Source of the DNA: Candidatus Bipolaricaulota bacterium
GTDB taxonomy: Bacteria; Patescibacteriota; Patescibacteriia; UBA11705; DATKZF01
DNA: 64,000 bases
Direction: 5' to 3'
Assembly (NCBI GenBank): GCA_035528115.1
Contig: DATKZF010000001.1
Location: 28,508-92,507, forward strand
The position numbers and the translations under genes were made by a program. The notes beneath the pieces are model-generated. The model was given only the letters and a program-made list of their open reading frames with translations. It made no database searches and was not told the origin of the DNA. The stretch's first letter is position 1. Every line of letters starts with the position of its first letter. This document shows, piece after piece, positions 1-64,000 of the stretch.

Positions 1-719
1 GCGAGTGGGCGGATAACGCCAAAATCACCGCGTATCAAAAATTATTGCTCGATAAAATTTTCGCGGGAGGATCGGAAACGGTTAAGTTGGCTGATTTGAA
101 AGAAAAATTCGATTACAAAGATTCAGCCGCGTATATCAAATCCGCCAAAGATTATATTGAAGAAAAAAAATATTACGTCAATCCCGTGGCGACCAAAGGG
201 CTGTTTATTCTTTTGGGCATGTTTATTTTAGGCGCGGGCATCATTTTTGGCGCGGGCGCGCAAAATATGGCTCTGTTTCTGGGCTGTGTTGTCAGCGCGA
301 TAATCGTCATCGTCTTTGGGATTTTCATGCCGAAAAAATCAAAAGAAGGCATGGACATGCTTTGGCATGTCAAGGGATTGAAAGAATATATCAATGTGGC
401 GGAAAAAGACAGAATCAAGGGCGAGGAAGCGGCCAATATTTTCAGTAAGGTTCTGCCGTTCGCCATGGTAATGGGCATGACTGAAAAATGGGTCACCGTG
501 TTTGACGGTATTTTAAAACAGCCGCCGGAATGGCTGGAAGTCCAAAATCCGAATGTTTTCGCCATTCCTTATTTGTACACGGCGCTAAATGGCTTTGAGT
601 CTCAAGCCAATAAAGGTTTTGCCCCTGCTTATCAAAGCGGCGGCTCATCGGGCTCGAGCGGTTTTTCGGGAGGTTCTTCAGGCGGAGGGTTTGGAGGAGG
701 AGGTGGAGGAAGCTGGTAA
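1..719 (+). CDS. Membrane protein, C-terminal fragment (DUF2207-like); frame is open to the window start; Gly/Ser-rich tail GGSSGSSGFSGGSSGGGFGGGGGGSW
   Basis: ORF 45..719 has no upstream stop in frame back to position 1; central TM segment; glycine-rich C-terminus as in DUF2207/TPM-type membrane proteins. Confidence 0.4.
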   Translation, partial: EWADNAKITAYQKLLLDKIFAGGSETVKLADLKEKFDYKDSAAYIKSAKDYIEEKKYYVNPVATKGLFILLGMFILGAGIIFGAGAQNMALFLGCVVSAIIVIVFGIFMPKKSKEGMDMLWHVKGLKEYINVAEKDRIKGEEAANIFSKVLPFAMVMGMTEKWVTVFDGILKQPPEWLEVQNPNVFAIPYLYTALNGFESQANKGFAPAYQSGGSSGSSGFSGGSSGGGFGGGGGGSW

Positions 720-734
720 ATCCCAAATCATAAT

Positions 735-1433
735 ATGGAAAATATTCGTTTGCAAAAATACCTGGCCGATTGCGGCATTGCTTCTCGTCGGAGCGCCGAA
801 GAATTGATTTTGCGTGGAAAAGTCAAAGTCAACGGAAAAACGGTTAAAGAACTTGGCGTCAAAGTTGATCTGAAAGATAAAGTTGAATTTAATGGCAAAA
901 TTGTAAAGCCCGAACAAAAGAAAATTTACATCATGCTCAATAAGCCAATCGGCTATTTATCGACTGTAAAAAAAGGCAAAGAAAAAGGCAAAACCGTTTT
1001 GGATTTGGTCAAAGTCAAAGAAAGATTATTTCCGATCGGCCGGCTGGATAAAGATTCGAGCGGACTTTTGATCTTAACCAATGATGGCGACTTGGCTTTG
1101 AAATTGACTCATCCCAGATTTGAAAAAGAAAAGGAATATTCGGTGACGGTTGATAAAGAAATCACCAAAAGTTTTATCGAGCAAATGAAAAAGGGGGTTA
1201 AAATAACGGAGGGCAAAACTTTGCCGGCCAAAGTTAAACAAACTGACTCAAAGAATTTTCAAATCGTTTTGCGAGAAGGCAAGAACAGGCAAATCAGGAG
1301 AATGTGCGAGAGTTTGGGCTATCGAGTCCGGAGTTTGAGCCGAATCAGAATCAATAAATTGAAACTGGCCGGATTGAAAAGCGGGGAATTCAGATATTTG
1401 AATGAAGAGGAGATTAAGAATCTCGTGTTATGA
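735..1433 (+). CDS. rluB: Pseudouridine synthase, RsuA/RluB family (S4 domain plus catalytic PIGRLDKDSSGLLILTNDG motif)
   Basis: N-terminal S4 RNA-binding region (LQKYLADCGIASRR) and RluB/RsuA catalytic Asp motif. Confidence 0.75.
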   Translation: MENIRLQKYLADCGIASRRSAEELILRGKVKVNGKTVKELGVKVDLKDKVEFNGKIVKPEQKKIYIMLNKPIGYLSTVKKGKEKGKTVLDLVKVKERLFPIGRLDKDSSGLLILTNDGDLALKLTHPRFEKEKEYSVTVDKEITKSFIEQMKKGVKITEGKTLPAKVKQTDSKNFQIVLREGKNRQIRRMCESLGYRVRSLSRIRINKLKLAGLKSGEFRYLNEEEIKNLVL

Positions 1434-1435
1434 AT

Positions 1436-1553
1436 ATTGTTACGAATTACAAGATTCTAAGGCATATAGCTATAGATGAATGTAATTCGTAACAAATAAC
1501 CTGAAAGCTAAATAGAATATTGTAATTCGTAACAATGCAACAATGAAGCAATG
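1436..1553. repeat. MITE-like repeat, family 1 copy A: 21-bp terminal inverted repeats TTGTTACGAATTACAAGATTC / GAATATTGTAATTCGTAACAA, ending in CAATGAAGCAATG
   Basis: Inverted repeats read directly; the same unit recurs at 4401-4573, 5903-6110 and 42169-42390. Confidence 0.7.
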
Positions 1554-1588
1554 TGCTATAATTAAAATGAATATACAAATAAAAACAC

Positions 1589-2977
1589 ATGCTCTACAAA
1601 CCATGCGGAGCGGCGCGAGAAGTGACCGGCTCCAGACATTTATTTGAAATAAATAAAAATAAAATACTGTTTGATTGCGGCTTGTTTCAGGGCGGCAAAA
1701 GGGGCGAAGCGGACAAGAAAAACCGTGAGTTTTTGTTTGATCCCAAGGAAATAAAAGCTTTGGTTTTAAGCCACGCGCACATAGATCACGCCGGCATCAT
1801 TCCGCGATTGGTAAAATTAGGTTTTAAGGGATTCATTCATTCTACGGCCATCACCAAGGAATTGGTGGAGCTATTGTTGCTTGATTCAGTAAAAATTCAA
1901 AAACAAGACGCCAGATACAGCGGCCGGCACCTGAATAGAAAAATCGAGCCGCTCTATAATGAGGTTGATGTCAGAAAGGCCGTCAGTTTGTTCGTTGTTC
2001 ATTCTTATCACGACGAGTTTAAGCCGATCAAAGGCGCGACCATCGAGTTTTTCGACGCCGGACATGTTTTGGGCTCGGCCATAACGTTGGCGAATTTCAA
2101 CGAAGCGTCTCGAAATTTGAAATTGATCTACACCGGAGATTTGGGCAGAAAAAATTTGCCTATCTTAAATGATCCGGAACAAGTCGAGAAAGGAGATGTT
2201 TTGATCACCGAAACGACTTATGCCAGCCACTTGCATGAATCAAATCTTCAAGCCAAGCAAGAGATCGAATGGATCATCAATGACGTGGTCGGCCGCGGTG
2301 GAAAAATAATCGTGCCAGGATTTTCGCTCGAGCGCACTCAGGAACTGGTTTATATTTTGAATCAGCTGTATCAGGAGAAGAAAATTCCGCCGGTGCCCGT
2401 TTTTGTGGACAGTCCGCTGTCAACCAAGATTTCCAAAGTGTTTATGAGGCATCCGGAAGCCTATGACAAAGAAACCGCGCAGGAGTTTTTGCAAAAAAAG
2501 AAAAGTCCATTTTATTTCGACAGTTTGAAATATATTACGGACAAGGAGGACTCGCAAAAATTGAATTCATTCAAAAAATCCTGCATTATAATTTCCGCTT
2601 CTGGCATGTGCGAGGCGGGCAGGATCGTGCATCACTTGAAGTTCAATGTCAGCGACGCCAAAAATTTGATCCTGGTCGTCGGCTACATGGCCAAAGGCAC
2701 CTTGGGCAGGCAATTGGTGGAAAAGCAAAATTATGTTTACATTTTGGGCGAAAAATATCCGCTGCGAGCGCAGGTGGTCGTGCTGAATTCATTTTCCGCT
2801 CACGCGGACAAGCCCGAGTTGCTTGAATTCGCCGGTAATATAAAGGGATTGAAAAAAATATTTTGCGTTCACGGCGAAGAAACGGAAAGTTTGGTGATGA
2901 GGGATAATCTGTATAATATCAATAAATTCACGGGTAAAGTCGAAGTCCCGAGATTGGGAGAAACTTTTATTTTGTGA
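1589..2977 (+). CDS. Metallo-beta-lactamase fold beta-CASP ribonuclease (RNase J / CPSF-like)
   Basis: HAHIDHAG MBL motif; beta-CASP architecture; 462 aa; stop overlaps the start of the downstream isomerase gene. Confidence 0.65.
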   Translation: MLYKPCGAAREVTGSRHLFEINKNKILFDCGLFQGGKRGEADKKNREFLFDPKEIKALVLSHAHIDHAGIIPRLVKLGFKGFIHSTAITKELVELLLLDSVKIQKQDARYSGRHLNRKIEPLYNEVDVRKAVSLFVVHSYHDEFKPIKGATIEFFDAGHVLGSAITLANFNEASRNLKLIYTGDLGRKNLPILNDPEQVEKGDVLITETTYASHLHESNLQAKQEIEWIINDVVGRGGKIIVPGFSLERTQELVYILNQLYQEKKIPPVPVFVDSPLSTKISKVFMRHPEAYDKETAQEFLQKKKSPFYFDSLKYITDKEDSQKLNSFKKSCIIISASGMCEAGRIVHHLKFNVSDAKNLILVVGYMAKGTLGRQLVEKQNYVYILGEKYPLRAQVVVLNSFSAHADKPELLEFAGNIKGLKKIFCVHGEETESLVMRDNLYNINKFTGKVEVPRLGETFIL

Positions 2978-2978
2978 T

Positions 2979-3911
2979 ATGAATTTCGTCGATCAAATTT
3001 ATAAAAAAATAGTCAATATTGAAATTCAGGGCGCGACGAGTGTCTGCGAGGCCGTGCTTTTGGCGCTGAAAAAAGAGTCGGCTGACAAAAAAATGAAAAC
3101 TTCCGCCGATTTGATAAGAAGTTTGCATCGGGTCGGCCATTATTTGAGCCGCGCCAGAGCGACCGAACCAATGGCCGAAAACGCGGTCAGGTTTGTCGAG
3201 CATCATTTGAGGCAAAATAGGGAAATGGAATTGAAAGAATTGAGAGTTTTAATAAAGCGCGGCATTGACGGATTTTTGTTTCGCTTGGCGACCAATAAAA
3301 AAAATATTCGCGATGTCGGCGAGCGGTTGATTGAAGACGAAGACAATGTCTTCACCCATTGCCATTCGTCAACGGTGATCGATGTTTTGGCCGAGGCGAA
3401 AAAGAACAAGAAGAAAATTCATGTTTTCAATACGGAAACCAGGCCTCTTTTTCAAGGCAGAATCACCTCAAAGGAATTGATTAAGAAAAAAATTGAAAAC
3501 ACGCAGGTCGTTGATTCGGCCGGACCGTTTTTCGTCAGTCAATACACAAAAGATTATGACATGGATGTTTTGTTGCTGGGTTGCGATGCTATTTCCCAAA
3601 GCGGTGACGCCGTGAATAAGATCGGTTCGCTCGGCTTGGCTTTGGCGGCCAAAGAAGCTGATATTCCCGTTTACATCGCCACGCAATCTTTAAAATTGGA
3701 TCTTGACGCCAAATATTTGAAAAATTTGGAAATTGAAAAGCGTCCAAGCAAGGAGATTTGGCCCGGCGCGCCGGAAGGCGTTGAAATAATCAATTACGCT
3801 TTTGATATTATTCCGGCCAAATACATTACCGGTTTCATTACCGAACTCGGCGTCCTAAAGCCGAAGCGTTTGGCCAAAAGCGTCAAAGCGGCTTACCCGT
3901 TTTTAATATGA
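2979..3911 (+). CDS. e2b2: Ribose-1,5-bisphosphate isomerase (eIF-2B alpha/beta/delta-like)
   Basis: eIF-2B-like family features; sits in an operon with form III RuBisCO and AMP phosphorylase, as in archaeal and CPR AMP salvage. Confidence 0.65.
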   Translation: MNFVDQIYKKIVNIEIQGATSVCEAVLLALKKESADKKMKTSADLIRSLHRVGHYLSRARATEPMAENAVRFVEHHLRQNREMELKELRVLIKRGIDGFLFRLATNKKNIRDVGERLIEDEDNVFTHCHSSTVIDVLAEAKKNKKKIHVFNTETRPLFQGRITSKELIKKKIENTQVVDSAGPFFVSQYTKDYDMDVLLLGCDAISQSGDAVNKIGSLGLALAAKEADIPVYIATQSLKLDLDAKYLKNLEIEKRPSKEIWPGAPEGVEIINYAFDIIPAKYITGFITELGVLKPKRLAKSVKAAYPFLI

Positions 3912-4354
3912 TTAAGTTGATCATTTGGGATTTGCTTGGCGTGCTCTATGAAAACGGGGAAGTCAATCCGTTTGCTCGGGCAATCTTAGCTGAATTTGAA
4001 AAAAAGAGTATTGAAAACGTTTGCGTCAGCAATCTTTCACCGGACACGGTTCATCGACTCGCTGAGCAATTAAATATCAAACATGTTATAATATGCCAAG
4101 AAGAAGGTTTTTCTAAGAAAGAAACGCCGGTTTACGAAAAGGTCTTGTCCGATTTTAAAGTAAAAGCAAATGAGGTTTTATTTATTGACGATAATGAGAG
4201 CAATTTGGCGGCCGCGCGAAAAATAGGTATAAAAACGGCCGTTTTTAGAGGAAAAAAGGGCAATGCGGATTTTGCGATTGATGATTTGGTAGATGTTTGG
4301 GGGATACTTGCACATATCATGGATCATGCCTGCCCGCCGACCTGTCCGCCGTAG
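3908..4354 (+). CDS. HAD-superfamily phosphatase (short); candidate nucleotidase or phosphoglycolate phosphatase
   Basis: DxD-type motif I (IIWDLLGVL) and motif IV (FIDDNESN); start overlaps e2b2 stop by 4 nt. Confidence 0.55.
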   Translation: MIKLIIWDLLGVLYENGEVNPFARAILAEFEKKSIENVCVSNLSPDTVHRLAEQLNIKHVIICQEEGFSKKETPVYEKVLSDFKVKANEVLFIDDNESNLAAARKIGIKTAVFRGKKGNADFAIDDLVDVWGILAHIMDHACPPTCPP

Positions 4355-4400
4355 CTTCACCGGAGGCGGAAGCTTAAGAGCGAAGGCGGGGATCACGTAT

Positions 4401-4573
4401 CATGGAGCATTGTTACGAATTAAAATCATCGAGTAGGCCGATTAATACATTTTACGAATTACATTCACTTATAGCTTTATGCCTAAGCATCTTGTAATAC
4501 GTAACAAATTACCTAAAAGCTAAATAGAATCTTGTAATTCGTAACAATGAAACAATGGAGCAATGGAGCAATC
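4401..4573. repeat. MITE-like repeat, family 1 copy B (~170 bp), ending CAATGGAGCAATGGAGCAATC, ~60 nt upstream of the rbcL start
   Basis: Near-identical to copy D (42169-42390); contains the TTGTAATTCGTAACAA core in both orientations. Confidence 0.7.
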
Positions 4574-4635
4574 TTCGCCTTGTAATCCCGGTTTCCGGTT
4601 TCAAATTACCCATTATCGATTACTAACCATAAAAT

Positions 4636-5901
4636 ATGTCCTCAATAAAATTCGTTGAAATCGGCTACAAACCAAAGGTTGAAAAGGAGCTGATCGCTAC
4701 TTTTTACATGGAGCCGCATAAAGTTAAATTTCACGAAGCGGCGGACGCCGTGGCCGGCGAAAGCTCAATCGGGTCTTGGACGGAGCTGAAAACCTTGAGT
4801 CCGAAAACCGCAGTTCGTCTGAAGGCGCGGGTGTTTTATATCAACGAGAAAAAAAAGATCATCAAAATAGCTTATCCCATGGATTTGTTCGAGAAAGGCA
4901 GTATCCCGCAGTTGCTTTCAAGTCTGGGCGGTAACATTTTCGGCATGAAAGCCGTGAAAAATTTGCGTTGGCAAGATATTGAATTTCCAAAAAAATACAT
5001 TGATTCTTTCATGGGACCGGCTTTCGGAATTGAAGGAATCAGAAAAATTTTAAAAGTGAAAAACAGAGTTCTTTTGGGCAGTATCATCAAGCCGAAAGTG
5101 GGTTTGTCCGCCTTGGCGCAAGCCAAATTATCCGCGGTCGTCTGGCTCAACGGCATTGACTTGATCAAAGACGATGAGAATTTGACGGACATGGCTTTCA
5201 ATCGATTCGAAGATCGAGTGAAAAAAGTTTTTGAATGGAAGCGCAAAGTGGAAAAGGAAACCAAACAAGAAAAACTTTACGCCTGCAATATTACGGCCAC
5301 GCCTGATGAAATGCTCAGACGCGCCAAGTTGGTTAAAAAATACGGAGGCAGGTGCGTAATGATCGATTTGGTCTCGGTCGGTTTGGACAATGTCCAGTAT
5401 TTGCGAAAACAAAAATTAGGTTTGATAATTCACGGCCATCGAGCCGGTCACGCCATGTTCACTCGGTACAAAAAGCACGGCATGAGCATGCTTGTTTTGG
5501 CCAAGTTGTCCAGATTGGCCGGCATTGATCAATTGCACACGGGCACGGTTGTCGGTAAAATGGAAGGCAATGAAGAAGAGGTCATGACAGTCAATAATTT
5601 GCTTAAAGAAGATTGGGCCGCGTATAATGTCGTCAGAGAAGATTGGAGCAATATTAAGCCGGTGATGCCGATAGCGTCGGGCGGCTTGCATCCCGGGTTA
5701 TTGCCGAAATTGATTGAGATATTGGGGCAGGATTTGATTGTTAATTTCGGCGCGGGCATTCACGGACATCCTGACGGCTCGGCTGCCGGCGCCAGAGCCT
5801 GCTATCAAGCGGCCGAAGCGATCAGTAAAGGCATTGATTTGAAAAAATACGCTGAGGATCATGTTGAATTGGCCAGAGCGTTGGAGTATTGGAAATCCTG
5901 A
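4636..5901 (+). CDS. rbcL: Ribulose-1,5-bisphosphate carboxylase large subunit, form II/III (AMP-salvage type)
   Basis: KPKVGLS, GIDLIKDDE and GGLHPG motifs; 421 aa; no small subunit; typical form III N-terminus. Confidence 0.85.
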   Translation: MSSIKFVEIGYKPKVEKELIATFYMEPHKVKFHEAADAVAGESSIGSWTELKTLSPKTAVRLKARVFYINEKKKIIKIAYPMDLFEKGSIPQLLSSLGGNIFGMKAVKNLRWQDIEFPKKYIDSFMGPAFGIEGIRKILKVKNRVLLGSIIKPKVGLSALAQAKLSAVVWLNGIDLIKDDENLTDMAFNRFEDRVKKVFEWKRKVEKETKQEKLYACNITATPDEMLRRAKLVKKYGGRCVMIDLVSVGLDNVQYLRKQKLGLIIHGHRAGHAMFTRYKKHGMSMLVLAKLSRLAGIDQLHTGTVVGKMEGNEEEVMTVNNLLKEDWAAYNVVREDWSNIKPVMPIASGGLHPGLLPKLIEILGQDLIVNFGAGIHGHPDGSAAGARACYQAAEAISKGIDLKKYAEDHVELARALEYWKS

Positions 5902-5902
5902 C

Positions 5903-6110
5903 GGATGTTACGAATTACAAGATTCACTTTGGCTTACAAACGGTTGTTACGAATTACAAGATTCTAAGGCATATTTTCTAGCTATAGATGAATGTAATTC
6001 GTAACAAATAACCTAAAAGCTAAACAGAATATTGTAATTCGTAACAGATAACCTGAAAGCTAAATAGAAGATTGTAATTCGTAACATAAACGTATTCGTA
6101 ATAAACGATT
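5903..6110. repeat. Nested or tandem cluster of family 1 MITE-like repeats (at least two units) between rbcL and the AMP phosphorylase gene
   Basis: Repeated TGTTACGAATTACAAGATTC and ATGTAATTCGTAACAAATAACCTNAAAGCTAAANAGAANATTGTAATTCGTAACA units. Confidence 0.7.
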
Positions 6111-6223
6111 AACCAAAGACCAAGGCTAGCTTATTAGCCGTAATGATTTGTAACGTATTCGTAACAAATATAACGCCAAGGCTAGCTAATTTAGAAGCAA
6201 TTATTTGTAACATGTAACGTATG
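6110..6223 (+). promoter_or_regulatory. Tandem family 2 leader element (two CCAAGGCTAGC...ATTTGTAAC units) running into the AMP phosphorylase ATG
   Basis: Same two-unit architecture found directly upstream of the VIT-family gene at 49191-49274. Confidence 0.5.
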
Positions 6224-7723
6224 GCTTTTTACCTAAAATGCAAAAAACTAGATTTCTCCACGGGCGACAAGCAAATCGTGGTGATCAATGATGAAGAAGC
6301 TGAAAGCTACGGCATTTATCCGGGAGATCGCTTGCTTTTGCAATGGAGCAAAAATAAAAAAGCGGCGGTGATCGCGGATACCACGGCCTCCAAAGTCAGG
6401 CCCGGCGAAATCGGTTTGTTTTCGGAAGTTTGGCGCAAATCCAATGTTGAATCGGGAGATATAGTGGAAGTGAATATCATGTCCAGACCTTTGTCCATTG
6501 AAACGATCAGAAAAAAGCTTTTGGGAAAACCCGTTACGTATGAAGAAATTTACGCGGTAATTAAGGATATTGTGGACGGCACGCTGGGTACCGTAGAGAC
6601 CACCTATTACGCGGCTTCAAGTTTCGTCAAAGACTATTCGATAGACGAACTTTATTATGTGGCCAAGGCCATGGCCGAAACGGGCGAGCAAATGGAATTG
6701 AAAGAGCGGATGGTGGACAAACATTCGGTCGGCGGTTTGGCCGGCAACAGAGTGACCCCTCTGGTCGTGTCCATTGTGGCTTCCTTGGGTTTGTATATTC
6801 CCAAAACGTCTTCTCGGGCGATCACGTCTCCGGCCGGCACGGCCGACACCATGGAAGTGATTTGTCCCGTTTCTTTTTCAATGGCGGAAATAAAAAAAAT
6901 AGTCAAAAAAACTCACGGCTGTTTTGTTTGGGGCGGCGGTCTTAATCTCGCGCCCGCCGATGATAAAATCATTAAAGTCTCCAGGCCGCTGGCGTTTGAG
7001 CCTTACGATAAAATGATTGTCAGCATTTTAGCCAAAAAGGTGGCCATGGGAGTTGATGATTTGGTTTTGGATATTCCGGTCGGTCCTTCGACCAAAGTGC
7101 CGGACATGGTTAAAGCCAACATGATTGAAAAAAAATTCATGGCCCTAGGCAAACGATTCGGCATGAAAATCAAAGCGGTGAAAACCAAAGCTTTGGAGCC
7201 GGTGGGCGACGGTATCGGGCCGGCCCTGGAAGCGCGCGATATTTTCCGCGTTTTGCAAAGGCATAAATTTCGACCGCTTGATTTGGAGAAAAAAGCCATT
7301 TTATTAGCGGGCGAGTTGCTCGAGCTCAATGGTTTCGCGAAAAAAGGCCATGGCAAAGCCATGGCCATGCAACAGCTTAAATCAAGCGCGGCCTGGGAGA
7401 AAATGAATGAAATCGTGGTGGCGCAAGGAGGCAAAGCCAACCAGCATTCCGAGGATTTCACTTCCGGAGCCAAGCGATATGAAATTCACGCGAAAAAGTC
7501 CGGCAAAGTGACGGCCATTGACAATAAAGCGATCAATGAAATTTGCATGAATTTGGGCGCTCCGAGCGACAAATTGGCCGGACTGCACCTCCATGTTCAT
7601 TATGGCGCCAAGGTTAAAAAAGGCGATAAATTGTTCACCGTTTACGGCTCATCGGATGACAGGCTGAAATTGGGCGTTTTGGCCAGCCGGGAGGTGGAAA
7701 TTTTCAAGATAAGCAAGAAATAA
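6221..7723 (+). CDS. deoA: AMP phosphorylase (thymidine phosphorylase family with archaeal-type N-terminal extension)
   Basis: 500 aa; pyrimidine-nucleoside phosphorylase fold plus the N-terminal extension typical of AMPpases; syntenic with rbcL and e2b2. Confidence 0.75.
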   Translation: MAFYLKCKKLDFSTGDKQIVVINDEEAESYGIYPGDRLLLQWSKNKKAAVIADTTASKVRPGEIGLFSEVWRKSNVESGDIVEVNIMSRPLSIETIRKKLLGKPVTYEEIYAVIKDIVDGTLGTVETTYYAASSFVKDYSIDELYYVAKAMAETGEQMELKERMVDKHSVGGLAGNRVTPLVVSIVASLGLYIPKTSSRAITSPAGTADTMEVICPVSFSMAEIKKIVKKTHGCFVWGGGLNLAPADDKIIKVSRPLAFEPYDKMIVSILAKKVAMGVDDLVLDIPVGPSTKVPDMVKANMIEKKFMALGKRFGMKIKAVKTKALEPVGDGIGPALEARDIFRVLQRHKFRPLDLEKKAILLAGELLELNGFAKKGHGKAMAMQQLKSSAAWEKMNEIVVAQGGKANQHSEDFTSGAKRYEIHAKKSGKVTAIDNKAINEICMNLGAPSDKLAGLHLHVHYGAKVKKGDKLFTVYGSSDDRLKLGVLASREVEIFKISKK

Positions 7724-7788
7724 TCGGCGCTGTTGCATTGCCGGATATTCTTTGATAATATATATTCATAAATAATAATTTCTATACT

Positions 7789-8532
7789 ATGGAAAAAAAT
7801 AAATCGAATTTTTGGATGGGATTTTTCGTGGGCTTGGCTTGCGTCAGTTTATTGTGTTTTTTGGGCTTGTTGATTTTCGTCTTCAGTCAGGGTGAAAACG
7901 TTAATTTGGCGGAGAAGGTTCAAGCGCAAGACGAACAGGATGTTGTCAGCGACATTAATCCGGTCGAGCAATATGCCGCGATTCCTCCATTGACGGCCGA
8001 TGACTATGTCAAAGGCGATCCGAACGCCAAAGTCGTTTTAATCGAATATTCGGATTTTGAATGTCCTTATTGTTTAATGCATTCGCAAACCATGGAACAA
8101 ATTGAAGATTTTTACGGCAATCAAATTGCCATCTCGTTCAGAAATTTTCCGCTGTCGTTTCATCCCGAGGCTCAAAAAGCGGCTGAAGCGGCTGAATGCG
8201 CGGGAGTTCAAGGCAAGTTTTGGGAAATGCATGACAAGCTTTTTGACATGAATGAGGCCGGAACACTTGGTTTGGATAATTTCAAGGCCGCGGCCAAAGA
8301 GTTGGGTTTGAACACGACAAAATTCAATCAATGCTTGGATGGCGGCGAAATGGCGGCCAGGATCGCAGAGCAGGCTTCCTTGGCGCAACAAGCCGGAGTA
8401 TCCGGCACGCCGGCGACTTTCGTGAACGGAGATTTGGTCAGCGGAGCCAGGCCGTTAGAGGATTTTACGGATCAAGATGGAAATTTGGCGCCGGGATTTC
8501 AAACTATTATCGAAACTTATTTGGGTGAATAA
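7789..8532 (+). CDS. DsbA-like thiol:disulfide oxidoreductase (thioredoxin fold, CPYC active site) with N-terminal membrane anchor
   Basis: FECPYC motif; N-terminal TM helix. Confidence 0.7.
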   Translation: MEKNKSNFWMGFFVGLACVSLLCFLGLLIFVFSQGENVNLAEKVQAQDEQDVVSDINPVEQYAAIPPLTADDYVKGDPNAKVVLIEYSDFECPYCLMHSQTMEQIEDFYGNQIAISFRNFPLSFHPEAQKAAEAAECAGVQGKFWEMHDKLFDMNEAGTLGLDNFKAAAKELGLNTTKFNQCLDGGEMAARIAEQASLAQQAGVSGTPATFVNGDLVSGARPLEDFTDQDGNLAPGFQTIIETYLGE

Positions 8533-8546
8533 TTACAACGAAACAT

Positions 8547-8576
8547 AAAAAGACCGCGAGAAGCGGTCTTTTTAAA
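8547..8576. terminator. Bidirectional intrinsic terminator (AGACCGCGAGAAGCGGTCT hairpin flanked by A/T runs)
   Basis: Perfect 7-bp GC-rich stem with T-run on + and A-run upstream; lies between convergent genes. Confidence 0.6.
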
Positions 8577-8610
8577 ATTAAAAAAGGTCAGCCGTGATGA
8601 TAGCTGAACC

Positions 8611-8814
8611 TTAGGCGAATTCGCGAGTTTTGCCCGTGCCTTCGCACTTGGGGCAGGGGGCGTCCGTTTCGACCGTGCGCTCGCCGCGGCAGTTCGTGCA
8701 GACGAAAAGCACGGACGTCTTGTTGTTGCCATTGCCGCCGCAGGTCGGGCAGGGTTCGATTTTTTTCCCGGTTCCCAAGCAATCCGTGCAAGTGACTTCG
8801 CAGATCCTCGTCAT
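8611..8814 (-). CDS. Standalone DnaJ-type cysteine-rich zinc-finger protein (4x CxxCxGxG), 67 aa, GC-rich
   Basis: CTDCLGTG, CPTCGGNG, CTNCRGER and CPKCEGTG repeats match the DnaJ central CR domain. Confidence 0.6.
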   Translation of the reverse strand: MTRICEVTCTDCLGTGKKIEPCPTCGGNGNNKTSVLFVCTNCRGERTVETDAPCPKCEGTGKTREFA

Positions 8815-8946
8815 GGCATTGTTCCTTTCCGCGGGTTGTTGTTTTGCCTCGAAAAGTTAATTTAGCACGATATTTGGAATTTGTAAAGAGTTGGCTTTTG
8901 GGAAATTTTAGATAAAAAAACGCTTAAAAATAAGCGAAAAAGGCTG

Positions 8947-9034
8947 TGGCGGAGAGGACAGGACTCGAACCTGCAAGTCCCTTGCGGGACGCACGCTTTC
9001 CAAGCGTGTGCCTTACCATTCGGCGCACCTCTCC
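8947..9034 (-). tRNA. tRNA-Ser (anticodon GGA) with long variable arm
   Basis: Cloverleaf folds by hand: acceptor GGAGAGG, anticodon stem CACGC/GCGTG, loop TTGGAAA, long variable arm, T-loop TTCGAGT, CCA end. Confidence 0.8.
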
Positions 9035-9265
9035 GTATTTGAATTTTGTGAATTCATTCGTTACTCGCTTCGATTACTTTTATAGACTATCAAATCTTCT
9101 TCGAAAAATCAATTGTTTTGGCCAGGCTAGCCCGAAAACCTTTTTTATTCGGGTTTCTTTAAATTACGGCGATTGCTCAATGCTTGTAAAAATGATATTG
9201 TGCCGATAAGGCATGGCGAAAAGCGAGTGAAGGAAGTTTTGACCATTAGATAATTTGAAAATGAA

Positions 9266-9787
9266 TTGTCGATAAAGTTTAAAAATAATAAAATTAAAAT
9301 TATGGCCGACCAAACAATCAAACCAACCGGCTGTTGCGATCCGTTTAACCCCGAGCCGTGGGACAATAAAGAGATCGTCTGGGAAAATAAAATTTTTGTT
9401 AAAGACCATGTGACCAGTTTTTTTCATATTCCGCTGAATATGGGAAAGAAAATAATTAAAAATATGGCTTTGATTGAAAAAGCCGGAGCAAAATCTTCGT
9501 ACCAGCTGATGCTCACCGATGAAAAATCGCTTTGGGGCGCTGATATTTACATTGATGTGGCCAAAGAAGTCCCCGAAGCGCAGATGGCTAAGCTTTCCGG
9601 CACGTTTTTGACAAAGGTTTTTGAAGGACCTTATCAGAATGCTGGTAAATGGGCGATGGAGATGAAAGAATATGTTAAGTCTGAAAATAAAGAATTGAAA
9701 AAGCTTTATTTTTCATATACCACTTGCCCGGCCTGCGCCAAAGCGTATGGGAAAAATTACGTGGTGCTTTTCGCGCAAATAGATTAA
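9266..9787 (+). CDS. Hypothetical protein (probable start at the M at 9302)
   Basis: ORF only; no recognisable family. Confidence 0.4.
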   Translation: MSIKFKNNKIKIMADQTIKPTGCCDPFNPEPWDNKEIVWENKIFVKDHVTSFFHIPLNMGKKIIKNMALIEKAGAKSSYQLMLTDEKSLWGADIYIDVAKEVPEAQMAKLSGTFLTKVFEGPYQNAGKWAMEMKEYVKSENKELKKLYFSYTTCPACAKAYGKNYVVLFAQID

Positions 9788-9798
9788 TAAATTTTTTT

Positions 9799-10113
9799 AT
9801 GAGTAAAATACTTTTAGGAGTAATCTGCGGTTTGGCTTTTGGGATAATCGATGTACTGATCATGATCCCGCTCAAATATGAAAGCAATCGAAAAAGAAAT
9901 GAGGCGATGAGCTCCGCATTTATTGAACGATTTATGTTGGGTTTTTTGATTCCAAATATTGATTTGGGCATGCATGCGGCCTTGTCCGGATTCTTATTGG
10001 GCATTGGTTTAAGCGTTCCCACGGCTATTATTACCAGAGTTTACGCGCCAATAATCGCGATAGGAGCCGTGGGCGGCATAGTCATCGGTTTTGTGGTTAG
10101 CGCTGTGCTGTAA
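9799..10113 (+). CDS. Small multi-pass membrane protein (hypothetical)
   Basis: Three hydrophobic helices; ATG at 9799 in frame with ORF 9724..10113. Confidence 0.45.
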   Translation: MSKILLGVICGLAFGIIDVLIMIPLKYESNRKRNEAMSSAFIERFMLGFLIPNIDLGMHAALSGFLLGIGLSVPTAIITRVYAPIIAIGAVGGIVIGFVVSAVL

Positions 10114-10123
10114 TTGATGATTT

Positions 10124-10372
10124 ATGTACAACCTTTATATTCTTCAATGTTCGGATAAAACTTTATACACGGGCATTGCCATTGATTTGGAAAAGAGAGT
10201 AATAGAGCACAACGAAAGCAAGCTCGGCGCCAAATACACTCGCGGCCGGAGGCCGGTTAATCTTGTATATTCAAAAAAATTCCGCGACCGCTCCGCCGCC
10301 TCCAAAGAAGAAGCGCGGGTGAAGAGATTGTCGAGGAAAGAGAAGTTGGCTATGGTTAAAACAATTTGTTAA
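10124..10372 (+). CDS. GIY-YIG nuclease-family small protein (UPF0213/YhbQ-like)
   Basis: MYNLYILQCSDKTLYTG...IEHN matches the GIY-YIG core. Confidence 0.7.
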   Translation: MYNLYILQCSDKTLYTGIAIDLEKRVIEHNESKLGAKYTRGRRPVNLVYSKKFRDRSAASKEEARVKRLSRKEKLAMVKTIC

Positions 10373-10378
10373 AATAAA

Positions 10379-11229
10379 ATGAATATGGTCAATGAAATGG
10401 CCGCAACAAAAATAGCTTTATTTAAAGGCTGAAAAATCCGCAAAACGCTTTATCAAAACGAGTGGTGGTTTTCGGTTATAGATGTGGTTGAAGCGCTTAC
10501 GGATAGTGTAAAACCCCGTGTTTATTGGAATGCAATGAAAACAAGAGTGAAAAGCGATGATGGGATTGAGTTGTCTACAATTTGTAGACAACTGAAATTG
10601 GAATCCGCTGACGGTAAAAAGTACGAAACAGACTGCGCCAATACGGAAGGCATTTTTCGCATAATTCAGTCAATCCCGTCCCCCAAAGCCGAGCCATTAA
10701 ACGCTGGCTCGCTAAAGTTGGTTATGAAAGAGTGGCAGAAATCGAAAATCCGGAGCTGGCCACCAAACGGACGAGAAGGCTTTACAAACTTAAAGGCTAT
10801 TCCGACGATTGGATTGAAAAGAGAATGCGCGGCATCGCGATTCGGGAAGAGCTTACCGATGAGTGGCGGGAACGCGGCGCGCGGGAGCAAAAAGATTATG
10901 AAATTCTGACTGCTGAAATTTCCCAGGCGACCTTTGGCATGACACCAAACGAATATAAGAAACTTAAAGGATTGGAAAGGGAAAATTTGCGAGATCATAT
11001 GGATGATTTTGAGCTGATTTTTACAATGCTCGGAGAAAGATCGACAACGGAAATTCATCGCGCAAAAGATTCTAAAGGAATAAAAAAATTAAAAGACGAT
11101 GCCAATGCCGGCGGGCAAATAGCGGGAAACGCGAGAAAAGAATTGGAGAAAAAAATAAAAAGGCCGATTGCAACAAAAAATAATTATTTAAAGAAACCTG
11201 AAAATAAAAAATTATTATCGGGCGAGTAA
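10379..11229 (+). pseudogene. dinD: DNA-damage-inducible protein D (DinD) / Bro-N family gene, disrupted by an in-frame TGA at 10430-10432 and a -1 frameshift near 10698
   Basis: Three reading segments (MNMVNEMAATKIALFKG*, KIRKTLYQNEWWFSVIDVVEAL...SPKAEP, then AIKRWLAKVGYERVAEIENPELA...YSDDWIEKRMRGIAIREELTDEW) together rebuild a DinD-like protein. Confidence 0.6.
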
Positions 11230-11239
11230 AAAATCAACT

Positions 11240-12862
11240 ATGCTTGAACAACAGCTGGAAAAATATTTTAAGCTTAATCAATTCCGTCCGGGGCAAAAAG
11301 AAATCATCGAAGCGATTTTGGACGGCAAAGACACGGTGGCCTTGATGCCCACCGGCGGCGGCAAGTCGTTGTGCTATCAATTGCCAGCCATTTTGCAGGA
11401 TAAACTGACCATTATCATTTCGCCCCTGATCGCGTTGATGAAAGATCAAGTGGACGGCTTAAACGCTCGAGGCGTGGCCGCCACTTTTATCAACAGTTCG
11501 ATTTCCGTGGCGGAAATACAGTCGCGAATGGAAAAAATTTTGGCGGGAGAGATAAAAATTTTATACGTGGCGCCGGAAAGACTGGACGCTCTGCGAGCCA
11601 ATAAGTTTTTTTCCGATTTGACCGTCAGTCTTTTGGCTGTGGATGAGGCGCACTGTGTTTCCCAGTGGGGGCACGATTTTAGGCCCGATTATTTGCAAAT
11701 AAAAGAGTATATTCGAAGTTTCAAATCGCGTCCGACAGTCGCCGCCTTTACCGCCACGGCCACGCCCGAAGTTAAGCAAGATATCATGGATAGGCTGGGC
11801 ATGGTCTCGCCCGTAGTTTTTACCAGCGGATTTGATCGCCCGAATCTGAAATTTTTTGTCCAGAAAGACATTAAGCCCAAGCAAAGAGTGGATGAAGTTT
11901 TAAGATTGGTGAAATCAATCGAAGGCTCGGGCATTGTGTACGCATTGACCAGAAAAGAGACCGAAGCCATCGCCGATCATCTCAACCGCCACGGCATTGG
12001 CGCGGCCGCTTATCACGCGGGCATGGTAGGAGGTCGGCGGGAAAAAATTCAAGATGAATTCATGGAAAATAAACACAAAGTGATCGTGGCCACGATCGCT
12101 TTCGGCATGGGAGTGGATAAGGCCGATATTCGATTTGTCATTCACTCGGGCATGCCCAGAAACATGGAAGGCTACTATCAGGAGGCCGGCAGAGCGGGGC
12201 GGGACGGCGAACCGGCCTATTGCGTGCTTTTGCACAGCAAAAAGGATGTGACGGTTCACAACCATTTTATTTTTTTGGACAGGCATGGAATGCTCAGTCA
12301 AGGAAAAAGCTGGGAAGAAACGAATCAATTGATTAATCTTAAAAAAGATAAATTGGAAAAAATGGTTGAATACGCCACCGCTGACACATGCAGAAGAAAA
12401 ATGATTCTTGAATATTTCAATGATCCGGCCGCGCGGCAATTGAATCACGATTGCCAAGGCTGCGACGTTTGCCTTGAGTGGGAGAAAAACAGCCGGCTGC
12501 CAGACGAAAAAGAGATTCCCGATCAAGTCGGGAATGACGGTAATTTGGTTGAATTGAGCGAGACCGTGGCTCAAACGATAAATTTGTATAAGCAAAATTA
12601 TTCAATGGAGCAAATCGCCAAAGCGCGGTCACTCGGCGAGAGCACTATTTTCGGCCACCTTATAAAGTGGTATTTGGCCGGCGGCGAAATTGATTTGGAC
12701 AACATGATCACGAGAGATGAAGAAAATTTGATATTATCCGCCATGGCCGCGGCTGATGATTATCGGTTTTTGTCCGCGATCAAGCGGCATTTGCCCGAGG
12801 AAATCGGTTATGAAAAGATAAAATTGGTGCTGGCCAAGATTAAAAGGATTGAGTTGCATTAA
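11240..12862 (+). CDS. recQ: ATP-dependent DNA helicase RecQ (helicase core, RQC Zn-binding, HRDC)
   Basis: TGGGKS Walker A; DEAH (AVDEAHCVSQWGHDFRPDY); 4-Cys region; C-terminal HRDC-like segment. Confidence 0.85.
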   Translation: MLEQQLEKYFKLNQFRPGQKEIIEAILDGKDTVALMPTGGGKSLCYQLPAILQDKLTIIISPLIALMKDQVDGLNARGVAATFINSSISVAEIQSRMEKILAGEIKILYVAPERLDALRANKFFSDLTVSLLAVDEAHCVSQWGHDFRPDYLQIKEYIRSFKSRPTVAAFTATATPEVKQDIMDRLGMVSPVVFTSGFDRPNLKFFVQKDIKPKQRVDEVLRLVKSIEGSGIVYALTRKETEAIADHLNRHGIGAAAYHAGMVGGRREKIQDEFMENKHKVIVATIAFGMGVDKADIRFVIHSGMPRNMEGYYQEAGRAGRDGEPAYCVLLHSKKDVTVHNHFIFLDRHGMLSQGKSWEETNQLINLKKDKLEKMVEYATADTCRRKMILEYFNDPAARQLNHDCQGCDVCLEWEKNSRLPDEKEIPDQVGNDGNLVELSETVAQTINLYKQNYSMEQIAKARSLGESTIFGHLIKWYLAGGEIDLDNMITRDEENLILSAMAAADDYRFLSAIKRHLPEEIGYEKIKLVLAKIKRIELH

Positions 12863-12892
12863 GATGGGCGATGGCTGGTTGTGTTGTTTTAG

Positions 12893-12921
12893 TTGACAAA
12901 AGTTTAATAAAGTCCTAAAAT
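12893..12921 (+). promoter_or_regulatory. Sigma-70-type promoter for typA: TTGACA-N17-TAAAAT
   Basis: Consensus -35 at 12893-12898 and -10 at 12916-12921 with exact 17-nt spacer, ~50 nt upstream of typA. Confidence 0.5.
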
Positions 12922-12973
12922 TAATAAATCGAATATTTATTCGCTAATTATTGCGAATTTTTTATTTTCAAAT

Positions 12974-14803
12974 ATGAACAATAACATCAGAAATGTGGCG
13001 ATTATCGCTCACGTTGACCACGGGAAAACCACTCTCGTGGACGCTTTGCTTCGTCAAACCAAGGTAAAATTGAACAAAGACGTCGCTTCGTCCGATTTGA
13101 TCATGGACAGCAATGATTTGGAAAAAGAGCGTGGCATCACCATTTTTTCCAAAAACGCTTCCGTGGTTTGGGACGGCGTTAAAATCAACATTATCGACAC
13201 GCCCGGACACGCGGATTTCGGCGGGGAAGTCGAACGCGTTTTGAATATGGCCGACGGCTGTTTGCTTTTGATTGACGCGCAGGAAGGCCCCATGCCGCAG
13301 ACCAGATTCGTTTTGAAAAAAGCTTTGGCCATGGGACATAAAATTATCGTGGTCATCAATAAAATCGACAAGCCGAACGCGCGCCCGAGTTTTGTTTTGG
13401 ACAAGACCATTGATTTGTTCATTGAGCTGGGAGCCGATGATCAGGCTTTGAATTTCCCCATCGTTTACGCGGCCGCCAAAAAAGGCGTGGCCGGATTGGA
13501 ACCCGAGCTTGATAAAATGACAGACATTACTCCCGTATTCGAATCCATTTTAAAAAATATTCCCGCGCCTACCGGCGACGCCGGCGAGCCTTTGCAGATT
13601 TTGGTTTCCAATATTATGGGCGACAATTTCAAAGGCAGAATCGCCATCGGCAGAGTGCATAACGGCATTGCCAAAACCGGACAAGAAATCATGCATATAA
13701 ATAGACTGGGACAGATGAAAAAGCACAGACTGGTGTCTTTGATGACCTACGATGGTTTAGCTCGCGTGGAAGCGGATCAAGTGCCTGCGGGCGACATCGT
13801 GGCCATTGCCGGCATCCCGGAAATCACCATCGGTGAAACTTTGGCGGACGCGGAAAATCCGAAAGCATTGCCGCTTTTGAACATTGATCAACCCACGGTT
13901 AAAATGACTTTCATGGTTAATGATTCGCCGTTTGCCGGTCAAGAAGGTCAATTCACCACTTCAAGGCAGGTCAGAGAAAGGCTTTACAAAGAATTGGAAA
14001 ATGACATGGCTTTGCGAGTCGAAGACACCGCTGACGGCAAATGGATCGTTTCCGGCCGCGGCGAGCTTCATTTATCCATTTTAATCGAAAGAATGCGCAG
14101 AGAAGGCTTTGAATTTCAGGTTTCTCGGCCGCAAGTGATTAATAAAAAAGAAAACGGCAAAACTTTGACTCCTTACGATCATTTGTTTATTGAAGTTCCT
14201 GAAACTCATTATGGTTTGGTGGTTCAAAAATTAAACAGCAGAAAAGGGGAATTGCAAGAAATGAAAATAATCGACGGCATCGCGCATCTTGAATACATTA
14301 TTCCCACCAGAAGCCTTTTCGGTTATAGATCCGAGTTTTTAACCGATACGCGAGGGCTGGGTATTCTCAATTCCGCGTTTCATGATTATTTACCCGATCC
14401 GGGCAATTGGGCGGAGCGGGAACAGGGTTCGCTCGTGGCTCATGAAACGGGCACGACCAATCTTTACGGTTTGGTTAATATCCAATCGCGAGGAGTGTTG
14501 TTTTTCGGCCCGGGCGTGCAGATTTACATGGGGCAGGTGGTTGGGCAAAATACCCGCGGCGACGATATTAGAGTAAATGTTTGTAAAACAAAACAGCTGA
14601 CCAATATGAGATCAAAGGGCGACGGCGCCACTGAGCATTTCAATGTCCCGAAAGAAATGAATGTGGAAGCGGCCATAGAATACATCGGCGATGATGAATT
14701 GGTGGAAATTACGCCTAAAAATGTTAGAATCAGAAAAGTTTATTTGGATGAATTATCGGCCAAGAGAGCCAGGTTCGCGGAGAAATCCGATCATGAATCA
14801 TGA
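12974..14803 (+). CDS. typA: Translational GTPase TypA/BipA
   Basis: AHVDHGKTT G1 motif; EF-G-like domains; 609 aa. Confidence 0.85.
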   Translation: MNNNIRNVAIIAHVDHGKTTLVDALLRQTKVKLNKDVASSDLIMDSNDLEKERGITIFSKNASVVWDGVKINIIDTPGHADFGGEVERVLNMADGCLLLIDAQEGPMPQTRFVLKKALAMGHKIIVVINKIDKPNARPSFVLDKTIDLFIELGADDQALNFPIVYAAAKKGVAGLEPELDKMTDITPVFESILKNIPAPTGDAGEPLQILVSNIMGDNFKGRIAIGRVHNGIAKTGQEIMHINRLGQMKKHRLVSLMTYDGLARVEADQVPAGDIVAIAGIPEITIGETLADAENPKALPLLNIDQPTVKMTFMVNDSPFAGQEGQFTTSRQVRERLYKELENDMALRVEDTADGKWIVSGRGELHLSILIERMRREGFEFQVSRPQVINKKENGKTLTPYDHLFIEVPETHYGLVVQKLNSRKGELQEMKIIDGIAHLEYIIPTRSLFGYRSEFLTDTRGLGILNSAFHDYLPDPGNWAEREQGSLVAHETGTTNLYGLVNIQSRGVLFFGPGVQIYMGQVVGQNTRGDDIRVNVCKTKQLTNMRSKGDGATEHFNVPKEMNVEAAIEYIGDDELVEITPKNVRIRKVYLDELSAKRARFAEKSDHES

Positions 14804-15194
14804 AGCATGGAACATGGAGCAAAATAACGCATATATAACGCCTCATCCGGGGCGTTTTGTTTTAGACAAAACAGGAGGGTTTCGTCTCGCGCATTTGGCG
14901 CTTCGTCGACCCACTTTTTGACGCCAAAAAGTGGGCAAAAAAGCGCTGGGGGAAAATGATTCGCAAAGCGTCGATTAAATGGCAAAGATCTCGCCATGGC
15001 TCAGCATTTTCCCCCAGACCCCCAGTGCTATTCATGATCAAATCGTCGATATTAGGATTTGTATTTTGATAAAGTTATTTATACGCCCAATTCGGGCGGT
15101 TTTGTTTTAGACAAAAATCGCGGTTTTTGGTATGATAATTCCAAGAATTGAGATGACCATTTATATAAAATAATTAATTTCATGTAAAAAATCT

Positions 15195-15506
15195 ATGGAA
15201 AATGAAGGAATTTTGCAACAATCGCCGGAACAAATGTTCCATCAGGACAAAGTCGTAAACGGTATAAAGATGGAGGTTTTTTTCGATGATCAATATAAAA
15301 GCTTCGTGCTTTATTTCTCGGATTTGGAAATGAATCTTGAAAGAGGGGTCCATGATCAAATAATTTTTATAAAGGGCGGTGAGGCAGAGGCCAAGAATGT
15401 TTTTGACAAAGCTAAAGAGCTCGCGGAAGCGGAAAAGGATGGCGATATCGAACGGGTTTATAAGCAAGCGGAAGCCTTTGTTAAAGGGCTGGATGGAAAA
15501 GAGTAA
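15195..15506 (+). CDS. Hypothetical small protein
   Basis: ORF only. Confidence 0.35.
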   Translation: MENEGILQQSPEQMFHQDKVVNGIKMEVFFDDQYKSFVLYFSDLEMNLERGVHDQIIFIKGGEAEAKNVFDKAKELAEAEKDGDIERVYKQAEAFVKGLDGKE

Positions 15507-15516
15507 ATAGAAGGTT

Positions 15517-16221
15517 ATGAAAAAGTTGAAAAAACAATTTCAAAAATCCGTTGATTTTCTCAAAACTAAAAATAAAATTTTGTTTTTGACCACTTCCAAT
15601 CGCTGGTTCGGAGAAAAAGGGGGAGAAAAGCCGAAAAGTTTCAGATTGGGGGAAAAGATGGCGGAAAAAATAGGAAAAGACAAAGTCGAAATTGTTGACG
15701 TTCCCAAACTAAAAATTTATCCCTGCGAAGGCAATGTCTCCACTGAGCGGGGCAATACTTGCGGCCTGAAAGAAGCGGCGCTCAAAGACGTGGAGAAAAA
15801 TCCGAGCGGCCACCATCGCTGCTGGGCCAGCATCAATAATCCTGATGATGAATTGTGGAAAGTGTCAAAGCCACTTTTGGAATGCGACGCAGTCGTTTTC
15901 TTCGGTTCAATCCGCTGGGGACAGCTGAATTCGTTTTACCAAAAATTAATTGAACGGCTCGATTGGCTGGAAAACAGGCACACGACCTTGGGCGAAGAAA
16001 ATTTATTAAAAAACAAGGTGGCGGGTATAATCGCGCTGGGGCATAATTGGAACGTGGAAAACGCGGTTAAAACGCAGGAAAAAGTTTTAGAGTTTTACGG
16101 TTTTCAGGTCGCACCCGAGCTTTGTTGGTTTTGGCAGTTTACCAAAGACAGCTTTGATGAAAGCGATCAAACTTATAAAAAAGCGGCTGACTCGTTTGAG
16201 GAATTATTGAAAAATTTATAA
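15517..16221 (+). CDS. Flavodoxin-like fold protein (NAD(P)H-dependent FMN reductase / iron-sulfur flavoprotein-like)
   Basis: ILFLTTSNRW phosphate-binding-like N-terminus, Cys pair, AVVFFGSIRWGQL. Confidence 0.4.
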   Translation: MKKLKKQFQKSVDFLKTKNKILFLTTSNRWFGEKGGEKPKSFRLGEKMAEKIGKDKVEIVDVPKLKIYPCEGNVSTERGNTCGLKEAALKDVEKNPSGHHRCWASINNPDDELWKVSKPLLECDAVVFFGSIRWGQLNSFYQKLIERLDWLENRHTTLGEENLLKNKVAGIIALGHNWNVENAVKTQEKVLEFYGFQVAPELCWFWQFTKDSFDESDQTYKKAADSFEELLKNL

Positions 16222-16249
16222 AATCAGTTGCTGGATTTTAGCTTTTGTT

Positions 16250-16360
16250 GGAATGACAGGCCACAATGAGTCTGCATGGAATGGAAAGCCCGGATGAGTC
16301 TGAGAAAACTAATTATTATGCCGACCCTTTATCGTCATTCCCGCGAAAGCGGGAATCCAC
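16250..16360. repeat. MITE-like repeat, family 3 (~110 bp), copy 1: starts GGAATGACAGG, ends GTCATTCCCGCGAAAGCGGGAATCC hairpin
   Basis: Near-identical direct copy at 16725-16835; inverted partial copy at 16681-16738. Confidence 0.7.
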
Positions 16361-16388
16361 AAGAGTATCGTCGGCATCAGTATTGTTT

Positions 16389-16676
16389 ATGCGCTCCTAT
16401 TATGTTTACATGTTGGCCAATAAAAGAAATGGAACCCTTTACACAGGAGTTACCAATGATCTTGCCAGAAGACTCGATGAGCATAAGAACGATGTTAATG
16501 AATCATTTACGAAAAGGTATCAAGTCCACACATTGGTTTATTTTGAAGAACATGAGTGCATTGATGAAGCTATTTGGAGGGAGAAATGCATTAAAAAGTG
16601 GAGAAGAAAATGGAAGTTAGCATTAATTGAAAAAGAAAATCCTGATTGGAGGGACTTATCGAATGAATTAATTTAG
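16389..16676 (+). CDS. GIY-YIG nuclease-family small protein (second paralogue); ORF track start at 16266 lies inside the repeat
   Basis: YYVYMLANKRNGTLYTGVTNDLARRLDEH GIY-YIG core; first 31 codons of the track ORF are repeat-derived (duplicated at 16742). Confidence 0.65.
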   Translation: MRSYYVYMLANKRNGTLYTGVTNDLARRLDEHKNDVNESFTKRYQVHTLVYFEEHECIDEAIWREKCIKKWRRKWKLALIEKENPDWRDLSNELI

Positions 16677-16680
16677 GCCT

Positions 16681-16738
16681 GGATTCCCGCTTTCGCGGGA
16701 ATGACAGGTCAGGTTAGTCTGTGCGGGAATGACAGGCC
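16681..16738. repeat. Inverted partial copy of the family 3 repeat end (GGATTCCCGCTTTCGCGGGAATGACAGG)
   Basis: Reverse complement of the repeat terminus. Confidence 0.6.
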
Positions 16739-16835
16739 TAAATGAGCCTGCATGGAATGGAAAGCCCGGACGAGTCTGAGAAAACTAATTATTATGCCGA
16801 CCCTTTATCGTCATTCCCGCGAAAGCGGGAATCCA
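16725..16835. repeat. MITE-like repeat, family 3, copy 2 (direct repeat of 16250-16360)
   Basis: ~95% identical over ~110 bp; accounts for spurious ORF 16742..17047. Confidence 0.7.
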
Positions 16836-16871
16836 GAAAACACAGTTTGAAATTAAACCAAACAAATACTT

Positions 16872-17819
16872 ATGAAACATTTAATCTCACTCAAAGAAAA
16901 TTCGAAAGAAGACATTTTGAAAATGATCGATCTGGCTCAAAAACTGAAACAAAAAAAGAACAACGGCGAATTGACGCGCTATCTGGAAGACAAGACTTTG
17001 ATCATGCTTTTTCAGAAAACTTCCACCCGCACCCGTTTGTCCTTTGAATCTGCCATGACCGAGCTGGGCGGTCACGCGATTTTTCTTGACTCGCGCACCA
17101 CGCAGTTTTCTTTGTGCGATTTTCGAGATGAGATTCAGGCGGTGATGCGATTTGGCGCGACCTTGATGTTTCGCGCGCAAAAGGCGGCTGACGTTATGAC
17201 CGCGGCTTCTTTCAATAAAATTCCGGTCATTGACGCTTGCAGCGAGAAATATCATCCGGCTCAGGCGATCACTGACATGCTCACGATGATTGAAAAGAGC
17301 GGGGGACTTGAAAACATAAAAAAAGTGGTTTGGCTGGGAGTTGAAAATAACGTCATGAATACTTTGATGCTGGTTTGCGTGAAATTAGGCGTCAAATTCA
17401 CCATTATAGCGCCGGAAGCTGATATTGACAGCGTTGATGAGGAGTTAAAGCGCCAAGCCGCGGAAACGAGCCTGGTCGAGCGGACGCTGGATTTGGCCGA
17501 GGGGTTAAAAGACGCGGATTTTGTCCACACCGACACTTGGATGAATATGGAGTTTTTTGACAACGGCCAAGTCAAACCGCAAATGCAAGCGGAATATGAA
17601 AGAAGAAAAGCCACGTTTTCTCCTTATCAAATCAACGCCGATTTAATAAATAAATACTGTCCTCAAGCCAAAATAATGCACTGCATGCCTTGCCACATCG
17701 GTTATGAAATTTCTCGCGACGCCATGGATCATCCAAACAGCGTTGTCTTTGATCAAGCGGAAAATAGGCTTCACGCTCAAAAAGGCATTTTAATGTGGCT
17801 TTTGGACAGGGAAGTTTAA
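16872..17819 (+). CDS. argF: Ornithine carbamoyltransferase-family enzyme (divergent substrate-binding motif)
   Basis: STRTR carbamoyl-phosphate motif; HCMPC (HCLP-like) motif; 315 aa; TDTWMNME replaces the canonical DxxxSMG. Confidence 0.6.
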   Translation: MKHLISLKENSKEDILKMIDLAQKLKQKKNNGELTRYLEDKTLIMLFQKTSTRTRLSFESAMTELGGHAIFLDSRTTQFSLCDFRDEIQAVMRFGATLMFRAQKAADVMTAASFNKIPVIDACSEKYHPAQAITDMLTMIEKSGGLENIKKVVWLGVENNVMNTLMLVCVKLGVKFTIIAPEADIDSVDEELKRQAAETSLVERTLDLAEGLKDADFVHTDTWMNMEFFDNGQVKPQMQAEYERRKATFSPYQINADLINKYCPQAKIMHCMPCHIGYEISRDAMDHPNSVVFDQAENRLHAQKGILMWLLDREV

Positions 17820-17842
17820 TTTATTTCAATACTTGCAAATTT

Positions 17843-18256
17843 ATGTTCCAATTCCATTATCCGATTAGAATCAAATCATTGATGATCCCTTCGCTGTTCT
17901 GGCTGGCCTGGATGGTCAGCTGGATTTGGATTCCGGCTGAAGAGCTGATTTGGGCGCCGCTAAAATGGATATTCATTGTTGTTTTCGCGCCGATCGGCTT
18001 GATAATTTTGGGAACGATATTGGGATACAAAGTGGAATTCGATCAGCAAAAGTTAAAAGTCGGATTTTTTCCGTTGATTCGAAGAGTTGATGTGTCGAAA
18101 TTAACGAGCATTAAAAAAGGTTCGGTTTATCCTTTGACTGTTTGGAAAACCACGGAGTTCGTGACCTTGGAATTTAAGCAAGGCAAGCCATTTTCTTTTC
18201 CGTGCAATGAGGCTGGGCAGATAGTTGATACGGTCAAAAGATTTATTACGCCCTAA
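17843..18256 (+). CDS. Hypothetical membrane protein
   Basis: Two N-terminal TM helices; ORF only. Confidence 0.35.
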   Translation: MFQFHYPIRIKSLMIPSLFWLAWMVSWIWIPAEELIWAPLKWIFIVVFAPIGLIILGTILGYKVEFDQQKLKVGFFPLIRRVDVSKLTSIKKGSVYPLTVWKTTEFVTLEFKQGKPFSFPCNEAGQIVDTVKRFITP

Positions 18257-18309
18257 AATTCAGGGTTGAAATAATGCTTGGAATTTGATAAGCTTTAATC
18301 TGAAATAAG

Positions 18310-18385
18310 GGCGTATGGCTCAGCTGGTTAGAGCGCTACCTTCACACGGTAGAGGTCTCTGGTTCGAATCCAGATACGCCCACCA
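18310..18385 (+). tRNA. tRNA-Val (anticodon CAC)
   Basis: Cloverleaf: acceptor GGGCGTA, D-arm GCTC/GAGC, anticodon stem CTACC/GGTAG, loop TTCACAC, T-loop TTCGAAT, CCA. Confidence 0.8.
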
Positions 18386-18556
18386 CGTCGTTCGCGAACG
18401 ACGTGGCCCACCAATTTTCTCTCCGTGGAGCGAAAATTGCCCTGAGTGAGGAGCGCGGCGACGAATCGAAGGGCATTTTATATTATTTATGTAATCTCCA
18501 TAAAGCTGCCATTACCGGCGGTTTTTATAATTTTAAAATGACGGCTTGTGAAGCTG

Positions 18557-19168
18557 TCATTCTTTGATGTGTCGAAATAGACTTGCGCAGGCCAGCGCCA
18601 GTGAAGGAATCAGGACGATGTAGGCCAAGATCAGCCAGATCGTCAGATCGGTCATGGCGAAAAGGTAGATCAAGAGCAGGCCTATCATTTCGCCCCAGGA
18701 TTTGACTTTACCTACGGGAAACGCGCTGATTTTCGCGCGCTTTTTTAGTTTTTTTGCCGAGAGCAATTTGAACACTCGGCAAACGACCAGTCCGGATTCG
18801 ATCAGCCAAAAGGCAATGATCAGCGGCAGCCAGACGGTCTTGCTGAAAAACAAGGTCAGCGGCACAAGAAAGCGGATCTTGTCGACCAGCGGGTCAAGGA
18901 ACGCGCCAGCTTGAGTTTGTTTGTTGAAGATTCTGGCGAATTTTCCGTCCAAAAGATCGAGTGGCCAGATGACCGCGCCGATCAGCAGGCATGACATCAA
19001 TACCTGGCTCCTAAAGTAAAGCCAAACTGCCACCATGAGCAGGGGCAGTTGAACGAGGGTGATGATGATGGGATGGATCTTGGCGCAGACCCGATTTCTC
19101 CGGATCGCATTGTCGATACCGGAACTCTCGGCGTAAAATACATCTTCGGATTTCGCTATCATTCGCAT
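18557..19168 (-). CDS. pgsA: CDP-alcohol phosphatidyltransferase (PgsA-like)
   Basis: DLLDGKFAR...G...D...D motif; multi-pass membrane protein. Confidence 0.7.
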   Translation of the reverse strand: MRMIAKSEDVFYAESSGIDNAIRRNRVCAKIHPIIITLVQLPLLMVAVWLYFRSQVLMSCLLIGAVIWPLDLLDGKFARIFNKQTQAGAFLDPLVDKIRFLVPLTLFFSKTVWLPLIIAFWLIESGLVVCRVFKLLSAKKLKKRAKISAFPVGKVKSWGEMIGLLLIYLFAMTDLTIWLILAYIVLIPSLALACASLFRHIKE

Positions 19169-19221
19169 CCTCCGTGTGTATTTGTTCGGTTATTGAATTA
19201 TAATGAGATGAGTTTCAAAAG

Positions 19222-20436
19222 TCAAACTTGCTTTTTGAATTTTTTGGAGAGATTTTTGTAGGTGTAATTCCACAAAAAGTAAATCACGCCGGACAATATT
19301 ATGGTCAATAAACCGAAGGCGATGAGCACGGGCACGCTATAAGATGACAGCTCTCCTTGCAGGAGCAATTTACCGTCTTGAAACACCTCAAAGCCGGCGC
19401 CCATGATGGTGCCCAAGGAAATAAAAGAAACCACGACGCTGACGAGAAACAACATTTGCAGTTTATTCATGGCTTCGCGTTGATTTTGTCGATATAAAGA
19501 ATTCAGATAACTGGTGTTGCTTTTTATGAAACCCGAGGTCATGTCGAAAAGATTTTTAATGTAAGCCGCTTCTTGATTGGATTTTTTCAGTTTGTTGGCA
19601 AAGTAGTTTTGCCATTTCCCGCGCGTGATGTTTTCCACTGTTTGATTTCTGGTTTTTAACACCACCATGATTTGGTCGATTCTGGCATTGATATTGGAAA
19701 CGTTTTTCGAATATTCGGTCAGCTTGTCTATATACAATGGAATATCAACATTTTTTATGAAACGAGAGCTCAATATTTTTTCCGTGTCATCCCAGATCAA
19801 GCGGTGATTTTGAACGAGCCAGTACAAGTGGCGGTTGAGCTCGGACAAGAAAATCAATTCTTGCGACAGTTCATCGATGATATGCTCCGATATTTTACCC
19901 AATGCGTTTAAGATAACCAGGTTGTCCGAGTAGTATATTTCAAAGGTGCCGAAGTCGTAGTTTTTATCCAATTTTTCGTTTTCCGATTTGAGAAATTTCA
20001 AAATCGAAGCCTTGGTTTCTTTTTCCGTGCAGAGAAACAATCTTTTGGGCAATTTGGGCGTTCTGATGATTTCCAAACCGCCCGCTCCTCGGCTGAAAAG
20101 AAAAGCCAGGCAGGGAGACAGCGTGTTTTGATAAAAATCGACTATTTGTTTTTTGTCTTTTTTGAAATCTTTTATTTCCCTTTTTAAAAACAATAATCCG
20201 TCTTCTTGATACAAATATTCATAGCCTTTATCGGAGTGGGCGCAAACCACGGCCATGTCTTGCTTGGAAAGGTATAGATTGACCTTTTCCGGATTCAGCT
20301 TCTTTTTTAAAGCCGCGGCCATTTTAGAATCAAGCGCCGGATGGACGGCCGCGGAATCCAAAAAAGCCTTGAATTCATCAAGATGAATTCTGATTTTGGG
20401 AAACCAGCTGCCGATGTAAATGTTTTTTATTTTCAT
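19222..20436 (-). CDS. Hypothetical protein with two C-terminal TM helices (start taken at MKIKNIY)
   Basis: ORF; the long N-terminal extension to 20610 overlaps a GC-rich antisense ORF and is probably not coding. Confidence 0.45.
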   Translation of the reverse strand: MKIKNIYIGSWFPKIRIHLDEFKAFLDSAAVHPALDSKMAAALKKKLNPEKVNLYLSKQDMAVVCAHSDKGYEYLYQEDGLLFLKREIKDFKKDKKQIVDFYQNTLSPCLAFLFSRGAGGLEIIRTPKLPKRLFLCTEKETKASILKFLKSENEKLDKNYDFGTFEIYYSDNLVILNALGKISEHIIDELSQELIFLSELNRHLYWLVQNHRLIWDDTEKILSSRFIKNVDIPLYIDKLTEYSKNVSNINARIDQIMVVLKTRNQTVENITRGKWQNYFANKLKKSNQEAAYIKNLFDMTSGFIKSNTSYLNSLYRQNQREAMNKLQMLFLVSVVVSFISLGTIMGAGFEVFQDGKLLLQGELSSYSVPVLIAFGLLTIILSGVIYFLWNYTYKNLSKKFKKQV

Positions 20437-20502
20437 CTTTTTATTTGACAACGAATTTTTATTTTTGTATTGTTTATATTCATGGAGATGGAAGGGGAAA
20501 TC

Positions 20503-20712
20503 ATGAAACTGCCGCAAGATGCTCGTTGTTCTACGATGCACAGAGAGTTTGGAGCTCGACTGGCCGGCAAAGTCAATTGCAAATACCTCAATGACGATCG
20601 GACATGCCAAGCCATGTCCGGCAACCCTCTGTGCACATGTCTAGCCATGGCCAGAGACGTTTTAGACATCGACACTGCCAAAAGGTACTGGCAAGTGCCC
20701 CAAGGCGATTGA
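20503..20712 (+). CDS. Small Cys-rich protein (69 aa, 6 Cys) in a GC-rich patch; hypothetical
   Basis: GGAGATGGAAGGGG Shine-Dalgarno-like site upstream of the ATG; local GC above surroundings. Confidence 0.3.
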   Translation: MKLPQDARCSTMHREFGARLAGKVNCKYLNDDRTCQAMSGNPLCTCLAMARDVLDIDTAKRYWQVPQGD

Positions 20713-20737
20713 GCGACTCAGTCGTCTTTTAAAATTA

Positions 20738-21217
20738 TTATTTATTTTTTCGAGACCAGAGACGTTTAAACCATGATTTTTTTGGCGCCGGATTAATCGG
20801 CTCATTGACTTGTGTTTTCATTGCTTGCAAAGGGTTGTCAAATATTCTAACTTCTCTGTCCGTGGTGGCGATGTTCGGGGCGTCTTGAGGCTTTTCCTTG
20901 ATTGGCTCCTTGAAAAGTTTCGCCTTATACAGCTCGGGATCTTCAATGTTAACGGTTTTTTGTTCGGTGCTGTTTTCTCCGACTCTCCTGACTTTGGCGT
21001 CTCCGGTATCAGGATCAATGCTTGAAATTTCCCATTCGGGTGTTTTTTCCAAGTGACTCAGTCTGATAAAATCACCGACTTTAGCGCCAAGCGAATTTTT
21101 TTCAACAAAATTGCGCGGGACAGTTGGCTTATCAACATATCCTAATGGTCTCATAACTTGAACATCTTGCGGGCCTTTGGGGCGTAACGGTTGGGGAGTG
21201 GGGGTTTCAAAACTCAT
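20738..21217 (-). CDS. Hypothetical protein (Pro-rich N-terminus)
   Basis: ORF only. Confidence 0.35.
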   Translation of the reverse strand: MSFETPTPQPLRPKGPQDVQVMRPLGYVDKPTVPRNFVEKNSLGAKVGDFIRLSHLEKTPEWEISSIDPDTGDAKVRRVGENSTEQKTVNIEDPELYKAKLFKEPIKEKPQDAPNIATTDREVRIFDNPLQAMKTQVNEPINPAPKKSWFKRLWSRKNK

Positions 21218-21345
21218 ATGATTTCATTAAGAATAAATCCGTTTATATTTTACCATTTTTTTCAAGTTTGATAAATAAAAACTTGGGATAACTTTGAATC
21301 GGCCGACCGCATTGTATTTCTCAGCCATTTTGTTAAGATTATGCT

Positions 21346-23112
21346 ATGTCAGACGTTGATGAAATAAAACAAAAAATAGACATTATCTCGCTGGTTGGCG
21401 AATATGTTCAGCTCACGCAAGCCGGTTCCAATTGGAAAGCGCGTTGTCCGTTTCATAATGAAAAAACGCCCAGTTTTTTGGTTTCTCAAGAAAAACAGAT
21501 TTTTCACTGTTTCGGTTGCGGCAAGGGCGGAGACATTTTTACTTTTGTTCAGGAAATGGAAAATTTGGATTTCCCCGAGACCTTGCGGCTGTTGGCGAAA
21601 AAAGCGGGTGTGGAATTGAGAAATACGGATCCTCGCGTTCACAGCCAAAAGACCAGATTGCTGGATATTCATCGCTGGGCAACGGCGTATTTCATGAAAT
21701 CCTTGGAAATTTCCAAGTCCGCCGAGCCGGCCAGGAAATATTTGGAAAAACGAGGCTTGTCCGCCGAGACGATAATGGATTTTAAAATCGGTTTCGCGCC
21801 GGACAGCTGGGACAAATTGCTTAATTTTTTGAAATCAAAAAATTACACCGAAAGCGAAATAGGTTTGGCCGGCTTGATCACCAGAAAAAATCAAGGCAGC
21901 GGCTGGTATGACCGTTTCCGAAACAGGGTGATTTTCCCGATCGCCGATGTTCACGGAGCCATTATCGGTCTTGGGGGCAGAATCATGGAGGCCGAGGGAG
22001 GCGCCAAATATTTGAACAGTCCGCAAACGCCGATTTACGATAAAAGTTCGGTTGTTTACGGCATGGACAAGGCCAAGCAGGAGATCAAGCAAGTAGACCA
22101 GGCGATTTTCGTTGAAGGTTACATGGATGTCATTTCTTCGCATCAAGCCGGAGTGAAAAACGTGGTGGCCACTTCGGGCACGGCTTTGACTCCCGGGCAT
22201 TTGAAAATGGTCAAGCGATACACCAATAATGTGGCTTTTTGCTTTGATCAAGACGAAGCCGGGCAAAGAGCGGCCGCCAGATCCGTTGACATCGCTTTGG
22301 CCGAGGACATGAATATAAAAATTGTTCGGGTGCTTTTCGGCAAGGATCCCGATGAGTGCATTCAAAAAGATCTCGCCTTGTGGCATCAATCCATCGCCGA
22401 AGCCAAACCGTACATGGAATATTTTATGGAAGCGATTGACGGAAAATATGATTTGAACGATATCAATCAAAAAAAGGCGGCGGCCAAAGAACTGCTTACT
22501 CAGGTGGCGAAGATGACCTCAAAACTCGAACAGGATTTTTGGTTGAGAAAATTGTCCGATCTTTTGGGCGTTGACGTGGCGCTGCTTTGGGAATCCATGC
22601 CCGGCGCCAAAACTTTGACCAGAACCGAGCATGCCGGTTTTGTCGCGCAAAAATTGAGAATAGATGTTTATCAGACTCTTTTCGGACTGGTCGTGTCCAA
22701 TCTTGATAATATCGAATATTTGGCGGAAAATTTGGAAGCCGGCATGATTTTCGATGAGAAATGGCGAAGATTTTACAATAATTTGATTTTGTTATATAAT
22801 AAAGACAAGAAAACGGATCGAAATAATTTTGATCAATGGCTAAAGATTCAGGATAATGAGATTTTTAACCAAGGCTTTTTTGATAGCCTGTTTTTGCTTA
22901 TTAAAAGAGAATTTGACGGTTTCTCTCTGGAAGATATTCAAACGGAAGTGATTTGCTTGGTGAAGAAAATAAAAAAAGATTTTTTTCAATATCGAATAAA
23001 TGAAATATCCTCGGAAATAAAAAAAGCGGAAAGCGAAAAAGACGACGACGGCATTAATCAACTTTTTAAACAACTTCAATCTTTCATCCGGCAAAGATCA
23101 CAATTGGACTAA
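21346..23112 (+). CDS. dnaG: DNA primase DnaG
   Basis: CHC2 zinc finger (CPFHNEKTPSF...CFGCG); Toprim (EGYMD); followed by rpoD. Confidence 0.9.
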   Translation: MSDVDEIKQKIDIISLVGEYVQLTQAGSNWKARCPFHNEKTPSFLVSQEKQIFHCFGCGKGGDIFTFVQEMENLDFPETLRLLAKKAGVELRNTDPRVHSQKTRLLDIHRWATAYFMKSLEISKSAEPARKYLEKRGLSAETIMDFKIGFAPDSWDKLLNFLKSKNYTESEIGLAGLITRKNQGSGWYDRFRNRVIFPIADVHGAIIGLGGRIMEAEGGAKYLNSPQTPIYDKSSVVYGMDKAKQEIKQVDQAIFVEGYMDVISSHQAGVKNVVATSGTALTPGHLKMVKRYTNNVAFCFDQDEAGQRAAARSVDIALAEDMNIKIVRVLFGKDPDECIQKDLALWHQSIAEAKPYMEYFMEAIDGKYDLNDINQKKAAAKELLTQVAKMTSKLEQDFWLRKLSDLLGVDVALLWESMPGAKTLTRTEHAGFVAQKLRIDVYQTLFGLVVSNLDNIEYLAENLEAGMIFDEKWRRFYNNLILLYNKDKKTDRNNFDQWLKIQDNEIFNQGFFDSLFLLIKREFDGFSLEDIQTEVICLVKKIKKDFFQYRINEISSEIKKAESEKDDDGINQLFKQLQSFIRQRSQLD

Positions 23113-23149
23113 GCGATAAAAATAATCAATCATTTGCCTTTGATAATTT

Positions 23150-24433
23150 ATGCCAAGGACAGCAAAAAAGGCCACAATTAAAAGAGGTCGGCCCGCTCAA
23201 AAGAAACAGAGCCGTCCGACAAAAAAGAAAGCGGCCGCCAGACGCGCCGCTCATCATGTTAAAAAAGCCAAAGGGGAGAAAAAAAGACCCCAAAAAAACA
23301 CCCGGGTCGTCATGCGGGGAAGACCCAAAAAAGCCACCCCGCCGAGTAAAGATGAAATAGATGAATTGGTTCAAAAGGGAAGAAAAAGAGGTTTTATCAC
23401 GGAAAAAGAAGTGCTTAAACTTTTTCCGGAAATGGAAAGTTATCTGGAAGCTTATTTGGATTTTGAGGAAGAATTGGAGTCGAGCGGCGTTCAAATCGTC
23501 GAATTGAAAGGCGGCGTGCTGGCTTCTCCCGCTGAAAGGGAAAAAATCATTTCCAGCGCTGCCGGAGTCGGCATAGGATCGCCCGCGCAAAAATACGACA
23601 TTCCGGAATTGACCGCTGATTCGATTCAAATGTATTTGAGAGAAATCGGGAAGATCGATTTGCTGACGGCTGAAGAAGAATTAGCCTTGGCCAAAAGAAA
23701 AGAAAGAAACGAGAGGGAAGCGGAAAAGCGTCTGATCGAAGCCAATTTAAGATTGGTCGTTTCCATCGCCAAAAAATTCGTGGGCAAAAGTTTGTCTTTG
23801 CTTGATTTGATTCAGGAGGGCAACATCGGGCTTTTTCGCGCGGTTGAAAAATTCGAGTATCGCAAGGGGTATAAATTTTCAACTTACGCGACTTGGTGGG
23901 TCAGGCAGGCGATCACCAGAGCTTTGGCCGATCAGTCGAGAACGATCAGAATTCCCGTGCACATGGTCGAAACGATCAATAAATTCCAGCAAGTCGAGCG
24001 ACGTTTGATTCAGGATTTGGGCCGCGAGCCGCTGCCCGAAGAAATCGCCGCAGAAATGAGCGAGGACGTGAACAAAATCAGATATATCATGAAAATATCG
24101 CAAGAAACGATTTCGCTCGAAACTTCGGTCGGCGATGACGACGAAGACAGCACTCTTGAAGATTTCATTGAGGACGTGAAAAACGTCACGCCCGATCACG
24201 CGGCCGCTCTGCGCCTGTTGAAGGATTATGTCAGGGAAACGATCAAGGACTTGTCTCCGAGAGAACAAAAGATTTTGGAAATGAGATTCGGACTTGTTGA
24301 CGGAGTGGCGCATACTTTGGAAGAAGTCGGACAGGAATTCGACGTCACCAGAGAAAGAATCAGGCAGATCGAAGCGAAATCTTTGGAGAAAATTCAGAAC
24401 ATGAAAGGAATAGAGAAATTAAGGGATTATTAA
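23150..24433 (+). CDS. rpoD: RNA polymerase primary sigma factor (sigma-70 / RpoD) with Lys/Arg-rich N-terminus
   Basis: Region 2 ([40 protein letters not shown]) and regions 3/4 conserved; dnaG-rpoD synteny. Confidence 0.9.
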
Positions 24434-24451
24434 TCAACTGCAAGAAATAAT

Positions 24452-24482
24452 AAAATCCGTTCCATAAGGGACGGATTTTGTG
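24452..24482 (+). terminator. Intrinsic terminator after rpoD (ATCCGTTCC..GGACGGAT hairpin + T-run)
   Basis: Read directly. Confidence 0.6.
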
Positions 24483-24523
24483 TTATAATATAATCAAACA
24501 AATCGCAAAAAAGGAGAGATGCC

Positions 24524-24751
24524 ATGATAAACGAAGATTTGATGGAGTGCCATTACTCTTTCGAGAGATTGGCCAGGGAAGGCAACATTGGTCAGATTCC
24601 GGACGAAACATTGAGGGTTTTTTTGGGGAGATTGAGTCATGCTCGAAAATCTCCTTTGCGAAATTTGGAAAGTCAAGATCAGGCTTGGCTTGACGCCGCG
24701 CTCTCGTTTTGGAGAGATTTTTTCAACGGGAGCAAGCGCCGGACGGCTTGA
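24524..24751 (+). CDS. Hypothetical small protein (75 aa)
   Basis: AAAGGAGAG Shine-Dalgarno-like site; followed by a strong terminator. Confidence 0.4.
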   Translation: MINEDLMECHYSFERLAREGNIGQIPDETLRVFLGRLSHARKSPLRNLESQDQAWLDAALSFWRDFFNGSKRRTA

Positions 24752-24767
24752 TGAAAGGAGGAGGGAG

Positions 24768-24795
24768 GGGCGAGATGCGCGCATCTCGCCCTTTT
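24768..24795. terminator. Bidirectional intrinsic terminator (GGGCGAGATGCGCGCATCTCGCCC + TTTT)
   Basis: 10-bp perfect GC stem between convergent genes. Confidence 0.7.
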
Positions 24796-24817
24796 AAAAT
24801 TTCAATAATGTCGGATT

Positions 24818-25402
24818 TTATTTTTGAGGCTGATTGTTATCATTTTCTTTCTGTGCTTTGTTTTCCGCGATCGCTCCTTTAATGGTGGAAAAGATTTCTC
24901 CCATGTTCGGCAGGGCAGATTCATTTAAAGGTTTTCCCATAAATTCCGCCATTTGGCTGGCCAGCTGTCGGCTTTTCCCGCCGGTCTGAAAGCCTTTTTT
25001 CATTTGTCCCGGGTTGAGTTTTATTTGTTCATTTGAATTTGTCGTCAGATAAAGATCATAATAATTTTGGCGCTGGCCGTTGACGATTCTGGACATGGGC
25101 TGAAGAGTGACGGCCTTTACGTCCGCAAAGCTTAATATCCGGTCGGTTTTTTTAAGCATTGATTTGTGAAAAAGCATTATCTTTTGTTCGCCTTTGCTGA
25201 TTTGAATGGTGGTGGTTTTAATGAAAATGACGAGCAAGACGCCGACGATGATGAAGGCGAGCGCGATCAGCGAGGTGTAGCCAAAGTCCGAGTTGATGAA
25301 AATGATAAAACCGATGAGCGTCAATAATAATCCGCCGAAATAGCCGGCGACGTTTTGGTCTTTGATGACCATTGCGTTTGAGTCTTGGGAGACGATTTTC
25401 AT
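24818..25402 (-). CDS. Hypothetical membrane protein (two TM helices, charged C-terminal tail)
   Basis: ORF only. Confidence 0.4.
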   Translation of the reverse strand: MKIVSQDSNAMVIKDQNVAGYFGGLLLTLIGFIIFINSDFGYTSLIALAFIIVGVLLVIFIKTTTIQISKGEQKIMLFHKSMLKKTDRILSFADVKAVTLQPMSRIVNGQRQNYYDLYLTTNSNEQIKLNPGQMKKGFQTGGKSRQLASQMAEFMGKPLNESALPNMGEIFSTIKGAIAENKAQKENDNNQPQK

Positions 25403-25560
25403 AAAAGCGAGGTTAATATTATATGTTTATATTGAATCATTTATTCGTCAATAAATCAAAGGAAGCCGTCATTTGGCGGGGGATATAAAAATACCAAAAA
25501 ATTGATTTGAGGTGTACAATATAAAGAGCGATCAATTAATAAAATTAAAAATAAAAATTT

Positions 25561-25908
25561 ATGGCGCAAAATCCCATGCCGTCATCGGGCGGCCAGTCGT
25601 CGAAAAAACAAAACACGGCCATGGCCGTGGTGGCTTACATTTTATTTTTCGTTCCGCTTTTAACCGGTGATGCCAAAAAGGATGACTTTGTGAAATATCA
25701 CACGAAACAAGGCTTGGTTCTGTTTTTGCTCGCGGTTGCCCTGAATGTTATTAATTGGATAATGCCGTTTTTCGTCTGGTGGATGATCAATTCTCTTTTG
25801 AGCTTGGGCGTTTTGGTTTTGTTGATTATCGGCATAGTCAACGCCGTGAACGGCAAGAAAGAGCCTTTGCCGATCATCGGAGGTTTGGCTGATGTGTTTA
25901 AGTTTTAA
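25561..25908 (+). CDS. DUF4870-like small membrane protein
   Basis: AYILFFVPLL...KQGLVLFLL pattern. Confidence 0.45.
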   Translation: MAQNPMPSSGGQSSKKQNTAMAVVAYILFFVPLLTGDAKKDDFVKYHTKQGLVLFLLAVALNVINWIMPFFVWWMINSLLSLGVLVLLIIGIVNAVNGKKEPLPIIGGLADVFKF

Positions 25909-25926
25909 ATCCACTTTCGAACATAT

Positions 25927-25953
25927 AAAAAACACCGAATTTTTCGGTGTTTT
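25927..25953. terminator. Intrinsic terminator (AACACCGAA-TTTT-TCGGTGTT); same motif recurs at 28046-28083 and 28195-28226
   Basis: Read directly. Confidence 0.55.
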
Positions 25954-26016
25954 TATAATATAAGCTTCAATAATTCAAAACAAAAACAGAGGCGTTAACC
26001 TCTGTTTTGCAATGAA

Positions 26017-26577
26017 TTATTTCTTCTTTTTGGTTGTTTTCTTTTCTTTGATCTTAACCGGTTTTTTAGCTTTCTCTTTTTTAACAACTTCTTTCTTTTC
26101 AACAGCCTTTTCTTTTTTGACAACCTTTTTGTTTTTGCAAGGAGTCGCAACAGCCGCCGGCTTTATCGCTTTTAGAATCTCGTCGAGTTTGGCATTTATT
26201 GTCTCAAGTTGCTTTTGAGTCTGGTCGCCGCCGCCGTCGCTTTTTTTGCCTTTACTGAAACAATCGCTGCAATAAACCGCTTTTTCTCCGGTGGGCTTAA
26301 AGGGCACTTCGCAGACTTTATTGCAAGTGGCGCAAACAGCCTTGTGCATTTGTTTATCGCGCGATTTGAATCCTTTTTGATCACCGGGTTCTCTGCCGCT
26401 GAAGCAGTCGGAACAAAAAATCGGCTTGCCTCCCATCGGTTTAAACGGCACTTCGCAATTTTTGCCGCATTCGCTGCAAATTGCTCTGTGCATTCCCTGA
26501 CGCGAAGAATCCCGCCCCCCAAAGTCTTTTCTGTCTCTCTTGCGATCAAATCTACTATTTTGTTGATAATTTCCCAT
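26017..26577 (-). CDS. Tandem zinc-ribbon protein (2x CxxC-x17-CxxC with VPFKPxGxKPxxCSDCF) with Lys-rich histone-H1-like tail; likely nucleic-acid binding
   Basis: Two repeats CSECGKNCEVPFKPMGGKPIFCSDCF and CATCNKVCEVPFKPTGEKAVYCSDCF; KKEK-rich C-terminus. Confidence 0.5.
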   Translation of the reverse strand: MGNYQQNSRFDRKRDRKDFGGRDSSRQGMHRAICSECGKNCEVPFKPMGGKPIFCSDCFSGREPGDQKGFKSRDKQMHKAVCATCNKVCEVPFKPTGEKAVYCSDCFSKGKKSDGGGDQTQKQLETINAKLDEILKAIKPAAVATPCKNKKVVKKEKAVEKKEVVKKEKAKKPVKIKEKKTTKKKK

Positions 26578-26647
26578 ATTTTTAATTAAATATTAATTTC
26601 TCACTTATTCAAGTATATGCTTGTTTTTAATAAAAAGCAACGATTAT

Positions 26648-27973
26648 TCAATTATCTCCAAAACTCTTTACTCTTTGATCCATAATTATGCTAGATCGAA
26701 AAAATTTCTTTTTCAAAACAATTCCGTTTAACGTGGTGCATCGGCTCAAGGCGACATAGGTCTGGCCGTGGACAAATGTGCCGCTGCCCAAATCAATAAT
26801 CACTTTTTCAAATGTTTTGCCCTGACTTTTATGAATCGTAATCGCCCAGGCCAGCTTGATCGGGATTTGGGTGTAGGATCCCATAATATCTCTCTTGAAT
26901 TCACCGTGGTCATAGACATAACGCGATATTTCCCAGGTGTGCTGGTCAACTTCAACGATTTTTCCATCGGTTTTTTCAACAATAACCACGATTTTTTCTT
27001 CTCCGGTTTCTTCATCGATGATATTATCGATTCCAATCACTTCTCCGATCGTGCCATTGACCCACCGCCGCTGCGAATCATTGCAAATAAACATCACTTG
27101 CGCGCCGACGCGCAGAGTCACCGTTTCGCTGTTCGGATATAAATTTGGGGCTATGGCGCCGGTTTTCTTCGCTTTAAAGATCGCTTCTTTTTGGTTTAAT
27201 TTTCTTAATTGGGCGAAATTAATGGAATCGGCCATGGCGTTGGTGGTCACCAGATAAATGTATTTGTCTTTTTTGTTCGGAATAAAGCCCGGTGAAAAGC
27301 GGCTGTTTAATATGTTTAGATGATTATCGGTGACATTGTCCTCTCTGACCGCGTTTAAAATTTCTATGAATTTATTATCCTTTTGGCGATATATTTTTTT
27401 TAATTCAATAATTTTCAGTTTAAATTTTACAATGAATAAATTTCCCTGGCCTCCGGCGGTAAAAACATCGGCGTTAAAAAAGTATGGAGCGTCATATTCG
27501 GAATAAAATTTGTCTTTATCCGCGCCGGTCACCACCGGTGGCAGTTGATATAAATCGCCGAAGAAAATCATTTGCGCTCCGCCAAACGGTTCATTGTTTT
27601 TTCTCGCCCGCCGAAGCACGGTGTCAACCGCGTCCAGCAAATCGGCTCTCACCATGGAAATTTCATCGATCGCGATGGTTTTAATTCGATTGAGTTTTTG
27701 TTTCATTTTATCGCTAATATTCATTTTCCTGGCTTCATCAAGCTCGAATCCGGGCTTTAGGGTGAAAAAGGAATGAATTGTTTCGCCGTTTACGTTGATG
27801 GCGGAAATGCCGGTCGGCGCCAGCACAATGATTCTTTTTTTCGAATGCAGTCTGATGTGCTCGAGTAATGTCGATTTTCCCGTCCCGGCTTTGCCGGTAA
27901 TAAAAAAATGCTCATTGGTTTCTTCAATTCCTTTAATGATTTGCTTGGCTTGTTTGGATAATTTGTTTATCAT
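26648..27973 (-). CDS. PIF1/RecD-like superfamily 1 DNA helicase
   Basis: Walker A GKAGTGKST, IDEISMV, C-terminal HKSQGKTF motif (AAA_30 plus UvrD_C_2 type). Confidence 0.7.
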   Translation of the reverse strand: MINKLSKQAKQIIKGIEETNEHFFITGKAGTGKSTLLEHIRLHSKKRIIVLAPTGISAINVNGETIHSFFTLKPGFELDEARKMNISDKMKQKLNRIKTIAIDEISMVRADLLDAVDTVLRRARKNNEPFGGAQMIFFGDLYQLPPVVTGADKDKFYSEYDAPYFFNADVFTAGGQGNLFIVKFKLKIIELKKIYRQKDNKFIEILNAVREDNVTDNHLNILNSRFSPGFIPNKKDKYIYLVTTNAMADSINFAQLRKLNQKEAIFKAKKTGAIAPNLYPNSETVTLRVGAQVMFICNDSQRRWVNGTIGEVIGIDNIIDEETGEEKIVVIVEKTDGKIVEVDQHTWEISRYVYDHGEFKRDIMGSYTQIPIKLAWAITIHKSQGKTFEKVIIDLGSGTFVHGQTYVALSRCTTLNGIVLKKKFFRSSIIMDQRVKSFGDN

Positions 27974-28045
27974 AATTTCGCGCCGTATACGTTCAATTCT
28001 AAACGAAAAACAACATTTTTTCAAGGACCGCGCGGCTTAAACTCA

Positions 28046-28083
28046 AAAAAAGTCACCGAAATTTAATTCGGTGACTTTTTTTG
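28046..28083. terminator. Palindromic intrinsic terminator (GTCACCGAAATTTAATTCGGTGAC with flanking A/T runs)
   Basis: Read directly. Confidence 0.5.
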
Positions 28084-28194
28084 GCTCCGCGCCCGCCTGC
28101 CGATAGGCAGGGGCCGGACTTCCTCCTTCACCCCCTCGACTATGCTCGGGGCTTCGGAGGATAAACTTCTCGTCCGTCCGGATTAAAACAACGA

Positions 28195-28226
28195 AAAAAC
28201 ACCGAATTTCGTTTCGGTGTTTTTTC
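28195..28226. terminator. Intrinsic terminator downstream of tRNA-Asn on the minus strand (AACACCGAAATTTCGTTTCGGTGTT)
   Basis: Read directly. Confidence 0.5.
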
Positions 28227-28227
28227 G

Positions 28228-28304
28228 TGGCTCCGCGGGCCGGACTCGAACCGGCGACCCACTGATTAACAGTCAGTTGCTCTAACCAACTGAGCTACCG
28301 CGGA
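28228..28304 (-). tRNA. tRNA-Asn (anticodon GTT)
   Basis: Reverse complement folds: acceptor TCCGCGG, anticodon stem ACTGA/TCAGT, loop CTGTTAA, T-loop TTCGAGT, discriminator G + CCA. Confidence 0.8.
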
Positions 28305-28636
28305 ATGATGTTAAATAGAATTTGTTTCCGATGTAACCCGCTCCATGACCGAGCCCCGCCCTGAGCGAGCCGAGCTTGCGAGGGGAGTCTAAGGGTACCG
28401 CGGAATGATTTTAAATAGAATTTGTTTCCGATAAAACCCTATCCATGACTGAGCCCGGCGGAATAAATTCAATTTTGTCCGATTATCCGACTTGAAGCTT
28501 GGCGGATAATTGTGACAAAAATATAATATCAAGGAAAAAGCGATTTGTCAATATATATGCCCGTTTAAATTTGGTCGGATTGTAAAAAAAATCGCGATAT
28601 TATATAATATTCGCAGAATAACCATAATCAAATTTT

Positions 28637-29590
28637 ATGCAAATGAAAAACAATAAAACCAAGAAAAAAGAAAACAAATCCCCATTAATCATTTTGCTGA
28701 TTTTGATCTTACTGCTTTTATCCGCTGTTGTATTTTTACTGTTGAGAGGCCGGGAAGACGCTTGGATTTGCGAAAACGATCAATGGGTCAAACACGGCAA
28801 TCCGACGGCCGACAAGCCGTCTTACGATTGCGGGATTTTGGAAAAGTTTCCGGTCGAGCCGGCATCCAATGAGATTCAAGTGTTTTCTCCCACAATAAAT
28901 CAAGTGATTACCAGTCCTCTGGAGATTTCGGGCAAGGCGACCGGCAGTTGGTTTTTTGAAGCCAGTTTTCCAGTGGAATTGCTGGATGGCGACGGCAAGC
29001 TTTTGGCCAGCGGTATAGTGTCCACGCAGGACAGATGGATGACCAAGGATTTGGTGCCGTTCACGGGCAGTTTGGAATTCGATCCCGGGAAGGCTGACGG
29101 TGGCATGTTGGTTTTAAGGCGCGACAATCCTTCGGGGTTGCCGGAAAACGATAAGGCGATAATCGTGCCGGTAAGATTCGAACAAGTCGAATCCGAAGAG
29201 GAAAAAACCAACGTCAAGGTTTTTTTCAACAACAGTATATTGGATCCCGAGATATCGTGCGTCAATGTTTTTTCCATTAATCGCGAAATAGAAAAGACGC
29301 CGACAGTGGCCAAAGCGGCCATTGAAGAATTGCTCAAGGGCCCGACTGAAGCTGAAAAAGCGGACGGTTACAATACCAGCATCACCCGAGGAGTGAAGTT
29401 GAACTCCATCACCATTCAAAACGGCACGGCTTTCGTTGATTTTGATGAAAAATTGGAAGCGCAAACCGGCGGATCCTGCCGCGTTGGGGCTATTACTTCA
29501 CAAATAACAGAAACGCTTAAACAATTTTCCAGCGTGCAAAGCGTGGTTATTTCCATCAATGGCAGAACCGAGGACATTTTGCAGCCGTAA
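28637..29590 (+). CDS. Secreted/anchored GerMN plus Gmad2 (Ig-like) domain protein
   Basis: N-terminal TM; Gmad2-like SPTINQVITSPLEISGKATGSWFFEASFPVELLDGDGKLLA; GerMN-like TVAKAAIEELLKGPTEAEKADGYNTSI. Confidence 0.5.
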   Translation: MQMKNNKTKKKENKSPLIILLILILLLLSAVVFLLLRGREDAWICENDQWVKHGNPTADKPSYDCGILEKFPVEPASNEIQVFSPTINQVITSPLEISGKATGSWFFEASFPVELLDGDGKLLASGIVSTQDRWMTKDLVPFTGSLEFDPGKADGGMLVLRRDNPSGLPENDKAIIVPVRFEQVESEEEKTNVKVFFNNSILDPEISCVNVFSINREIEKTPTVAKAAIEELLKGPTEAEKADGYNTSITRGVKLNSITIQNGTAFVDFDEKLEAQTGGSCRVGAITSQITETLKQFSSVQSVVISINGRTEDILQP

Positions 29591-29804
29591 TAAATAAAAA
29601 TGTTTTGAAAACCGCTGTTTGAATTTTTTTTCAAGGCGGTTTTTTTTATGGCGCGGTCGGCGGCGTATTCGCCGCCGATGTAGAGACGCGCCGCGGCGCG
29701 TCTCTACACGCGGTCGGGATCGCCCGCGGTCGCGCCATTGTGAATAACATTTTTAAAAAAATGTCATTCATTGCTATAATGAATTCATTGAATTAATAAA
29801 AAAT

Positions 29805-30896
29805 ATGAAAAAAACAGCAATACTATTGATCGCCGCTTTATTTGTTTTTGGATCGGCGCATGGCGTAGTGGCCGAAAATTACGATTTTGTTTCTAGTAAT
29901 ATCTGGGTTTCGGAAACCGCGCCGCTGGAAGGGGATATTTTGAAAATTTCTTCCGTGGTAATAAATGACGGAGATAGAAGATTCAATGGCGATTTGGTGT
30001 TTTTGGACAATGATCAGCTAATCAGTTCGCAAATCGCGTTTTCGCTCGGCGCCGGAGAGTCCAGCAAGGTTTTGACCACGAGCTGGACGGCCGTTCGCGG
30101 GGAGCATAGATTCAAAGCGGAAATTAGAGATGCTTATTTTATAAATGAAGAAGGACTCAATGAAGCGATTGACGGTACTTTTTTCAGTCAGGTGACGGAC
30201 GTGATTTACGTTGACGTTGACAGCGATGCCGATGGTCTGCCCGATTTGGAGGAAGAAGAGCAGGGAACGGACCCGACGAATCCGGACACGGACGGAGACA
30301 CCGAAAACGACGGGGATGATCCCAATCCGACAAATCCGCAAGTTTTCAACGGTCCCGATACGGACGGCGACGGCATTATAGATACCTTGGATACGGATAT
30401 TGATAATGACGGTTTGTATAATTGGGATGAAGATGATAGCGGTACCGATCCGAAAGAATACGATACGGACGGAGACGGCTATAGTGACAAAGAAGACTCT
30501 TTTCCACTCGATTCTAAAAAATGGAAAGAAGAAGTGAAAGTGGCGGTGGTTGAAAAAAAAGATGATTCCAAGTCGGACGACAAAGAAACAAAAAAAGTGA
30601 AAGATGCTTTGGCGGATGACTCGGATTTGGCCAGTTCGGATCAAGTTTTTGACAGCGTGAGCGATTTTTTCGCCAATCAAAAAAATAACGATAAAAACGT
30701 TGAAAATACGGAAGCTGAAAATTCCGGTGACGCTAGTAATTTTGACAAAGCGGGCAAAGGCTATTTGGCCAGTCTGACCAAACGCGACAATTTATTGAAA
30801 TTGGCTTTGATTCCTTTGATTTTGATGTCCGCGATCATCGCCAGACAGCTGGTTAGAAAACCCAAATCAAAAAATAAGGACAATGATCAGGTTTAA
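29805..30896 (+). CDS. Surface protein with thrombospondin-type-3-like Ca-binding repeats (DTDGD / DxDxDGxxD), signal peptide and C-terminal TM anchor
   Basis: Repeated TDPTNPDTDGDTENDGDD, DTDGDGIIDTLDTDIDNDG, DTDGDGYSDKED; hydrophobic C-terminus plus basic tail. Confidence 0.55.
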   Translation: MKKTAILLIAALFVFGSAHGVVAENYDFVSSNIWVSETAPLEGDILKISSVVINDGDRRFNGDLVFLDNDQLISSQIAFSLGAGESSKVLTTSWTAVRGEHRFKAEIRDAYFINEEGLNEAIDGTFFSQVTDVIYVDVDSDADGLPDLEEEEQGTDPTNPDTDGDTENDGDDPNPTNPQVFNGPDTDGDGIIDTLDTDIDNDGLYNWDEDDSGTDPKEYDTDGDGYSDKEDSFPLDSKKWKEEVKVAVVEKKDDSKSDDKETKKVKDALADDSDLASSDQVFDSVSDFFANQKNNDKNVENTEAENSGDASNFDKAGKGYLASLTKRDNLLKLALIPLILMSAIIARQLVRKPKSKNKDNDQV

Positions 30897-30977
30897 AAGA
30901 TCTTGTATATTGTAAAAAATGCCGGCCCTGCCCGGGATTTTTTATTAAATATTTGTTATAATGACAATATAATTTGA

Positions 30978-31538
30978 ATGCGCATGAAAAGGAAATATTT
31001 AAAATTTTTAATTATCATGACCTTGCTAATCGCTTGGAGCGTTTTTATTTACTTTGTCGATCCGGTTAAAATTATCGATTTGATCGGCGTGCAAAACTCT
31101 TATATTTTCGGCTTTTTGATTTCCGTCTTCGGAGGTTTAACCACCTTCACCGCCACTTCTTTTATCGCCACTCTGGTTACCCTGGCGCTTGGCGGGGTGA
31201 ACCCTTGGCTTTTGGGACTTTTTGCCGGGCTGGGACTGGCGATAAGCGATAGCGTGTTTTATTACTTCGGCAAAAAGGGCAGTGAAGTCATTTCGAAAAA
31301 AACCGAAAAAAGACTGAGCAAATTTTTTGCATGGTTGAAAAAGCAGCCGGAATGGCTTATCCAAATATTGGTTTTTCTATATATCGGTTTTACTCCATTG
31401 CCCAATGACATCGTGACCATCTCGCTATCTTTCAGCCGTTTTCCGTATAAAAAATTCATTATCCCGGTATTTTTTGGGGACTTGACGTTTGCCACGTTGG
31501 TTTCGGTCGCGGCCAGCTTCGGTTATCACGTTTATTGA
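30978..31538 (+). CDS. DedA/TVP38 (VTT domain) membrane protein
   Basis: LISVFGGLTTFTATSFIATLVTLALGG...GLAISDSVFYYFGKKG VTT-type pattern. Confidence 0.55.
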   Translation: MRMKRKYLKFLIIMTLLIAWSVFIYFVDPVKIIDLIGVQNSYIFGFLISVFGGLTTFTATSFIATLVTLALGGVNPWLLGLFAGLGLAISDSVFYYFGKKGSEVISKKTEKRLSKFFAWLKKQPEWLIQILVFLYIGFTPLPNDIVTISLSFSRFPYKKFIIPVFFGDLTFATLVSVAASFGYHVY

Positions 31539-31580
31539 TTTAAAAAAGAGATAGAGTTTGCTATAATTCAAACATAATTT

Positions 31581-32444
31581 ATGAGAGAGCAATTATTGAT
31601 AATGCCTTTTGATCACCGGTCATCATTGATCAGGGATTCGATAGGCGTCAAAACCAATGTTGCCGTCCAAAAGGCCACTTTAAAGCTTTTTAAAGAAATC
31701 ATTTACGCGGCTTTTTTGATTGTTCAAAAAAAATATCCCCGAAAAAATGACTTGGCGATTTTGGTTGATGAAAAATATGGAGCAGCTATCCTGAAAGATG
31801 CCAAAAAAAGAAAGATAAAAATTTGCTATACCGTTGAAAAAAGCGGAGGCAAGGAGCTGGCTTTCGAATATGGCAATTCATTCGGCGCCCATATCGCAAA
31901 ATTCCAGCCTGATTTTGTAAAAGTTTTGGTCAGATACAATCCTTCGAATAAAGAAATCAACAAGAGGCAGTTGAAAAAGTTGAAGCGACTCGGAGAGTTT
32001 TGCGAAAAGAAAAATTATAGATTATTATTGGAATTGCTGGTGCCGCCGACGAAAAATGATTTGGCAATTGCCGGTTCACTCGCGGCGTTTGATAAAAATT
32101 ATCGCATAAAAAAGACGGTCGACGCGATCGGAGAAATAAAAAAGGCCGTAAAAGTGGATGTTTGGAAAATGGAAGGCTTTGATAAGTCGAATTGGCGAAA
32201 GATTTTCAAGGTTGTGCCCGAATATTCCAAAATTATCGTTTTGGGCAGAGGAGAAAATGAAAAGAACGTGATGAAATGGATTATGGACGCCAAAATATTT
32301 TCCAAAATAATAGGTTTCGCCGTCGGCCGGACTATTTTTCTCAAACCTTTGCTCGAATACCATAAAAAACGGGTATCGAAAAAGCGAGCTGAGGAACTGA
32401 TCGCGGCCGATTTTTCAAAATTCGTGAAGTTGTGGAATTCATAA
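31581..32444 (+). CDS. DUF2090 / LacD-like class I aldolase-family TIM-barrel protein
   Basis: N-terminal MPFDHRSS motif as in DUF2090 and tagatose-bisphosphate-aldolase-like proteins; 287 aa. Confidence 0.4.
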   Translation: MREQLLIMPFDHRSSLIRDSIGVKTNVAVQKATLKLFKEIIYAAFLIVQKKYPRKNDLAILVDEKYGAAILKDAKKRKIKICYTVEKSGGKELAFEYGNSFGAHIAKFQPDFVKVLVRYNPSNKEINKRQLKKLKRLGEFCEKKNYRLLLELLVPPTKNDLAIAGSLAAFDKNYRIKKTVDAIGEIKKAVKVDVWKMEGFDKSNWRKIFKVVPEYSKIIVLGRGENEKNVMKWIMDAKIFSKIIGFAVGRTIFLKPLLEYHKKRVSKKRAEELIAADFSKFVKLWNS

Positions 32445-32473
32445 TATTAAATAATAATTAATTTTAGAAAATT

Positions 32474-32902
32474 ATGAAAAAGAAAATTTTCACCGTTGCT
32501 TTGGCGATGATGACAATGGCTGTTTTGGCGGGATGCGGCGCCGTGTATTCGACAGGGGAAGTCTTGGAAGCCAAAATGTGCGTGGCCGCCGATAGAGAAG
32601 GCCTTTTATGCACACGCGATTTGGCCAGCTTTTACGCGGACACGGACGTAATTTACGCCACCGCCATCTTGGCCAACGTTCCGAGCGGCACCAAAGCCAC
32701 GGGCACTTGGTACTATTTCGATCCAGAACAAGGAGTTACGACCATCGGTTCCTACATTTTGGAATCGGAGGAAATCAATTCCGATCTCGCGTATTCTCTT
32801 TCCAAACCGACCAATGGCTGGCCGGCCGGTAATTATCAGGTGGAAATCGCGGTCGATGGATACCCGGATATAACGGTTTATAAGGATTTTTCGATTCAAT
32901 AA
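32474..32902 (+). CDS. Lipoprotein (hypothetical)
   Basis: Signal peptide with lipobox LAGCGA. Confidence 0.5.
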   Translation: MKKKIFTVALAMMTMAVLAGCGAVYSTGEVLEAKMCVAADREGLLCTRDLASFYADTDVIYATAILANVPSGTKATGTWYYFDPEQGVTTIGSYILESEEINSDLAYSLSKPTNGWPAGNYQVEIAVDGYPDITVYKDFSIQ

Positions 32903-32972
32903 ATTTTGAATTTCTAGGTTGATGGCGCCTTTTGCCGCGAATTTCGTTTTGCGGCAAAAGGCGTTTGGATAT

Positions 32973-33749
32973 ATGAAGCAATCTCCTATCGAAAGCAAAG
33001 ATAACGAGCGGATCAGATTTTTGAGAAAATTGACTTACAAAAAACACAGAGAGAAGTTCGGTCGTTTTTTTGTTGAAAACATCAAAATTATTCATGACGC
33101 GGCGAAAAATGGAATTTTTCCGGAAAGCGTTTTTTGCACGGAAAATTTTTTTGATCGACATAAAAAAGAAATTGAGTTCGTCATTCAAAAAGCAGGTGAT
33201 GAAAATTTGTGTTTTATCGGCGACAAAGTCAATAAATCTTTCAGTGAATTAACCACGCCGTCCGGCGTGGCCGTGATTTATGTCATACCGGAATTTCAAA
33301 TCAAGGAAAACAAGCCGGTTGTTTATCTGAACGGCATAAATGATCCGGGTAATCTGGGAACGATAATCAGGTCGGCCGCGGCTTTTGATTTTGGCAACTT
33401 AATATTGGATGAATTATGCGCCGACGCTTTTAATTATAAAACCGTTAATGCCTCAAAAGACGCCATTTTTAAAGTGAACATCGCTTATGACGAGAATTTG
33501 AAGAAAATAAAACAATTGAAAAAGAAAATGAGTATTTATTCAACGGCGATTAAATCGGGGGAAGACGCGGCCAAGATAAAAAAGGGCAAGGCGTTTTGTT
33601 TGGTTTTCGGCAGCGAAGCCAGGGGAGTGGATGATAAGATTTTGAAATTATCCGACGGCTTGATCAATATAAAAACAAACGGACAGGTGGAATCTCTGAA
33701 CGTGGCCTGCGCGGCTTCGATTATTTTTTCCAAATTATATAAAGGGTGA
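32973..33749 (+). CDS. TrmH/SpoU-family RNA 2'-O-methyltransferase
   Basis: SPOUT motifs NPGNLGTIIRSAAAF and ESLNVACAASIIFS; the track ORF starts earlier at 32919. Confidence 0.7.
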   Translation: MKQSPIESKDNERIRFLRKLTYKKHREKFGRFFVENIKIIHDAAKNGIFPESVFCTENFFDRHKKEIEFVIQKAGDENLCFIGDKVNKSFSELTTPSGVAVIYVIPEFQIKENKPVVYLNGINDPGNLGTIIRSAAAFDFGNLILDELCADAFNYKTVNASKDAIFKVNIAYDENLKKIKQLKKKMSIYSTAIKSGEDAAKIKKGKAFCLVFGSEARGVDDKILKLSDGLINIKTNGQVESLNVACAASIIFSKLYKG

Positions 33750-33780
33750 CAAACGGTAAAAGTTGAAATTTTTTAAAATA

Positions 33781-33810
33781 AAAAAGCCCCTTTGTTCGGG
33801 GCGTTTTTTA
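33781..33810. terminator. Bidirectional intrinsic terminator (AAAAAGCCCCTTTGTTCGGGGCGTTTTTT)
   Basis: Read directly. Confidence 0.6.
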
Positions 33811-33815
33811 TAAGA

Positions 33816-33980
33816 TTAAAATCTATTCGTTTTTCTTTGTTGGTGACAATCTTTGCAGAAAATAGGTCTGTCGCCATCCGGTTTAAACGGCAATTCCGTG
33901 ATTTCTTTACCGCAGCCGGAACAAGTCCAGTTGCCTTGAACCATCGGTCTTTGGGCGCCGAAATTTTGTCGGTCTTCCAT
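33816..33980 (-). CDS. Small zinc-ribbon protein (54 aa): CSGCGKEITELPFKPDGDRPIFCKDC; paralogue of the repeats in 26017..26577; not in the ORF track
   Basis: Hand translation of the minus strand: MEDRQNFGAQRPMVQGNWTCSGCGKEITELPFKPDGDRPIFCKDCHQQRKTNRF*; CxxC-x18-CxxC spacing. Confidence 0.55.
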   Translation of the reverse strand: MEDRQNFGAQRPMVQGNWTCSGCGKEITELPFKPDGDRPIFCKDCHQQRKTNRF

Positions 33981-34157
33981 GTGATTTGTTGTTTTGAAAC
34001 TTTACGATTTAATCGCTCTTATGAAGGCTAATAAAATTGTAAGTTTTAACAAAACTTTTAATTATTATGAGGCCATTTTATCATGTTTTTAATAATTTGT
34101 CAATATGCGCCTTGATTTTGGGTGTTTTATTTCTAAAATGTTTGTCATAATAAAGAC

Positions 34158-35408
34158 ATGACTGAAATATTATCAAAATGCAAAATTAAAGAATTTGACC
34201 TGCTTTTAGCTGAAAAAAAGAACGTTTTGGCTCTCGGACCCGAATCGGCGGGTAATTTCTCCGTTTATATCAACGGAAAAGTTTATTATTGCTCAGATTT
34301 TGGCGATTTATTGGAGGAAGAGCGTTTTGATGTCTATAAAAAGGCTTTATTTGAGCTTATTGATAGAAATAACCTGATTCCCGATATTATTCGCGTTGAC
34401 CTTCATCCGGCCTATAAAACCTCAAAATTGGGCGAAGAATTGGCTCTTAAATTCAACTGCCGCCTGGAAAGAGTCCAGCACCATATAGCGCACGTTTATT
34501 CGGCTGTATTTGATCAATTTGCGGGCTACGAATCTACCAAAGATTTACCAATCCTGCGAAAACAAGGAGAATACGAATCTACGAATACTTTACGAATACG
34601 ACGAAAGCATGGAGATATGACTCTACCGACAAAATTTTTAGGCATAGCCTGCGACGGCACCGGCCTTGGGTTGGACGGCAAAATATGGGGAGGAGAAGTA
34701 TTTCAATATCAAATATCAAATATTAAAAATAAACTAACGCGAATCGGGCATCTTGAAAACCAGTTGCTGTGCGGAGGCGACGCGGCCATTAAAGAGCCGG
34801 CTCGAATGCTACTTTCCATACTTTTAAATATAAAAAAGCCGGCTGAGGTTTGGCCGATTTTTAGCGCATTTTACACCGAACAACAATTTGATACATTGGT
34901 AAAAATGCGTGAACAAAAATTTAATTCACTGGAGACTTCAAGCGCGGGTAGGGTGCTGGACGCGGTTTCGGTTTTGCTCGGATTTTGCGGCAATGAGAGA
35001 AAATACAAGCATGAGCCCATTGACTTGCTGGAGAAAAATTCAACGCAGCCTTTTGAGCTGGAGCCTGTGATAACTGAAGAACAAAGAAACAAAGAAACCG
35101 AGGAACAATGGAGCAATGGAGCAATGAAGCAATATGTCCTTAACACCTCTTATTTATTTGAATGGTTGCTTGAGAATTTAGATAAAGATAAGGGCAGACT
35201 GGCGGCGACAGTTCAAAAATATATTATCGAAGGCTTGATTGAGATAGCCAAAAGAACTGATCCGAATTTGCCGATTTATTTTAGCGGTGGAATGGCCAAT
35301 AATCGAATTATGAGTCAAATTGCCATGAATAATGGCTTAATCATGGCTGAAAACATCGATCGGGGAGACAATGCCTTGAGTTTGGGGCAGTTGACTTTAT
35401 TTTTGTAA
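34158..35408 (+). CDS. hypF: HypF-like carbamoyltransferase, Kae1/TsaD-like domain only (no acylphosphatase, Zn-finger or YrdC domains)
   Basis: QHHIAHV His motif, GIACDGTGLGLDGKIWGGE, C-terminal FSGGMANNRIM; in-frame insertion of the MITE terminal motif at 35103-35135. Confidence 0.6.
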   Translation: MTEILSKCKIKEFDLLLAEKKNVLALGPESAGNFSVYINGKVYYCSDFGDLLEEERFDVYKKALFELIDRNNLIPDIIRVDLHPAYKTSKLGEELALKFNCRLERVQHHIAHVYSAVFDQFAGYESTKDLPILRKQGEYESTNTLRIRRKHGDMTLPTKFLGIACDGTGLGLDGKIWGGEVFQYQISNIKNKLTRIGHLENQLLCGGDAAIKEPARMLLSILLNIKKPAEVWPIFSAFYTEQQFDTLVKMREQKFNSLETSSAGRVLDAVSVLLGFCGNERKYKHEPIDLLEKNSTQPFELEPVITEEQRNKETEEQWSNGAMKQYVLNTSYLFEWLLENLDKDKGRLAATVQKYIIEGLIEIAKRTDPNLPIYFSGGMANNRIMSQIAMNNGLIMAENIDRGDNALSLGQLTLFL

Positions 35409-35444
35409 AATTATAATATTCGCTTTCAACAAAGGAGGGCGATC

Positions 35445-35681
35445 ATGAAGTTTCTGGCGGCATTGCTGGCCATGCTCACCATATATTCCGGATGGCAGGC
35501 GACCAAAAACATCATATTTCTTTTCGGCGCGGTCAAGGACCGTGAAAGGTATGAAGAACTTCGAAGTACTGTCCATGGTCCGTTCGCATTGGTGGAGTCC
35601 TACGTCATTTTGCCAGTCAGCGTTTGTCTGATATTTTTCTTTATGACGCTTTTGGCGGCGGGAATCGCTCTGGAAACATAG
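35445..35681 (+). CDS. Small membrane protein (hypothetical)
   Basis: AAAGGAGGG Shine-Dalgarno-like site; two TM helices. Confidence 0.4.
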   Translation: MKFLAALLAMLTIYSGWQATKNIIFLFGAVKDRERYEELRSTVHGPFALVESYVILPVSVCLIFFFMTLLAAGIALET

Positions 35682-35901
35682 CCCGTTCGGATCATTTCGC
35701 GCGGGTTTTAAATTTGACAGATATTGGTAAATTAATTAAGTTTAAATACGACGGGTGACGCGCGTAAAGTTCAAGAGTTTGGACCCGACGTCACCTGAAT
35801 TAGCATCACCTGATGCCACCGACGTGCCGCGCGTCACCCGTCATCTTCTCTTGCTCCTCCCCACGTGGCGGAGCATTCTTTTTTAAAGAAAAAATCAAGG
35901 A

Positions 35902-35930
35902 TTGACTTAATTATGCAAAATTGCTTAAAT
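35902..35930 (+). promoter_or_regulatory. Putative promoter TTGACT-N17-TTAAAT for ORF 35966, followed by AGAGGAGGA Shine-Dalgarno-like site
   Basis: Read directly. Confidence 0.35.
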
Positions 35931-35965
35931 ATTATATTAACGGGTGAAAACAGAGGAGGACGGTC

Positions 35966-36223
35966 ATGACCTTGAATGAGGTTTATCTTAAATACCAGGT
36001 GGAAAAAGAAATTAGGGAATTCGCTGATTGTTCGCGAGCCTGGCTGCGCAAGGTTGGCTTGGCCATCAAAAGAGTGGTCGCGGCAATCATGAAGGAACGT
36101 CGCATCAGTTTTGAGGAAGTAAAGCGGCTACCAGGCAATACGATTCTGGGGCCAATCTCCGAAGCGGCGGCCAACGAGTTCTTCGCCTTGCTGGCCACGG
36201 GTAGCGAGTGGCGGAACAAATGA
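35966..36223 (+). CDS. Hypothetical protein (85 aa)
   Basis: Strong Shine-Dalgarno-like site plus downstream terminator. Confidence 0.45.
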   Translation: MTLNEVYLKYQVEKEIREFADCSRAWLRKVGLAIKRVVAAIMKERRISFEEVKRLPGNTILGPISEAAANEFFALLATGSEWRNK

Positions 36224-36226
36224 TTC

Positions 36227-36258
36227 AACCCGCGGATGAACGTATCTTGCGGGTTTTT
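36227..36258. terminator. Bidirectional intrinsic terminator (ACCCGC...GCGGGT + TTTTT)
   Basis: Read directly. Confidence 0.6.
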
Positions 36259-36261
36259 AAA

Positions 36262-37122
36262 TTAGTGATTAATAACTTTTCGCATTAATTCATTTACGAA
36301 CTGAAAATTACCATCGCCGGTCAAAACAACGTCAAAATTTTCGTCAAACGCTTTTTTCATCGCCGTGTTTTCAATATTAAGAAAACCCAAAGAAATCATG
36401 TTTTTATAATAAAATCCTTTGACCATGCCCGGATCTCCGAGAGAGTCCCCGAGCAAAATGACATTGGGACGGTTTTTAATCTTTTCAAAAACCGACGGAA
36501 TTTCTTTCAAGACCGTTTCGTCTTTATTTAAACTGTGAATGATCGGCTCGAGCGGACGCAAGGCTTTGCCGTTTTGATCCCACTCGAATTTATTGGTCAC
36601 CTAATAAATATTCGGGAAATTCAATTTATTTTTTTCGAAGAATATGGGAATGGCGTCTCCGCAGCCGCTGGCGGACATTATAATCAAAGGAATGTTTTTT
36701 TCATTGAGCAGAGTCAGAAATTCCATCGCGCCGTCTCGAAACTTCAAATGTCCGTTGGCCACGATATCCGCCAAATCGTTTTTTGACAGTCCGGATTCAA
36801 TCAGCAGACGGTCGTGTTTGTCCCACCATTGCCGCATTGCCGTTTTCTTTTCGTTGATTGAAATACTTAGATCAAGTTCAATCGGATGATAATGATCGAA
36901 CAGTGCGTGAGCTTTGGCCGCGTAATCTTCGGTCAGATGTTTGCCGTCGCGCAGCATTGAAATAATGGAAGGAGTTTTGACCCCGTCAATTGTGCCATAA
37001 GTCAGGGTGCCGTCGAAGTCCGATAAAAAGTGTAATCCATTCGCGCCATCCATTTGAATGGATTTTTTTAATTGTTCGAATTTTGTGGGATTTTGAATGG
37101 ATATTTGCATAAAATTTAACAA
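36262..37122 (-). pseudogene. UMPH-1/NT5C3-like pyrimidine 5'-nucleotidase (HAD) interrupted by a single in-frame TAG at 36601-36603
   Basis: ORFs 36601..37122 (motif I FLSDFDGTLT) and 36262..36600 (motif IV VILLGDSLGD) are contiguous in one frame, separated only by the TAG; together ~286 aa with one HAD domain. Confidence 0.6.
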
Positions 37123-38084
37123 ATCCTCGGAATCAATTTTCCTCTCGGCTCTTCGATTTGTCTTTCCGATCCAAGTTTTGTTTTCAAAAAAACGCCTTCG
37201 CCTTCAAAGCATTTGCCAATAATTTTGGCCTCGGGATTGAATTCTTGGAGCTTTTTTAATGCTTCATCAGTGTTTTGAGGACTGACCGCGGCGATAAAGC
37301 GGCCTTCGGAGGGCAATGTAAAAAGCTCAATGCCTAAAAGTTCGGTCAAGGCAAAAACTTCTTTTTTATAAGGCAATTTGTCTTCATCCAAAACAATTTT
37401 TATTTTTGATTTGGCCGCGATTTCATTCATGTTGGCGGCCACGCCGCCGCGAGTCGGATCTTTGGCCGCGTTTAGAAGATGCCCGACCGCCTGAAACTCG
37501 GCCAAGAGCGGCCGGCAGTCGCTTATTAAATCGGTTTGATAGTCAAAGCGATAGGCGAGAAGCGTCAGTCCATGTTCGCCCAAATCTCCGGAAGTTATGA
37601 TGTTATCGCCGGCTTTGGCTCCGCCATTGTCAATCACTCTTTCAACCAAGCCCACGCCGGCCGTGGTTATTTCAATTTTATCGATTTTGCCTTTTTCCAT
37701 CACTTTGGTGTCACCGGTGACAATGGGAATATTCGTTAACTTTGAAATTTTATCAATCGATTCGGCGATTTTGAATAAGTCTTTTTTAGAAAAACCTTCT
37801 TCAAGCACAATGCTCAGCGATAATCCCAGCGGTTTGGCGCCCATCACCGCCAAGTCGTTTATCGTGCCGCAAGCGGCGATTTTGCCAATGTCGCCGCCCG
37901 GAAAAAATATCGGATCCACAATGAAAGCGTCAGTGGTGAAAACCAGCTTTTTGTCTCCCAAATCGAAAATCGCCGCGTCATCTTCGGTGTTGGTCCAGTT
38001 TGTTTTCAGATTAATGATTTTCCTGAGCTCGCGGATAAGTTCATTGTTTTTGAATCCGCCGCCGCCGTGGTCAAGGTCAATCAT
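37116..38084 (-). CDS. hypE: Hydrogenase maturation protein HypE (PurM superfamily), C-terminal PRIC motif
   Basis: TTDAFIVDPIFFPGGDIGKIAACGTINDLAVMGAKP and terminal ...GKLIPRIC. Confidence 0.8.
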   Translation of the reverse strand: MIDLDHGGGGFKNNELIRELRKIINLKTNWTNTEDDAAIFDLGDKKLVFTTDAFIVDPIFFPGGDIGKIAACGTINDLAVMGAKPLGLSLSIVLEEGFSKKDLFKIAESIDKISKLTNIPIVTGDTKVMEKGKIDKIEITTAGVGLVERVIDNGGAKAGDNIITSGDLGEHGLTLLAYRFDYQTDLISDCRPLLAEFQAVGHLLNAAKDPTRGGVAANMNEIAAKSKIKIVLDEDKLPYKKEVFALTELLGIELFTLPSEGRFIAAVSPQNTDEALKKLQEFNPEAKIIGKCFEGEGVFLKTKLGSERQIEEPRGKLIPRIC

Positions 38085-38093
38085 ATTAATAAT

Positions 38094-38141
38094 TTCTACC
38101 CCACTTTAGTGGGTGAATACAAAGGCCCACTAAAGTGGGGT
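38094..38141. other. Perfect 18-bp stem-loop (CTACCCCACTTTAGTGGG...CCCACTAAAGTGGGGTAG) at the hypD/hypE junction
   Basis: Read directly; overlaps the last hypD codons and the intergenic gap. Confidence 0.5.
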
Positions 38142-39170
38142 AGAATTTTTATATTTATATTCAATTTGGCAAGATCCCTCAACCGACACCATACAAGCCC
38201 CTTGCGGGTTTTCCGGTGTGCAAATTTTAGCGAAAAGGGGACAGTCAGCCGGTTTGGCCAGACCTTGCAGTATTTTACCACAAATGCAGGCGCTTGGCCT
38301 ATATTCGGTGTTTTTTCTTATATTTTCAATTAAATCGTGATGAATAAACTCGGTATCCTGATTTTGAAATTCCTTTCTAATTTTTAAGCCTGAATTTGGT
38401 ATGTTTCCGAGGCCGCGCCAGCGCGCATCTGAAATTTCAAAGACTTCATTGATTAATTTTCGCGCTTCAATATTGCCTTCGGGTCGTACGACGCGCGTAT
38501 ATTCGTTCTTGAGTTCATTTTTTCCGCTGACAATCATTTCAAGCAACCACTGAATCGAAAGCAAGACGTCTTCGGGTTCAAATCCTGAAATCACTTGCGG
38601 CACATTAAATTGCTTAAAAGGCTCCTCTCCGATAATGGCCGCAACATGGCCCGGATCAAGGAATCCGTCGATTTGAATATTAGGGCTTGAAAGTAAAGCG
38701 GCCATGGCCGGCGGGAACAGTTTGTGAGCTGAATATACCTTTAAACCTTGCTTGATCGCCCAGGCTGACATGGGTGTGGTGGTCTCAAATCCTATGCCAA
38801 AAAACGCCAAATCATTTATTTGTTCAGCGAGTTTTACAGCGTCGAGAGTGGAGTAAACCACTTCGATTTTTTTGCCTTGTTGCCTTAATTTTTCAAGGCT
38901 TGAATTTGTCCCGGGCAAGGATAGAGCGTCGCCGTAAACGGCGATGGGCACATCGTTTTCCGCCAGGCCGATGACAACATCAATGTCAGTCTGATCGGTG
39001 ACGCAGATCGGACAGCCGGGCCCGGAAATAAGCTCAACGTTTGGCGGAAGCAAACTTTTCAAACCGTACTTGGCCACGGTTTGCGAATGCGTGCCGCAGA
39101 GTTCCATCAGTGTGACCGGGCGGTTGATTTGAGAAGCGAGTGTGTTAATTTTATTGATGATTTTTTGCAT
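38130..39170 (-). CDS. hypD: Hydrogenase maturation protein HypD
   Basis: GPGCPICV motif, CGxH-type N-terminal region, C-terminal Cys cluster; 346 aa. Confidence 0.8.
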   Translation of the reverse strand: MQKIINKINTLASQINRPVTLMELCGTHSQTVAKYGLKSLLPPNVELISGPGCPICVTDQTDIDVVIGLAENDVPIAVYGDALSLPGTNSSLEKLRQQGKKIEVVYSTLDAVKLAEQINDLAFFGIGFETTTPMSAWAIKQGLKVYSAHKLFPPAMAALLSSPNIQIDGFLDPGHVAAIIGEEPFKQFNVPQVISGFEPEDVLLSIQWLLEMIVSGKNELKNEYTRVVRPEGNIEARKLINEVFEISDARWRGLGNIPNSGLKIRKEFQNQDTEFIHHDLIENIRKNTEYRPSACICGKILQGLAKPADCPLFAKICTPENPQGACMVSVEGSCQIEYKYKNSTPL

Positions 39171-39283
39171 GAATGTTATTTAATCGCGAATCTATTGAAT
39201 TTTTTATAGTAAATGTTATAATAAATAAAACTTACTGCAGGCGCTGTGTCAATACATGGAGTTATTGTATTATAAGGGGGATA

Positions 39284-39517
39284 ATGATGGCTGGGTATGG
39301 GTTTAGGCCTGGTGTGGCTGGAAGTGGTGGGTCGCCGATAGACTGGGAAGAGAGGGCGAGACAGAGGAAGATGTCACAGGCCGGCCACATCATAGTTAAG
39401 GCCGTCTTTGCCAGAGGAGGCACTGATGAGGATTGGATGAGAATTTTCCATGACCGAGGCCTGGTAGATCGCCTGGCAGAAATGATCATTCAAAAGCCCG
39501 AGCCCACCTCCAAGTAG
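39284..39517 (+). CDS. Hypothetical small protein (~77 aa) in a GC-rich patch between hypD and hypC
   Basis: AAGGGGGA Shine-Dalgarno-like site before ATGATGG; local GC ~55%. Confidence 0.3.
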   Translation: MMAGYGFRPGVAGSGGSPIDWEERARQRKMSQAGHIIVKAVFARGGTDEDWMRIFHDRGLVDRLAEMIIQKPEPTSK

Positions 39518-39552
39518 GGGCAGCATATCTTGACTCTTGAAGTTCCCGCGCG

Positions 39553-39759
39553 TCATTCGCGCCGGAGCTTTTTAATTTCATCAGCTTCGTTTTTATCAAC
39601 AATTTCAATGGCAAACCCCGCGTGCACAATCACAAAATCTCCCGGATTTGGTGTTATCAGGCTTATATTAACTCTTTTTTTCAGGCCGTTAAAATCAACC
39701 AGCGCGGTTTGGCTTGTTTTATCCATTGATTCAATTTTTCCGGGAATGGCTAAGCACAT
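39553..39759 (-). CDS. hypC: Hydrogenase maturation protein HypC (HupF/HypC family)
   Basis: N-terminal MCLAIP; 68 aa. Confidence 0.8.
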   Translation of the reverse strand: MCLAIPGKIESMDKTSQTALVDFNGLKKRVNISLITPNPGDFVIVHAGFAIEIVDKNEADEIKKLRRE

Positions 39760-39898
39760 AATTTTAAGAGGGATTAAGGTTGGTTTATATGTCCTTTTGT
39801 TTCATGATTCATGCTCCATGACGTTATGTTGATAACTTTTGATGATAATTGTTTAAGATGCTATAATTTTAACAGAAACATTATTAACTTCAAATTTT

Positions 39899-40222
39899 AT
39901 GAATGGTGACACCACTCCGGCTCCATCAAGCGAGTCTTCAAAAATGCAGTTAAAAGTTGAGGTTCCTTGGAGAGAAAAGATTTCTCGTCTGTTTATTTTT
40001 AGATTTCTCTGGGTATTCGTGCTCGTTTGGGTGCTTTATGTTTGGATGATTTGGATCGGCTTGGTAAATTTTGTTCATTTTTGGTACATGTTGATTTTAG
40101 GCAAAAAACATCAAGCCATGTGGAAGAAAAACGTCAGATTTTTCAAAACCATGACCGAATGGAATTCGTATTTATCGAATTTAACTGATGAAAGGCCGAA
40201 ATTCATTGGCGATAAGGTTTAA
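39899..40222 (+). CDS. Hypothetical membrane protein
   Basis: ORF; two TM helices. Confidence 0.35.
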   Translation: MNGDTTPAPSSESSKMQLKVEVPWREKISRLFIFRFLWVFVLVWVLYVWMIWIGLVNFVHFWYMLILGKKHQAMWKKNVRFFKTMTEWNSYLSNLTDERPKFIGDKV

Positions 40223-40270
40223 TCGACGAAATAAAAAATCAGCGATGAAAAATACGCTGATTTTTTATAT

Positions 40271-41857
40271 TTACATTTGAAGCAGATTGGTTCCGGTCAT
40301 TTCCGGAGCCGGGGGAATGCCGACTTGCGCTAAAATTGTGGGCGCCACGTCAGAGAGAATGCCCAGCGGGCTGTTTAAGGAAAGATCCCCGTTTTCACCG
40401 GTTTGAATGGTTTGACCGGCGTGTTTATTGCTCACGGCGATGAATGGCACCGGATAAATGCTGTGCTCTTTGTCTATTTTGCCGGTTTGAAGATTAACCA
40501 ATTCTTCGGCGTTGCCATGATCTCCGACAATAAAGGCCATTCCTTGCTTGGCCAAAATCGCGGAAATGACTTTTTCCAAACATGAGTCAACTGCGTTAAC
40601 GGCTGAGACTGTGGCTTGCAAATTGCCCGTATGGCCGACCATGTCGGGGTTGGCGTAATTAATGGCCATGAATTGATATTTATCCGAAGCCAAGGCTTTT
40701 AATATTTCATCGGTCACTATATTGGCGGACATTTCAGGCTGTTTATCATAACTGTCAACCAGCGGCGACGGAATGAGCATTCTGTCTTCTCCGGGGAATT
40801 TTTCTTCGATTTGTCCGTTCAAAAAATAAGTGACATGCGCGTATTTTTCCGTTTCCGCGATATGGAGCTGTTTGAAACCGTTGTCGCTGAAGACTTTGGC
40901 CAAGGGATTGGCAATGGTTTGCCGCGGATAGGAGACTTTAACCGGCAAACCCGTTTTGTAATCCGTCAAAGTGACGAAGGTCAGTCCGTCAATGAAATTT
41001 CGTTGGAATTTATCAAAATTCGGTTCAACGAAAGCTTGCGTCAATTGCACGGCTCGATCAGCTCTGAAATTGAAGAAAATCACCGCGTCTTCTTCGGAGA
41101 CCATGGCGAGCGGCTGGTTTTTTTTGTCCACCACAGCGCAAGGCGGGAATTCTTCGTCGAATATTTGATTTTGATAAGACTCTTTTAACGTTTTTAACGG
41201 ATCGGTGGTGGAAATGGCTCCTTTGCCTTCGGCAATGGCCGAATAAGCCTGGCTTGTCTTATCCCAATTTTTATTTCTGTCCATGCCGAAAATTCTCCCA
41301 GTGATCGAAGCGACCTCTCCGCATTTTTGTTTTTTGCAAAATTTCATGATGTCTTCCAAAAATCCCGCGCCGGAGTCTCTGGCAGAGTCGCGGCCGTCAA
41401 GAAACAGATGTAAAAAAGTTTGTTTTTTCAATTTGTTTTCTTTGCAAAGCTTTATCAGCGCTTCCAAATGCCGCTGGTGCGCGTGCACGCCTCCGTTGCC
41501 GAGCAAGCCGATCAAATGAATTTTCGATTTGTTTTGAACGGCTTTTTGAACGGCCGCAAGCAGATTTTCATTTTTGAAAAAATTCCCGTCTTCGATTTCT
41601 TTATCGATTCTGGGCAAGCTTTGATAATGAAGAACGCCGGAGCCGATATTCAAATGGCCCACTTCGGAATTGCCGACTTCACCCCAAGGCAGTCCCACGT
41701 TCACGCCGGACGCTTCAAGCAGCATGGTCGGATAAGATCCGATGAGTTTTTTGTAAAACGGAGCCGAGCTGAGGCTGATGGCGTTCGATTGGCCGGGAGT
41801 GGCAATGCCAAAGCCGTCCAGCACAATCAAAACAACGGGATTGTATGATAACTGCAT
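40271..41857 (-). CDS. gpmI: 2,3-bisphosphoglycerate-independent phosphoglycerate mutase
   Basis: VVLIVLDGFG and GNSEVGHLNIGSG motifs; 528 aa. Confidence 0.85.
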   Translation of the reverse strand: MQLSYNPVVLIVLDGFGIATPGQSNAISLSSAPFYKKLIGSYPTMLLEASGVNVGLPWGEVGNSEVGHLNIGSGVLHYQSLPRIDKEIEDGNFFKNENLLAAVQKAVQNKSKIHLIGLLGNGGVHAHQRHLEALIKLCKENKLKKQTFLHLFLDGRDSARDSGAGFLEDIMKFCKKQKCGEVASITGRIFGMDRNKNWDKTSQAYSAIAEGKGAISTTDPLKTLKESYQNQIFDEEFPPCAVVDKKNQPLAMVSEEDAVIFFNFRADRAVQLTQAFVEPNFDKFQRNFIDGLTFVTLTDYKTGLPVKVSYPRQTIANPLAKVFSDNGFKQLHIAETEKYAHVTYFLNGQIEEKFPGEDRMLIPSPLVDSYDKQPEMSANIVTDEILKALASDKYQFMAINYANPDMVGHTGNLQATVSAVNAVDSCLEKVISAILAKQGMAFIVGDHGNAEELVNLQTGKIDKEHSIYPVPFIAVSNKHAGQTIQTGENGDLSLNSPLGILSDVAPTILAQVGIPPAPEMTGTNLLQM

Positions 41858-41861
41858 AATA

Positions 41862-42095
41862 TTAAGCTTTTATTTCTTTGATTATTTCGTCTATTTTTTT
41901 GTCCAGATCCGTCGCGTCCTTGATTATTTGAGTTTTCTTGTATCCATCGTCCGTTTTTTCCGCCTGCACCACGTAAATGTTGCGATCGTAAATGATGCGC
42001 GTCAAATCCGGCAAAAGTTTGGCTTTTTGATCCGGATCCGTGACTTTGTAATCGGCAAAATATTGCTCGATGGATTTTTGTTTCAAGGTGTCCAT
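41862..42095 (-). CDS. Hypothetical small protein
   Basis: ORF only. Confidence 0.3.
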   Translation of the reverse strand: MDTLKQKSIEQYFADYKVTDPDQKAKLLPDLTRIIYDRNIYVVQAEKTDDGYKKTQIIKDATDLDKKIDEIIKEIKA

Positions 42096-42168
42096 AAGTA
42101 TTTTTATTAATTCAATTAAATTATACTTGATTTGAGTTATTAAATCAAAAAGTTAAGTGGTATAATGT

Positions 42169-42390
42169 TCATGGAGCCAATGGAGCATTGTTACTAATTA
42201 CAATCATCCAGTAGGCCGATTGATATATAATTACGAATTACAAAAAGCTGATTAGCTTTAAACGATTCTTACTAATTACTTTCACCTATATCCTTAAGCC
42301 TGAGAATGTTGTAATTCGAAACAAATAACCTAGAAGCTAAATGGAAGATTGTAATTGGTAACAATAAAACAATGAAGCAATGAAGCAATC
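42169..42390. repeat. MITE-like repeat, family 1 copy D (~220 bp); its terminal CAATGAAGCAATGAAGCAATC supplies the start codon of the next gene
   Basis: Collinear with copy B (4401-4573). Confidence 0.7.
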
Positions 42391-42685
42391 TTTTCTCCAA
42401 ATATATATGCAAAAAGAAAAAGAAAACGAAAAAAAATCCATCAAGCTTGAAGTGCTTGAGAAATTGTCCGCGCTTATTATCGCGGGCTTTGGTTTGGTCG
42501 CGGCCTTGGCTTGGAATGACGCCATTAAGGCGTTGTTCAATAAGTTTTTTCCGGCGCCTTCCGGCAATCTGGTCGCCGGATTGATTTACGCGGTCGCCAT
42601 AACCGCGATTGTGGTAATTGTCACCATCCAATTCGGCCGGATGATCAGGCGCGCCAAAAACGTGGTTGATAAATTGGACAAATAA
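42380..42685 (+). CDS. Small membrane protein (hypothetical); ATG lies inside the repeat terminus
   Basis: ORF; two TM helices. Confidence 0.4.
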   Translation: MKQSFLQIYMQKEKENEKKSIKLEVLEKLSALIIAGFGLVAALAWNDAIKALFNKFFPAPSGNLVAGLIYAVAITAIVVIVTIQFGRMIRRAKNVVDKLDK

Positions 42686-42771
42686 ATAATATCAACAACT
42701 TCGCCCGACGAATCGTATAAAAAATGCTATAATCTAAACATCTTTTATTTTTTATTATGCGGAGAAAATTC

Positions 42772-44694
42772 ATGATCGCCGCAATAATGGTGTTGATGAC
42801 CGTTGCTTTGGTCGGCAACGGATTTTGGCGTCAAGAAACATTGGCCGCCGAATTGTACGCGGCCTCGGACTCCGTGTCTTCGCATCAACCCGGAGCAAAA
42901 TCAAACCATACCATAAGTTTCAAAACGCCGTCCGGCGTTCACGCGCCCGCTTCAAGCATTACCATCGGATTCGCTTTGGATTTTAATGTCAGCGGGCTTG
43001 ATTTCAGTGACCTTGATTTGACTCACGGTCCGATCAGCGGTTCCGAAACATCCGAGGCCTTGGCTGCTGCCGCTGGCGTCAATGTTTGGGGGGCGTTTTT
43101 CGCCGGCAATGTTTTGTTTTTAATGCCGCCGACCAATGCCGGCATCAATGAAATCGCGCCAAGCGATACCGTAATTTTAGGCATTGGGTCGCAAACGGAC
43201 ACCGGCGCAAATGACATAGAAAATCCGGCGGTCGTCGGCTCTTACGATGTTTTGATCGCCGGGGATTTCGGCGACGGCAAGACCATTTCCGTGGCCATAG
43301 CCGATACCACGGTAAGTGTCGGCTCGACCGTGGTGGAGTCGGGCAGCGGGATTTACGGAGATACCACGCCCCCGATTATTTCAGATGTCGAGGTAATCAA
43401 TATTACTCCTTATGCCGCCACGATTACCTGGGTGACCAATGAAGCGGCGAATTCGAGAGTCGAATACGGATTGGATCGCGCTCATGACGCGGTTTCCGTT
43501 TTTAACGGCTCGTTCGTTGTGTCGCACTCGATTGATTTAATGAATTTGAAACCCGATACCGTTTATTATTTTCAAATAATCTCTTTGGATCAATCTGGCA
43601 ATCAGGCAATCGCCGGAAATCTCTCTTTTACCACCTTGCCGGAAGTGGAAGAGTTGTTTGTTTATAATATTCGAGTCAGAAATATTACCGCTCATTCGGC
43701 GGATGTTTTATGGGAATCAAACAGAGAAGCGGATTCGAGAGTGGACTTCGGTCTGACCGAAGAAGCTGAGACCGGTTTTTTTTACGATGAGGCTTTTGTT
43801 CGCGAACATGTAATTCATCTTAACGGACTTCGCGCCGAAACCAAATATTATTTCAATGTCACTTCCGAAGATGAATTCAAAAATGAAGTTACTGGCACCG
43901 GCCATTATTTCACCACCAAAAGTGAAGAATTGTTCGTGCCGAACGTGAAAAATTTCGACGCTAAATCCGATGTTGAAAATTATCGCGCGATATTAACCTG
44001 GGAAAACCCCATTTATCCCGAATTTCACGGCGTGACCATAAAAAGAAGTCTCGCCGGTTATCCGGCTTATCCGTCCGAGGGAGACTTTGTTTACGGCGGC
44101 GCCGCTCAAATCGCCTACGACAATAATCTTGCGCTGGGAGTGATATATTATTATTCGGCTTTCGCTTATGACGGATCCGGGAATTTTTCATCCGGCGCGT
44201 TCAGTTGGACGATTTTGATTCCGAAACATTATTTGACGATTAAAGCCAAGCCCGAGAAAAGAGTCCCGAAAATCGGCAATTGGGACACGAGCGCGGTCGT
44301 GACTTTTAAAACACCCGGAGAAAATTTTTCTTCAAATCTTTATTTGGTGGAAACAAACGCCCAAGGCGAGGCTGATTTGGTCATTGATGATTTAATACCG
44401 GGAATCTACGATTCCACGTTTAAGGGCTTGTCTCATTTGAAAAAAAAGCTTTACGGTTTGGACATTCGAATCAATGGAAATAATTTTTTGGACTTTACGC
44501 AAGGCGACACTTTTCACCTTTTGGCCGGAGACGTTCAGCGATCCAAAGACAATTACGTCAACGGATTGGATATCGCGGCCATGGAAAATAATATATACAC
44601 CGGAGATGTTGACGTTGATTTGAATCAAGATTACGTGGTTAATGGGTTGGATTTCAGCGTCCTGTCGGCGAATTTTTATAAATGGGGAGACTGA
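42772..44694 (+). CDS. Secreted multi-Fn3 (purple-acid-phosphatase-N-like) protein with C-terminal dockerin-like domain
   Basis: Signal/TM N-terminus; repeats ITWVTNEAANSRVEYGL, VLWESNREADSRVDFGL, LTWENPIYPEFHGV; C-terminal DxNxYVNGLD x2 dockerin-like repeats. Confidence 0.5.
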   Translation: MIAAIMVLMTVALVGNGFWRQETLAAELYAASDSVSSHQPGAKSNHTISFKTPSGVHAPASSITIGFALDFNVSGLDFSDLDLTHGPISGSETSEALAAAAGVNVWGAFFAGNVLFLMPPTNAGINEIAPSDTVILGIGSQTDTGANDIENPAVVGSYDVLIAGDFGDGKTISVAIADTTVSVGSTVVESGSGIYGDTTPPIISDVEVINITPYAATITWVTNEAANSRVEYGLDRAHDAVSVFNGSFVVSHSIDLMNLKPDTVYYFQIISLDQSGNQAIAGNLSFTTLPEVEELFVYNIRVRNITAHSADVLWESNREADSRVDFGLTEEAETGFFYDEAFVREHVIHLNGLRAETKYYFNVTSEDEFKNEVTGTGHYFTTKSEELFVPNVKNFDAKSDVENYRAILTWENPIYPEFHGVTIKRSLAGYPAYPSEGDFVYGGAAQIAYDNNLALGVIYYYSAFAYDGSGNFSSGAFSWTILIPKHYLTIKAKPEKRVPKIGNWDTSAVVTFKTPGENFSSNLYLVETNAQGEADLVIDDLIPGIYDSTFKGLSHLKKKLYGLDIRINGNNFLDFTQGDTFHLLAGDVQRSKDNYVNGLDIAAMENNIYTGDVDVDLNQDYVVNGLDFSVLSANFYKWGD

Positions 44695-44700
44695 GTTGAT

Positions 44701-46932
44701 ATGAAAAGCATTTTTAAATCATCATTTATCCTGCTGTTTTTGGCCGTGATTTTGATTTTCGGGCAAGACGCTTTGGCCGCCAAATTTTATTTTGCCCCTG
44801 CCGGAGGCTCAATGTCTTCGAATTGCGAAAATTCGCTCGATATCATGATTGATACCGAAGGCGCCGGCACGATAGCGGCGGACGCCATTATTGAATTTAA
44901 TCCGGACGATATTGAGATTATCGATCAGTCGCCCGCTCCGGGCATCCAAATAAAAACCGGTGGCGCGTATGAAATGTATCCGGGTAATAAAATTGATCCT
45001 TCGGGCAAAATATTTTTGACCGGGTTTGATTCTTTGCAAGTATTCAACGGCACCGGAATTTTCGGCTCGATTGTCTTCAAAAGCAAGCCGGGAGTTCAAA
45101 ATACCGAATTCAATTTTTATTTTCAACGGAATCTGACGACCGACAGCAATGTCGCCAACCTCAACAGCGAGGATGTTTTGACAGCGGCCTCGGGCGCGAA
45201 TTTTTCTTTTCTGGCAATGGCTTGCGACAAAGATTTGTCCCCGCCGAGATTGGAAAATATCAGTCCCGCGGTATCCGCCAAGAACGTGGCTTGGGATTCC
45301 AAAGTGGCTTTTAACATCGTCGATGACGGGGCTGGCGTTGATTTGTCCACGGTCAAGGTCGTGGTGGACGGTGTGCGTTACGCCGTTGACGAAGAAGTGT
45401 CGTTTGATTTCACCGGAGACAAAAATGATTATAAAATAATTATTGACCCGCTCTATGATTTTTTTGAAAATGACACGATTAACGTGGAAATAAAAGTCGC
45501 GGACTTAAAAGGGAATGTCATGCCGACATTTTTTTACTCATTTTCAACGGGCAAAGCAATCGATCAAGAGCCCGTTTTACCCGCGGATTTTATGTCCGAG
45601 GAGGTTACCGTGCCGCAAGATTTGAGGCTTGATTTGTCTCAAGTCGAATTTTGGGCGGCCGCGCACACCGTGCCTTTGCTCCAGAGCAAGACCGGCGTCA
45701 TTTCGATTTTGCCTTTGAGCGTCTTTACCGCGGAATTTAACGCCTCCGCCTTATCAAAGCCGGTTAAAGACGCGCAATTGGCAATCGGTTCATCGATTTA
45801 TCAATTCGCGAAAACCAGCGACGGTTTGTTGTATAAAGTCAGTCTCCAAAGCGATGCGGAACCGGGATTTTATCCCGCTAAAATCATTATCAGGTATCTG
45901 GACGGTTCCATCGACGCGGTGGATTTCGCCGTCAATGTTTTGCCCTGGGGTGATATTTATGAGACGATAAGCGGGGAAAAGTCATTCGTGCCGGACGCGA
46001 CAATAATGTTAACGGATGATACCTCCAACGCGATTTGGCCGGGTTCGGCTTTTTCGCAAGCCAATCCGTCGCAAAGCGATCTTGAGGGCTCTTTCGGTTT
46101 TTTGACCGCGCCCGGACAATATAAAATCAAAATAGAAAAGGAAGGCTATAAAACAAGAGAAGTTTTTTTCGACAACGGGTCGATAATAAATCCCTCGATT
46201 GAATTGCTCGCTCTGCCGAAACCTTTAGCGACCGCGGGCGGCGCGATTGGATATATCAAATCTTTCGGCAAACTGATCAAATTCAAAATGAAATCGTTGG
46301 CTCAGACGTTGAGTTTGCCCGGAGTCACTCGGTTCGCGGCCAATGTCTTGTTCCCGGCCGCTTTGATCGCCACCTTGGTCAATTTGTTGAACGCCTTGGT
46401 TTCTCTGCGCTGGTTGGTTTATTTGTTCCTCTGGAGTCCGATGGCTTTTGTTCGAAAGCAACACAAGGATGGTCTGGTCTTTGACGCGAAAACGAATCGT
46501 CCCGTGCCGCTGGCCGTGGTTCATCTGATAGATATTGAGACGGACAAAATCGTCGCCACTCAAATCACGGGCAGAAACGGCCATTACAGTTTCAGAGCGA
46601 AAAAGGGTTCGTATAAAATTTTTGTCAGAAAACCTCATTACAAATATTCTCCCGACAATGAGACGATTGAAGTGACCGAGCCGATCGGCATTATCGCCAA
46701 AAACGTGGCGATGGAGCACGTCGGAGAATCAAAATTGCCGAACGGATTGATCAAATTCGGTATTTTCGCGCAAAAAACCGTGGCCATGATCGCTTGCTTT
46801 ATCGTTTTGGCCGAATTTATTTTGGACAGGACTTATTTTAATTTGTTTTTATTAATCGTTAATCTGGCGATTGTAATATTAATATTTGGCGTGGCCAAAA
46901 AAAAGGCAACGCGAAATTTTAACAAAATATGA
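44701..46932 (+). CDS. Large surface protein with N-terminal cohesin-like domain, carboxypeptidase-regulatory-like domain and C-terminal TM helices
   Basis: Signal peptide; cohesin-like SMSSNCENSLDIMIDTEGAGTIAADAIIEFNPDDIEII; CarbopepD_reg-like HLIDIETDKIVATQITGRNGHYSF; C-terminal TMs. Confidence 0.4.
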   Translation: MKSIFKSSFILLFLAVILIFGQDALAAKFYFAPAGGSMSSNCENSLDIMIDTEGAGTIAADAIIEFNPDDIEIIDQSPAPGIQIKTGGAYEMYPGNKIDPSGKIFLTGFDSLQVFNGTGIFGSIVFKSKPGVQNTEFNFYFQRNLTTDSNVANLNSEDVLTAASGANFSFLAMACDKDLSPPRLENISPAVSAKNVAWDSKVAFNIVDDGAGVDLSTVKVVVDGVRYAVDEEVSFDFTGDKNDYKIIIDPLYDFFENDTINVEIKVADLKGNVMPTFFYSFSTGKAIDQEPVLPADFMSEEVTVPQDLRLDLSQVEFWAAAHTVPLLQSKTGVISILPLSVFTAEFNASALSKPVKDAQLAIGSSIYQFAKTSDGLLYKVSLQSDAEPGFYPAKIIIRYLDGSIDAVDFAVNVLPWGDIYETISGEKSFVPDATIMLTDDTSNAIWPGSAFSQANPSQSDLEGSFGFLTAPGQYKIKIEKEGYKTREVFFDNGSIINPSIELLALPKPLATAGGAIGYIKSFGKLIKFKMKSLAQTLSLPGVTRFAANVLFPAALIATLVNLLNALVSLRWLVYLFLWSPMAFVRKQHKDGLVFDAKTNRPVPLAVVHLIDIETDKIVATQITGRNGHYSFRAKKGSYKIFVRKPHYKYSPDNETIEVTEPIGIIAKNVAMEHVGESKLPNGLIKFGIFAQKTVAMIACFIVLAEFILDRTYFNLFLLIVNLAIVILIFGVAKKKATRNFNKI

Positions 46933-47546
46933 AAAAATTAAAAAACGCGTTATTGATTTTGGGTATTGTCGCTTTGATCGGAGCAAGTATGTATGTGGGT
47001 TGGTCAGTGGCCAAGCCGGAAAAGACTCAACGCCTCGTGACCGCTGAGGTTATTTTGACGACTCTTCACGCGCAGGGTTTTTTAATCAGCGAGAAATATG
47101 TTTTTGACGAACCGATCACCATTGAAAACACCCAGGGCACCTGGAAAGACTTGTTCTTCGGTCAAACGATCGAAGCTCGCGGCGTGGTAGAGGTCAGTAT
47201 GGGAATTGATTTGCAAAAAGTCAAAGAAGAAGATGTTGATTTTCAATTGAATAAAGTGATTCTTTATTTGCCGCAAACGGAAATTTACAATACTCGTCTG
47301 GTCGGCAGAATCGACGTGCAAAACAAGCAAGGCATATTAAAGCGGCTTTTGGACAGCGACGACGGTTATAATCAAGCCTTGGAAGAGCTGACCGTTCAGG
47401 CCGAAGCCGCGGCGAAACAAGAAAATTTGCAAAAAATAGCGGATGAAAACGCGGTGGCGGAAATTACCAGAATATTGAAGCTGGTGGTTAAGGATAAAGA
47501 GATTGAAGTTCGTTTTAAAAATAATGAAAAAAACGAGGGGATATAG
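46929..47546 (+). CDS. DUF4230-like membrane-anchored protein
   Basis: N-terminal TM plus ~180 aa domain with the DUF4230 pattern. Confidence 0.4.
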   Translation: MKKLKNALLILGIVALIGASMYVGWSVAKPEKTQRLVTAEVILTTLHAQGFLISEKYVFDEPITIENTQGTWKDLFFGQTIEARGVVEVSMGIDLQKVKEEDVDFQLNKVILYLPQTEIYNTRLVGRIDVQNKQGILKRLLDSDDGYNQALEELTVQAEAAAKQENLQKIADENAVAEITRILKLVVKDKEIEVRFKNNEKNEGI

Positions 47547-47549
47547 TCT

Positions 47550-48455
47550 ATGAAGCGACTGATGATATTTTTTTGGTTGTTTATATTGTTTTCGGCCTTG
47601 CCCGTTTTGGCGGCGAACAAAAACATCGACGTGCCGTTCACGGTGCAAGCTCCCGACGGCTGGTACTCGCCGTTTGACGAAGCGTGTGAAGAAGCGGCCA
47701 TTGTCATGCTGGATAATTTTTATCAAGGCAAAAATTATATTGCCGATCCCAAAAAAGAAATTTTAGCCGTAGTGAGTATTGAAAATAAACTCTGGGGGTA
47801 CAATAAAGACACGGACGCTCATCAAATGGCTCATATTATCAATAATTTTTTCGCTTTTGAAACGGACACGAAAAATAACTCGACTTTGGCGGCGATAAAA
47901 AATGAAATTGATAATAATCGTCCGGTGTTGGTGCCGGTTTACGGCCGCGGCTTGTCAAATCCCAATTTTCGCGGGGCCGGTCCGATTTATCACGTGGTTA
48001 TAATCAAGGGGTATGATGATTCGACCAAAGAATTCATTGTTAATGAACCGGGTACTATTCATGGTCATGATTGGCGATACGATTTCGATGAAATGATGAA
48101 CGCGATTCATGATTTGAATTATTCCAATCAGCAGGAAGGCGCCAAAGTTGTTTTATTCACGCATGACGACATTAGACATTCGGGCTGGAGCGACGCGGAC
48201 AAAGACGGCTTTTCAAAATCCGAAGAAATGAAATCCGGCACTGATTTAAAATCGGCTTTGTCATTTCCCGGACAAAATTTCGCGATCTATAACAATAAAA
48301 TTTTGCGAAGTTTCACCGATCCCAGAGTATTTTTAATTAATAACGGTCATAAATCCAGAATTTATTCAGCGAGAGAGCTTTTTGCCAAAGGCTTTGATTG
48401 GAGGGATTTGCTCAGAGTCGAGCAAAACGTTTTGGATTTGATACCCAATCAATAA
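47550..48455 (+). CDS. Secreted C39-like (Peptidase_C39_2) cysteine peptidase-domain protein
   Basis: Signal peptide; VPFTVQAPDGWYSPFDEACEEAAIVM resembles the C39_2 catalytic Cys region. Confidence 0.45.
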   Translation: MKRLMIFFWLFILFSALPVLAANKNIDVPFTVQAPDGWYSPFDEACEEAAIVMLDNFYQGKNYIADPKKEILAVVSIENKLWGYNKDTDAHQMAHIINNFFAFETDTKNNSTLAAIKNEIDNNRPVLVPVYGRGLSNPNFRGAGPIYHVVIIKGYDDSTKEFIVNEPGTIHGHDWRYDFDEMMNAIHDLNYSNQQEGAKVVLFTHDDIRHSGWSDADKDGFSKSEEMKSGTDLKSALSFPGQNFAIYNNKILRSFTDPRVFLINNGHKSRIYSARELFAKGFDWRDLLRVEQNVLDLIPNQ

Positions 48456-48459
48456 AAAT

Positions 48460-49047
48460 ATGGTTGAATCGATTCGCGAATCTTTGCCGGCGGCCAAACC
48501 CGCTCGAAGACCCGGTAAAAAAAATATCAGGCCGGTCTTGTCCAGTTTTGAGCTGGATAAAATCAGCTCGGAAGATGAAAAAATAATCAAATCTTTTTGG
48601 CGGGCGATTGACATGGACGTCGACCCGGCCGCCAATATTGTGATTTATTCTCAAGATTTAATAGAGGGCGATCCGGAAGCCAGAAAACAAATGGAAAACG
48701 CTTTTGACAGATTGAGAAATAAAAAAGCCTTGAATTTTCCCGATCAGCGCAAATTGCATTTTGAGCAAATAGTTGATGAAATCGCTTTGGCCGATTTTTT
48801 ACCGGTCGGAATTCGAACCAGAAAATCAGATCCCATTCCAACAAACGGCAAATTGTATTTGATTGATGAATATGGAAAGTTAAATTGGTATTTCGGTGAG
48901 GCAAAAGAAGATAAGGTCATGGATTTGCGTCCATTTGAAGCCATAGGCGCTTCGATGCTGCCGTCGTTTGGCGAAGGAGCGCTGAAAAAGTTGATGGATG
49001 CTGTAATCGAAAAACAGATGGCGGCCGCGGAGAAAAAAATGTCATGA
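48460..49047 (+). CDS. Hypothetical protein
   Basis: ORF only. Confidence 0.35.
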   Translation: MVESIRESLPAAKPARRPGKKNIRPVLSSFELDKISSEDEKIIKSFWRAIDMDVDPAANIVIYSQDLIEGDPEARKQMENAFDRLRNKKALNFPDQRKLHFEQIVDEIALADFLPVGIRTRKSDPIPTNGKLYLIDEYGKLNWYFGEAKEDKVMDLRPFEAIGASMLPSFGEGALKKLMDAVIEKQMAAAEKKMS

Positions 49048-49190
49048 ACAACCGTTTATGGTTAGCGGGAGTTTTCCAATTTAAAATCAAAAATAAAAAC
49101 AGGCAATTGAAAGGTTGCTTTATTTTTCCCAAAGGGATTCTGTTGGGATAAATTTGTGACCATTGGTAACGAAACAAGAAATACTACAAC

Positions 49191-49274
49191 CAAGGATAGC
49201 TTAATAGACGTGGTAATTTGTAACTAATATAACGCCAAGGCTAGCCAATCGGCGGCAATCATTTGTAACGTATG
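49191..49274 (+). promoter_or_regulatory. Tandem family 2 leader element (two CCAAGG[CA]TAGC...ATTTGTAAC units) ending at the VIT gene ATG
   Basis: Aligns unit for unit with 6110-6223 upstream of the AMP phosphorylase gene, including AATATAACGCCAAGGCTAGC and TTTGTAACGTATG. Confidence 0.5.
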
Positions 49275-49970
49275 AATAAATTCGCCAAAAAAATTTTAAA
49301 TCAAATTCGAAACGTGGTTTTCGGCGTTGAAGACGGCCTGATTTCCACGCTCGGAGTATTAACGGGCATTGCCGGAGGCACGAACAACAAGGCAATCGTG
49401 ATTTTAACCGGCTTCGTGGTCGTTTTTGTGGAAGCGTCATCAATGGCCGTGGGCACGTTTCTTTCATCCAAATCCGAAAGACAAGCCAAGGTTAAAAAAT
49501 TAAAGGAAGAATTGGAAAAAATCAGGGAAAATCCTGAAAAAGAAAAGCTGGAATTGGTTGAATTTTATAAAAGAAGAGGTTACAGCGAAAAAGAAATCAG
49601 CATGATGGTGAAACGAGTCAGCGGCAGTGAAAAATTGATTTTGGAAGAAATGGCCAATAAGGAACTGGGCATTTCCATGAAAAGAGAATATAAAACAAAG
49701 CGAGGAGCGTTTTATATGTTCTTTTCATATATGATCGGTGGTTCAATCCCCGTGTTGCCTTATTTTTTCTTTTCGGTAAATATTGGCATTGTTTTTTCAA
49801 TAATATTAACCTCAATCGGACTTTTCTTTTTGGGATATTACAAGGGCTGGTTGACTGGAGTGCCTAAGGTTAAAAGCGGTTTGGAAATGTTTGTCATGGC
49901 GGCCGTGGTGTCAGGATTGGGATTTGCCGTAGGCAAAATAATCGGCCACTTCATTGGCTTGGTTTCATAA
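49272..49970 (+). CDS. VIT1/CCC1-family (DUF125) Fe/Mn transporter
   Basis: GVEDGLISTLGVLTGIAG motif; C-terminal TM bundle. Confidence 0.7.
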   Translation: MNKFAKKILNQIRNVVFGVEDGLISTLGVLTGIAGGTNNKAIVILTGFVVVFVEASSMAVGTFLSSKSERQAKVKKLKEELEKIRENPEKEKLELVEFYKRRGYSEKEISMMVKRVSGSEKLILEEMANKELGISMKREYKTKRGAFYMFFSYMIGGSIPVLPYFFFSVNIGIVFSIILTSIGLFFLGYYKGWLTGVPKVKSGLEMFVMAAVVSGLGFAVGKIIGHFIGLVS

Positions 49971-50418
49971 TATGACTTTGGTTAATTACAAAAAGAAAAG
50001 AAAATTTGAAAAAACATCGGAACCCAAAGCCGTGGTGGCAAGTTCGAAAAAAGGAAATATTTATTCCATTCAAGAGCATCATGCCAGAAATTTGCATTGG
50101 GATTTGAGGTTGGAAGAAAAAGGCGTTTTAAAATCCTTCGCCATTCCCAAGACTCCGCCGAGAAAAACGGGACTGAAGCGTTTGGCGGTTCAGACCGAAG
50201 ACCATCCGGTGGCTTACGCGTTTTGGCAGGGAGAAATTCCCAAAGGAGAATACGGAGGCGGTAAAGTTAAAATTTGGGATAGGGGGGAATATAAGACGAT
50301 TGAAAAAGATAAGAAAAAATGGTTGATTGAAATTTCCGGTAAAAAATTAAAAGGCAAATACGCCCTGATTCATTTTAGAGAAAAAAATTGGTTGTTTTTC
50401 AAAATGAAAAAAGATTAA
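49954..50418 (+). CDS. Standalone DNA ligase D 3'-phosphoesterase (PE) domain protein
   Basis: HHARNLHWDLRLE...GVLKSFAIPKTP matches the LigD PE signature. Confidence 0.7.
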   Translation: MAWFHNMTLVNYKKKRKFEKTSEPKAVVASSKKGNIYSIQEHHARNLHWDLRLEEKGVLKSFAIPKTPPRKTGLKRLAVQTEDHPVAYAFWQGEIPKGEYGGGKVKIWDRGEYKTIEKDKKKWLIEISGKKLKGKYALIHFREKNWLFFKMKKD

Positions 50419-50458
50419 AATTACAAATTATAAAAGCCTCGTCGAGTTTCGGCGGGGC

Positions 50459-50683
50459 TTATTGGTTTTCGGGGGTGCCTTGTAGGTACCCCATGAGATA
50501 TTCCGGCGTGCTACCGGAGTTGGCGCGACGTTCGAACGCGTCTTTTTTGCCGTGATTCCATTCACGGAAATTCCCCGTGATGTGCGGGCACTCGGACTCG
50601 TGAAACCCTTGATTTCTCAGACAATACGCGCACTTCATCGGGAGCAAGATTACCGCGAGATCGATGTCATTTGGACGCATCAC
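50459..50683 (-). CDS. Hypothetical small Cys/His-rich protein, GC-rich
   Basis: ORF; local GC well above background. Confidence 0.3.
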   Translation of the reverse strand: MMRPNDIDLAVILLPMKCAYCLRNQGFHESECPHITGNFREWNHGKKDAFERRANSGSTPEYLMGYLQGTPENQ

Positions 50684-50806
50684 AAGCTCTTCCTTTCACG
50701 CCTTGGCGTTGTAAACATTGTTATTATGCATAGATTAATATTTTTTGTCAAGTTTGCGTTTTATTCGAAAATTGTATAAATTATAGTGTGCATAGGAGGT
50801 GAAGCG

Positions 50807-51142
50807 ATGAGTGTAAACTCTGAAATTGTAAGACTGCACGGAAAATTGGTTGGCCGGAGAAGACGCGATGCAAAAAGATGGGAGCTTTCTTTGTCGGACA
50901 CGACATCAAGAGATGACCTGATTGCGCTACTAGAGTATTTGCGTGAAGAAACTCCGCGGTTTTGCCGAATACCCGGGGTGAACTTCTTGAAAGACAGAGA
51001 TCCTCGCTCGCTCATTTTGAAGCTGTTGGCGATCAAAAACGACAAGAGAAGATCGCGAAAAAAATACGAGCGCAGAACGGCAGTCATGATTTCCAGAATC
51101 GATAATTGCATCGAAATACTGATCCAAATCTCGCGAAGCTGA
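50807..51142 (+). CDS. Hypothetical protein, GC-rich
   Basis: GGAGGTGAAGCGATG Shine-Dalgarno-like site. Confidence 0.35.
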   Translation: MSVNSEIVRLHGKLVGRRRRDAKRWELSLSDTTSRDDLIALLEYLREETPRFCRIPGVNFLKDRDPRSLILKLLAIKNDKRRSRKKYERRTAVMISRIDNCIEILIQISRS

Positions 51143-51279
51143 TTCATAATCGGCTTTTTAAAATTTTAAAAGACAGATCGTGAATCTGTCTTAGAACGTC
51201 GATTGACTGATATCAACAGTTTTTTTGACAGAAAATGCGAATATTTATACGCTTTAATCAGGAAGGTAGGAGGTCACAC

Positions 51280-51540
51280 ATGTGTTATGTCAAGCTCAAG
51301 GGAGGGAAACAGGTTCACAGACTGTTTTTTTTGGCCGTGTTGAATCAGGTGCGAACGCTGGCCATATTTTATCCTGAAGCTTTTGTCGCTTTGCGGCAAT
51401 GCTGCATCGAGCCCGGACAAGAGCTGCCGTCTGATATTCTGGAAACGCTAAACAGCGAGCTTTATCTCGTTGACGTAGGAGGCAATGTTTGCCCTGAATT
51501 AAGAGACATAGTAATCTCTCTAATGATCAAAGACGGATAA
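51280..51540 (+). CDS. Hypothetical protein, GC-rich
   Basis: GGTAGGAGGTCACACATG Shine-Dalgarno-like site. Confidence 0.35.
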   Translation: MCYVKLKGGKQVHRLFFLAVLNQVRTLAIFYPEAFVALRQCCIEPGQELPSDILETLNSELYLVDVGGNVCPELRDIVISLMIKDG

Positions 51541-51818
51541 ACTTATCCGTTTTTTCAATCTTGACTTCGGGTCGGTTTTGATGTATATTGTATTTTGTAA
51601 TCGTTATGCATTGGCCGGCATAGCTTCCGCCTTCGCTCCTCGCTTTGCTCAGAGCTTCGGCGGACAGGTCCGCCTACGTTGAAACTTCGGCGGACAGGCA
51701 GTGGTTTTGCCCGCTCGACTCAGTGGAGCTTCGCGAGCGGGTCCGCTCAGCAGCGAATCTGCGTGAGCGGATAAACCATTGGTTGTATTGCCCTTTGTAA
51801 TTAATCACTATTTATCGT

Positions 51819-51893
51819 GCCAGCGTAGCTCAGTGGCAGAGCAGTGGTTTTGTAAACCATTGGTCGTGGGTTCGACTCCCTCCGCTGGCTCCA
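51819..51893 (+). tRNA. tRNA-Thr (anticodon TGT), with one T-stem mismatch
   Basis: Acceptor GCCAGCG/CGCTGGC, D-arm GCTC/GAGC, anticodon loop TTTGTAA, T-loop TTCGACT, CCA. Confidence 0.65.
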
Positions 51894-52106
51894 CTCTAAA
51901 TTTTGAAAAAGAGTATAACGTGGGTTCCCACCTGCGCTCCTCGCTCCGCTCGTAGGAGTTACGCCTGCCTTCGTCCCTCGACAAGCTCAGGGCTTCCGCC
52001 TACGCCAATGCTTCGGCGGACAGGTCGGCTGGCAGGCCATTTCGCCCTTGATTTGTTTTGAAATAAGGTGTATAATTAAAAACGTTGAATATTTAATATA
52101 GAAAAT

Positions 52107-52262
52107 ATGTCACAAGACAACATGATTAAATTGGAGTGCAAGGAATGCAAGCAAATCAATTATTACTCTCATAAAAACAAGAAAATTTTGAAAGAAAGAC
52201 TTGAGATGAAAAAACATTGCAAGCATTGCAAAAAGCACACCATGCACAAAGAAATCAAGTAA
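52107..52262 (+). CDS. rpmG: 50S ribosomal protein L33 (51 aa; not in the ORF track)
   Basis: [51 protein letters not shown]; CxxC...CxxC zinc ribbon and L33 signature KNK...LE.KK.C..C.KHT.H.E.K. Confidence 0.8.
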
Positions 52263-52264
52263 AT

Positions 52265-52294
52265 AAAAAACCTCTCGACAAGAGAGGTTTTTTG
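52265..52294. terminator. Bidirectional intrinsic terminator (CCTCTCGACAAGAGAGG + T-run)
   Basis: Read directly. Confidence 0.65.
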
Positions 52295-52300
52295 TTTTTC

Positions 52301-54385
52301 TTAATATTTGAAAATGTAAATTTGATCGTCTATGGATTTTGATTCCAAGGAGTTGGCAATTGCTTGCGTCACCGTATTATTGAAATTATTCCAGTATTTC
52401 GGAATCACGAAATAAACCGTGTCCGCGCCCGTTAAATTTTTAACTTCATTGACGTATTCGATCTTGGGGGCATCGTTGACCATTTTAAGAAAATATTGAT
52501 ACAGCTCGCCGCCGGTGGGAACGGGATAATAAAAATAGCCGTTTAAGGTCGGCGCAAAGCCGTACAATCTAACGGCCGCGGCTGAAGTGTTTTGATTCGC
52601 CAGCACCACATATTTTTCGCTTTCGTTTTTATTGATATATTCGGCCGCGGCAAAATCGTATTTGCTGACATTGACGGCCGGGTCGGCTGAGACATTGTCG
52701 AATCGCGGATAACTCAGGTAAAAGCCGGCGCAAATCAGCAGAGAAGCCATGACTTGAAATGAAATTTCGGCCAACCTCTTTTCTTTGATTTTATCAATCA
52801 ATAGATTCCATGCTGAAATAAAAACAGGGGTCATTATGATAAACATTAAGAAAATCAGCCGCTGAGCGTAATCCGAGCGTTCGTAATAAATCAGCTCGTT
52901 GAAGGCGAAAATATTTTTTAGAATCAAGTAATTGATTAAAATAAGGAAGAAAGCGCCGAGGTAAATGCTGAAAACGCGCGTTTCTTTTTTTCGCTCGGCG
53001 GATTTTTTTATGGCGAATAAAATAAAGATGGCGATAAATATCAAAAAGAAAAATTTCCAATTGAAGCCGTAAAAATAAACCAAGTCAAGGATGTATCTGA
53101 AATTGTTTTTCCAGTAAAATACGTGCGTGAAAAAATGTCCGGCCGATTCAACCATTGCCTGCAAATCAAAAGATAAAATTGTTCGCTGGCCGCCCAGAAG
53201 CCCGGCCGCCATAAAAGCGAGCGGCGCTATTGTCGCGGATAAAATAATATAGCCGATTTTTAAAGCTTTGATTCCAATCGACTCGCTGCGTTTTTGAAAG
53301 ATTAAAATTCCGATGGCGAATAAAAAGGCAGGCAGGCCGGACAGCGGATGGACGCAAATGGCGGCCGCGGCGAAAAAAATCGGCCACAGCCAAGAAATGC
53401 TTTTTTCCTTTAAATATTTGAAACAGAGAAAAGAGACGATCAAACAAAATAAAAAAGAAAGATATTGGGGAGTGGTCACGATCAAAAAAGAGCAGGGAAC
53501 TGTCAGAAATAACAGCGCGGCCGCCGGTTTGATTCTTTTTACGCAGCTCAGAATAAGGTGAGGCAAGGCCGCCGCGGCCAAAACGGGTAAAAGCAATCTG
53601 TCCAGCCAGTCGATGGGAACTGCCAATACTTTATTGGCGAATACTTCAATGGCGTATTGGCCCAGATAATAAAACGGTTTGGGCGAGACAAAGCCGTCTT
53701 TGACGATGAGCTCGACCGTTTTTTGATGAATGAACGGATCATAACCGAAACCGAGTTTATAAACGATAACCGCCACTGAAAATGACAGAAAAAAATGAAT
53801 GGACAAAAATATTTTTTGCCAGAATTTTTTGAGCTTCACCCGGGTCAGAAAAACTATAAGAATGAAAGTGGCGATGAAATAAACGATAAAAATTCTTTTG
53901 TCGATAAAAGCCCATGGAGTTGGCGCGGCAATGTCGTTTCTACCGTCAATGATGATTTTGAAAGCGAAACCGGCCGCGATCAGATAGCTTGTAGCGCATA
54001 AAAATTCCCTGAAGTCCAATTTCAATTTCGGCCAAGACGGCCTTTTCAGCGGCGCGCCAAACTTAAGCCATAGCGCTGAAATATGCCCGCCAAGGAAAAC
54101 GGACATTAATGCAATGGCCAAATCGTTCAATTGATAAATAAAATAAACCACTGATCCCAAAATCGCGATTTCTCCGATCATGATCAACGCGGCCCACAGC
54201 CATGAGCGCAAAGCGGTTTTGCCCAACAGCGAGTAAAGAAGATATAAATTCAGCAAAATAAACAAAAGTCCGGAAATCAAATGCCAGATCATGTTGACGG
54301 CCGCGTATTGATTGACGCAGACGGCCGCGGTCAATAAAAGGTCGAAGAATAAAACGAGAATTTTAATTTTCATATCTGAGACCAT
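52301..54385 (-). CDS. Large polytopic membrane protein with extracytoplasmic C-terminal domain (possible YfhO/GT-C-like glycosyltransferase)
   Basis: More than 12 predicted TM helices then a ~150-aa soluble C-terminus; family assignment uncertain. Confidence 0.35.
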   Translation of the reverse strand: MVSDMKIKILVLFFDLLLTAAVCVNQYAAVNMIWHLISGLLFILLNLYLLYSLLGKTALRSWLWAALIMIGEIAILGSVVYFIYQLNDLAIALMSVFLGGHISALWLKFGAPLKRPSWPKLKLDFREFLCATSYLIAAGFAFKIIIDGRNDIAAPTPWAFIDKRIFIVYFIATFILIVFLTRVKLKKFWQKIFLSIHFFLSFSVAVIVYKLGFGYDPFIHQKTVELIVKDGFVSPKPFYYLGQYAIEVFANKVLAVPIDWLDRLLLPVLAAAALPHLILSCVKRIKPAAALLFLTVPCSFLIVTTPQYLSFLFCLIVSFLCFKYLKEKSISWLWPIFFAAAAICVHPLSGLPAFLFAIGILIFQKRSESIGIKALKIGYIILSATIAPLAFMAAGLLGGQRTILSFDLQAMVESAGHFFTHVFYWKNNFRYILDLVYFYGFNWKFFFLIFIAIFILFAIKKSAERKKETRVFSIYLGAFFLILINYLILKNIFAFNELIYYERSDYAQRLIFLMFIIMTPVFISAWNLLIDKIKEKRLAEISFQVMASLLICAGFYLSYPRFDNVSADPAVNVSKYDFAAAEYINKNESEKYVVLANQNTSAAAVRLYGFAPTLNGYFYYPVPTGGELYQYFLKMVNDAPKIEYVNEVKNLTGADTVYFVIPKYWNNFNNTVTQAIANSLESKSIDDQIYIFKY

Positions 54386-54457
54386 TGTAGCCTCAAATCA
54401 AAGGCTTTTCAAACGGTTAGCTTGATAATTACGATTTTTTTGGTAGAATGGCATTAT

Positions 54458-56038
54458 ATGATTAAACCGGTTGAAAATTTATTGGCCGCTTATTTCGAGG
54501 AATCCAAGCCGTTGGAATATGAAGAGGAAAGCACTATTGGCGTGAATGAAGTGATTGCCAAGGCTGTTTTGGCTTATGAAAAAATTAGAAATATCGTGGA
54601 CTACCGCGATGAACATCTTTTGCGAAAAAGCGCCATTCAGCGCATTTGCAAAAGAAGGTTTTCCGAAGTGCTCCGAGGCGCTCAGATCGGCGATACATTG
54701 ATCAGGGAGTTGATTCGAGCCGGCTACGTGGCCAACCATTCTCTGCCGGAGACCAAAGTCAACGAATTGAACGGCGCTTTGAATAAGACGGCCAATCTGT
54801 GGCTGGCCGTAAAAGACTCTTTGACTTTTTCCGAACAAAAGAAAATTAAAAATTGGCTGCTGGGAATTTTATCGGTCGAGATTGAAGAATTGATCATAAA
54901 AACGGATTTCAAACGCGCGTTGGTCAATGCGGCGTTTTCGATCGCCAAATTGCAAACGGAAATTTTGGACGAAAAGATGTCCGATGATGAAAAGGATCTT
55001 CAACTTTACGTGGGCATTCAGCGGGCGTTGTTTAAGTCGGACAATGAGATGATCTCTTACGCTCTTTTACGTTTGTATTATCCGGCTTGGTTTGAAAATC
55101 CTGATGAAATTTTCGATGAAATTAAAATCAATATCCTGGGCATAAAGAAAATGATCGATCATCAGATTAAGCACCCGCTGGGCCGAAAGATCCAAAGATA
55201 TTGCAAATCATTCAGCGTTTATTTTTACGTCATTAAGGATTTGATTGAAGAAGATCCCGACCAAATCGAAGAAATTTTTTCCGACCCGGAGGCGACCAAG
55301 GAATTATTGAAGGGGATTATTGAAAAGAAAAAAATAGCGGTGAACAGTCGTCTGAATAAAAGCATTTGGCGCGCCATGATTTATATTTTGCTGACCAAAA
55401 TGCTGATCGCCTTGGCGCTGGAAGTGCCGTTCGAATATTTTTTATTCAAGGAAATTAACTTGATTCCGCTTTTCATAAATTTGTTCGGCCCCATTGTCTT
55501 GTTGTTTTTTATCGGCAAAACCATAGTTGTTTCATCAAGCAAAAACGCGGAGAAAATTCTGACGCAGACGATGAGTATTATTTACGGTTGGACCGAGAAT
55601 ATGAAGAAAACGATTATCAAGCCGCCGAGAAATTGGGGAGCGCTGAAACATATCATTTTCGGACTTTTTTACTTTTGCACTTATTTTATCAGCTTCGGCG
55701 CCATCGTCTGGGGTCTGGCCGAGCTTGAATTCAATGTGGTCAGCGGCGCGATATTTTTGGTGTTTTTGAGCATTGTCAGCTTTTTCGGCTACCGTTTGCG
55801 CCAAAATGCCAAAGAAATGTATGTGCTCAAGGAAAAAGGCGGTTTTTTGTCCAGCTTGATGGAATTTTTCTTCATGCCCGTTATAAAAGTGGGGCAGGAG
55901 ATTTCCACCAATTTTTCTAAAATAAACGTTTTTATTTTTATTCTCGACTTTATAATTGCCGCGCCGTTTAATATCATCATTGACATCATTGACGACTGGT
56001 TCGCGTTTTTGAAGGAGAAAAAGGATGAGATTTACTAA
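54458..56038 (+). CDS. Hypothetical membrane protein (soluble N-terminal domain, C-terminal TM bundle)
   Basis: ORF only. Confidence 0.4.
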   Translation: MIKPVENLLAAYFEESKPLEYEEESTIGVNEVIAKAVLAYEKIRNIVDYRDEHLLRKSAIQRICKRRFSEVLRGAQIGDTLIRELIRAGYVANHSLPETKVNELNGALNKTANLWLAVKDSLTFSEQKKIKNWLLGILSVEIEELIIKTDFKRALVNAAFSIAKLQTEILDEKMSDDEKDLQLYVGIQRALFKSDNEMISYALLRLYYPAWFENPDEIFDEIKINILGIKKMIDHQIKHPLGRKIQRYCKSFSVYFYVIKDLIEEDPDQIEEIFSDPEATKELLKGIIEKKKIAVNSRLNKSIWRAMIYILLTKMLIALALEVPFEYFLFKEINLIPLFINLFGPIVLLFFIGKTIVVSSSKNAEKILTQTMSIIYGWTENMKKTIIKPPRNWGALKHIIFGLFYFCTYFISFGAIVWGLAELEFNVVSGAIFLVFLSIVSFFGYRLRQNAKEMYVLKEKGGFLSSLMEFFFMPVIKVGQEISTNFSKINVFIFILDFIIAAPFNIIIDIIDDWFAFLKEKKDEIY

Positions 56039-56202
56039 GTGTTTTTCACTTAGCAATCCCGCTTTTGGCGGGGTTTTTTTTATTTGACTAAATTTAGTTT
56101 TGATTAGCATTCGACGAACCTTGGCGTGTCTGCTGGAATTCAGTCTGCGGCAGCGCGGGCTGTAAAGATCCAGAGCTGCCGGACGGATACAAACAATGTT
56201 GG

Positions 56203-56250
56203 GCAAAGGCCGCGTCCTTGCCCTTTTTTAATTGAAAAAATCGGCATTTT
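56203..56250. repeat. Left copy of a ~45-bp direct repeat (TTGGGCAAAGGnnnnnnnCTTGCCCTTTTTTAATTGAAAAAATC) flanking the GC-rich cassette
   Basis: Matches 57177-57230. Confidence 0.65.
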
Positions 56251-56342
56251 GAGCGCGATTTTGTTGTTGACAAAATGTTGAATATGGCGTATTATTAACT
56301 CTTGTCGTTGATTGCTGGAAACCGCAACTGTTGGAGGGCGGA

Positions 56343-57150
56343 AATGACGCTTATTTTCGATGAACGAGTTCAGGTCGAGCTTCTAGGTAGGGCATGGGGT
56401 GATTTTCACCCGACGAAGAGTGCGGAGGCTCACATACTCCTTGTCAGGGCCTCGGTCAGTCACAAGTTCGCCGAGCTGTTTTTGCCCAGCGTTGCTTTCA
56501 CGAACAGGGTGGCGGGCAGGCTGGACTCAAACGCTTTCCGTCTGGACGATGTACCTCCCTTGGCGTGGAGGACAACCACGAAGGCTGATGGCGGAATCAT
56601 CGTCAACGATCCGAGTGTGGCCGTGGGCATCTGCAACGCGGATTGCCACATCGGAGTGATCTACGAGCCACGTAGGCACATTCTGTGCGTTGTGCACTTG
56701 GGCCTCAAGTGCTTCCATCGACCGGACGGAGAGCCGAGCATTCTCCAGGAGGCCATCAAGGTGCTCCGTTGCGACTCTTCGGACCTTCTCTTTACCTTCG
56801 GCGGCGGAGCGGGCCCGTGTTGCTTCGGCTACGACCTCCATGATCCCAAGTTCGGCGATCAGAACATTCGCCAGGCCCAGGATCTCCGGAATCGGTTCGG
56901 AGAAGACGCGGTCAAGGGTGAAGTCGAGCGCGGGCCGCGTCGCGGTTTTGCCGCGCATGATCTTCCGACCATGATTTTGCGGCACGCGCAAGATCTCGGC
57001 TTGGCGATTCAAGACATCGATTTCACCTGTACTTCCTGCGCCGGCTTGAAGGTGGAGGGGGAGAACGAAGTCGGCGAGCGCATGTTCTGGTCGAATTTGC
57101 GAGGAGACGTGAACAACCGCAATTTCTTTTTCGCGCGCTTGGTCGGGTAG
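56343..57150 (+). CDS. YfiH/PgeF/LACC1-family purine-nucleoside enzyme (DUF152 laccase-domain protein); GC ~58% against genome ~40%
   Basis: ADCHIGV...VVHLGLKC and GGGAGPCCFGYD match the family motifs; GGAGGG Shine-Dalgarno-like site before the ATG. Confidence 0.55.
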
Positions 57151-57176
57151 CCGGCCGCGATCTGGAAGGAGACACT

Positions 57177-57230
57177 TTGGGCAAAGGACGCAGTTCTTGC
57201 CCTTTTTTAATTGAAAAATCCCGAGTTTTA
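57177..57230. repeat. Right copy of the ~45-bp direct repeat flanking the GC-rich cassette
   Basis: Matches 56203-56250. Confidence 0.65.
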
Positions 57231-57248
57231 AGCTAAACTGTGATTAAT

Positions 57249-58895
57249 ATGAAGCAATGGTTGAAAAAAAATCGGTTTGTCGTTATTTTGGCCGGCATTG
57301 GCATTGTGTGTTTTTTTATTTACGGCTTTTTGGCATTTACCGCGCCCAAGGAAATTTTCAATTCTCCGGATGAAACGGCCAATTATGTTTTTTCCAGCGC
57401 TTATTCGCGCGGCTCCATGGCCATGGCCGAGCCGGACAATTTAAGGGTTCAAGGAATCATTCATCCCAGAAGCGCCACGGTCAATGAAAAAGGGGACATA
57501 GTGCCCGGATATTTTTTGGGACTGCCGATTATTTTGGGTTTTTTGGCGAAAATTTTCGGCAGCGGGATCATTTCCTTTGTCACGCCGATTGTTTCGGCCA
57601 TAACGCCTTTGTTTTTTTACTGGGCCCTGAAAAATATTTTTGAAAAAAAAGTCGCTTTCATTTCAGCTTTGCTTTTATATTTTCATCCCATTTTTATTTA
57701 TTACAGCGCCAAAAGCTTGATGCCCAATGTTTTGTTCATTGATTTTTTGATAATTTCTTTGGCTTTTATTTTGAACGCCGGTTACAAGAAAGGCTTCAAA
57801 AATCAATTCAGAATCAAACCGATTTTGTTTTATCTATTGGCCGGCGCTTTTTTGGGTCTGGCCATGAGCATCAGACCATCGGAATTTTTCTGGGTGGTTT
57901 TTTTGTATTTGATTTTATTTCTTTTTGGAATTAAAAAAGTCAATTGGCCCGGTTTGATTTTGGGTCTTTTGGCCGCCGCTGCCGCGCAAATCCCGACCTT
58001 ACTGGAAAATATGGCGCTTTACGGCGGTTATTTGAAGCTGGGCTATAATACCAGGCTGCTGGGAGTCGAGCTTGATCAAGGCGGCGTTTTGGGATTGTTA
58101 AAATCAATTTTTTCATGGTCAACCGTTTTTCCGTTCGGCATCAAGCTCGCGGCCAGCGCCAATGTTTTTATCAATTATTTCTGGAGATTTTTAGGCTGGT
58201 ATCATCTTTGGCTTTTGCCCGGCCTGGCAGCTTCTGTCGTTTATTTGAAATTCAATTGGTCGCGCAAAATCGTTTACGCGATCGGCATTTTGGGAGTCGG
58301 CGCGTATTTGATTTTATATTACGGCGCTTATGTTTTTCAAGATAATATCAATTCCTCGCAGATTTCCATCGGCACGTCATATTTACGATATTGGCTGCCC
58401 CTGATGATCATGATTTTGCCCGTCATGGCTTATTCGATATACGCTGTTTGGCGTTTGTCCGAAAAATTCGGATTGAAAATAAAAGCGGCTTTCACGATTT
58501 TATTTTTTTTAATTTTGAATCTGTACACCTTTCAAATCGTCTTTGCCGAGACCAATGAAAGCTTGCTCGCCGTTAAAGAAAATTTGAAAAAATACGATTT
58601 TATTCGAGAAAACGTTTTGGCCGTTACCGAAGAGGACGCCATTATCATTTGCGACCGCTCTGATAAAATATTTTTCCCAAAAAGGCAAGTGATTGTTTTT
58701 CAGGAAAATTACGAGATTTTCCCGCTGATCAATCGGATCGTTTCACGCCGGCCCGTGTATTTTTACACCATGTTGCCGCCCGAAGACCTTAATTATTTGT
58801 CACAAAATAAAATCGCGAAAAGAAATTGGCAATTTTTCATTATCAACCGATTCGATAATTTTTATCTTTATAAATTGATCGGCGACAAGGATTGA
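57249..58895 (+). CDS. GT-C fold membrane glycosyltransferase (ArnT/PMT-like)
   Basis: ~12 TM helices in the N-terminal 400 aa then a soluble C-terminal domain; next to dehydratase, GT2 and DUF2304 genes. Confidence 0.45.
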   Translation: MKQWLKKNRFVVILAGIGIVCFFIYGFLAFTAPKEIFNSPDETANYVFSSAYSRGSMAMAEPDNLRVQGIIHPRSATVNEKGDIVPGYFLGLPIILGFLAKIFGSGIISFVTPIVSAITPLFFYWALKNIFEKKVAFISALLLYFHPIFIYYSAKSLMPNVLFIDFLIISLAFILNAGYKKGFKNQFRIKPILFYLLAGAFLGLAMSIRPSEFFWVVFLYLILFLFGIKKVNWPGLILGLLAAAAAQIPTLLENMALYGGYLKLGYNTRLLGVELDQGGVLGLLKSIFSWSTVFPFGIKLAASANVFINYFWRFLGWYHLWLLPGLAASVVYLKFNWSRKIVYAIGILGVGAYLILYYGAYVFQDNINSSQISIGTSYLRYWLPLMIMILPVMAYSIYAVWRLSEKFGLKIKAAFTILFFLILNLYTFQIVFAETNESLLAVKENLKKYDFIRENVLAVTEEDAIIICDRSDKIFFPKRQVIVFQENYEIFPLINRIVSRRPVYFYTMLPPEDLNYLSQNKIAKRNWQFFIINRFDNFYLYKLIGDKD

Positions 58896-58898
58896 GTT

Positions 58899-59441
58899 AT
58901 GAAAGAAAAATATTTCAAAATATTGAGAGTGGCGATTTGGTTGATGGCGGTTGGAGTTTTGGCTTATTTTTTCGCCGATTATTTTTCGATTGACGGCTCC
59001 TTTTATTTGAAATACGAAGTTGGCCGGCCGATTGGCCAAGTGTCCCGATTTTATGCGCCTGAAAATTATCAAATCATCTCCGACGCCGAGAAAACATTCG
59101 TTGAAATAAATAAAACTCCGACCGCCTTTGATTTGAAATTACCGACAAAATTCGAAAAAGCGACAATCGTTTTGACATACAGGACCGAGGATTCGGACGG
59201 TTTTCGCTTCGGACCGATTTCGGATCAAGGAAAAACACGATTTGAAACGGAAAAGATCGAGACTTCGGCCAATTGGCGAGAGCAAGCCTTTGAATTTAAT
59301 CTGGCCGATGCTTACTTTTCCAAAAACCAAGGCTATTCCTTCGTTTTCGAAACATCCGGCGGAACAATTGAAGTTGCTTCAATTCAATTTGATTTGCAAA
59401 GAAAAAAATTATGGCAATCGATTGGCGAAAAATTAAAATGA
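58899..59441 (+). CDS. Hypothetical protein with N-terminal TM anchor
   Basis: ORF only. Confidence 0.35.
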   Translation: MKEKYFKILRVAIWLMAVGVLAYFFADYFSIDGSFYLKYEVGRPIGQVSRFYAPENYQIISDAEKTFVEINKTPTAFDLKLPTKFEKATIVLTYRTEDSDGFRFGPISDQGKTRFETEKIETSANWREQAFEFNLADAYFSKNQGYSFVFETSGGTIEVASIQFDLQRKKLWQSIGEKLK

Positions 59442-59779
59442 GCGAGCAAGCCGGCGTTTTGTCCGCGGATTTTTATTTGATCGGCGCGCTCGCTCTGATA
59501 AGCTATTTTTGTCTGGAGAAAATTTGGCCGGGCATAATCGGCAATTATTTTAATCCCGCTTGGCTGATCGTTTATTGGCTGATTTCTTTCGCCGCTTTTT
59601 GTTTTTTCAGGCCGGATAGAACCTCGCCGATGCGGATACTTTTAGGCTGTTTGGCCGCGGCCGCCGGGCTGCTGTATTTCAAATTATCATTGGGTCCGTG
59701 GTTTGGCTTGTTGATTCTTGTTTTCCCGGTTGTCTTGCTGTTAATTTCGGAGAGGCGCAACGAGATTGCCAAAAGATGA
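59438..59779 (+). CDS. Small polytopic membrane protein (hypothetical)
   Basis: ORF; three TM helices. Confidence 0.35.
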   Translation: MSEQAGVLSADFYLIGALALISYFCLEKIWPGIIGNYFNPAWLIVYWLISFAAFCFFRPDRTSPMRILLGCLAAAAGLLYFKLSLGPWFGLLILVFPVVLLLISERRNEIAKR

Positions 59780-59822
59780 TTTTTTAACTAAAATGTCTAT
59801 GTATAACTCTTAATGAATTTTT

Positions 59823-60860
59823 ATGGCGAAACAAAGCAAAAATATTTTGGTTTTGGGCGGCGCGGGTTTTATCGGTTCATATCTGTGCGAGAGACTGGTC
59901 AAGGCCGGTTTTAACGTGATTTGCGTGGATAACTTTTCAAGTTCCAGTCAGTTAAACATCAATCATTTGCTGCAAGAGTCCAATTTTGAATTGATAAAGC
60001 ATGATATGGCCGAGCCATTGCTTGATTTGGAGGAAATAGAGGACGTGGCCAAATTTCAAATTAATGTTTACGGCATTCAGGAAATTTACAACTTGGCCTG
60101 TCCGACTTCGGTGAAAAATTTTGAAGCGCATCAAATCCAGACGATCCTGGCCAATACGATCGCGGTGAAGAACGCTCTTGATTTGGCCGTGAAATACAAA
60201 GCGAAATTCATGCAGTTTTCATCTTCGGTGATTTACGGCGACGTGCCCAAAAGCACCATTGGCAAGCCGAATTTCATCAAAGAAGATTATCGCGGCCTGA
60301 TTGATCATTTGGAGCCGCGCGCCTGCTACGACCAAGGCAAAAAATACGCGGAGACCATCGTTGACGTGTATCACCGCCAGTTTGATTTGGACACCAAGAT
60401 CGTCAGAATTTTTCGAACGTTCGGTCCGCGCATGCTGCTTAAAGACGGACAGATGATTCCCGATTTCATTATCAACGCGTTGGATAATAAAGATTTGGAA
60501 ATTTTCGGAGATGAAAATTTCATCACTTCGATTTGCTATGTATCCGACATTGTCGAGGGCGCCGTGACCTTGATGGACAGCCCGCTCAATGATCCGGTCA
60601 ATATGGGCGGCACGACTGTGCATAAGTTAGTCGATGTGGCCAATAAAATTAAAGAATTGACCAATTCATCATCGAATATAGTTTTCAAGGAAAGCTTATT
60701 GTTTATGAGAGAACTGGGTTATCCGGATATCGGCAGGATCAAGAAAGCCATCGGTTGGTTTCCCATCGTCAGTTTGGAAGACGGCCTGAATAGAACCATT
60801 GAATATACCAAGGCGCACAAAAATTTGGTTAATTTCTCTTCAAACAATGACGAAGCGTAA
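59823..60860 (+). CDS. NAD-dependent sugar-nucleotide epimerase/dehydratase (UDP-glucuronate decarboxylase / UXS-like SDR)
   Basis: GGAGFIGS Rossmann motif; YxxxK region; 345 aa. Confidence 0.7.
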   Translation: MAKQSKNILVLGGAGFIGSYLCERLVKAGFNVICVDNFSSSSQLNINHLLQESNFELIKHDMAEPLLDLEEIEDVAKFQINVYGIQEIYNLACPTSVKNFEAHQIQTILANTIAVKNALDLAVKYKAKFMQFSSSVIYGDVPKSTIGKPNFIKEDYRGLIDHLEPRACYDQGKKYAETIVDVYHRQFDLDTKIVRIFRTFGPRMLLKDGQMIPDFIINALDNKDLEIFGDENFITSICYVSDIVEGAVTLMDSPLNDPVNMGGTTVHKLVDVANKIKELTNSSSNIVFKESLLFMRELGYPDIGRIKKAIGWFPIVSLEDGLNRTIEYTKAHKNLVNFSSNNDEA

Positions 60861-60866
60861 AAAATT

Positions 60867-61532
60867 ATGTCAAAAGTGATTATCGTTTTGCCGGCGTACA
60901 ATGAAGAAAAAACAATCGCGGCGGTGATTGAAGATTTGTTGCGAGCTGATTTTCAAGAAATCGTGGCAATTGATGACGGATCTTCGGATAATACGCTTGA
61001 AGTTTTAAAAAAATACCCGGTTCATTGCTTGGCGCATAAAATTAATTGCGGCCAAGGCGCTTCGCTGCGCACGGGCACGGAAATGGCTCTGGCGCTGGGC
61101 GCGGACATTATCGTGCATTTTGACGCGGACGGACAGCATCAGGTCAAAGACATTGAAAAATTCGTCGAAGCGATCGAAAGCGGCCATGATATCGCCATCG
61201 GATCCAGATTTTTTGGGGAAAACCAAAATATTCCATTCACCAAAAAATGGTTCATTTTAAAACCGGGCATTTTGTTCAACTGGTTTTTTACGGGGTTAAA
61301 ATTAACTGACGCGCACAACGGTTTTCGCGCCATGTCGCGATTGGCCGCGCAAAAAATAAAAATCACCCAAAATCGCATGGCTCATAACACGGAAATTCCC
61401 TCGGAAATATTCCGCCATGGATTGAAATACGCCGAAGTGCCCGTGGAAATAATTTATAAAGAATACGGCCAGACTTTTCGCGGCGGCATAAATATAATCG
61501 TTGATTTGATTAAACATAAAATGTTTCATTGA
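60867..61532 (+). CDS. GT2-family glycosyltransferase (polyprenol-phosphate sugar transferase, DPM1/GtrB/ArnC-like)
   Basis: VLPAYNEE plus IDDGSSD (DXD) motifs. Confidence 0.75.
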   Translation: MSKVIIVLPAYNEEKTIAAVIEDLLRADFQEIVAIDDGSSDNTLEVLKKYPVHCLAHKINCGQGASLRTGTEMALALGADIIVHFDADGQHQVKDIEKFVEAIESGHDIAIGSRFFGENQNIPFTKKWFILKPGILFNWFFTGLKLTDAHNGFRAMSRLAAQKIKITQNRMAHNTEIPSEIFRHGLKYAEVPVEIIYKEYGQTFRGGINIIVDLIKHKMFH

Positions 61533-61906
61533 TACTTATGAATTTGATTCAGATTTTCATTTTATTGTTCGTGGCCTACGTGATTTATCGATTGACCAAG
61601 AAATTGACCAAGCGCGAATTGAGCGCGGAAGTGTTTGTTTTATGGTTGATTTTTTGGCTGCTCATGGCGCTGGTGGTGATTTTGCCTCAGACTTCGCAGT
61701 TTGTCGCGGATTGGCTGGGCGTGGGCAGAGGAGTCGATGTGATGATTTATATTTCAATTATCGTTTTGTTCTATATAGCTTTCAGGATTTTCGCGCGCTT
61801 GGAGAAAATGGAAAAGGATATTACTTTGCTGGTGAAAGATTCGGCCATCAGGGAAGCGATGAAAAATAAGATTGGCAGAGCTGAAAATAATTTTAAACAA
61901 GATTGA
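61529..61906 (+). CDS. DUF2304-family small membrane protein (GT2-associated)
   Basis: Four TM helices; the usual partner of GT2 genes. Confidence 0.5.
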   Translation: MILMNLIQIFILLFVAYVIYRLTKKLTKRELSAEVFVLWLIFWLLMALVVILPQTSQFVADWLGVGRGVDVMIYISIIVLFYIAFRIFARLEKMEKDITLLVKDSAIREAMKNKIGRAENNFKQD

Positions 61907-61994
61907 ACGCGGCGGAGAGATATCCTCTCCGTTTTTAAGTTAAATGAATTTTTGATATAATTAGAGAGCTAAATATTTTTTATTCCAATAATCT

Positions 61995-62564
61995 ATGGAG
62001 GAAACGGAATTTAAGACAGGACTCGAAAATGAGGCGGATTTGGTGGAGCGCGCCAAGACCGATGACGGAGCTTTCGGCGTTTTGTACGGCTATTACTTTC
62101 CGAAAATTTACGGTTATATTTTTAAAAGAGTCGGCAACCGAGAAACCGCCGAGGACTTGGTGTCGGAAATTTTCATGAAAGTTTTTTGCAATCTCGAACG
62201 ATACTCGGCTCGCGGTTTTGGTTTTTCGACCTGGCTTTATAGGGTGGCCACCAATCATCTGACTGATTTTTATCGAAAAGCGGCCAATAGAAAAATTGTC
62301 GATATTGATCAAGTGGCTGAACCGGCCGACAAAATGCAGGGGATTGAAGATAAAATCCAAGTCGATCAAGATCGCGGTAAAATTCAATCAATTATTGCCA
62401 AACTCAAGCCAAACTATCAAAAAGTCTTAAATTTGAAGTATTTTGCGGAATTATCCACTTTTGAAATAGCGGATATTTTTAAAATAACTGAAAATAACGC
62501 TCGGGTGCTATTGCATCGGGCGCATAAAAGTTTTAAAAATTTATATGAAAAACATGGAAAATAA
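61995..62564 (+). CDS. ECF-type sigma-70 family sigma factor
   Basis: Region 2 (ETAEDLVSEIFMKVF...STWLYRVATNHLTDFYRK) and region 4 HTH (ELSTFEIADIFKITENNARVLLHRA). Confidence 0.8.
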   Translation: MEETEFKTGLENEADLVERAKTDDGAFGVLYGYYFPKIYGYIFKRVGNRETAEDLVSEIFMKVFCNLERYSARGFGFSTWLYRVATNHLTDFYRKAANRKIVDIDQVAEPADKMQGIEDKIQVDQDRGKIQSIIAKLKPNYQKVLNLKYFAELSTFEIADIFKITENNARVLLHRAHKSFKNLYEKHGK

Positions 62565-64000
62565 CCTAAAAAATGACGGTTTTAATCAAGAAATAAATTC
62601 TCAAAATCGTAATGATTTTGAGACTGAGCCGTTGAAAGAAGCAGATATGATTAACAAAGCTAAATTTAAGGCTGAACCTGCTTCTCAAGATTTTCAACAG
62701 GCTTTAAAGTCGAAAATCTTGGCGGCCAGATCAGCCAAACAAAGTATGAATAAGTTCGATTTCAGCAAGGTCATCAGCGCGATCAAGCCCAAAAATTTCG
62801 CGCCGGTCATGGCTTTTATTTTAATTATCGCCATTGTTTTCACCACCGTCCATTTTTGGCCGGATTCCAGAATTTCCGGACCATTCAAAACTCTCTCGGG
62901 TCTGATGATAAGTCCGGCTCACGCCGAGGATAATTTCGATGTCCAGCCCACTTTGAGCGATTCAATCGGAGTTGAAACCTCGACCGCGTTCATTATTAAA
63001 AGTAAAGACAAACTCGATTCCGATTTATTGAAGGAAAATATCAGCTTGATCCCGCAAACCGAGTTTGATTTTGAAAAAATCAGCGATTATGAATTTAAGG
63101 TGACTCCGAAAAACATTCTCGAAGGCAAAAAGGTTTATAATTTAAAAATCGAAGCCGCTTACGTCAATGATAACGGCATTGTTATCGCTCGCGATTTTTC
63201 ATGGGCTTTTCAGGTGAAGGATCAATTTAAGATCATAAACACTTTGCCGAAAGACAAAGCGTACAATGTTCCGTTGAACAGCGGAATCGAAGTGACTTTC
63301 AGTCATGAAGACATCAAAAATTACGAAAAGAATATTTTGATTGAACCTAAAGTGGAGGGCAGATTTGAAAAACATAAAAGAACCGTGGTTTTCGTGCCCA
63401 AAGGTTTGAGCGCCGGCACGATTTATACGGTCACGGTAAAAAAGGCTATTGAATTGCCCGGATCCGATAGCAAAATGGAGAACGATTATGTTTTTCAATT
63501 TGAAACCACCTCATCGGTCAATAAAAATTATTACAGCGGCGTAAGCTTTGTTGACAACTACATGGAATTTACGACCTCAAATCAAGCCGCTTTTCAGGTG
63601 TATTCATATGGCAACGAATTGGAGACCGCGGCTCAAATTCCAATGACGATTTATTCGTTCAAAAGCGAAAATCAATTTGTTGACGCGATCAACAAGGTCA
63701 ATGACATTCCTTCCTGGGCTTATTACAGCAATAGAATGTACTCGTACGATATATCGGCGTTGAATAAAGCCGATTCCTTCGAGCTGGCATTGCAGGAGTA
63801 CGGTTATTCCAATTACTTATTATTGCCTGAAAATTTGTCCGCCGGTTATTATTTGGCTGAAGTGGATTATCAAGGCCGCCGAGCGCAGACATATTTCGTG
63901 GTGACCGATATTTCCGCGTACAGCATGCTTTCGGAAAATAAAATCTTGGTCTGGGTCAATGATTTAAAGACCAAAGAGCCGATCGCCAACGCCGATGTTC
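62555..64000 (+). CDS. Membrane-anchored large extracytoplasmic protein, partial (runs off the window); candidate anti-sigma factor and/or alpha-2-macroglobulin-like MG-domain protein
   Basis: Open frame from the ATG at 62555 to the window end; ~85-aa cytoplasmic N-terminus, one TM (FAPVMAFILIIAIVFTTVHF), then beta-rich repeats; start overlaps the sigma-factor stop. Confidence 0.45.

Follow-up and report, generated by a model that had tools for sequence, protein, structure and literature searches.

A probable nested tRNA scar, with GC-rich hairpin modules, at tRNA-Thr(UGU) in a CPR bacterium

Small ORFs upstream of tRNA-Thr

The window, by which we mean the whole 64,000-nucleotide stretch of contig DATKZF010000001.1 analysed here, holds a tRNA-Thr(UGU) gene with LigD_N on the 5' side of the locus and L33 (rpmG) on the 3' side, and profile search placed VIT1 as a further neighbour. 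A sequence-only reading of this DNA had placed three small ORFs between the LigD gene and the tRNA, and their positions and strands were borne out by the ORF list. The Shine-Dalgarno-like sites that it assigned to ORF2 and ORF3 are also present, as GGAGG in both cases.

50459-50683 (-): ORF1, 74 aa, C-x2-C…C-x-H, GC 52.9%
50807-51142 (+): ORF2, 111 aa, upstream GGAGG site, GC 45.5%
51280-51540 (+): ORF3, 86 aa, upstream GGAGG site, GC 45.5%

ORF1 has a promoter-like site (TTGACA-17-CATAAT at 50751-50723), and just beyond its stop codon, with a 2-nt overlap, lies a bidirectional terminator (50434-50460) that also serves the end of LigD_N. ORF3 ends at a terminator-like hairpin (51529-51554). 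The three ORFs had been described as a GC-rich islet; in fact ORF2 and ORF3 are average for the 34 long ORFs of the window (44.3 +/- 3.8%) and only ORF1 stands out, the GC-rich DNA (62-66%) being the non-coding part of the locus.

Searches of Pfam, PHROG and NCBIfam found no mobility domain or other known domain in any of the three proteins. ORF1 was likewise without a match in the word-index search and ORF2 without a database match, and a full HMMER search with ORF3 returned an identical 86-aa entry (P0121) and, beyond it, a single plausible relative of 88 aa, P0123 (31% identity, E 6e-5). The idea that ORF3 is a domain of large repeat proteins was dropped, as the large HMMER matches were repetitive or low-complexity proteins. 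Exact-product look-ups of window proteins gave no match, and the 76 single matches from a 16-mer scan of viral contigs were judged to be at chance level and disregarded.

The relatives used for comparison (L079, L085, L120, L149 and others) are all metagenome assemblies. Synteny was obtained through LigD_N homologues, and one LigD_N, P0001, is 99% identical to that of the window; a 694-aa membrane protein used as anchor in GTDB genomes gave only 28%-identical Magasanikbacteria loci without a tRNA. Across relatives the LigD–tRNA interval measures 1.7, 1.9 and 5.1 kb, which is in favour of the integration reading. Positional homologues of ORF1 and ORF2 exist in L079 (7017-7286(-), E 2e-9, and 7405-7779(+), E 2e-7, by pairwise comparison), where they occupy the corresponding site and likewise diverge from each other. 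Neither has a positional homologue in L085, and ORF3 is unique in this comparison; L079 and L085 have three other small ORFs in common in the interval. Because of these homologues and shared ORFs, the window's ORFs look like what is left of a more extensive variable region and not like the cargo of an integrated element, as had been proposed. The interval differs through gene loss or replacement, and within it each of the three ORFs is a small, fast-evolving gene in its own right.

Pieces of tRNA-Thr around the intact gene

The DNA between ORF3 and rpmG can be divided as follows, where ghost denotes pieces of a second, broken tRNA-Thr numbered by tRNA position.

51561-51589 (+): P1, sigma-70-type promoter TTGACT-17-TATATT, read as the driver of the tRNA
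51614-51625 (+): probable ghost positions 1-12, GCCGGCATAGCT, 10/12 identical
51626-51697 (+): modules M1 and M2, tandem GC-rich hairpins (TCCGCC…GGCGGA-CAGG twice) in place of the ghost D arm
51698-51709 (+): ghost positions 24-35, GCAGTGGTTTTG, 12/12 identical, stopping after the second anticodon base
51710-51771 (+): 62-nt insert in the ghost anticodon loop, two perfect 8-bp hairpins (CCCGCTCG/CGAGCGGG and TCCGCTCA/TGAGCGGA)
51772-51783 (+): ghost positions 36-47, TAAACCATTGGT, 12/12 identical
51784-51818 (+): leader b, a diverged second copy (81%) of the sequence just 3' of the P1 -10 box
51819-51893 (+): intact tRNA-Thr(UGU) (ARAGORN; Rfam tRNA, 68.8 bits)
51894-51918 (+): tail b, resembling the rpmG promoter region (TTTTGAAA…GTATAA), 76%
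51919-51927 (+): ghost positions 48-56, CGTGGGTTC
51928-52040 (+): GC-rich module block composed of a piece that includes CGCTCCTCGCT, another resembling M1, module M3 and a further right arm, GGCTGGCAGG
52048-52076 (+): rpmG promoter TTGATT-17-TATAAT
52107-52262: rpmG (L33), from profile search

The sequence-only reading had recognised an anticodon arm split by about 65 nt, and the exact copies and the two hairpins that part them confirm it; the pieces at 51614-51625 and 51919-51927, the duplicated leader and the promoter at 51561-51589 are additional. Upstream of the tRNA, tRNA-derived matches amount to 24 nt in words of at least 9, a total reached in 0/2000 shuffles. Every piece lies in gene order, on the tRNA strand and at most 210 nt from the tRNA, and antisense tRNA matches around tRNA-Thr were absent. 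The two outermost pieces are weaker. That at 51614-51625, not significant alone, is probably positions 1-12; L142 has an exact copy of these positions followed by a module of like type. The 48-56 piece is marginal by itself (equalled in 91/2000 shuffles, p about 0.045) and begins exactly where the upstream ghost stops. With positions 1-12, 24-35 and 36-47 upstream and 48-56 downstream, the older copy looks split at 47/48.

Positions 13-23, the D arm, are missing from this outer copy, as are most of 57-76, and its incomplete halves cannot make a cloverleaf after removal of the insert. Two-hairpin inserts occur at the identical TG^TAAA site in the ghosts of L118 and L120. P1 has an orthologue in L085 and L079 (TTGACA-17-TATAAT, then ATTTTGT), and the leader block D8 is duplicated at a spacing that matches that of the ghost copies. 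The inner tRNA-Thr has neither inverted-repeat arms nor a nuclease gene.

Two further candidates were rejected. The upstream GC-rich DNA shared only short GC-rich words with 26 tRNA-Tyr sequences and was not retained as a decayed tRNA-Tyr; tRNA-Tyr sits before tRNA-Thr(UGU) in many relatives. The motif TCGGCTGGC at 52025-52033 was dropped as a ghost acceptor strand, because it also follows the module at 4326-4392, which has no tRNA-Thr anywhere near it.

Hairpin modules and further nests

The GC-rich blocks reported earlier on both sides of the tRNA are real: CTTCGGCGGACAGG occurs around it in three exact copies against 0.32 expected in the whole window (at most 2 mismatches), and CGCTCCTCGCT occurs twice. 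They belong to modules with the consensus YCCGCC-TNCGC…GAGCTTC-GGCGGR-CARG. In an alignment of 12 module sequences pairing in the outer stem is complete (100% of cells) and includes UA/CG and GC/UA switches, and 5 of the 10 stem pairs show compensatory changes, which was matched in 0/500 shuffles. A covariance model, R1, found five strong copies in the window, with 50.3 bits at 51622-51672 and 47.2 bits at 51991-52028; two copies lie beyond tRNA-Thr, at 4326-4392 and 28117-28169, and were not in the earlier reading.

4326-4392 (-): dispersed module copy in the last codons of a HAD-family ORF, with GATCA(T/C)G flanks, 44.5 bits
28083-28456 (-): second nest, at tRNA-Asn (match E 6e-16; 2/2000 shuffles)
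10124-10372 and 16395-16676: GIY-YIG genes

In 358 kb of DNA from relatives the model found 16 copies, 13 of them at most 100 nt from a tRNA; in L079 and L085 the orthologous tRNA-Thr leaders are different and carry no modules. Modules were found in either orientation relative to neighbouring tRNAs, which argues for a DNA-level element and not a strand-specific RNA. The earlier suggestion of a structured RNA family is therefore upheld in one half, since the blocks are a structured (hairpin) repeat family with compensatory changes, but not in the other: the family has no match in Rfam, where a scan of 51400-52150 (E up to 10) gave tRNA-Thr as the sole match and no group I intron. At 62 nt the anticodon-loop insert is in any case too short for such an intron.

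The modules act like small DNA elements of REP or MITE type, dispersed in the genome and across CPR and clustering at tRNAs. Like REP/BIME sequences, Rickettsia palindromic elements and MITE-like repeats, they are short GC-rich imperfect palindromes, dispersed and mostly intergenic, with conserved ends, a variable centre and a hairpin maintained by compensatory change across multiple copies; they may also enter a coding region and become part of a protein (4326-4392). They differ in their strong association with tRNA genes, in arms that can enclose a whole tRNA in relatives, in that no RAYT or transposase was linked to them among the few window ORFs scanned, and in that a target-site duplication, GATCA(T/C)G, was seen for the copy at 4326-4392 only.

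The tRNA-Asn nest shows the same architecture as tRNA-Thr. Its 5' part has a duplicated 61-nt leader with tRNA positions 1-9 and a 39-nt GC-rich insert; its core is an intact tRNA-Asn with its own terminator; then follow a ghost T arm and acceptor, broken by a module (28117-28169; R1, 28.6 bits) and a 20-nt hairpin, and a second terminator. Neither nest of the window contains an endonuclease gene. An 8-nt 3'-end duplication at tRNA-Val was not significant alone.

In relatives the intact tRNA is preceded by 5' fragments and followed by 3' fragments; the few departures from this order are for the most part cross-matches to adjacent tRNAs. Breakpoints match exactly in L120 (at 35/36 and 39/40) and L149 (at 30/31 and 19/20), and in some nests the allele differs between layers. 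The nest of L149 has three layers. A compensatory acceptor stem of its own (GCCCATG/CATGGGC) marks the middle ghost, and the outer layer ends in 13-bp perfect inverted-repeat arms; R1 matched both arms, with the entire tRNA as an apical insertion (31.7 bits). These arms occur with more than one tRNA, namely tRNA-Thr(GGU) in L149 and tRNA-Trp in L120, and in relatives such as these an intact tRNA inside cognate ghost halves is enclosed by matching modules or by inverted repeats of another kind. Inverted repeats of at least 10 bp flank 7 of 110 tRNAs, compared with 0.7% in the null. GIY-YIG genes lie within the nests of L103 (4725-4976) and L120 (1936-2181 and 2316-2555); their density in nest loci is not above that of the window overall. 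The pattern recurs at tRNA genes of related ultra-small (CPR) bacteria and seems to be undescribed; no description of nested tRNA cassettes in CPR was found in the literature searched.

Origin of the tRNA-Thr locus and its meaning

We favour, at a probability of roughly 0.6, the interpretation of 51.6-52.04 kb as a nested tRNA scar, in which an older tRNA-Thr(UGU) gene was broken by hairpin modules and holds the working tRNA inside. The older gene would have been read from P1 and split at 47/48 by a fresh unit in which the intact tRNA stands between a short leader and a short tail. GC-rich modules would later have invaded the dead outer copy, two taking the place of the D arm and a block following the T-arm stub, and the two-hairpin insert would have been placed between its second and third anticodon bases. 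The present tRNA may be made from a structured leader of roughly 230 nt and freed by RNase P. The numbering of the ghost continues unbroken from one side of the inner unit to the other (47, then 48), and the leader and tail of that unit duplicate outer promoter-proximal sequences. Against the scar count the bare inner tRNA-Thr, the weakness of the two outermost pieces, the single target-site duplication, the restriction of the comparison to metagenome assemblies and the unremarkable GIY-YIG density. In addition, ghost positions 24-47 are 100% identical to the live tRNA, which gene conversion or a recent partial duplication in place would explain equally well.

Such a duplication is the alternative that survives best, unlikely as we consider it. 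It would have copied the stretch from the P1 -10 region to position 47 by slippage or unequal exchange, after which the upstream copy decayed and passively gathered REP-like hairpins, with no mobile tRNA cassette at this locus. The identity of positions 24-47, the consistent spacing of leader and ghost copies, the bare inner tRNA-Thr without inverted-repeat arms and the marginal downstream 9-mer all speak for it. It leaves unexplained that the downstream piece starts exactly at position 48, that tail b copies the rpmG promoter region, that the tRNA-Asn nest has its own leader and terminator, and that alleles differ between layers in relatives.

If the scar reading is right, cassettes carrying a tRNA may enter the resident gene for the cognate tRNA, whether through double-strand-break repair, through homing or through homology-assisted uptake, and only insertions that bring a working tRNA would survive, since the target is essential. 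We go one step further only tentatively, with rather less confidence than in the scar itself: CPR bacteria may harbour undescribed cassettes, bounded by inverted repeats and containing a complete tRNA and sometimes a GIY-YIG gene, which insert into, kill and replace the cognate tRNA in one step, repeated rounds leaving Russian-doll ghosts. The window's GC-rich module would then be an empty or arm form, and its tRNA-Thr and tRNA-Asn loci decayed instances.

Known systems resemble the nests in part. In CPR bacteria, rRNA genes contain insertion sequences, many short and ORF-less and some encoding GIY-YIG proteins without being introns (PMC11270868); clade and the use of structural RNA genes as insert hot spots agree with the nests, but those inserts interrupt a working gene, whereas in the nests the interrupted tRNA is dead and replaced by the insert-borne copy. 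That paper does not mention tRNAs. Phage T4 SegB, a free-standing homing endonuclease by tRNA genes, drives preferential inheritance of its neighbourhood (PMC13096335) and recalls the GIY-YIG genes beside tRNA genes in relatives' nests, but SegB belongs to a phage and replaces alleles without nesting them, and the CPR proteins are predicted nucleases, none of them at the window's tRNA-Thr. Disrupted archaeal tRNAs (split, multi-intron or permuted) share with the nests halves parted by inserted DNA and adjoining complementary GC-rich sequences. The nests differ in their bacterial host and in outer halves that have decayed and that an intact inner copy makes redundant, and no bulge-helix-bulge motif or splicing endonuclease was shown for them.

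A functional structured RNA, either a pre-tRNA leader and trailer selected for processing, stability or regulation, or a tRNA of intron-like or split kind, its outer halves being joined, is very improbable here. The leader does fold as a row of hairpins closed by an anticodon-derived stem (-85 kcal/mol, z -2.8), compensatory changes occur in the stems of the modules, and the GC-rich complementary arms beside tRNA halves recall the split tRNAs of Nanoarchaeum, in which such arms adjoin the halves. The trailer, in contrast, folds no better than shuffles (z -0.2), the ghost lacks its D arm and most of the T arm and acceptor, the orthologous leaders differ, and the modules, without an Rfam family, lie in both orientations and once inside a protein gene.

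Equally poor is the case for the model of the sequence-only reading, repeated integration and excision at a tRNA att site with the ORFs left as cargo, here taken as the work of a tyrosine-integrase element that left att-like repeats; it is already disfavoured. What stands of it are signatures of mobile or recombining DNA at the tRNA gene: direct GC-rich repeats on either side, partial tRNA copies beside the intact tRNA and an adjoining gene interval of variable length, as at tRNA genes occupied by integrase islands or prophages. An archaeal precedent is known in Caldiarchaeum, where the model has a 5' fragment of tRNA-Thr upstream of a newer copy with a mobile, recombinase-bearing element between them (PMC3293823). 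The att site itself does not hold up, as the fragments are internal pieces upstream in gene order, with no 3'-end direct repeat on the far side of the ORFs, and 5' pieces lie upstream and 3' pieces downstream in a nest; nor do the ORFs, which lie outside the repeats and 5' of the tRNA promoter, encode no integrase or recombinase domain, have average GC in two cases and are in part conserved in L079. Nest inserts are also only 100-800 bp, unlike integrase islands. Chance similarity or an assembly artefact is barely credible: short GC-rich words recur easily and the window is probably from a metagenome assembly, but the shuffle tests contradict it, diverged copies (76-92% identity) are not assembler-like, the architecture is repeated in many independent assemblies, and the L079, L080 and L081 loci agree across three sources in tRNA positions and, nearly, in gene calls.

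tRNA genes are essential and usually single-copy in reduced CPR genomes. If cassettes of this kind exist, a selfish element that disrupts its target yet supplies the substitute would be hard to lose, a mode of spreading that, to our knowledge, has not been described for bacterial tRNA genes. It would account for tRNA allele exchange among CPR lineages and for the GC-rich clutter at CPR tRNA loci, which gene callers translate into spurious peptides. The R1 model and the signature of ghost pieces in gene order are direct tools for a survey. The nests would also give the old problem of how tRNA genes in archaea came to be split a counterpart in bacteria.

Genomic setting and the small ORFs

On its gene content and relatives, the window (43% GC) is placed in CPR/Patescibacteria, and the loci nearest to it come from Patescibacteria MAGs and from groundwater or sediment metagenomes. 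The gene order C39 peptidase – VIT1 – LigD_N – […] – tRNA-Thr(UGU) – rpmG – 696-aa protein is kept in two relatives, L079 and L085. The LigD_N-to-tRNA-Thr interval is shortest in the window, at 1.7 kb, against 1.9 kb for L085 and 5.1 kb for L079. The cluster tRNA-Thr(GGU) – tRNA-Tyr – tRNA-Thr(UGU) – rpmG – tRNA-Trp is carried by metagenomic rpmG loci of CPR relatives (80 loci, L087-L166). This order is widespread in L087-L166. At this site neither the window nor the two relatives closest to it have the tRNA-Tyr and tRNA-Trp neighbours.

Left part of the locus
49954-50418, stand-alone LigD 3'-phosphoesterase gene (PF13298, E 1e-35), left neighbour of the locus
50459-50683, minus, ORF1
50807-51142, plus, ORF2
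51280-51540, plus, ORF3

The three small ORFs proposed in the sequence-only reading are all present, and GGAGG precedes ORF2 and ORF3 at the Shine-Dalgarno-like sites it described. Its 'GC-rich islet' holds for ORF1 (52.9%) and for non-coding repeat DNA (62-66%), but not for ORF2 and ORF3 (45.5%, against 44.3 +/- 3.8% for long ORFs). The promoter-like sites of ORF1 and ORF2 are divergent, and a terminator and promoter lie between ORF3 and the tRNA, a pair that is orthologous in three genomes (window, L079 and L085). Pfam, PHROG and NCBIfam gave zero matches for any of the three ORFs; ORF1 and ORF2 had no match among 5.8 billion proteins searched, and for ORF3 an exhaustive search returned, aside from an identical entry, a single weak full-length relative (E 6e-5). 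ORF1 and ORF2 are weakly homologous to L079 ORFs (pairwise E 2e-9 and 2e-7, respectively) that share their position and divergent arrangement, and three further small ORFs are common to L085 and L079 in the LigD_N–tRNA interval. The interval thus looks like the outcome of differential loss and replacement out of a larger gene set, not imported cargo.

Probable remnants of older tRNA copies around two tRNAs

Ordered pieces of probably older, dead tRNA copies (ghosts, numbered by tRNA position) surround two tRNAs of the window.

Anatomy around tRNA-Thr
51561-51589, promoter P1
51586-51613, leader a, overlapping the P1 -10 box
51614-51625, ghost 1-12, GCCGGCATAGCT, 10/12 identical
51626-51697, tandem pair of GC-rich hairpin repeats (modules)
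51698-51709, ghost 24-35
51710-51771, 62-nt insert with two hairpins
51772-51783, ghost 36-47
51784-51818, leader b, repeating leader a in diverged form
51819-51893, intact tRNA-Thr(UGU)
51894-51918, 25-nt tail, similar to the rpmG promoter region
51919-51927, ghost 48-56, CGTGGGTTC
51928-52040, module block
52048-52076, rpmG promoter
52107-52262, rpmG (L33), right neighbour of the locus

Much of what had been read from the sequence here was borne out. Around the tRNA there are three exact copies of the block CTTCGGCGGACAGG versus 0.32 matches expected window-wide (within 2 mismatches), CGCTCCTCGCT is found on either side, and the split anticodon arm is exact (12 nt at 51698-51709 and 12 nt at 51772-51783), with two perfect 8-bp hairpins within the 62 nt between its halves. 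Longer repeat families are also present, 51629-51698 matching 51930-52024 at 64-83% identity. The tRNA-derived matches upstream of tRNA-Thr were reproduced by 0/2000 dinucleotide shuffles, and the ghost pieces share the tRNA's strand and follow one another as in the gene, contiguous over the inner unit (47 then 48); antisense tRNA matches were looked for around tRNA-Thr and none was found. The intact tRNA-Thr is without a promoter of its own, so its transcript would start at P1 and run across some 230 nt of ghost and module material, which folds into a row of hairpins in which an anticodon-derived stem closes a junction. The interruptions of the upstream ghost at 51626-51697 and 51710-51771 differ in sequence and add an equal net length (62 nt), which may be coincidence.

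The same design was seen at tRNA-Asn (28228-28304, minus strand), likewise a nest, i.e., an intact tRNA enclosed by ghost halves.

tRNA-Asn nest, in order along its strand
First, duplicated 61-nt leader and tRNA positions 1-9 (E 6e-16)
Second, GC-rich insert, 39 nt
Third, intact tRNA and its own terminator
Fourth, ghost T arm and acceptor, broken by a module and a 20-nt hairpin
Fifth, second terminator

For the window's tRNA-Thr there is a serious rival explanation, in which part of the locus was recently duplicated in situ and then invaded by modules: the inner unit is without arms, and ghost 24-47 does not differ from the live gene.

A covarying hairpin repeat family

The modules belong to a dispersed hairpin repeat family, with covariation, that is associated with tRNAs across CPR. 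An alignment of 12 copies from the window and distant CPR loci gave YCCGCC-TNCGC…GAGCTTC-GGCGGR-CARG. The outer stem is paired in 12/12 sequences with UA/CG and GC/UA switches; most aligned modules were chosen by a pattern demanding the stem core, and that pattern does not force the switches. Covariation is also present in the inner helix, and no shuffle reached the observed level. Within the window, the covariance model recovered its three training copies and, beyond the training set, one in the tRNA-Asn nest (28117-28169, 28.6 bits) that has the stem variant TCCTCC/GGAGGA, also found in L142. In 358 kb of relatives it found 16 copies, 13 of them no more than 100 nt from a tRNA, and both orientations relative to the tRNAs occur; by a simpler pattern count, 53% of modules lie within 300 nt of a tRNA versus 15.5% of bases. 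No Rfam family matches the module. The alternative first suggested from sequence, a GC-rich structured family, was right in outline. The modules behave like REP-, RPE- and MITE-type palindromic repeats.

A HAD-family hydrolase ORF (3908-4354) takes its final 10 codons and its stop codon from the third module copy of the window (4326-4392, minus; flanks GATCA(T/C)G), and therefore a palindromic repeat has become part of a coding region. If the module were absent, the frame would reach a stop about 24 nt past the insert.

Other features of the window were observed separately. At 29634-29752, its GC peak (77%), intergenic nested palindromes (e.g., GTAGAGACGCGCCGCGGCGCGTCTCTAC) follow a terminator-like hairpin and do not match the module model. 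At 18386-18476, directly 3' of tRNA-Val, are an 18-nt perfect palindrome, CGTCGTTCGCGAACGACG, then a repeat of the tRNA's last 8 nt, GCCCACCA, which alone is not significant, and past it two more palindromic GC-rich stretches. A small ORF adjoining tRNA-Ser (8603-8815, minus; 71 aa, GC up to 75%) has repeated C-x2-C motifs and no Pfam match, and a stand-alone GIY-YIG gene (10124-10372; 82 aa, Pfam E 5e-15) lies about 1.1 kb from tRNA-Ser. Another GIY-YIG gene (16395-16676; Pfam E 2e-17) has on its two sides a 125-nt direct repeat of 92% identity, as well as inverted copies of GTCATTCCCGCGAAAGCGGGAATCCAG that match perfectly over 26-27 nt; this region (16238-16838), upstream of a 315-aa ORF (16872-17819), resembles a small mobile cassette in its own right.

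Nests in relatives and their possible origin

Relatives have nests whose breakpoints match, whose arms are inverted repeats and whose alleles differ. Partial tRNA copies beside intact tRNAs are common at their rpmG loci, with 5' pieces upstream and 3' pieces downstream (the few exceptions are mostly cross-matches to neighbouring tRNAs) and in nearly all cases on the strand of the intact tRNA. Inverted repeats of at least 10 bp surround 7 of 110 tRNAs versus 0.7% for mismatched flanks. At tRNA-Thr(UGU) of L120, ghost 1-35 and ghost 36-76 are separated by an insert in which a 17-bp inverted repeat encloses an intact tRNA of a different allele. The same arms, TCCCGA…GGATCCTCGA…TCGGGA, are on the insert that splits the L120 tRNA-Thr(GGU) at 39/40, and the left one is found too in L085. 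At the anticodon-loop site TG^TAAA, two-hairpin inserts of differing sequence occur in the window, L118 and L120. Pfam-confirmed GIY-YIG genes lie within nests of L103 and L120, with a remnant in L136. The clearest nests with inverted-repeat arms are at L149 2359-2736, L120 1380-2960 and 3200-3420, L165 2580-2760, L159 800-1030, L126 2740-2950 and L103 4640-5140.

The window's module (TCCGCC… / …GGCTTCGGCGGACAGG) forms the arms around tRNA-Trp in L120 and tRNA-Thr(GGU) in L149, where the covariance model matches the arms with the tRNA taken as an apical insertion. L149 is a three-layer nest: outer ghosts 1-19 and 20-76 are parted by an insert whose arms are perfect inverted repeats of 13 bp, and the middle tRNA, which lies inside it and has a compensatory acceptor stem of its own (GCCCATG/CATGGGC), is split at 30/31 by an inner tRNA with module arms. 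In-situ duplication does not readily account for this middle allele. An att site with cargo, as also proposed from sequence, is largely wrong given the nested order, the lack of an integrase domain in the three ORFs and the ORF1/ORF2 homologues in L079. The nests are similar to integrase scars at tRNAs and to archaeal disrupted-tRNA models (PMC3293823), but differ from both by the absent integrase, the nested order and the intact copy inside.

We infer that tRNA-carrying cassettes insert into the cognate tRNA gene, where survival of the insertion would need the carried tRNA copy because the target tRNA is essential. The layers would then be the product of serial insertion events, and the modules may be arms or empty forms of one vehicle, spreading on their own as well. 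Nuclease-driven homing, uptake helped by short homology and break repair involving template switching are candidate routes. CPR rRNA genes are insertion hot spots, with inserts that include GIY-YIG-bearing non-intron and short ORF-less ones; tRNAs are not mentioned in that study (PMC11270868). In the full-text literature searched, nested tRNA cassettes are not described for CPR, which is absence of evidence only. At tRNA-Thr we see a decayed instance of a wider, apparently undescribed pattern that is well supported, and for which cassette insertion is a candidate mechanism.

Follow-up and report, generated by a model that had tools for sequence, protein, structure and literature searches.

A GC-rich PgeF-like gene at an ancestral Patescibacteria locus is probably a swapped-in foreign version and not a new cassette

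In this study, we report the analysis of a GC-rich gene encoding a PgeF-like protein, and of the two 44-nt direct repeats that flank it, in a 64-kb stretch of DNA (the whole stretch analysed, 64,000 nt, is referred to here as the window). The gene is probably a foreign version swapped into a long-occupied slot, and not a new cassette. Our preferred reading, to which a probability of roughly 0.55 is given, is that the allele of an ancestral locus was replaced, or was regained after loss, from a GC-richer relative within its clade through recombination at a terminator/promoter module. The original prediction had taken the gene for a recently inserted cassette with att-like or target-site-duplication borders. 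Comparison with related loci (designated L002 to L011) and analysis of the repeats and of the encoded protein lead to a different history, and to a different suggestion for the function of the enzyme.

Layout and composition of the locus

The PgeF-like gene occupies positions 56344 to 57150 on the forward strand and encodes 268 aa. The start ATG at 56344 is favoured over a TTG at 56302, as a Shine-Dalgarno sequence GGAGGG (56333-56338, forward strand) lies 5 nt upstream of it and the resulting N-terminus agrees with those of the orthologues; GGAGG(G) is found at the equivalent place in relatives. The NCBI protein HUT21854.1, which falls into the same 90% cluster, likewise has 268 aa. The GC content of the gene is 0.58, with 0.61, 0.42 and 0.70 at the first, second and third codon positions, whereas the mean over the window's 61 open reading frames that encode 100 aa or more is 0.432 for GC (sd 0.036) and 0.494 for GC3 (sd 0.063). 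The gene is therefore the top outlier in both measures, and the step in GC that first drew attention to it is borne out. In the flanking genes GC3 is 0.50-0.54, and one other gene of the window has a value of 0.66.

Tetranucleotide content marks 56251-57250 as the most atypical of 253 1-kb stretches (z = 5.0), and a dinucleotide measure that is independent of GC gives a mild signal for the same positions (z = 2.6). Analysis of GC by segment placed the gene within a block of about 1.1 kb with sharp edges (approximately 56100-57176), to which the GC3 excess of +0.20 is limited. The left part of this island is a non-coding stretch of 99 bp (56100-56198, no strand assigned) with 54% GC, and its right end is a tail of 26 nt with 65% GC between the stop codon and the right-hand hairpin (57151-57176, forward strand). 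These GC-rich non-coding flanks count against codon selection alone, and by its composition the window's copy does look foreign.

Several candidate identities of the 99-bp stretch were rejected. A remnant of a PgeF-like gene is contradicted by the profile search, in which all six frames scored negatively, and by DNA alignment to the gene, which reached the level of shuffled sequence only. A remnant of the extra open reading frames x147 and x151 of L004 and L010 was dismissed for lack of a significant match, and a known RNA because neither an Rfam match near threshold nor a tRNA was found and the fold gave z = -1.0. Nothing similar was detected elsewhere in the window or in the relatives' loci, and the promoter scan returned none for this stretch. 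The window holds no second PgeF-like copy.

On the left the locus is anchored by up538 (54422-56038, forward strand), a membrane protein gene without a Pfam match that has orthologues in relatives. A terminator scan predicted an intrinsic terminator for it (T1, 56055-56083, forward strand), with a 9-bp stem followed by T8 (-12.5 kcal/mol, z = -3.3). Right behind T1 stands TTGACT, followed by an A/T-rich spacer but not by a usable -10 box (56084-56112, forward strand), possibly the relic of a resident promoter. In L003 the up538 terminator leads directly into the TTGACA of the PgeF-like promoter; the window shows this type of layout twice, at 56084-56112 without a -10 box and at 56241-56295 with one. 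The latter begins with a decayed hairpin and T-run, ATCG...CGAT TTTTGTTG (56241-56266, forward strand), which aligns with the terminator hairpin that L002 and L003 carry just 5' of the PgeF-like promoter. It is followed by the predicted sigma-70-type promoter of the gene, TTGACA-17-TATTAT (56267-56295, forward strand), which agrees with the consensus at 11 of 12 positions in the promoter scan and is also present in L002, L003 and L006, with a weaker TTGACT form in L004.

The right anchor, dn548 (57249-58895, forward strand), encodes a PMT_2-type membrane glycosyltransferase (Pfam PF13231). Its predicted promoter, TTGAAA-17-TAAACT (57211-57239, forward strand), was likewise found by the promoter scan. 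Since the ATG of dn548 lies only 9 nt past the -10 box and has no Shine-Dalgarno sequence, its mRNA is probably leaderless. L002, L003 and L004 share the TTTAAGCTAAA(C/A)T box and its 9-nt distance from the ATG; in L011 this distance is 11 nt. Both predicted sigma-70-type promoters are kept in position among the relatives.

The 44-nt repeats and the locus in related genomes

The two repeats lie at 56199-56242 and 57177-57220. That the gene is flanked by direct repeats is thus correct, but the left copy starts 4 nt earlier than had been claimed (56199, not 56203). Each copy consists of a hairpin, a T-run and AATTGAAAAA, and reads TTGGGCAAAGG, a loop of 7 or 8 nt, CTTGCCCTTTTTTAATTGAAAAA and (A)TC. 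A search of the 64 kb found these two copies only, and 100 shuffles yielded none. Both copies fold into hairpins (-11.6 and -12.1 kcal/mol) with T6 right behind them, in keeping with the earlier description of each as a hairpin plus T-run; judged by these features they qualify as predicted intrinsic (Rho-independent) terminators. Outside the hairpin top the copies are identical over 34 nt, save one A in the 3' A-run, and the remaining differences sit at the hairpin top, where both versions still pair. The resemblance ends with this 44-nt core: alignment of the flanks, the -10 region included, gave no significant similarity and stayed at the level of shuffled sequence.

The right copy (57177-57220, forward strand) begins 26 nt past the stop codon of the PgeF-like gene and, from orthology and folding, is predicted to be the native terminator of that gene fused to the -35 box of dn548. 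An orthologous hairpin, T-run and AATTGAAAAA occur in L002 and L003, and in L004 and L011 the hairpin and T-run are set apart from the -35 box. The 230-bp insert that separates terminator and promoter in L004 gave no Rfam match. The complete T-run/-35 motif is single, and 3' of the gene, in L002, L003 and L005; L004 and L011 have diverged single versions only. The stems of the orthologous junctions vary in sequence between lineages, although all of them fold and T6 follows in L002, L003 and L004. As these stems drift fast, the near-identity of the two copies in the window points to a recent common origin. In its 5' arm the right hairpin reads GGCAAAG, in agreement with L003 and L004 and not with L002, while the protein is closest to those of L002 and L006.

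The left copy (56199-56242, forward strand), composed of a hairpin, T6 and AATTGAAAAAATC, is specific to the window lineage. It lies about 100 bp within the GC-rich block and not at its edge, and its TTGAAA is not followed by a -10 box at a distance of 17 nt. From its sequence it is probably an extra terminator that shields the PgeF-like promoter from read-through.

A PgeF-like gene is found between the same neighbours, with a promoter of the form TTGACA-17-TAT(T/A)(A/G)T, in four related lineages (L002/L005, L003, L004/L008/L009 and L010), which speaks against a recent insertion; in L004, L008 and L009 the site holds a tandem pair of paralogues. In L002, L003, L004 and L008-L011 the gene, or the empty site, directly follows an orthologue of up538 (68-77% identical), and in L002, L003, L004 and L011 a dn548 orthologue with 58-62% identity is found on the downstream side. 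A scan of species-representative genomes using the upstream neighbour as a single protein produced no match, and an alignment-based scan found L004 and L005. The PgeF-like orthologues are 41-58% identical to the window protein, inside the 40-72% range of the neighbours. L010 was considered as a closer relative and rejected, as it is not meaningfully nearer than L004 and its contig holds just 36 PgeF-like codons.

An empty site with a single junction, of the kind that the original prediction had proposed to look for, exists in L011. Here 362 AT-rich bp separate the up538 stop codon from the dn548 start; the junction between them comprises one hairpin/T-run and one AATTGAAAAATC...TTTTTAAGCTAAAAT box, and the 13.6-kb locus as a whole showed no PgeF-like gene. 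The gene is thus dispensable in the clade. An empty-site variant within the window's own population was also sought and discarded, since all the contigs inspected that have an identical downstream protein share the neighbourhood.

The high GC3 is not a general property of the locus. Compared with their own neighbours, the orthologues have GC3 values of 0.53 against 0.52-0.54 in L002 (where the reading frame was mended by one base from the sequence), 0.33 against 0.30 in L003, 0.25 and 0.31 against 0.23-0.31 in L004, and 0.30 against 0.33 in L007. Raised GC3 was seen only in the window copy and in its nearest homologue, L006, which is 60% identical and has a GC3 of 0.75, with 0.65 in an adjoining gene fragment. 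The original prediction had named an equally GC-rich orthologue at the same site in all relatives as the finding that would speak against it. The locus proved to be old but its high GC3 is not shared, so that only half of that picture was observed. The idea of a donor outside the CPR found no support, as the nearest homologues belong to the same small clade.

Origin of the GC-rich version

We propose that a self-contained single-gene unit, comprising the promoter (56267-56295), the Shine-Dalgarno sequence, the gene (56344-57150) and the terminator/-35 junction (57177-57239), has long been resident in a small Patescibacteria clade between the 538-aa membrane protein and the PMT_2-type glycosyltransferase. 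The locus appears changeable, the gene having apparently been lost in one lineage and being present as two tandem paralogues in another. In the window lineage the resident allele would have been replaced, or lost and then regained, by recombination in or beside the conserved terminator/promoter module, with a relative of higher GC within this clade as the source of the incoming homologue. The GC-rich block (about 56100-57176) and the second 44-nt module 5' of the gene's promoter would be the traces of this event. The right copy would end the PgeF-like transcript and start that of dn548, and the left copy would stop read-through into the PgeF-like promoter, for which the relatives use a different hairpin that has decayed in the window.

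Replacement of a gene at its own locus by a foreign homologue and Campbell-type integration by a single crossover are both known processes. The window resembles them in having a homologue of foreign composition in an ancestral slot, repeats of native sequence around it, and an empty state in a relative. It departs from them in that no donor was identified (the closest homologue among those sampled is the L006 protein, and none of them represents a donor genome), the homology amounts to 44 nt only, and the 99-bp stretch to the left of the left repeat misfits a clean single crossover. Against replacement itself, a simple double crossover yields no second copy of the module, and a Campbell-type insertion would place the 99-bp GC-rich stretch in the recipient without accounting for it.

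Neighbour-joining trees were also compared. The PgeF-like tree grouped the window with L002 and L006, leaving L003 outside (100% bootstrap), whereas the concatenated neighbour genes paired L002 with L003. However, dn548 alone also grouped the window with L002, this grouping tracks genome GC (43% and 43% versus 33% and 32%), and a PgeF-like quartet with the paralogue L004a and unrecoded residues showed a slight preference for the species topology. The conflict between the gene and its neighbours is therefore not decisive.

The most serious competitor, which we regard as possible but clearly less probable, is vertical descent with a local rise in GC through biased gene conversion, mutation bias or codon selection, the left module being a separate duplication or gene conversion. 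In its favour, locus, promoter and terminator are as in the relatives, the dinucleotide signature is mild, another window gene attains a GC3 of 0.66, the quartet is ambiguous, and dn548 shares the grouping of the window with L002. Against it stand the sharp edges of the GC3 excess, which is confined to about 1.1 kb and accompanied by GC-rich non-coding flanks, and the GC-richness of the nearest homologue, L006. Moreover, GC3 is not raised in orthologues whose promoters are just as strong, which counts against an effect of expression level.

A tandem duplication of the PgeF-like unit together with its terminator, the upstream copy having decayed to the 99-bp stretch and the left terminator, is improbable. 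Tandem paralogues do occur at this site in L004, L008 and L009, and the 99 bp are, like the gene, rich in GC, but they are unlike it at both the protein-profile and the DNA level, and such decay next to a 44-nt module that is nearly identical to its partner would be implausibly uneven.

It is very improbable that the gene is a mobile cassette new to this genome, brought in by site-specific recombination or transposition, with the 44-nt repeats as att-like sites or a target-site duplication. Direct repeats on both sides, foreign-looking composition and the single junction of the empty site in L011 suggested it, but the relatives show this family to be an old resident of the very same slot, the repeat on the right corresponds to the conserved native terminator/promoter junction, and the left repeat lies inside the GC-rich block, about 100 bp from its border. 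Target-site duplications are usually far shorter than 44 nt. Among the called genes within 10 kb there is no Pfam match to an integrase, recombinase or transposase, no attC was seen nearby, and a unit with the same repeats at unrelated genomic sites or beside a recombinase was not found. A phage origin was rejected, as no relative was present in viral contigs. The arrangement does resemble integron cassettes in that a single gene stands between similar imperfect palindromes. Unlike typical integron cassettes, however, the PgeF-like gene has its own promoter with 11/12 consensus positions; unlike attC, each palindrome forms a terminator hairpin followed by a T-run, an arrangement kept with different stems in relatives, and no inverse core RYYYAAC was seen. 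Transposons and insertion sequences differ from it in their terminal inverted repeats, none of which was reported around the gene, and in their transposase.

Finally, it is highly unlikely that the two copies belong independently to a terminator family spread over the genome, with no shared local history: both are hairpins with T-runs at transcription-unit ends, and a terminator leading straight into a -35 box recurs in the clade, but just two copies occur in 64 kb where none is expected by chance, and they agree over 34 nt save one A while the orthologous stems of relatives differ.

Beyond replacement at the ancestral locus, the compact terminator-plus-promoter junction might serve, in Patescibacteria genomes as small as these, as a short-homology landing pad, by which a single-gene unit is lost, duplicated and regained at a fixed slot without an integrase. 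We consider this a long shot. If it were true, the empty site of L011, the single genes of L002 and L003, the tandem pair of L004 and the window's foreign allele with its duplicated junction would be stages of one exchange.

The encoded enzyme

The assignment of the protein to the YfiH/PgeF/LACC1 family was upheld, as a divergent subfamily of that fold. Residues 77-232 match Pfam PF02578 (Cu-oxidase_4, DUF152) with 32.9 bits against a gathering cut-off of 22.9 (E = 5.6e-8), and the motifs NADCH, VHLGLK and GPCCFGYD are present. The NCBIfam equivalog TIGR00726 (PgeF) scored 27 bits, below its cut-off of 141.15; the strict name PgeF is therefore unwarranted, and 'PgeF-like' is the most that can be used. 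Among solved structures, the best match at sequence level was to 7fbg (E = 3.4e-6), over residues 79-231 only. An AlphaFold model of the protein was obtained with a pLDDT of 80.8 and a pTM of 0.81, and in a Foldseek search against the PDB the best 18 matches were all YfiH/YlmD/DUF152 structures (TM 0.58-0.69). The protein is a distant YfiH/PgeF-fold enzyme in which the predicted Cys-His-Asp triad is kept.

The catalytic triad of E. coli YfiH consists of Cys107, His124 and Asp89 (PMC8844914). The corresponding residues predicted for the PgeF-like protein are D82, C101 and H118. When the protein is aligned to the PDB profile, A99-D100-C101 falls on the ADC turn, H118 lies 17 residues past C101, the same spacing as Cys107-His124, and D82 lies 19 residues ahead of C101, compared with 18 in E. 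coli. Across 150 subfamily members the triad is retained at D82 in 149, at C101 in 145 and at H118 in 144. By position, the counterpart of His71, which contacts the substrate in E. coli YfiH, would be N54 in a conserved FTN motif, an equivalence deduced in an N-terminal region to which no profile is anchored; here 74 subfamily members have N, 35 have T and 11 have H. The subfamily is small: out of 1.84 billion, 53 cluster representatives reach E <= 1e-30, and 183 subfamily representatives reach E <= 1e-10.

The fold resembles that of E. coli YfiH/PgeF (PDB 1Z9T, 7W1G, 7F3V; Foldseek TM 0.60-0.69), and the conserved elements include an Arg-Asn pair near the C-terminus. Sequence identity to these proteins is 13-14% only, HLGLKC stands in place of HAGWRG, and the PgeF-like gene adjoins envelope glycosylation genes. 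With YlmD/PgeF of Bacillus and Geobacillus (PDB 7FBG, 6DZD, 6T0Y, 1T8H), to which 7fbg belongs, it has the GP..CCY and CTSC cysteine motifs in common, at 16-18% identity.

The original prediction had further proposed a purine-salvage activity complementing the AMP phosphorylase and RuBisCO pathway. This idea derives from human FAMIN/LACC1, a multifunctional purine nucleoside enzyme (PMC6978800), which shares PF02578 with the PgeF-like protein. A 2025 study bearing on the physiological role of bacterial PgeF found that the purine nucleoside phosphorylase activity of the bacterial homologues is weak and without physiological relevance (PMC12280929). In the window, the AMP phosphorylase and RuBisCO genes lie about 50 kb from the PgeF-like gene, and nothing in the locus links them. 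The gene forms its own transcription unit inside a run of membrane-protein and glycosyltransferase genes. By analogy, we would guess that the substrate is a nucleotide-sugar-linked or muropeptide-type envelope precursor, hydrolysed in the manner of PgeF; a purine-salvage role is less likely.

No major picture is altered by these findings. The case shows that relatives should be checked before a compositional island with flanking repeats is called a new mobile cassette. A further outcome is the description of a small branch of the YfiH/PgeF family that has seen little sampling; it keeps the predicted triad, apparently lacks His71, and in Patescibacteria appears to have undergone gain, loss and duplication at a single locus. 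Should the enzyme turn out to edit precursors of the cell wall or envelope, this would bear on how the envelope is maintained in these reduced bacteria.

The PgeF-like gene and its product

The PgeF-like gene was read from the sequence as an ORF of 268 aa on the plus strand, extending from an ATG at 56344 to a stop codon at 57150, with a Shine-Dalgarno-like GGAGGG 5 nt before the ATG. Gene callers chose a TTG (56302, giving 282 aa) on other assemblies; three lines of evidence favour the ATG: how the orthologues align, where the -10 box lies, and the length of HUT21854.1, an NCBI protein from the same 90% cluster that also has 268 aa. The record of HUT21854.1 bears the label 'Candidatus Bipolaricaulota bacterium' (MAG TPA) and that of the related locus L004 'uncultured Gammaproteobacteria'; both labels look wrong, because gene content and all named homologues indicate Patescibacteria.

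The protein was assigned to PF02578 (32.9 bits, cut-off 22.9), a six-homologue profile matched the solved structure of a Bacillus cereus enzyme (7fbg, E = 3.4e-6), and the 18 best PDB matches of the AlphaFold model (pLDDT 81) were YfiH/YlmD/DUF152 structures (TM 0.58-0.69, identity 13-18%). Cys107, His124 and Asp89, which form the catalytic triad in E. coli YfiH (PMC8844914), have C101, H118 and D82 as their counterparts; among 150 subfamily members, 145 retain the Cys, 144 the His and 149 the Asp. By position, His71 of E. coli YfiH aligns with an Asn, at a site where 74 subfamily members have N, 35 have T and 11 have H. With 27 bits against a cut-off of 141, the protein is not a member of the strict PgeF equivalog model. 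Its subfamily is small, with 53, 183 and 920 cluster representatives at E <= 1e-30, 1e-10 and 1e-3, respectively, among 1.84 billion.

The gene forms a transcription unit by itself and is surrounded by genes for membrane proteins and glycosyltransferases. Bacterial homologues are reported to edit UDP-MurNAc-Ser/Gly physiologically, and their purine nucleoside phosphorylase activity is weak and without physiological relevance (PMC12280929); FAMIN provides the precedent for a purine enzyme in this family (PMC6978800). An envelope-precursor hydrolase is favoured, with low confidence. No support was found for a purine-salvage role complementing AMP phosphorylase and RuBisCO, whose genes lie at 4.6-7.7 kb: the RuBisCO large-subunit gene (4636-5901) adjoins a gene with nucleoside/AMP phosphorylase-type domains (6221-7723), about 50 kb away.

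The locus in related lineages

Comparison with related lineages revealed that the locus is old and ancestral. In several of them the gene lies between up538, encoding a 538-aa membrane protein, and dn548, encoding a PMT_2-type glycosyltransferase. This arrangement was found in L002 and in L005 (a MAG carrying the label Patescibacteria), with PgeF-like proteins 57% identical to the window's, in L003 (46%), and in L010, whose contig holds just the start of the gene. The same site in L004, L008 and L009 carries two tandem PgeF-like paralogues (41% and 35% identity) and extra ORFs. The paralogues overlap (7731-9346 in L004) and are about 35% identical to one another; of two extra ORFs upstream, one encodes a coiled-coil protein containing GRLDKVE repeats and the other, of 147 aa, is on the minus strand. 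Neighbour genes in the relatives are 58-77% identical to those of the window; beyond these lineages, identity of up538 homologues falls to 40% and their neighbours differ. A strong promoter directly upstream of the PgeF-like gene is common to all lineages (mostly TTGACA-17-TATTAT or TATAGT; TTGACT in L004).

An empty site, as sought under the original prediction, was found in L011, where up538 (72% identical) is followed by 362 AT-rich bp, holding one hairpin/T-run and one promoter box, and then by dn548. No PgeF-like gene was found in this locus; the unit can therefore be lost. A search within the window's own population found no empty variant. Downstream gene order in L011 is that of the window, a sigma-70 factor gene followed by one for a giant alpha-2-macroglobulin-like protein of about 1878 aa with Hint/intein-type domains (PT-HINT, Hint_2, Vint; window ~62545-64000, L001 16244-20849). 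A short reading frame in the empty site (7700-7830), ending ...REKEIITAEQKRELEALIY, resembles by eye the C-terminus of the L004 coiled-coil ORF x151 and may be a remnant of such a gene. The locus changes over time and was seen empty, with a single gene and with a tandem pair.

The flanking terminator/promoter modules

The gene is flanked by two copies of a 44-nt repeat (56199-56242 and 57177-57220), each a hairpin followed by T6 and a -35-like sequence. The repeat occurs twice in 64 kb and in none of 100 shuffles, and left/right similarity ends at the limits of the 44-nt core. In L002 and L003 the PgeF-like stop codon is followed by a hairpin, a T-run, AATTGAAAAA(A/T) and then TTTAAGCTAAA(C/A)T, with the next gene's ATG 9 nt further on. 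The terminator stems vary by lineage, yet every one folds; conserved elements are the T-run, TTGAAA and the TAAACT/TAAAAT box. The terminator and the next promoter are split in L004 by a 230-bp insert, so these are two separate functional pieces. This recurring layout, together with the L004 split, identifies the right copy as the predicted native terminator of the PgeF-like gene, joined directly to the -35 box that belongs to the promoter of the next gene; the 5' arm of this copy, GGCAAAG, is the same in L003 and L004. The insert (9380-9610) is GC-richer, contains the 26-nt sequence GTTACTTTTTGGCGCCAAAAAGTAAC, a perfect palindrome, as well as an inverted repeat of 10 bp, CTGGGGGGCT...AGCCCCCCAG, and had no match in an Rfam search. 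The -10 box of dn548 (TAAACT or TAAAAT) is conserved 9 nt before the ATG (11 nt in L011) without a Shine-Dalgarno sequence (57234-57251 in the window, 10873-10897 in L002, 3497-3519 in L003 and 9640-9657 in L004); the mRNA is therefore probably leaderless.

The full T-run/-35 motif was present once only in each of L002, L003 and L005, and L004 and L011 have only single, diverged versions. The left copy is restricted to the window's lineage and lies directly upstream of a decayed hairpin and T-run (56241-56266), which aligns with the terminator that in L002 and L003 precedes the promoter of the PgeF-like gene. Outside the hairpin top the two copies are identical save for one A in the 3' A-run; since stems drift between lineages, this implies a recent common origin. 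The hairpin-top difference preserves pairing (GGC/GUC versus GGAC/GUUC), a pattern which suggests that both hairpins are kept by selection.

Composition and origin of the window allele

The PgeF-like ORF (GC 0.58, GC3 0.70) is the top outlier in both measures among the 61 window ORFs of at least 100 aa (mean GC 0.432, sd 0.036; mean GC3 0.494, sd 0.063). In tetranucleotide content, none of 253 1-kb stretches is more atypical than 56251-57250 (z = 5.0); a GC-independent dinucleotide measure gives only z = 2.6. The second-highest GC3 (0.66; total GC 0.51) belongs to a CDP-alcohol phosphatidyltransferase gene (18557-19168, minus strand), which may be a further compositional outlier. Non-coding flanks are also GC-rich (54% at 56100-56198, 65% at 57151-57176), which argues against codon selection and places the island's left edge about 100 bp left of the left repeat. 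The 99-bp stretch 56100-56198, between the up538 terminator and that repeat, yielded no detectable homology, ORF, promoter or RNA family match.

In every relative, the orthologue's GC3 matches that of its own neighbours (for L002, after a one-base reading-frame correction from the sequence), and its higher total GC is due to codon positions one and two, an expected pattern where a soluble enzyme has membrane proteins as neighbours. The only outliers against their neighbours are the window copy (0.70 versus 0.50-0.54) and that of L006, the nearest homologue (0.75; adjoining gene fragment 0.65). The window allele is thus atypical, as predicted for a horizontal acquisition, but the gene is not new to the locus. 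Neighbour-joining placed the window protein with L002 and L006 (100% bootstrap), apart from L003; the up538 tree paired L002 with L003 (90%), and a quartet test on concatenated neighbours gave the same conflict (915/1000). Because dn548 by itself agrees with the PgeF-like grouping, and this grouping tracks genome GC, the conflict is only suggestive support for a foreign allele.

Insertion as a mobile cassette is not supported, as Pfam matched none of the called genes within 10 kb to an integrase or transposase family, neither attC features nor phage relatives were found, and the locus is ancestral in relatives. Nor is a reading of the repeats as att-like or target-site-duplication borders supported, the right being a native terminator/-35 junction and the left lying about 100 bp inside the island. 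The window state is best explained by replacement or regain of the unit, in which DNA from a GC-richer member of the clade would have entered by recombination around the terminator/promoter module, leaving a second module copy behind. Duplication of the module is expected from a single crossover and not from a double one, but the single crossover does not account for the 99-bp GC-rich stretch. A TTGACT without a -10 box directly 3' of the up538 terminator (56084-56089) may be what is left of the resident unit's promoter, which would put the left junction near 56100.

The ORF, its GC contrast and the flanking repeats of the original prediction were thus confirmed with small corrections of coordinates, and its interpretation was partly supported. 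At a site where the gene is ancestral, the window probably carries a foreign allele from a known enzyme family, together with a terminator/promoter junction that has been duplicated, a case ordinary in kind.
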